Below are positions 1 through 64,000 of a stretch of 64,000 nucleotides of DNA, in pieces. This stretch comes from an uncultured Coxiellaceae bacterium (GTDB lineage Bacteria > Pseudomonadota > Gammaproteobacteria > DASZBR01), in contig CAZLGL010000006.1 in NCBI GenBank assembly GCA_964559315.1, forward strand, positions 2,683 to 66,682, read 5' to 3'. Position 1 is the first letter of the stretch. The number at the start of each line of letters is the position of its first letter. A program made the translations under genes and the position numbers. A model generated the notes under the pieces. That model saw only the letters and a program-made list of their open reading frames with translations. It had not been told where the DNA came from and did not search any database.

Positions 1-29888: not shown

Positions 29889-29919
29889 CACACGGTTGTG
29901 ATAATTTTTAATGATATTC
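29889..29919 (+). promoter_or_regulatory. 31-bp conserved upstream element, copy 2 (CACACGGTTGTGATAATTTTTAATGATATTC)
   Basis: 28 of 31 identical to copy 1. Followed by GAGGAAAAAAAC and the ATG at 29937. Confidence 0.4.
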
Positions 29920-29936
29920 ACAGTGAGGAAAAAAAC

Positions 29937-30797
29937 ATGAATGACGATAGAGACGAAAGATTCCCTAACAGAGAAGAGCAAAGAAGAGCACGTGGCGAAA
30001 GAGCTGCAAAACGTGAAAGAACAGATGAATCAGGAACACCTAATCCAGTTTCACCAGCTGAATTGCCCCCTTATACACCTATAGCACCAACAAGTGCAGA
30101 CCGAGTCGAATTAAGTCCTGAGGTAGGTTTTTTTACACCTGTACAAGGTGTTGTAGCAAAAAGACTCGCGTTTTCTTCTGATAAAAAAGGTAGCCAAACA
30201 AACAATCGAACATTCCGCACACCAGCAAACTCTCCTGCTTCAGGTACACGCACACCGTCACATGAAAAAACGATGGCAGCATTAGTCGGATTGCCCCCAC
30301 TAACACCTTTACAACGTACAAATGAGTATGATGCGCCTCTCAGCCCTTTTAATCCTTACGCAAGCCTCACTCCCCTTGCAGCGGCTACGACAAAAGCATT
30401 CGATCGTCGTCACTACAATGATGGCCCCATAGATATTGATGCAATTGATGTTAATGCAGCAAATACACCGAAAAAACCTGACATTAATTTGACAAACACA
30501 CTGCATCGATTTGATAGCGTAATGAAAAGTCTTAAGGACTTTTTTGAAAATCCTGTGAAAAATGAAGGCGAGATGAAACAATTTGTTCGCGGACAAAAAG
30601 TTATTTTGGAAAGCATAAAACGCGATCTCGAACAACTGAGTTGTTCTGCACAATGCACCATCGATGTCATCGAAGCACTCGAAAATCATGTGCTCAAACC
30701 ACGCGTAAAAATTGATGTTGAATTAATCAAAGCGGTATTAGGATTTGGCCTTGAACAAGAGAAGTCATACTCACCCGTAAAAATGCTTGGGATGTAA
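29937..30797 (+). CDS. Hypothetical protein, Pro/Ser/Thr-rich N-terminal half
   Basis: The start at MNDDRDERF has a GAGGA RBS. The track ORF begins at 29898 but that overlaps the conserved element. Confidence 0.45.
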   Translation: MNDDRDERFPNREEQRRARGERAAKRERTDESGTPNPVSPAELPPYTPIAPTSADRVELSPEVGFFTPVQGVVAKRLAFSSDKKGSQTNNRTFRTPANSPASGTRTPSHEKTMAALVGLPPLTPLQRTNEYDAPLSPFNPYASLTPLAAATTKAFDRRHYNDGPIDIDAIDVNAANTPKKPDINLTNTLHRFDSVMKSLKDFFENPVKNEGEMKQFVRGQKVILESIKRDLEQLSCSAQCTIDVIEALENHVLKPRVKIDVELIKAVLGFGLEQEKSYSPVKMLGM

Positions 30798-30806
30798 AAA
30801 AGTGTA

Positions 30807-30830
30807 GGGGCCAGGCATCGTCTGGCCCTC
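30807..30830. terminator. Bidirectional hairpin terminator between convergent genes
   Basis: GGGGCCAG-gcatcgt-CTGGCCC stem. The T-run TTTTTTA follows on the minus-strand side. Confidence 0.45.
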
Positions 30831-30844
30831 TATTACAAAATCAT

Positions 30845-31129
30845 TTATTTAATTTTTTGTCTTTCTCTTTCCTCAATTGCATTCAGAATTTCTTGACGAG
30901 CTAACACCGCTTTCGCTTGAATTTCACGCAGAACCTTTATTTTTTGTTGTTCCCAAAATCCAGCTGTTTGTCGCGCAACTTCTTTATCAATGATGCCTTG
31001 ACTAACCAATGTGAAATCTTCGTCATCACGACATGCTTTGCGAACTTTCGTTTCACGTCTATGATTGTCTTCAAGAAAAAGACCTAACCGCTTTCCATTT
31101 TGATCTGGATTATTACCCTCTTCTTCCAC
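30845..31129 (-). CDS. Small hypothetical protein (94 aa)
   Basis: ORF with downstream terminator. Confidence 0.35.
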   Translation of the reverse strand: MEEEGNNPDQNGKRLGLFLEDNHRRETKVRKACRDDEDFTLVSQGIIDKEVARQTAGFWEQQKIKVLREIQAKAVLARQEILNAIEERERQKIK

Positions 31130-31218
31130 GCCATACTCCTCTCACTAGACGATTATTGCGCAGTTTAGCACAGCAGATCACTGAAAAAAAATTGAAAAAG
31201 TAGCTCATCTCATGCGAA

Positions 31219-31239
31219 AATTAAGCTTCTTCTAATTAC
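31219..31239 (+). promoter_or_regulatory. Candidate PmrA-like direct-repeat box (ATTAAGCTT-CT-TCTAATTAC) upstream of the 31258 gene
   Basis: Two TTAA/CTAA half-sites with 11-bp periodicity, then ATAAACT and a GAGGAAA RBS. Weaker than the boxes at 51.9-54.5 kb. Confidence 0.25.
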
Positions 31240-31257
31240 ATAAACTGAGGAAATCAC

Positions 31258-32307
31258 ATGGCACACGAACGACAAAAACGAAACGTCAAAAAACGTAAGG
31301 TTCATAAACCACCCGTTATTTCCATTGAACCCTCTCGAAGAGCTCATCTTGCACAAAAAAGTCTTTTTGATTCAAACGGAAAACCCACTGGCATGGAAGT
31401 TGCCTTACCTTCACTACCTACTCCTTTACCTAAAGATATTTTATATTATGGACCGGAACCTGATTTTCAGGTCGTTTATTTTTCGCTTTACGACAAACTT
31501 GCATTGCATTGTTATGCCGCTGAAAAAACAGGCCAATTTGATGCAATAACTATCAAGCTAGAAGCAACCGCTTGCTTAGACACTATTAAAAAAACAATGT
31601 CATTCACCAATAACACAAATATTCTTAGTGTCTATTCACATCTTGCCCAACTTATTTCCGATCACCTGATATCACCTCAAAAACTAAAACTTAAACATTT
31701 GAAACATTTGAAACATTTTCTTGGAAAAAAGACCCACTCTCAACAAGATATTTTAGATGAAGAAGGTTATTTGAGCCCTGTATCGGAAGCAGAACTATTA
31801 CCACTTATTTCAGACTTTGAATCACTTTCTCTTTACCCAAAACCTAAAACCCCTTATGAATTATTTCCTATTCCTTCGATAGAAGAAATATTACGCTGGG
31901 GCACCCGTGTGACATCAGATAGAGTTAACTCTCAAGAAGATATTTCTTTATTATCTGATATTTTCCCTGCAGATTCTTCAAGCAACAACGATGCAGAAAC
32001 ACCCTTATTAAAACATGCAAAAAGGGATTTAGCAGAAAATACAGTTTTAAAAAAACAGGATTTACAAGAAAATGTTTCTAGCGATGAAAGCTCAGTTGTG
32101 ACAGCCAGCACATCTGAATCCACTTTTCTTGTCGCTCAAACTCAATCTACGTCTGTTGAAATACACCGCACTACTCCATCTGCACCAACATTTTTTACAG
32201 CAACCAAAAAACCTGAAATAAAACCATCTCAGCAAACACTTCAATATGAAGCGGATGACGCAAAACTTGCAAGATCTATGTCACTTGGGTTGAGAACGAA
32301 GAAGTAG
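31258..32307 (+). CDS. Hypothetical protein (349 aa, orphan)
   Basis: ORF containing an LKLKHLKHLKHF repeat. Confidence 0.5.
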   Translation: MAHERQKRNVKKRKVHKPPVISIEPSRRAHLAQKSLFDSNGKPTGMEVALPSLPTPLPKDILYYGPEPDFQVVYFSLYDKLALHCYAAEKTGQFDAITIKLEATACLDTIKKTMSFTNNTNILSVYSHLAQLISDHLISPQKLKLKHLKHLKHFLGKKTHSQQDILDEEGYLSPVSEAELLPLISDFESLSLYPKPKTPYELFPIPSIEEILRWGTRVTSDRVNSQEDISLLSDIFPADSSSNNDAETPLLKHAKRDLAENTVLKKQDLQENVSSDESSVVTASTSESTFLVAQTQSTSVEIHRTTPSAPTFFTATKKPEIKPSQQTLQYEADDAKLARSMSLGLRTKK

Positions 32308-32358
32308 TAGTACTTTGTAGTAGGAGATCCCTAAGGCCTACGGTGTTCAGGATGGCAG

Positions 32359-32949
32359 CTAAGCTTTTGTATGTAACAACTGCATTGCTTTTTCGTTTTG
32401 GCCAGATAATAAATAATCTAAAACACCTGCCGCTTGATCAATATTTTCATCAATGATTTTACGGTCGGATTTGGATGGGCGCTCTAATACATAATCCAAT
32501 ACTTTTTCACGTACGCCAGGATGTGCAATCCCAATCCGTAAACGATAAAAATCATGCGTGTGCAAATGCGCAATAATATCGCGCAAACCATTATGCCCCC
32601 CGTGACCACCCGCATATTTAATGCGCGTATCACCAATCGATAAATCTAAATCATCATGGGCAATTAATATTTGAGGGGGTTGGATTTTATAAAAATCTGA
32701 AATTAATTTTACGGCTTGTCCACTGTGATTCATAAAGGTTTCAGGAATAATTATATGAATTTTTTCATCCTGAAATAAAAAAGAACCGCAAAGACTTTTG
32801 AATTTAGCTTCGCGCTTTAAAGAGATTTGAAATTGATGAGAGATCTTTTCTGCAAACCACGCGCCAGCATTGTGACGCGTGTTCGCATATTCATCACCGG
32901 GATTACCCAAACCAACAATTAATCGTATTGGCGAGGATAATGCTGGCAT
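32359..32949 (-). CDS. pth: Peptidyl-tRNA hydrolase
   Basis: LIVGLGNPGDEYANTRHNAGAWF is the Pth signature. Confidence 0.9.
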   Translation of the reverse strand: MPALSSPIRLIVGLGNPGDEYANTRHNAGAWFAEKISHQFQISLKREAKFKSLCGSFLFQDEKIHIIIPETFMNHSGQAVKLISDFYKIQPPQILIAHDDLDLSIGDTRIKYAGGHGGHNGLRDIIAHLHTHDFYRLRIGIAHPGVREKVLDYVLERPSKSDRKIIDENIDQAAGVLDYLLSGQNEKAMQLLHTKA

Positions 32950-32954
32950 GAGGA

Positions 32955-33686
32955 TTACTTTTTCTCAGGTTTTTCAGCAGCTGACGCTTCTGCTGCAGGA
33001 GCCCCTTCAGCAGCTGACGCAGCACCTTCAGTACCTTCCGCAGGAGCAGCACCCTCTTCACCTTCAGCAACCACCGACGTGGATTCTTCTTCCACTTCGA
33101 CCTTCGGAATGTGTAATTTCACAACCGCGGTATCGTGCTCTTCCTTTTCACCACCGTGTGCAAATGCCATAATTTCAACGTCTTTGGGCATTTTTAATTC
33201 TGATAACATTATGGTGTCATCAACATTAAATCCACTTACGTCAACTTCAATAAATTCCGGCAAATTTGCAGGCAAACATCGCACTTCAACAGTGCTCATT
33301 AAATGCATAAATACACCACCATCTTTAAGACCCGGCGCTTCTCCTTCACCTTTAAAGTGAATCGGAATTTGCATGATGATTTTTTCTTTCGGATTAATGC
33401 GTAATAAATCCATATGTTCAATTTTAGGTTTGTACGGATGACGTTGAATTGCTTTTAAAACGATTTGTTGTTTTTCACTGCCCATATTGAGCGTTAATAC
33501 GTGTGAATACACCGCTTCATTTTCAAGTAATTTTGAAACTTCAAAATGACTTAACGAAATATTTTGCGCAGGTTTTTCTGCACCGTACATAATTGCAGGA
33601 ATACGGTTCTCACGACGCAGGCGGCGGCTCGCTCCTCTCCCTGCTTCTTCGCGGACTTCCGCATTTAATTCAAATTTAATAGCCAT
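32955..33686 (-). CDS. rplY: 50S ribosomal protein L25 / general stress protein Ctc (long form with acidic C-terminal extension)
   Basis: MAIKFELNAEVREEAGRGASRRLRRENRIPAIMYG matches the L25 N-terminus. Confidence 0.85.
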   Translation of the reverse strand: MAIKFELNAEVREEAGRGASRRLRRENRIPAIMYGAEKPAQNISLSHFEVSKLLENEAVYSHVLTLNMGSEKQQIVLKAIQRHPYKPKIEHMDLLRINPKEKIIMQIPIHFKGEGEAPGLKDGGVFMHLMSTVEVRCLPANLPEFIEVDVSGFNVDDTIMLSELKMPKDVEIMAFAHGGEKEEHDTAVVKLHIPKVEVEEESTSVVAEGEEGAAPAEGTEGAASAAEGAPAAEASAAEKPEKK

Positions 33687-33710
33687 TTGTATTCTCCAAA
33701 AACATAGATT

Positions 33711-33746
33711 AAATAAAAGCCTGCTCCCGCGACCAGGAGCAGGCTC
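33711..33746 (-). terminator. Rho-independent terminator downstream of the usp gene
   Basis: On the minus strand, GAGCCTGCTCC-tggtcgc-GGGAGCAGGC is followed by TTTTATTT. Confidence 0.55.
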
Positions 33747-33779
33747 GAAAAGGCGGCCATTCTAGCATGGCTAAAGGCG

Positions 33780-34217
33780 TTAGTCAGCGACTCTGACAGC
33801 TAAAACATCACATTCGGCATGATGAAGGACACCGTTGGCAGTGGATCCTAACAATAACTGCAATCCATGACGCCCATGGCTACCCACCACAATCAAGTCC
33901 GTACCTGATTCTTGGGCTTTGTGAAGGATCACTGACCGAGGAGACCCTGCTTCTAAATGCTGCTGGGAAACGGGAATATTGAACTTTTGCCCCAAGTTGG
34001 CCATCTCTTTCCGGGCCTCATCCATCAACTGGGACTCTACATCGAGTACGGCTGAATACGCTTCGGCTACACCGTAGGCATTAATATGCTCAACTGCATG
34101 AACCAGGCTGACGGTTCCTCCATTGGCCTTCGCGATTTCTATTGCTCGCTCAATAATGTCTCGATCTGAATTGGGGTGTAAATCAACGGCAACCAGTACG
34201 TGTTTATATAATGTCAT
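33780..34217 (-). CDS. Universal stress protein (UspA family)
   Basis: MTLYKHVLVAVDL...DLIVVGSHGRHGL...GSTANGVLHHAECDVLAV. Start approximate. Confidence 0.75.
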   Translation of the reverse strand: MTLYKHVLVAVDLHPNSDRDIIERAIEIAKANGGTVSLVHAVEHINAYGVAEAYSAVLDVESQLMDEARKEMANLGQKFNIPVSQQHLEAGSPRSVILHKAQESGTDLIVVGSHGRHGLQLLLGSTANGVLHHAECDVLAVRVAD

Positions 34218-34271
34218 GATAAAACTCCCTATTTTAAAAAGTAGACTTAGTCCTCGCCACAATAATACCAC

Positions 34272-35957
34272 TTATTGAAAGCATTTATCTTTGAGCATTT
34301 GAGCAAATTCGTCCTCACTGTAAGTGTAATGCCAGAAATCCAAATAAATTTCTTTGGGAATCATCAACACTTTTACGGTATTCTCTGCCACAATCGTTGA
34401 ATTTCGTGTATCACCTCGAATTACACCGACATTTCCTAAAGGAATAAACGCATGGGCATGAAACGGCTCATAGCCACCCAAGGGATATCCCACTAAACCT
34501 TCAGCTAATGGAACATAGACAAAACTTCCCATCGTTCCTGCTTGAATTAACATTTCGCCAGCTTTCACGGTAGTACATTTCACATGGCCAAATGCTTTTT
34601 GCGGTAACATCGCCGAAATTTTATGACCGGATTGCGAAATACGTTCCAACATTTCCTTTTGGGTTTTCAAATCCCAGTTTAATTCTTCTGCCATTAAATA
34701 ATGATTGCGTTCTGTTTCGGATGCATTTTGTAACGACGGAACGGTGCGTACAATTTCTTTCAATGTCGGATTTAAAATAATTAATTGATCTTTTACCCGT
34801 TCTGCAAAATTTCCGTTATCGTCGGTATTTTCTAAAAATATTTGCACGGGCTTCCATTTTTTACTGTAATCCCCTGTTGCATTATCTTCACCTGCAGGTG
34901 GACGCGCAAAACTTCCAATCATATCCAACTGTACTTCATTGATCGCAACTGCTGCATTAAATACAGCTTTATCAATCACTTTATCACCATTAAAATTTCC
35001 CCGAAAAAAAGAAATACGCAAATCACCGGCTTGCGTAAATTCTGTTCCCGACAAATTGGCTTCACCTGCTAATAAAGTATCTTTGCTTTGCATTAATAAT
35101 AATTTGCTGCCGACATTAATGGCAAAAATTGCATCCGCTGTTTGGTGATCCAAGAAAATTTGAAATCCGCCGGTTGCACGCAATCGCTCACCCCGTTGAC
35201 GACACGCATTTGCGCAGCGAAGCACTCGCAATGAATCCAGTACATCTTCAACCAAGGAACGCACTTCATGGTTTTCCGAAATTAACCACACAAAAGAATC
35301 ACGCTTAAAATCTTCATAGAATAATTTTAAATTCGATACACCATCAATCATATTTTGAATTACGCGACGTAATTCACCAGGATGATTTAATGCATCTGTC
35401 GAAACCGTTTCTTTTCGGTGCGCACCAGCTAACGCTAACATTTCGCGCAATACTAAATGCGGCGGCTGGGTAATCGCTTTTTTAAAAGCAAGCTGGGTAA
35501 TTCGCCATGCAACATTTCCACTGTTTTCTTCCCACAACAATGCAATTTGCTTATCAAAAAAATCGTTGTACATCATTTGTGCAGAAAGTGCATCATGCGT
35601 ATCATTATCACTATTTTTTACCTCAACCATACCAACATCATGTGCATACGAAATCATTGCCCCGTAGCCTTTCATGAATCCTAACCGTGATGGTAATCGT
35701 TTCGCAAAATGAACACCGTTTAATTCATCAAATAAAGTCATCATTCGCATTGTGATGTCACGCACATGCACAACACCGTGATCCGTTGAAAAGGCAATAT
35801 GTTTGAAAGGATGTGCAATAAAAACAGGGTCGTTAACAATAGAATTTAATTGGGCATTGAAATTTATTTTTTCATAATATTTTTCTTCAATATTTCGACG
35901 GACGGTGGGGGAAAAATATTTATCGACTAACGTTAATTCCGTAACGCGGCTTTCCAT
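34272..35957 (-). CDS. Hypothetical protein with C-terminal cyclic-nucleotide-binding (CAP-effector-like) domain
   Basis: The C-terminal ~120 aa (KAGEMLIQAGTMGSFVYVPLAEGLVGY...PLGNVGVIRGDTRNSTIVAENTVKVLMIPKEIYLDFW) fit the cNMP-binding beta-roll pattern. The N-terminal 430 aa are unassigned. Confidence 0.45.
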   Translation of the reverse strand: MESRVTELTLVDKYFSPTVRRNIEEKYYEKINFNAQLNSIVNDPVFIAHPFKHIAFSTDHGVVHVRDITMRMMTLFDELNGVHFAKRLPSRLGFMKGYGAMISYAHDVGMVEVKNSDNDTHDALSAQMMYNDFFDKQIALLWEENSGNVAWRITQLAFKKAITQPPHLVLREMLALAGAHRKETVSTDALNHPGELRRVIQNMIDGVSNLKLFYEDFKRDSFVWLISENHEVRSLVEDVLDSLRVLRCANACRQRGERLRATGGFQIFLDHQTADAIFAINVGSKLLLMQSKDTLLAGEANLSGTEFTQAGDLRISFFRGNFNGDKVIDKAVFNAAVAINEVQLDMIGSFARPPAGEDNATGDYSKKWKPVQIFLENTDDNGNFAERVKDQLIILNPTLKEIVRTVPSLQNASETERNHYLMAEELNWDLKTQKEMLERISQSGHKISAMLPQKAFGHVKCTTVKAGEMLIQAGTMGSFVYVPLAEGLVGYPLGGYEPFHAHAFIPLGNVGVIRGDTRNSTIVAENTVKVLMIPKEIYLDFWHYTYSEDEFAQMLKDKCFQ

Positions 35958-35992
35958 AAGCTCTCCTGTTTATCGTTTCCTCTGAAATGCGA

Positions 35993-36022
35993 AAAGCCTC
36001 CCCCCGAATGGGAAGAGGCTTT
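35993..36022 (-). terminator. Rho-independent terminator after the TpsB gene
   Basis: On the minus strand, AAAGCCTC-ttcccattcggggg-GAGGCTTT is followed by TCGCATTTC. Confidence 0.5.
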
Positions 36023-36036
36023 CGGTAATGTGTGAC

Positions 36037-37887
36037 TTAGATACCCGACGAAGCTGCTGCGCGAGCATTGGGACCATTTGTAGCAGAACCACCTGAGTAT
36101 CCCACTGGCGGTCTATCAATTCCCGGTAAACTACCTTCATCTGTTGCAGAAGATGTTTTGCCCGTGAACGTAATGCTAAAGAAGATACGTGGTGCAAAAT
36201 TTCCGTAGGCTGAAACGGGTTTTGTTAACGGTAATGTATAAACAACAGAACCATACACATACGGATTAAAGTTCACACGGACACCTGCACCCGTTGACGC
36301 AGCACTTTGTGATTGCTGAATACCTGTCGCACTGAACGGTAAAATATTCCAAATTTTACCAATATCATAGTATGCATAGTATTGCGCGGCAGATAAGAAT
36401 CGATACGCAGGATACGTGTTATAACGAAGCTCAGCTTTTGCGGCCATACCTCTGTCACCCGTTAATTCACCTGGATCATACGCCGAACCGTATTGCGCAC
36501 CACCAAACGTAAATTGTTCAGATGAGAGCAACGGCTGATTCGTGTACTGACCAATACCTGCAGCCAAGAATGAAAGATTTTGTGTTATGCCTTGTAAGCG
36601 GGATAACGTTCCATTGAATTTTGTATATTGCGGATCACCTTGCAAACGAGACAATGGCGGACTTGGCGGAGGTGTAATTTCACGTGGACTTGCAGCTAAC
36701 ACATTAAACCCGTGTGAAAGTTGTCCGCTGATTTGGTTAGAACCATTCCAACTATCTTGTAAATAATAATCTGCGCCTAAACGTACGGAACGAACATGAT
36801 CTTGGTACACAATCACTGGAGGATTAAATACATCAAAATCCGTTTGGCTGTTTAAATAATCAAACGACAGATTGGCGTATAAGTTTTGTCGACGTGAACG
36901 AATAAATGGCACGCGGAATGTACCGACGATTTCTTTACTATAACCATTTACTTTTTGCGGAGTTAATAAAAATCCCGGTGTTGTTTTACTGTAACTTGCC
37001 GACAAATTAAATGTCGCACCCGTTGCACCCAGGGGTTGTAAATCAAAGGCATTAATATATTGGGAATTTTTATTGCTACTCGTTAACGCTTGTACACCCA
37101 ATTGGTCCCCCGATTGGATTAACGAATTTACTGTTGCACCAGCTGAAAATTGATTTTGGCCTAGGTAACGTGTGCCACGATTATCGATCGTGAAAAATCC
37201 ACTCGCTTTTGAAAAATCAGGGGCAAATGATAATTCCGTTGAACCTAATGGCGCATTAGGACTAGACGGTGGTTGCAATACCACTTTGACTTGATTCATC
37301 CCTGGAATATCGTTTGCTAATAATGCGTAACGTTCCAAGGTATTAATATTTAATGGTTTAGATTGCGCAATTTTTTGACCGTATTTGTTCACCAACGGAC
37401 CTGAATTTTGAACATATCCAACCGGATTTACATGACCTACATAGCCTTCAATAATTTGAATGACGACAACACCACTTTTGATGGTTTGCGCAGGAATAAT
37501 GGCACGGGATAACACATAACCTGAATCTCGATATTTCAATGTAATATCATGTGAGACGCTTTCGAGCTCAGCAAGAGAAACTTGATGACCGACATAATTT
37601 TGAAACAAAGGGGCTAAATCTTGATAGCTATAAACCGTATTACCTTGTAATTGAATGCCTTTTAAATAAAATTTAACTTTTTCAGCACCTGGCGTGGCTT
37701 GAAATTTGGTTTGTGTAGCGGGAGCTGCAACGCCACCCGACGTACTCGGTGCAGCAGGACCCTGCTGCAATTGTTGACCAACACGAGAAACATCAGCTGT
37801 TGCGGGAATCACTTGCGCTGCTGAGATTCCGGGAATTGTTACTGCGACTAACAACGACACTGCTTGATAAAGCTTTTTCATCCTCAT
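36037..37887 (-). CDS. Two-partner-secretion outer-membrane transporter (TpsB; ShlB/FhaC/HecB family) with unusual C-terminal tail
   Basis: Signal peptide. POTRA region KFYLKGIQLQGNTVYSYQDL...YRDSGYVLSRAIIPAQTIKSGVVVIQIIEGYVGHV and a beta-barrel. The last ~40 aa are G/S/P-rich after a barrel-terminal ...SITF. Confidence 0.7.
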   Translation of the reverse strand: MRMKKLYQAVSLLVAVTIPGISAAQVIPATADVSRVGQQLQQGPAAPSTSGGVAAPATQTKFQATPGAEKVKFYLKGIQLQGNTVYSYQDLAPLFQNYVGHQVSLAELESVSHDITLKYRDSGYVLSRAIIPAQTIKSGVVVIQIIEGYVGHVNPVGYVQNSGPLVNKYGQKIAQSKPLNINTLERYALLANDIPGMNQVKVVLQPPSSPNAPLGSTELSFAPDFSKASGFFTIDNRGTRYLGQNQFSAGATVNSLIQSGDQLGVQALTSSNKNSQYINAFDLQPLGATGATFNLSASYSKTTPGFLLTPQKVNGYSKEIVGTFRVPFIRSRRQNLYANLSFDYLNSQTDFDVFNPPVIVYQDHVRSVRLGADYYLQDSWNGSNQISGQLSHGFNVLAASPREITPPPSPPLSRLQGDPQYTKFNGTLSRLQGITQNLSFLAAGIGQYTNQPLLSSEQFTFGGAQYGSAYDPGELTGDRGMAAKAELRYNTYPAYRFLSAAQYYAYYDIGKIWNILPFSATGIQQSQSAASTGAGVRVNFNPYVYGSVVYTLPLTKPVSAYGNFAPRIFFSITFTGKTSSATDEGSLPGIDRPPVGYSGGSATNGPNARAAASSGI

Positions 37888-39013
37888 CTCCGTTTCCTTT
37901 TACTGCTGACGTTTGCGAATAATAGTGGGAAATTCCCGACATCAATGCTTCTGCAATTTCTTCTTGATACGTTGTTGATTTTAATCGTGCTTCTTCTTCG
38001 GGATTCGATAAAAATCCCGTCTCAACTAAAATAGACGGAATATCAGGTGACTTTAATACCATAAAAGGCGCCTGCTCGACAACCCCATGATGTAAAGTTG
38101 TAATTTCACCCAATTGTTTTATTTCAGCTCTACCTAATTGCAGACTCGCGGCAATCGTAGCTGTTTGTGATAAATCAATCAATACTGATCGTAATTGCAC
38201 ATCTTTTTCGGTGACATTATTTAAATCGATTCCACCTAATTCAGAATAATTTTCTTTTTTGGCTAACCATAATGCGGCTTCACTTGATGCACCGTGTAAC
38301 GACAATGCAAATACCGACGCGCCTTGGGCGCTCGGATCGTTATACGCATCAGCATGAATCGCCACAAAAATATCGCCCTTTTCTTTTCGTGCAATCATTA
38401 GACGTTGGCGCAATCCGACATAATAATCGCCCTTACGTGTCATAACCGCTTTCATGTTTGGATTAGCGACAATTAAATTCCGCAAATCTTTTGCAATCGC
38501 TAGTGTCACATTTTTTTCTAATACTTGATTAGGACCAATGGTGCCCGGATCTTTTCCGCCATGCCCCGCATCTATGACAACCGTAAAAAGATGATTTTGC
38601 GTGAAGGGCTCAAGCATTTTGGCGGGCTTAGGCAATTTAATCACCAGCTGAAAATTTTGGCCTTCAGTGACACTGCTTTGAATAGGAATGGATTTTTTAA
38701 GATCAAATACGACACGTAAATTTCCACCCTGCTGCACACCATGTCGAAAATCCACCACTGGAGTTTGTGAAAAATCTGGCGGTATATTTATACCGTAGGT
38801 CGCATTTTGAAAATCAATGACTAATCTTTCGGGAGAGGATAATGCAAATAATTTATATTGAACGGGCTTATTAAACGACAAGGTGATTTTTTGGGGATCG
38901 ACAGAAACATTTTGTAGCGCAGCGCTGTCAGCAAATGCATTACTGCAAAATAATAGTAACATCACTATCACGCTGAATATTTTCGTGGGGCTCAACGTTT
39001 TTTTTGCGCTCAT
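37793..39013 (-). CDS. N-acetylmuramoyl-L-alanine amidase (AmiB/AmiC type, AMIN + Amidase_3)
   Basis: VVIDAGHGGKDPG...FVAIHADA matches Amidase_3. Signal peptide at MSAKKTLSPTKIFSVIVMLLLFCSNAFA. The start overlaps the tsaE stop (ATGA). The extended C-terminal tail overlaps the TpsB start by 95 nt. Confidence 0.8.
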   Translation of the reverse strand: MSAKKTLSPTKIFSVIVMLLLFCSNAFADSAALQNVSVDPQKITLSFNKPVQYKLFALSSPERLVIDFQNATYGINIPPDFSQTPVVDFRHGVQQGGNLRVVFDLKKSIPIQSSVTEGQNFQLVIKLPKPAKMLEPFTQNHLFTVVIDAGHGGKDPGTIGPNQVLEKNVTLAIAKDLRNLIVANPNMKAVMTRKGDYYVGLRQRLMIARKEKGDIFVAIHADAYNDPSAQGASVFALSLHGASSEAALWLAKKENYSELGGIDLNNVTEKDVQLRSVLIDLSQTATIAASLQLGRAEIKQLGEITTLHHGVVEQAPFMVLKSPDIPSILVETGFLSNPEEEARLKSTTYQEEIAEALMSGISHYYSQTSAVKGNGDEDEKALSSSVVVSRSNNSRNLSSASDSRNS

Positions 39014-39477
39014 CTTTTTTGTAGCGCCTCCACAATAGATTGACCTTTTGGAGTATGGAATTTCACGGTAATTTTTCTGCCCTGCGGAGAAAAATCCAGC
39101 TGGCAACTTAGATCCGGCGACGGTAATTTGGCTAATGCTTTTTCGGGCCATTCTATTAATAAAATAGTTTTATCATCGAGATAATCCCGGATATTTAAAT
39201 TATCCATCTCGTTAGGATGATTAAGACGATACAAATCCATATGGACCATATTTACAGACGAGCCCTCATAGGTTTCGATTAACGTATAGGTAGGGCTTTT
39301 AATTTTGCCTTCCACGCCACACGCCTGCAAAAATCCTCGCACCAGCGTCGTTTTGCCCGCCCCTAATTCGCCTTGCAGGAAAATAACGCACGCTTTATTA
39401 TCAACGCACATTGCCAAGTGTTGGCCAAATTTGAGTTGTTGAGTCTCATCATGAATATCAAAAACCATGTCTCGCAT
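39010..39477 (-). CDS. tsaE: tRNA threonylcarbamoyladenosine biosynthesis protein TsaE (YjeE ATPase)
   Basis: FLQGELGAGKTTLVRGFLQACG. The start at MRDMVF gives the canonical spacing to the P-loop. tsaE-amiB synteny as in E. coli. Confidence 0.8.
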   Translation of the reverse strand: MRDMVFDIHDETQQLKFGQHLAMCVDNKACVIFLQGELGAGKTTLVRGFLQACGVEGKIKSPTYTLIETYEGSSVNMVHMDLYRLNHPNEMDNLNIRDYLDDKTILLIEWPEKALAKLPSPDLSCQLDFSPQGRKITVKFHTPKGQSIVEALQKR

Positions 39478-40161
39478 ACATTTCTCGATTGGGATACCCA
39501 ACAGTTAGGAATTCCGACGGCCAAGATTACGTCAATTACGTCGGAGATTCTAGCGGAAGCCAAACAATCGGGAATAAAATTAGTCTACTTTCAAACGCCC
39601 GAATCTGATATTAGCCAGATTAAATTAGCGAAAGAATTGAGCGGCATCTTAGTGGATAATAAAATTACGTATTTGATGTCCCTTAAAAATCTTTGTATTC
39701 CCAGTGATCCTAGCGTTAAATCTTTTGCCGCCACCATTCCATCTGAAGCATTATTAAAACTAGCTTATGAAAGCGGCTTGTATTCTCGCTTTCGAGCAGA
39801 CCCTAACTTATCCGATCAGCAATTTAAAAATATTTATAAAACCTGGATAACCAATTCAGTTAATCATACCGTTGCGAATGATGTTTTAATTATTGAAGAA
39901 GATAATCAACTACTGGGCATGGTAACAGTGGGTGATAAAAACCAACGCGGTGATATTGGATTACTGGCAGTTGCAGAATCTGCGCGCGGAAAAAATATTG
40001 GTACGCGTTTAGTAAGAGCAGCGCAGAAATATTTTATAGAAAAAAATTATTCGCATTCTCAAGTGGTTACACAACAGACAAATATTCCAGCGTGTAAGTT
40101 GTATGAAAAATGTGGGTATCATATTGAAAAGACGGAATGTTTTTTTCATTTTTGGATTTAA
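39451..40161 (+). CDS. Two-domain GNAT-family N-acetyltransferase (WecD-like architecture)
   Basis: The C-terminal GNAT core is LLGMVTVGDKNQRGDIGLLAVAESARGKNIGTRLVRAAQKYF. Start uncertain; the proposed ATG at 39451 overlaps the divergent tsaE start. Confidence 0.55.
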   Translation: MNIKNHVSHTFLDWDTQQLGIPTAKITSITSEILAEAKQSGIKLVYFQTPESDISQIKLAKELSGILVDNKITYLMSLKNLCIPSDPSVKSFAATIPSEALLKLAYESGLYSRFRADPNLSDQQFKNIYKTWITNSVNHTVANDVLIIEEDNQLLGMVTVGDKNQRGDIGLLAVAESARGKNIGTRLVRAAQKYFIEKNYSHSQVVTQQTNIPACKLYEKCGYHIEKTECFFHFWI

Positions 40162-40169
40162 TAACTATC

Positions 40170-40910
40170 ATGAACTTCATATCAAAAATCATATTTATGC
40201 TCTTGTTATTAATTTATACAACTTCAAGTTTCGCCCACGCGATCAACTGTCAGCCAGATCCCCCCACAGCAGATAGCGAATACAATTCGTTATTTCAAAA
40301 AACATCTGCACAATGGCCAAAAAAATTGCGGCTATTACTTCATCATGCAATTAACGCTAACGAAAAATTTGTTGGTACACTCTTCTCCTTTTCAGATGAA
40401 CCCGCAATTTTTGCTCCACAGTATGGCAAAGCATTTGATTTAATAAGAGATAATTGGTACAAAAATGAGTTTCTTTCATTCCAAAGTATGGTAAAAAATA
40501 GCGAAGCAGGTCTATTTCCACCAGTTGTTTCTGAAAATGAATTTGCTCAAGCGGATAAAGAGCTTAATGCGGTCTATAGCAACATTATGAATACACTTAA
40601 AATTGCAAACCGTCCCCTTGATAAGATGGATAAGTGTTCTATGAGAGCAGATCAAATAGAACCTCCACATGGTATTTTTTGCGCCGACTTACCGGATCCA
40701 AGCGAACTGAAAGAGGCTCAACGAGCGTGGATAACTTATCGCGATGCATGGGTTGCATTTGCAGCCGCACGCTATCCCTCGGTGCCAGTCATAGCCTGGA
40801 AAATGAAGCTAACACAAGAGCGCGTCGCTCACTTAAAAAAAGTTCAAGTAGCACTCCCACACTTTTTAGATTCTTCTTCGCCTGACTATGACAATGCCCT
40901 TGGCAATTAA
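40170..40910 (+). CDS. Secreted DUF1311 (LprI-like) domain protein
   Basis: Signal peptide MNFISKIIFMLLLLIYTTSSFAHA. ELKEAQRAWITYRDAWVAFAAARYPSVPVIAWK is the DUF1311 motif. Paralog of the gene at 17208-18386. Confidence 0.55.
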   Translation: MNFISKIIFMLLLLIYTTSSFAHAINCQPDPPTADSEYNSLFQKTSAQWPKKLRLLLHHAINANEKFVGTLFSFSDEPAIFAPQYGKAFDLIRDNWYKNEFLSFQSMVKNSEAGLFPPVVSENEFAQADKELNAVYSNIMNTLKIANRPLDKMDKCSMRADQIEPPHGIFCADLPDPSELKEAQRAWITYRDAWVAFAAARYPSVPVIAWKMKLTQERVAHLKKVQVALPHFLDSSSPDYDNALGN

Positions 40911-40931
40911 AAAATTAGGGTTCTCCTGCTT

Positions 40932-40998
40932 TTTTCCCCACTCCCCACGCTGCCGCGCGCCCCTCTCCCACACAGGGAAGAGGGGCTAAGTACTTTTT
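40932..40998. repeat. Left arm of ~66-bp inverted repeat flanking the DUF559 gene
   Basis: ttttccccactccccacgctgccgcgcgcccctctcccacacagggaagaggggctaagtactttt is ~94% identical to the reverse complement of 41406-41472. The arm is internally palindromic (CCCCTCTCCC / GGGAAGAGGGG). Confidence 0.8.
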
Positions 40999-41058
40999 AA
41001 TGTTGCGTTAAATTTTCAAACCATTACAATTTTCTTTTTTAATAATTAAAGGTAAGTT

Positions 41059-41418
41059 ATGAGAGAACGCTCCCGCCTTCTTCGCAAAAATCAAACTGAA
41101 GCTGAAACTACATTCTGGAATATCGTTCGTAAACAGAAATTTTATGGCTTCAGATTTCATCGCCAATATGTTCTGCATGGTTATATTCTTGATTTCGTTT
41201 GCTTTCAAAAACTATTAGTCATTGAATTTGATGGTCAACACCATTTAGAAAATAAAGGATACGATAAAATACGAGATGATTATTTAAGAGCAGGTGGATT
41301 TACTGTTTTACGATTTATGAACCGAGAATTTTTACAAGAAACTGATTATGTACTATCTAAAATCCACCAAAAAATTATTGGGCTACCAGATAAACCACGA
41401 TATTTAAAAAGTACTTAG
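41059..41418 (+). CDS. DUF559 / VSR-like PD-(D/E)XK endonuclease-domain protein
   Basis: YILDFVCFQKLLVIEFDGQHH...RDDYLRAGGFTVLRF matches DUF559. The TAG stop lies inside the right IR arm. Confidence 0.65.
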   Translation: MRERSRLLRKNQTEAETTFWNIVRKQKFYGFRFHRQYVLHGYILDFVCFQKLLVIEFDGQHHLENKGYDKIRDDYLRAGGFTVLRFMNREFLQETDYVLSKIHQKIIGLPDKPRYLKST

Positions 41419-41472
41419 CCCCTCTTCCCCGAGTGGGAGAGGGGCGCGCGGCAGCGTGGGGAGCGGGGAAAA
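41406..41472. repeat. Right arm of ~66-bp inverted repeat flanking the DUF559 gene
   Basis: aaaagtacttagcccctcttccccgagtgggagaggggcgcgcggcagcgtggggagcggggaaaa. Confidence 0.8.
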
Positions 41473-41473
41473 A

Positions 41474-42370
41474 CTACCCCTGCACCGCCAACGTTCCCGA
41501 TCGCCCTTCTATCTGTCCTTGAATAAAATTATTGACTGGAATTCTGTCAGGATGCTCTAAAAATTCTTTTGCAATATCGTCCATCTTTTTAAACACAATA
41601 TTTTTCTCTTTCAGCGCAATTAAAAACTTTTTAAACCACTGTAGTTTTGCCATGCCTTCAATTTCAGCATGCATCGTAAAAATATTGGGCAATTCGGGAT
41701 TTAATAAACTCACATAGTAATCAATTAATTTTTCTTCCGGGTATTCAGGTCGACCTAACAACTCATCCAGTGTCGGCAATGTCGTGGGAATCTGTATGGT
41801 TTTAAACACATGCCCGCGAACTTGCGGATAAAATGGATAAAGACCACGGGAATCACTGGCATATAATAAATTTGCCGCATCATATGCCGCTAAGCTATTT
41901 GAATTCGCTTGCCAACCAGCTGATCCTGCTGTTAACGGTCTTTCGTTAAAGACGTTTTGGAATTCATCACAGGCTTTTTTAAATTCTTCAAACACTTTTT
42001 CACGGGAAATTTTATGGACATTGTCTTGCCAATAAATATGGTCATAACAGTGGATACCCACTTCATGGCCCAAGGATTTAGTTTTGCGCATAATATCCGC
42101 ATGACGTTTTGCAATATGCGGACCCGGCCATAACACGCCATTTAATAACGTCTTAAATCCGTACATGGAAACCACATTACTGCGCGCGACTTTTTTTAAA
42201 AATCCGGGGCGGAAAATTCTTTTTAACGCTCGACCCGTATTATCGGGACCTAACGAAAATAAAAACGTCGCAGGAATGTTTAACTCAGAAAATAAATCTA
42301 AAAGATTAGAAACGCCGACTTTAGTACCACGCTCGGTATCAACATCTATTTTCAGCGAAAATACCGTCAT
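41474..42370 (-). CDS. arnD: ArnD-like polysaccharide-deacetylase-family enzyme (4-deoxy-4-formamido-L-arabinose-phosphoundecaprenol deformylase homolog)
   Basis: [53 protein letters not shown] aligns with the E. coli ArnD N-terminus ([20 protein letters not shown]...[21 protein letters not shown]). Confidence 0.75.
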   Translation of the reverse strand: MTVFSLKIDVDTERGTKVGVSNLLDLFSELNIPATFLFSLGPDNTGRALKRIFRPGFLKKVARSNVVSMYGFKTLLNGVLWPGPHIAKRHADIMRKTKSLGHEVGIHCYDHIYWQDNVHKISREKVFEEFKKACDEFQNVFNERPLTAGSAGWQANSNSLAAYDAANLLYASDSRGLYPFYPQVRGHVFKTIQIPTTLPTLDELLGRPEYPEEKLIDYYVSLLNPELPNIFTMHAEIEGMAKLQWFKKFLIALKEKNIVFKKMDDIAKEFLEHPDRIPVNNFIQGQIEGRSGTLAVQG

Positions 42371-43311
42371 TCGGCTTCACGTACATCTTGAACAATAAAT
42401 TTAGGGCGTGAGCGACTGTTTTGATGAATACGCCCAATGTATTCACCCATAATACCTAATCCCATTAAAACAATACCCACTAAGAAATATAAAATCGCAA
42501 ACAATGTAAATAATCCATCGGCTTCAGGTCCGACAATAATGCGGCGAATAAACATGTAAATCACAAACAAAAAACTGCCCAGTGAAATCATCATGCCCAC
42601 CAATGTAAATAATTGAAGGGGCAACAACGAAAATCCTGTCATCAAATCAAAATTAAGCCGTAATAATTTATATAAATTATATTTAGACTGCCCTGCTGCA
42701 CGATCACTGTGCTCGACTTCGACTTCTGTCGGATTCGCCGACAGCGTATACGCCAATGCAGGAATAAACGCAGAGCGTTCATACGACTGAACCATTAAAT
42801 CTACTACTTTTCGTGTGTAAGCTCTTAACATGCAACCCTGATCGGTCATCTTGATGCCCGTTAATACATAACGGATTTTATTGTTTAATTTAGACGCCCA
42901 TTTTCGAAAATTCGTATCTTGTCTATCCAAACGAATCCCACCAACAGAATCATGGCCTTTTTCAATGGCAGCTAACAATTTAGGAATTTCTTCGGGCGGA
43001 TTTTGTAAATCGGCATCGAGGGTTACAACCACTTCACCACGTGAATATTCAAATCCAGCCATCACTGCCATGTGCTGACCAAAATTGCCATTAAAATGCA
43101 CGACGCGAATTTCTTTTTCATGTTTTTCATGAAGATGATTGAGCATCTCCAGCGATTGATCACGACTGCCATCATTCACATAAATAATTTCAAATGGTTT
43201 TTTCATCGCATGACAGACTTTTAATAATCGGTCAGTTAATAATTTGAGATTATCCTGTTCGTTATAAACAGGAATCACTACACTAAGATAAATCGCGGGC
43301 TTCGATTTCAT
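42367..43311 (-). CDS. arnC: ArnC-like GT2 undecaprenyl-phosphate aminosugar transferase
   Basis: [14 protein letters not shown]...[43 protein letters not shown]...[12 protein letters not shown], then two C-terminal TM segments. Collinear with E. coli ArnC. Confidence 0.8.
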
Positions 43312-43996
43312 TTAAGACACCATTTTCTAAAATCAAGGTTCGTTGCATTTTTTGTGCTAATTTTGGATCGTGCGTCACAATAACAAAACTGGTTCCTAAC
43401 GCTGAATTTAATTCCAGCATTAATTCATACACCGTATTGGCGGTTTTTTGATCTAAATTTCCCGTGGGCTCATCGGCTAATACACACACCGGATCCGTGA
43501 CTAACGCTCTCGCTAATGCCGTACGTTGTCGCTCTCCCCCCGATAATTCACCTAACTTATGTTTAACACGTTTCGCTAAACCGACGCGCGTTAATAAATT
43601 ATGCGCTTTTTCTTGTGCTTCGCTGGGATGCATATTGCGCAATAACAAGGGAATACAGACGTTTTCCAATACCGTAAATTCTGGTAACAAGTGATGGAAT
43701 TGGTACACAAAACCTAAATATTGATTACGCACGAGACTGCGTTCGGCATCGCTTAATTCAGACATGGATTTGCCCGCAATATAAATTTTTCCGCCGGAAG
43801 GAACATCTAATCCACCGAGCAAATGCAATAACGTACTTTTTCCTGAACCAGATTTTCCGATAATCGCAATGCGCTCAGCAGGTTTCACCGCTAAATTTAC
43901 ACGTGATAATACATCGACATACAATGCACCATCATGAAAGGTTTTCGATAAATGTTCGGCTTGTAAAACACACGCAGGTAATATTCTTTTACTCAT
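43283..43996 (-). CDS. lolD: Lipoprotein-releasing ABC transporter ATP-binding protein LolD
   Basis: Walker [13 protein letters not shown] signature LSGGERQR, Walker [12 protein letters not shown]. lolCE-lolD order. Confidence 0.8.
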
Positions 43997-45239
43997 AACG
44001 CAATGCCTCAGCCGGTTGTGTTTTCGCGGCACGCCACGCAGGATATAAGGTTGCTAATAAACATAAAACAAACGCAACGACACACACGCGAATGACATCT
44101 GACCATAATAATTTCGACGGTAAATAATTGACGTAATACACATCCGATGCAATTAATTGGACATGAAATACATGTTGAATCATATTTACAATGCCCGTCA
44201 CATGCATGGCCAATAGCACACCCAATATTAACCCTGACAAAGTTCCCACAATACCCACGACCATACCTTGGACCATAAATATACTTAATATAGTGCGAGG
44301 TGTTGCCCCCAAGGTTCGCAAAATCGCAATATCTGCTTTTTTATCGGTAACGACCATAACAAGGGTTGAAACCAAATTAAATGCCGCCACCGCAATAATT
44401 AAAATCAACATTAAAAACATCATGGTTTTTTCTAATTTAACGGCTTGGAAAAACGCGCCGTAATCTTGCGTCCAATCGGTGATTAAATAATTCGAACTCA
44501 AATGAGATTGCAAATCCAATGCGATGGACGGTGCGGCATAAAAATCTTGTAACTTTAATTGAATGCCTGTGACACCCTTCCCTAATAAAAATAATTTTTG
44601 CGCATCACCGAGATGGATATACGCCAAACTGCTGTCATATCCAAAGCCATTACCCACATGAAAAATACCGACTATTTTAAATGCTTTAAATCGTGGCATT
44701 ACGCCTACAGGTGTAAACGTTGCACTGGGTACCACAACCGTTACTTTGTCACCTATTGTTACGCCTAAGTTTTGCGCTAATTTTTGACCAATCACAATAC
44801 CAAATCGGCCCGCTCTCAACTCATCCAAGGATCCCTGGACCATTTTGTTGGGTAATTCCGAAACATGGGACTGTTCACCCGGAAGAATGCCAAAGACTTC
44901 GACGGGATTGGTTTGCCCTTCGGCACTTAATAACCCATTACCTTGGACAAATGCCGCGGCTCCGGTCACGCCTGAATATTTTCCTAAATCAGATTCGACA
45001 GTATTCCACTCGGTCATATTTCCACTGACGGAGCGCACCGTCACTTGTTGTGCCATTGCAAAAAAGTGATCGCGAATCGCACCGTCAAAACCATTCATGA
45101 CTGACAGCACCGTAATAAGCACGGCCACGCCTAACGCGATTCCAATCATGGACGTTAGCGAAATAAACGAAATAAAATGGTTACGCCGTTTCGCACGGGT
45201 ATAACGCAAGCCAATATAAAGTGAGATGGGTCTGAACAT
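43989..45239 (-). CDS. lolC: Lipoprotein-releasing system permease LolC/LolE
   Basis: MacB/FtsX-type 4-TM permease with a large periplasmic loop. Adjacent to lolD. Confidence 0.75.
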
Positions 45240-45315
45240 AGTCCGTGGATGTTACACTGAATTTTCCCCCGGTAAAAGCTCGACACCAGCGCGAATCATA
45301 GGGTATAAATAAAGC

Positions 45316-45993
45316 ATGCGAATATTACTGATTGAAGATGACAAGTCGTTAGGTTCTCTTATCCAAAAAGCCTTGGTGAAAAATGGCGACGCAGTGGATT
45401 GGATTAAAGATGGGGAAGCTGCACTGCTTGCGCTCACTAATTCGAGCAACCAATTTGATGTGGTGATTTTAGATTTAGGTCTACCCAAAATTGATGGCAT
45501 CGAAGTATTGCAAAAAGCCCGCAAAAGCGGCGTTCATACACCCGTCATGATTTTAACCGCACGCGATACCGTCGACGATCGCGTAAAAGGTCTAGACTCT
45601 GGAAGTGATGATTATTTAACCAAGCCGTTTGATCTCGACGAATTAGGTGCACGATTACGCGCATTGCAACGACGCGCAACAGCCCGCACCGAAAATAATA
45701 TTGTCTTCGAAAATATCGAATTAAATCCAGTGACCCATACCATCACCATGGATAAAAAAGTGGTCATTATTCCGCGGCGTGAATTTGCGTTAATGCAAAA
45801 ATTACTCGAAAACATTGGACATGTCGTTACGCGCGAAACACTCGCCCAAACGTTATATGGCTGGAATGAAGAAATCGACAGCAATACGTTAGAAGTTCAC
45901 ATTCATAATTTACGCACGAAATTTGGCAAAGATATTTTCAAAACGATTCGAGGTGTTGGTTATATGATTGAGAAATCCGAAAGTAAATCATGA
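45316..45993 (+). CDS. OmpR-family response regulator (PmrA/BasR/QseB-like)
   Basis: Receiver domain (DVVILDLGLPKIDG ... TARD) plus a winged-helix C-terminus. Confidence 0.8.
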   Translation: MRILLIEDDKSLGSLIQKALVKNGDAVDWIKDGEAALLALTNSSNQFDVVILDLGLPKIDGIEVLQKARKSGVHTPVMILTARDTVDDRVKGLDSGSDDYLTKPFDLDELGARLRALQRRATARTENNIVFENIELNPVTHTITMDKKVVIIPRREFALMQKLLENIGHVVTRETLAQTLYGWNEEIDSNTLEVHIHNLRTKFGKDIFKTIRGVGYMIEKSESKS

Positions 45994-47339
45994 GCGTACT
46001 TCCCCGCAATTTTTCTATTCGTAATTTCTTATTAATTTATATTCTGTGTATCACCGCCTTGATGGCCTCGTTAAGTGCCGTCGGAGATTATTTTCTCAAT
46101 CAATCCGATGTGCAAAAACACATGGACAGTGTACTAGAACAAATGGGCCTTTCGTTTCATGCCGTACTCGCCAATGTCACCGAGCCTAAAACCAGTCGCG
46201 GTCTTCAAGATCAATTCTTCAGCAGAACCAAATATGACTTTCAAGTATGGTCGAATGATAACGTCTTGATGCTTTATTCTCCGCAAACCAAAAATATTAA
46301 TTTTAATGTTGCATCAAATGGATTAACCGACATCACTATTGATAACGAGATGTGGCGTATTTTCAAAGTCATCGATGTGAATACGCACTGGACATACATC
46401 GTTGCAGAACGATACAACGCGCGAAATAAATTGTTGTGGCGAATTGGTCGAAACAATTTCTATATTTTAGCGCTTACACTCCCCTTTGCGGGATTATTAA
46501 TTTGGCTCATTGTCGGCTACGGATTTAAAAGCGTCACGCGTATCAGCAGCGAAGTCAGTAATCGCGCCCATACCTATTTAAAGCCTGTTGAACTGGAAGA
46601 AGTTCCAGAAGAAATTAAGCCATTAATTATTGAATTAAATGATTTATTTTTACGATTACATGAAGCGTTTGAACGGGAAAAACGTTTTGCCGGTGATGCG
46701 GCACATGAATTGCGTACGCCGCTTGCGGCATTAAAAACACAAGTCCAAATTGTCTTAAAAACATCTGACGAAAAAGAGCGTCATCAGTTATTGGAAAATT
46801 TAATTGTCGCGGTTGATAGAATTACGCACATTGTGCAGCAGTTATTAATCTTAAGCCGACTCGTTCCCGAAGCGGCAAGTATTTATGATTTAGTCGAAGT
46901 GGATATTCCCAAAATTGCAGCGGAAGTCATTGCGCAATTAGTTCCTATGGCCTTGGAAAAAGATATTGATATTGCATTAGACTCACCCGACAGTGTCAAA
47001 TTGAAAGCCAATTTAACGGGTTTAAGTATTTTAATTCGTAATTTAGTCGACAATGCAATTCGCTACACCCCCGAACATGGACAAGTCATTGTCGAAATTG
47101 CCGATCAACTGGAGTATGTTATTTTAAAGGTGATTGATAATGGCCCGGGAATTCCGGAAGAATTACGTGCACGGGTATTTGAGCGATTTTATCGTATGAT
47201 AGGCAACAGTGCAGCGGGAAGCGGATTAGGTCTTGCGATTGTTCAACAAATTTCGGAATTGCATCAAGCGGATATTAAATTAGCGACGCCCACCTCTGGA
47301 AAAGGACTACAAATCGAAATATGGTTACCCAAACGATAA
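45990..47339 (+). CDS. Sensor histidine kinase (PmrB/QseC-like), two TM, HAMP, HisKA, HATPase
   Basis: H-box AAHELRTPLAALK. G-boxes DNGPGIPEE and GSGLGLAIV. Overlaps the response-regulator stop. Confidence 0.8.
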   Translation: MSVLPRNFSIRNFLLIYILCITALMASLSAVGDYFLNQSDVQKHMDSVLEQMGLSFHAVLANVTEPKTSRGLQDQFFSRTKYDFQVWSNDNVLMLYSPQTKNINFNVASNGLTDITIDNEMWRIFKVIDVNTHWTYIVAERYNARNKLLWRIGRNNFYILALTLPFAGLLIWLIVGYGFKSVTRISSEVSNRAHTYLKPVELEEVPEEIKPLIIELNDLFLRLHEAFEREKRFAGDAAHELRTPLAALKTQVQIVLKTSDEKERHQLLENLIVAVDRITHIVQQLLILSRLVPEAASIYDLVEVDIPKIAAEVIAQLVPMALEKDIDIALDSPDSVKLKANLTGLSILIRNLVDNAIRYTPEHGQVIVEIADQLEYVILKVIDNGPGIPEELRARVFERFYRMIGNSAAGSGLGLAIVQQISELHQADIKLATPTSGKGLQIEIWLPKR

Positions 47340-48160
47340 AGAATGTTTTTCTTGGACTTTCACTTTCTTCTCTTTTATTTCTATCGGGTTGCGCCTCTCA
47401 TTTTGGTGATCGACCTGATGTAGAACACTTTATTCATGAAGTCGCACACAAAGACAATTTCAATGAACTTCATCTAACATATTTATTTAATGAAGTGTCT
47501 CCGCGTCCGATGGTTGTTCACAAAGAAGTCAACGCCGCAGAACATACGGCGACCTGGGAACATTACCGCTCGATTATGATTACACGTCAGCGTATTGATT
47601 TAGGCCGTGCATTTTGGCGTAAACATCGCGCGACGTTGGAACAAGCACAACGTTTATATGGTGTAGAACCTTCTGTGATAGTAGGTATCATTGGGGTTGA
47701 AACAGAATACGGCGAATACATGGGAAATTACCGCGTGATCGATTCGCTGTCGACGTTAGCGTTTAATTATCCTTCTCGCCAAGCGTTCTTTAAGAGCGAA
47801 TTAGAACAATACCTATTATTAACGCGTGAATTAAATAAAGACCCCTTAAGATTATATGGTTCGTATGCAGGCGCAATGGGATATCCGCAATTTATGCCCA
47901 GCAGTTATCGAAAATATGCCGTCAGTCAATCACCCGATCGCAAGCCAGATTTATTTGATAATCCAGACGATGCCATTTTAAGTGTCGCGAATTATTTCCA
48001 TCACATGGGTTGGTTACCCCATAAACGCGTCGCCGTTATCCTCAATAACAAAAAATGGATGGTGTATCACAACTTTAATGTCATTAAGAAATACAACAAC
48101 AGTAATTTTTACGGGATGGCGGTTTATCAATTAGGACAGATCATTCAAAAAGGACTGTAA
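47321..48160 (+). CDS. mltB: Lytic murein transglycosylase B family lipoprotein
   Basis: Lipobox LSGC. GVEPSVIVGIIGVETEYG...AGAMGYPQFMPSSYRKYAV matches the MltB active-site region. Confidence 0.7.
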   Translation: MVTQTIKNVFLGLSLSSLLFLSGCASHFGDRPDVEHFIHEVAHKDNFNELHLTYLFNEVSPRPMVVHKEVNAAEHTATWEHYRSIMITRQRIDLGRAFWRKHRATLEQAQRLYGVEPSVIVGIIGVETEYGEYMGNYRVIDSLSTLAFNYPSRQAFFKSELEQYLLLTRELNKDPLRLYGSYAGAMGYPQFMPSSYRKYAVSQSPDRKPDLFDNPDDAILSVANYFHHMGWLPHKRVAVILNNKKWMVYHNFNVIKKYNNSNFYGMAVYQLGQIIQKGL

Positions 48161-48162
48161 AA

Positions 48163-49011
48163 ATGTATTCAACATCCCATCCTAGCTCTTCTGAAAAAAC
48201 AGCTTGGTTGAAATTATCATTAGCCTTGATGTTAATTTTTATTTTTCTTTTATCTGGCTGTTCGACGTCTCACCGCCGTTATAAATATCGGCAAGATTTT
48301 GCCCCGAATTTTCATGTCGATCCAAACAGCGTTCCAAATCCTGTTCCCAAAGATGAACCGTTAAGTAAACATGGCAATCCATCATCTTATGTTGTTATGG
48401 GCAAACGGTATTACGTTTTAAAATCTGCAAAAGGTTATGATGAAACAGGTATTGCATCGTGGTATGGCATGAAATTCCATGATCATCGCACCTCGAATGG
48501 CGAAGAATATGATGTTGCTAAGATGACAGGGGCAAACAAAGTATTACCCTTGCCTACGTATGTTCAAGTCACTAATTTAAAAACGGGTAAAAAAATTATT
48601 GTCCGCATTAATGATCGCGGACCGTTTCATGAAAATAGAATTATAGATTTATCTTATGTTGCTGCTGCAAAATTAGGCATGTTGCCAACGGGTACCGCTT
48701 TAGTTGAAGTCAAAGCGATTGATCCAAATAATCCGTCTGAAACAATCTGTTCAGAACCGTCTGTACCAATTGGTGAAGGTGAAATTTACGTTCAGATTGG
48801 TGCGTTTGCGGTAGAAGATAATGCAACGCGATTAAAAGCGAAGATTCAAACGCTCACGAAATATCCTGTCATTATTCAATCGGGTGATTTACATGGCCAG
48901 CCAATATATAGAGTACAGATTGGACCTATTCCGAGTGTCGACAGCACCGATTCGCTGCATCACACACTACTTTCTATGGGATTAGGCGAACCGATGACGG
49001 TGATTAAATAA
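48163..49011 (+). CDS. rlpA: Septal ring lytic transglycosylase RlpA (DPBB + SPOR domains)
   Basis: ASWYGMKFHDHRTSNGEEYD...VTNLKTGKKIIVRINDRGPF is the DPBB domain. C-terminal SPOR domain (IYVQIGAFAVEDNATRL). Confidence 0.8.
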   Translation: MYSTSHPSSSEKTAWLKLSLALMLIFIFLLSGCSTSHRRYKYRQDFAPNFHVDPNSVPNPVPKDEPLSKHGNPSSYVVMGKRYYVLKSAKGYDETGIASWYGMKFHDHRTSNGEEYDVAKMTGANKVLPLPTYVQVTNLKTGKKIIVRINDRGPFHENRIIDLSYVAAAKLGMLPTGTALVEVKAIDPNNPSETICSEPSVPIGEGEIYVQIGAFAVEDNATRLKAKIQTLTKYPVIIQSGDLHGQPIYRVQIGPIPSVDSTDSLHHTLLSMGLGEPMTVIK

Positions 49012-49015
49012 TAAA

Positions 49016-64000: not shown

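Follow-up and report, generated by a model that had tools for sequence, protein, structure and literature searches.

A unit made of a small DUF559 gene and two inverted repeats, hereafter the arms, was found in the 64,000-nucleotide stretch of Coxiellaceae DNA analysed here (the window). This arm-gene-arm unit is gained or lost as a block, and related genomes harbour it at many different sites, in either orientation. Its arms are kept by selection, and arm pairs without a gene, comparable to MITEs or REPINs, exist as well. Across phyla, DUF559 genes carry on their flanks variants of their own of the same type of repeat, the intrastrand triplex motif (TM). We lean towards the view that the region is a compact selfish cassette, in which a YcjD-like DUF559 gene is bounded by the unit's own TM arms, and that its spread is homing-like.

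The layout of the cassette is reported in Table 1. The inverted repeats described in an earlier note on this DNA are indeed present, and the size and identity given there (~66 bp, ~94%) were slightly low: an inverted-repeat search of the window yielded arms of 70 nt with a complementarity of 67/70 (96%), and 403 nt between them. The same note had confined the differences between arms to the hairpin loops, which holds for two of the three mismatches (40972 and 40974), the third being located in the outer C-rich block (40940, A vs G). Each arm is internally palindromic, as had been proposed, and strong hairpins were predicted when folding was checked, at about −25 to −31 kcal/mol (ViennaRNA, 81-nt contexts, hairpin alone predicted). 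By chance, practically no such hairpin motif is expected in the window (0 in 100 shuffles). GC content is 75% in the arms and 33% in the CDS, against 39% for the window. Reading of the leader suggests a possible −10 box, TACAAT (41025-41030), and, at 41049-41052, AAGG as a Shine-Dalgarno-like sequence. A promoter scan of the cassette called no promoter, this candidate −10 included, and Rfam covariance models gave no match over 40700-41700, either at the gathering threshold or with E values up to 1.

Table 1. Features of the cassette and of its insertion site (positions in the window).
Feature	Position	Strand	Basis or remark
LprI/DUF1311-like secreted protein gene (PF07007)	40167..40910	+	Profile search; near-orphan accessory gene
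Segment absent from L126/L127/L128, L129/L130 and L131	40162..41471	.	LprI-like gene plus cassette
Left arm, 70-nt inverted repeat	40931..41000	+	Repeat search; arms of 8 related cassettes align with it; direction outside to inside
Left-arm outer C-rich third block, CCCCACTCCCC	40936..40946	+	Mirror repeat of the hairpin 5′ strand; architecture as in Holder 2015
Left-arm conserved spacer, ACGCTGCCGCGCG	40947..40959	+	Second loop of the motif; contributes to the 21-mer of at least 119 loci
Left-arm hairpin, CCCCTCTCCC / ACACA / GGGAAGAGGGG	40960..40985	+	Pyrimidine strand, loop, purine strand with one bulged A
Left-arm inner extension, CTAAGTACTTTTTAA	40986..41000	+	Kept in all window-type cassettes
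AT-rich 5′ leader, ~20% GC	41001..41058	+	Read from sequence
DUF559 gene (YcjD-like, Vsr-clan PD-(D/E)XK predicted nuclease), 119 aa, intact	41059..41418	+	ORF; PF04480; PDB 3HRL
Right arm, 70-nt inverted repeat	41404..41473	-	Repeat search
Right-arm inner extension, including stop codon	41404-41418	-	Sequence
Right-arm hairpin	41419-41444	-	Hairpin search
Right-arm spacer	41445-41457	-	Sequence
Right-arm third block, GGGGAGCGGGG	41458-41468	-	Sequence
Right-arm A-run	41469-41473	-	Sequence

The assignment of the 119-aa ORF to DUF559 was confirmed by a match to PF04480 with an E value of 1.4e-34 (118.7 bits for a cutoff of 20.6, profile positions 4-108 of 109), and its TAG stop, at 41416-41418, does fall within the right arm. 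PDB 3HRL matches the protein at E 4.6e-21. In an alignment including E. coli YcjD, residues D45, E56, D58, H62, R85, N88 and E90 are invariant across distant DUF559 homologues, and the acidic and His residues of the active-site region of the family are retained in the window protein. Compared to E. coli YcjD and to the NGO0050-type DUF559 of N. gonorrhoeae (PDB 3HRL), family, length and invariant residues are the same, for an identity of 38-40%, and the window copy has the cleanest symmetrical arms. The NCBIfam equivalog model of E. coli YcjD, PRK09767, scores 72.8 bits for a cutoff of 218, and the window protein is a homologue of YcjD, not its equivalog. Profile searches with this protein returned DUF559, a weak match to the MTES_1575 REase and nothing else, and no transposase, HUH Y1 included, was recognised in it. 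PADLOC gave no match for the cassette, and PHROGs only a weak one, to an HNH-labelled family. Among the surrounding ORFs, no recombinase gene was found in or adjoining the cassette, and reading of the ORFs at 37.8-45.2 kb and comparison of the five flanking proteins with Pfam revealed no cytosine methyltransferase gene.

The architecture of the arms recalls that of TM (or TM_ECO) repeats, which are found in hundreds of genomes, in intergenic positions and often as inverted pairs (Holder et al. 2015 NAR, PMC4666352, in which the earlier TM work of Hoyne et al. 2000 is cited). These repeats are tied to local rearrangement, and that study reports no mobility function near them, and neither a mobility gene nor a nuclease gene in association with them. 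Their consensus is a CCCTCNCCC N3-6 GGGNGAGGG hairpin, a 3-nt second loop (TTA or CCG) and a third block, GGGNGAGGG (PMC4666352). Like TM repeats, the arms combine a pyrimidine/purine GC hairpin with a third, mirror-repeat block that is G- or C-rich. The hairpin, CCCCTCTCCC-ACACA-GGGAAGAGGGG, is one nt longer than the consensus and has a bulged A; the G-rich GGGGAGTGGGG (left arm, complementary strand) and GGGGAGCGGGG mirror the purine strand, and 10 of the 11 third-block positions of the left arm correspond to allowed triplets. The second loop is different, as the arms have a conserved spacer of 12-13 nt (CGCGCGGCAGCG), 13 nt here (CGCGCGGCAGCGT), instead of 3 nt. Because this spacer is 13 nt long and conserved, the arm is to be considered as a TM variant rather than as the published consensus. 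In sequence, each arm is a long-spacer variant of the TM repeat, composed of a C-rich block, a 12-13-nt spacer and a pyrimidine/purine hairpin. Unlike published TM repeats, the arms also possess an extra inner extension, CTAAGTAYTTTTT, and enclose a gene.

The genes on either side are those named in the earlier note, DUF1311 (+, PF07007) and an ArnD-like deformylase (−). The latter scores 266 bits with NF011923, below the equivalog cutoff, and its nearest named relative, from a Legionellaceae MAG, is 62% identical. In close relatives, whose ArnD is 86-92% identical, the site is empty and the stops of arnD and GNAT are 0-9 nt apart. Because the arnD stop joins the GNAT stop directly, both the cassette and the orphan LprI-like gene are absent from these relatives; the empty-site comparison that had been suggested thus gave a junction lacking the cassette, but lacking the LprI-like gene as well. 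The blastn breakpoints of the absent segment are at 40155-40161 and 41469-41475. In L141, the cassette is found at the arnD/GNAT site in the opposite orientation, with the LprI-like gene present, and this locus is nearly identical at the GNAT end to that of L129, which is empty. The LprI-like gene is linked to the cassette in the window and in L141, not in other cassettes, and a homologue search for an LprI-positive, cassette-free site yielded a sole LprI relative, which also carries the cassette. No target-site duplication was seen when L129 was compared to the window, nor at the window cassette itself, where the flanks, TTTTTT and AAAAAC, are inverted, not direct.

Related cassettes, with the same arms and proteins 65-88% identical, are held by at least 7 other gene contexts. 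One contig that is empty at arnD bears a cassette between SIMPL and bioD, at a distance of 230 kb. Genes that flank other cassettes (SIMPL, bioD, thiolase, LysE) were sought in the window, as a way to reciprocal empty sites, and were absent, and no match to the whole cassette was obtained by blastn among the PLSDB plasmids. Between cassettes, arms are 80-89% identical, as against 64-72% for synonymous third positions and 46-68% for leaders. The sequence of the hairpin loop differs among elements and matches within one element. In L142 and L165, a compensatory C-G to T-A change in the hairpin is accompanied by the matching change in the third block, so that the three-way change is register-consistent.

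Further arm copies, whose search had been recommended, were found both with related DUF559 genes, in the contexts above, and without a gene. A 21-mer of the arm is shared by at least 119 loci, distributed over Myxococcales, Chloroflexi and Alpha-, Beta- and Gammaproteobacteria. In most of these loci, the arms form an inverted pair without a gene, at a distance of 122-500 bp and with a non-coding sequence in between, and Myxococcales have dozens of arm copies per MAG. A tblastn search of the 119 arm-bearing loci with the window protein detected nothing; with more GC-adapted DUF559 queries, a DUF559 gene directly adjoining an arm was found in two of the 119. The miniature MITE-like or homing-type cassette put forward in the earlier note is therefore supported by the other contexts, the gene-less copies and the empty junction, and qualified by an indel that comprises LprI and by the lack of target-site duplication. 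The objection foreseen there, that the arms might be unique to this locus and conserved with the flanking genes in all relatives, falls because the arms are not unique and the arnD/GNAT junction of relatives is empty.

The association of DUF559 with TM repeats extends to distant homologues. DUF559 homologues merely 36-43% identical have their own TM-like motifs as flanks in 10/10 of the plasmid and chromosome records sampled, and genes flanked by their own TM variants were found in E. coli (ycjD), Neisseria, Deinococcus, cyanobacteria and alphaproteobacteria, as well as in metagenome and viral loci. Their proximity is far above what local motif density predicts (P 4e-3 to 2e-8 per taxon). Proteins 38-43% identical to the window protein carry different arms, and an identity to it of only 28-33% was found for the Myxococcales DUF559s next to arms that have the same 27-nt core. 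A scan of viral contigs gave few matches, and phage-type DUF559 relatives (~32% identity) had no TM flanks. In Synechocystis B12, a distant family member, a 498-bp arm-gene-arm unit interrupts a DUF1156 (methylase) ORF in frame, exactly at the arm ends, and no target-site duplication accompanies this insert; clean presence/absence of an arm-gene-arm unit was seen in this case only.

In E. coli, ycjD lies ~170 nt from TM#9, at a fixed chromosomal site in 62% of genomes. Among 59 E. coli chromosomes, the 14 with at most 4 TMs all lack ycjD (14/14), and the 36 with ycjD all have 10-26 TMs (36/36), an association that is confounded by phylogeny. In the literature searched, no published link between DUF559/YcjD and TM repeats was found. 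Turnover of accessory genes was also seen beside TM/DUF559 loci, LprI in the window and eefRABC vs ycjD in E. coli.

If the unit is a selfish cassette, its spread may be driven by the nuclease itself. The YcjD-like DUF559 gene would be expressed, and the nuclease would recognise the arm in folded form, as hairpin, cruciform or triplex and perhaps through a bulge or mismatch, and nick or cut TM sites. The break would then be repaired with a cassette-bearing copy as template and the arms as homology, which would spread or retain the gene and homogenise the two arms, in a homing-like gene conversion whose logic recalls that of REP/RAYT. TM pairs devoid of a gene would represent targets or derivatives that have decayed. 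As precedents, homing in the Vsr clan is on record (Dassa et al. 2009, PMC2677866), a Caulobacter DUF559 protein damages DNA in vivo (PMC12907096), and DUF559 genes are enriched among those that inverted repeats overlap (PMC9881135). Several observations count against the selfish-cassette reading. The indel at the window site measures 1.31 kb, LprI-like gene included, with an arm at one of its two ends only; the new sites of the cassette show no homology, and target-site duplications are lacking; and the window contains one cassette and no TM beyond its two arms. In L073, the DUF559 gene is outside the arm pair, and in Neisseria the repeats flanking the gene are direct, not inverted. Co-evolution of arm spacer and protein was considered and rejected, as arm type does not track protein phylogeny. 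O157:H7, like a few more of the E. coli lineages sampled, has 10-14 TMs without ycjD. Finally, we know of no route by which a 119-aa nuclease alone could integrate DNA.

More tentatively, YcjD-like DUF559 nucleases could be the cognate enzymes of TM repeats, a wider proposal that we consider possible and short of probable. Gene and arms would then make up an unrecognised class of mobile element encoding only a small structure-specific Vsr-clan nuclease, from which gene-less TM singlets and pairs would descend as non-autonomous offspring, or which would use them as homing sites. If this is true, two long-standing unknowns, where TM repeats come from and what DUF559 does, would explain each other: TM repeats are abundant, with a striking conservation and a link to genome instability, and DUF559/YcjD is among the most widespread small nuclease domains. 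The DUF559-TM link is directly testable, because E. coli has ycjD and 23 TMs. Should the repeats be driven by the nuclease, they would form with it a second system of REP/RAYT type, with a different enzyme and a three-stranded DNA structure, and such loci would mark hotspots of accessory-gene turnover, LprI and eefRABC vs ycjD being examples.

Alternatively, and we find this rather unlikely, DUF559 may be a chromosomal repair or structure-processing nuclease that moves nothing, such as a solitary Vsr-type T:G mismatch endonuclease or an enzyme clearing hairpin or triplex blocks, and TMs may be recombination-prone repeats spread by the host. The gene would be placed at TM loci as hotspots of rearrangement, or for a useful local regulation. 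The link of TMs with local rearrangement without a mobility gene (Holder 2015, PMC4666352) agrees with this, as does Caulobacter VsrA, a DUF559 protein that damages DNA in vivo and behaves as a methylation-linked, SOS-induced repair nuclease (PMC12907096). The E. coli lineages retaining 10-14 TMs without ycjD, the arm types that do not follow protein phylogeny, and the turnover of LprI and of eefRABC vs ycjD point in the same direction. Such a host nuclease leaves unexplained the precisely bounded gene and two arms inside the Synechocystis B12 ORF, the presence, in related genomes, of the gene-plus-arms unit at no fewer than 7 unrelated sites, and a loop common to both arms of an element yet specific to that element; nor was a cytosine methyltransferase noticed in the neighbourhood searched. 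A restriction- or toxin-like stand-alone nuclease, serving in defence or addiction, could also have been captured between pre-existing repeats and moved passively by their recombination. Its PD-(D/E)XK fold, the weak match to MTES_1575 and the situation of cassettes in accessory regions are in favour of this, as are the putative mobile forms of restriction-modification units that Furuta is said to have described in 2010. We hold it to be improbable, given the silence of PADLOC, the lack of a partner methylase or antitoxin in the cassette, a near-ubiquitous family and the fixed E. coli site.

Very improbable, in our opinion, is an invertible segment, with the 70-nt arms as sites of programmed inversion that switch expression of the nuclease or of flanking genes. 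The cassette of L141 is reversed at the same site, an orientation difference seen between lineages only, and DUF559, or 'endonuclease domain-containing protein', is enriched among genes overlapped by inverted repeats, predicted to be targets of programmed inversion (PMC9881135). Against this, no recombinase gene was found in the unit or next to it, RecA can invert any 70-bp inverted repeat, and empty sites and gene-less copies remain unexplained. Moreover, inversion would change little, because the gene has its own leader inside the arms. To the idea that LprI and arnD simply end at ordinary convergent terminators, formed by the two arms, and that the small gene lies between these by chance, we give hardly any credence, though an incidental terminator effect is possible. 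Read inwards from its outer end, each arm does show a T-run after a strong GC hairpin, and several cassettes lie between convergent genes. Bidirectional terminators, as the earlier note had it, were nevertheless not called by an intrinsic-terminator scan, because the T-run starts 8 nt past the stem. Such arms are also found away from convergent genes, within an operon and within an ORF, relatives manage without arms at their closely spaced arnD and GNAT stops, and the arm 21-mer recurs at its 119 or more loci elsewhere.

Viewed as a selfish cassette, the unit can be compared with three known systems. It resembles REPtrons, the REP/REPIN repeats with their RAYT transposase, reportedly described by Nunvar in 2010 and by Bertels and Rainey in 2011, in that a single small gene is flanked by inverted hairpin repeats also dispersed as singlets or inverted doublets, with one gene copy for many repeats. 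Unlike in REP/RAYT, the enzyme is a Vsr-clan PD-(D/E)XK nuclease and not an HUH Y1 (IS200/IS605-like) transposase, and the repeats are three-block, of triplex type. With free-standing Vsr-like homing endonuclease genes (PMC2677866; I-Bth0305I), the cassette shares clan, the habit of stand-alone inserts that split genes or lie between them and, with an indel that at the window site also takes in LprI, presence/absence polymorphism. The proteins of those homing genes are larger, however, with DNA-binding domains, and the genes reside mostly in phages, introns and split-intein loci, without terminal inverted repeats or gene-less repeat derivatives. As in pairs of MITEs and autonomous transposons, there are terminal inverted repeats and short gene-less derivatives with variable interiors, in many copies in some genomes. 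The cassette differs from such pairs by having neither a target-site duplication nor a recognised transposase, and by terminal repeats that are internally structured and conserved across phyla.

The earlier note described a DUF559 nuclease gene enclosed by inverted repeats of about 66 bp. These repeats were confirmed and are a little longer, each arm being 70 nt, with 67 of 70 positions complementary and 403 nt between the arms. Their differences, said to be confined to the hairpin loop, number three: two do lie in the loop, and the third is in the outer C-rich block. Strong folding is predicted for the arm hairpins, whose pattern was absent from the rest of the 64-kb window and from all of 100 shuffles. 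As claimed, the enclosed DUF559 ORF ends within the right arm, with an LprI/DUF1311-like gene (+) on one side of the cassette and an ArnD-like gene (−) on the other. GC content is 75% in the arms, 33% in the DUF559 gene, 20% in its leader and 39% in the window. The closest solved structure for the protein is 3HRL (E 4.6e-21), an uncharacterised N. gonorrhoeae "endonuclease-like protein". Residues D45, E56, D58 and H62 are invariant in an alignment with distant homologues, and a defence-system search gave no match for the protein.

Coordinates of the features discussed, in the window or in the locus named
Locus	Feature	Position	Remark
Window	Left arm / right arm	40931-41000 / 41404-41473	inverted
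Window	Hairpin CCCCTCTCCC / 5-nt loop / GGGAAGAGGGG	40960-40985 and 41419-41444	one per arm
Window	DUF559 ORF	41059-41418	full-length domain, PF04480, E 1.4e-34
Window	LprI/DUF1311-like secreted protein gene	40167-40910	near-orphan; part of 1.31-kb indel
Window	Breakpoints against relatives (blastn)	40155-40161 and 41469-41475	
L129 / window	Empty junction / counterpart	3897-3912 / 41458-41476	
L141	Cassette	860-1208	
L164	DUF559 copy	427-753	
L121	Outer-arm copies (third block + spacer) just outside arm	2660-2870	tandem/partial
L120	same	2820-2860	
L142	same	960-1050	
L133	same	~2270-2345	at most 80 nt upstream of left arm
L164	same	~800-870	
L055	Palindrome	7565-7632	gammaproteobacterial
L150	Direct repeats	220-500 and 960-1240	N. 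gonorrhoeae
L160	DUF559 cassette	38401-38871	Deinococcus proteolyticus pDEIPR03
L161	Split DUF1156 methyltransferase ORF	24584-26677	Synechocystis sp. B12, plasmid CP101712.1
L140 / L149	fabI-sapF interval	1540-2340 / 9242-17258	K-12 / Nissle

The arnD region of relatives was then compared for an empty site. Contigs that encode ArnD homologues 86-92% identical fall into three lineages (L126/127/128, L129/130 and L131) sharing one gene order: lolCE-like ABC genes, an arnC-like GT2 gene and arnD, then convergent GNAT, tsaE and an amidase. In all three the arnD and GNAT stops are 0-9 nt apart and the cassette is absent. The breakpoints therefore leave about 1.31 kb additional in the window, consisting of the LprI-like gene and the complete cassette. 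Toward arnD, this indel ends at the outer end of the right arm; on the other side, which has no arm, the LprI-like gene starts 9 nt past the GNAT stop. The sole relative found for the LprI-like protein (52% identity) is in L141, where it comes after the same GNAT end. An arm and a DUF559 gene (83% identity) come next there, in a cassette oriented opposite to that of the window at the same GNAT-LprI site. Since the GNAT ends of L141 (filled) and L129 (empty) are almost identical, the block is polymorphic within a close lineage. L126, empty at arnD, has a related cassette (L121) 230 kb away on the same contig, in a SIMPL / bioD-like interval. These comparisons show that the gene and its arms form a discrete unit, which is gained and lost.

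The empty L129 junction reads GGGTGTAGGAAAAAAAC, like typical arm outer ends (GGGGGTGTGGGAAAA). The insertion target there may mimic the third block, or the likeness could be a coincidence, as the junction also encodes the GNAT C-terminus. At the window site no target duplication was seen. L141 has a degenerate partial outer-arm copy directly upstream of its arm.

Further copies of the arm around a gene, which the note had also proposed to look for, were found. The genes for DUF559 proteins 65-88% identical to that of the window all have the same arms on both sides, in varied gene contexts: carboxyltransferase operon / thiolase (L120), SIMPL / bioD-like (L121-124), LysE / unknown (L142), membrane protein / carbonic anhydrase (L164) and unknown / aspartokinase-like (L165), besides L125 and L133. 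The cassette is found in many insertion contexts, at non-homologous sites, and in both orientations. Between elements, arms are 80-89% identical, synonymous third positions 64-72% and leaders 46-68%; selection therefore holds the GC-rich arms in these AT-rich genomes. The hairpin loop varies from element to element and is identical in both arms of one element, which suggests that arms are copied or undergo gene conversion. In L142 and L165 a stem C-G is changed to T-A, and the third block has a matching C to T substitution in register with it; this would look like an A*A:T triplet replacing G*G:C, and may represent one single event. Unmatched changes are present in two degenerate arms. In L164 the arms are intact, but the DUF559 copy between them has lost 11 residues (ILDFVCFQKLL region) and with these the conserved Asp of the catalytic region; this cassette appears to be decaying. 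Outside several arms, the outer block has accumulated in partial tandem copies; in L121 there are 5-6 units of about 33 nt each.

The arms have the same three-block design as the intrastrand triplex motif (TM) repeats, whose consensus is CCCTCNCCC-N3-6-GGGNGAGGG-N3-GGGNGAGGG. TMs are known from more than 260 genomes, with 23 copies in E. coli K-12, five as inverted pairs; they form triplexes in vitro and are linked to local rearrangement, and according to the authors no transposase, integrase or other mobility function had been found close to them (PMC4666352). The second loop is 3 nt in TMs, whereas in the window arms it is a conserved 13 nt, and the latter have an additional, conserved inner extension, CTAAGTACTTTTTAA. 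They are best described as a long-spacer variant of TM.

Arms also occur without a gene, as the note had proposed to look for. At least 119 stretches of the genome collection contain the 21-mer GCTGCCGCGCGCCCCTCTCCC; among the matches listed, dozens are in two Myxococcales MAGs and one Polyangiales MAG, and others in Dehalococcoidia, Chloroflexia and Alpha-, Beta- and Gammaproteobacteria. The core conserved at these loci is CCTCACCCC-CGCTGCCGCGCG-CCCCTCTCCC-loop-GGGAGAGGGG-CT. Many copies form head-to-head pairs, spaced 122-130 bp or 300-500 bp, with non-coding, lineage-specific and frequently internally repetitive interiors, resembling MITEs or REPINs. A DUF559 gene directly adjoins the arm at two of these at least 119 loci, enclosed in L050 and just outside the arm pair in L073, both from Myxococcales. 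There a 27-nt arm core is identical to that of the AT-rich window gammaproteobacterium, beside DUF559 proteins 28-33% identical to the window's; judged on these sequences, arm type and protein phylogeny are uncoupled. L055, which lies in AT-rich DNA, is one long near-perfect palindrome in which two outer arm halves share a single hairpin and enclose no interior; it could be a minimal or 'empty' form.

The association of DUF559 with TM-like motifs spans phyla. In E. coli the DUF559 gene is ycjD, and its product shares 38% identity with the protein of the window; TM#9 is about 170 nt from this gene, and a degenerate hairpin overlaps its stop codon. DUF559 genes 36-43% identical had their own lineage-specific TM-like motifs within 280 nt in 10 of 10 plasmid or chromosome records (N. 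gonorrhoeae, as direct repeats, Azospirillum, Deinococcus, Pseudanabaena, Sinorhizobium, Synechocystis, Picosynechococcus, Sphingomonas, Photobacterium and Methylobacterium), and such flanks were also seen in metagenome and viral records (L134-L139, L143-L144). None was seen in the flanks of phage-type relatives (~32% identity). With a crude three-block detector, gene-adjacent sites were compared to the surrounding 50 kb and were far above expectation (Deinococcus 2/5, Synechocystis 2/~4, Sphingomonas 7/12; P 4e-3 to 2e-8). The third block is distal to the gene in the window, Deinococcus and Synechocystis B12, and proximal in L136 and L144. The B12 element is the cleanest insertion among DUF559 cassettes: a DUF1156 methyltransferase ORF is interrupted in frame by a 498-bp arm-DUF559-arm segment, and the sequences on its two sides align with residues 125-196 and 203-682 of an intact homologue. 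Both junctions of the insert fall exactly on the outer arm blocks, and no target duplication was found there. This ORF also has a separate frameshift upstream. In N. gonorrhoeae, the repeats flanking the DUF559 gene, a homologue of PDB 3HRL, are direct, not inverted, about 110 bp long, and each holds a TM-like motif. The Deinococcus cassette, with inverted TM arms, lies inside an hpa catabolic cluster, on the opposite strand, between hpaB and a downstream oxidoreductase.

How might such units persist? The note had also taken the arms for bidirectional terminators, a reading that did not pass a consensus terminator test and that the empty sites contradict, as do cassettes located within an operon and within an ORF. 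We propose that the nuclease would act on the folded arm, and that repair of the break would copy from a cassette-bearing allele, so that the unit spreads or is retained; the same repair would homogenise the two arms. This is the logic of REP/RAYT or of free-standing homing genes, from which the cassette differs in enzyme and three-block arm. Vsr-like homing endonucleases are known from phage fractured genes, group I introns and stand-alone inserts (PMC2677866), and VsrA, a Caulobacter DUF559 protein, provokes an SOS response on removal of a cytosine methyltransferase (PMC12907096). This family has two PGAP names, "DUF559 domain-containing protein" and "endonuclease domain-containing protein", and both are enriched in predicted programmed-inversion targets (PMC9881135), which fits genes overlapping inverted repeats. 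Both the repeat type and the domain were known before; in the literature searched, we found neither a published link between them nor the cassette as a unit.

E. coli is a system ready for an immediate experimental test of this link. The ycjD gene is present in 3,377 of 5,426 complete genomes. TM-matching places were counted in an evenly spaced sample, giving 10-26 (median 18) in 36 chromosomes with ycjD and 1-14 (median 3) in 23 without. All 14 genomes with four TMs or fewer lacked ycjD (Fisher p = 6e-8). Phylogeny confounds this association, since the strains with few TMs are B2-type, and 10-14 TMs are present without ycjD in O157:H7 and in a few further lineages of the sample. Two forms of the fabI-sapF interval were seen: one has ycjD, a partly duplicated ycjD 3′ end and TM#9; the other, in strains that lack ycjD, has the eefRABC efflux operon (a 7.5-kb eefRABC+MFS cluster in Nissle). 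Homology between the two forms stops about 40 nt from the TM. TM number is bimodal to trimodal: B2-type strains have 1-4 copies, O157:H7 has about 12, and K-12-like and other strains have 14-26.
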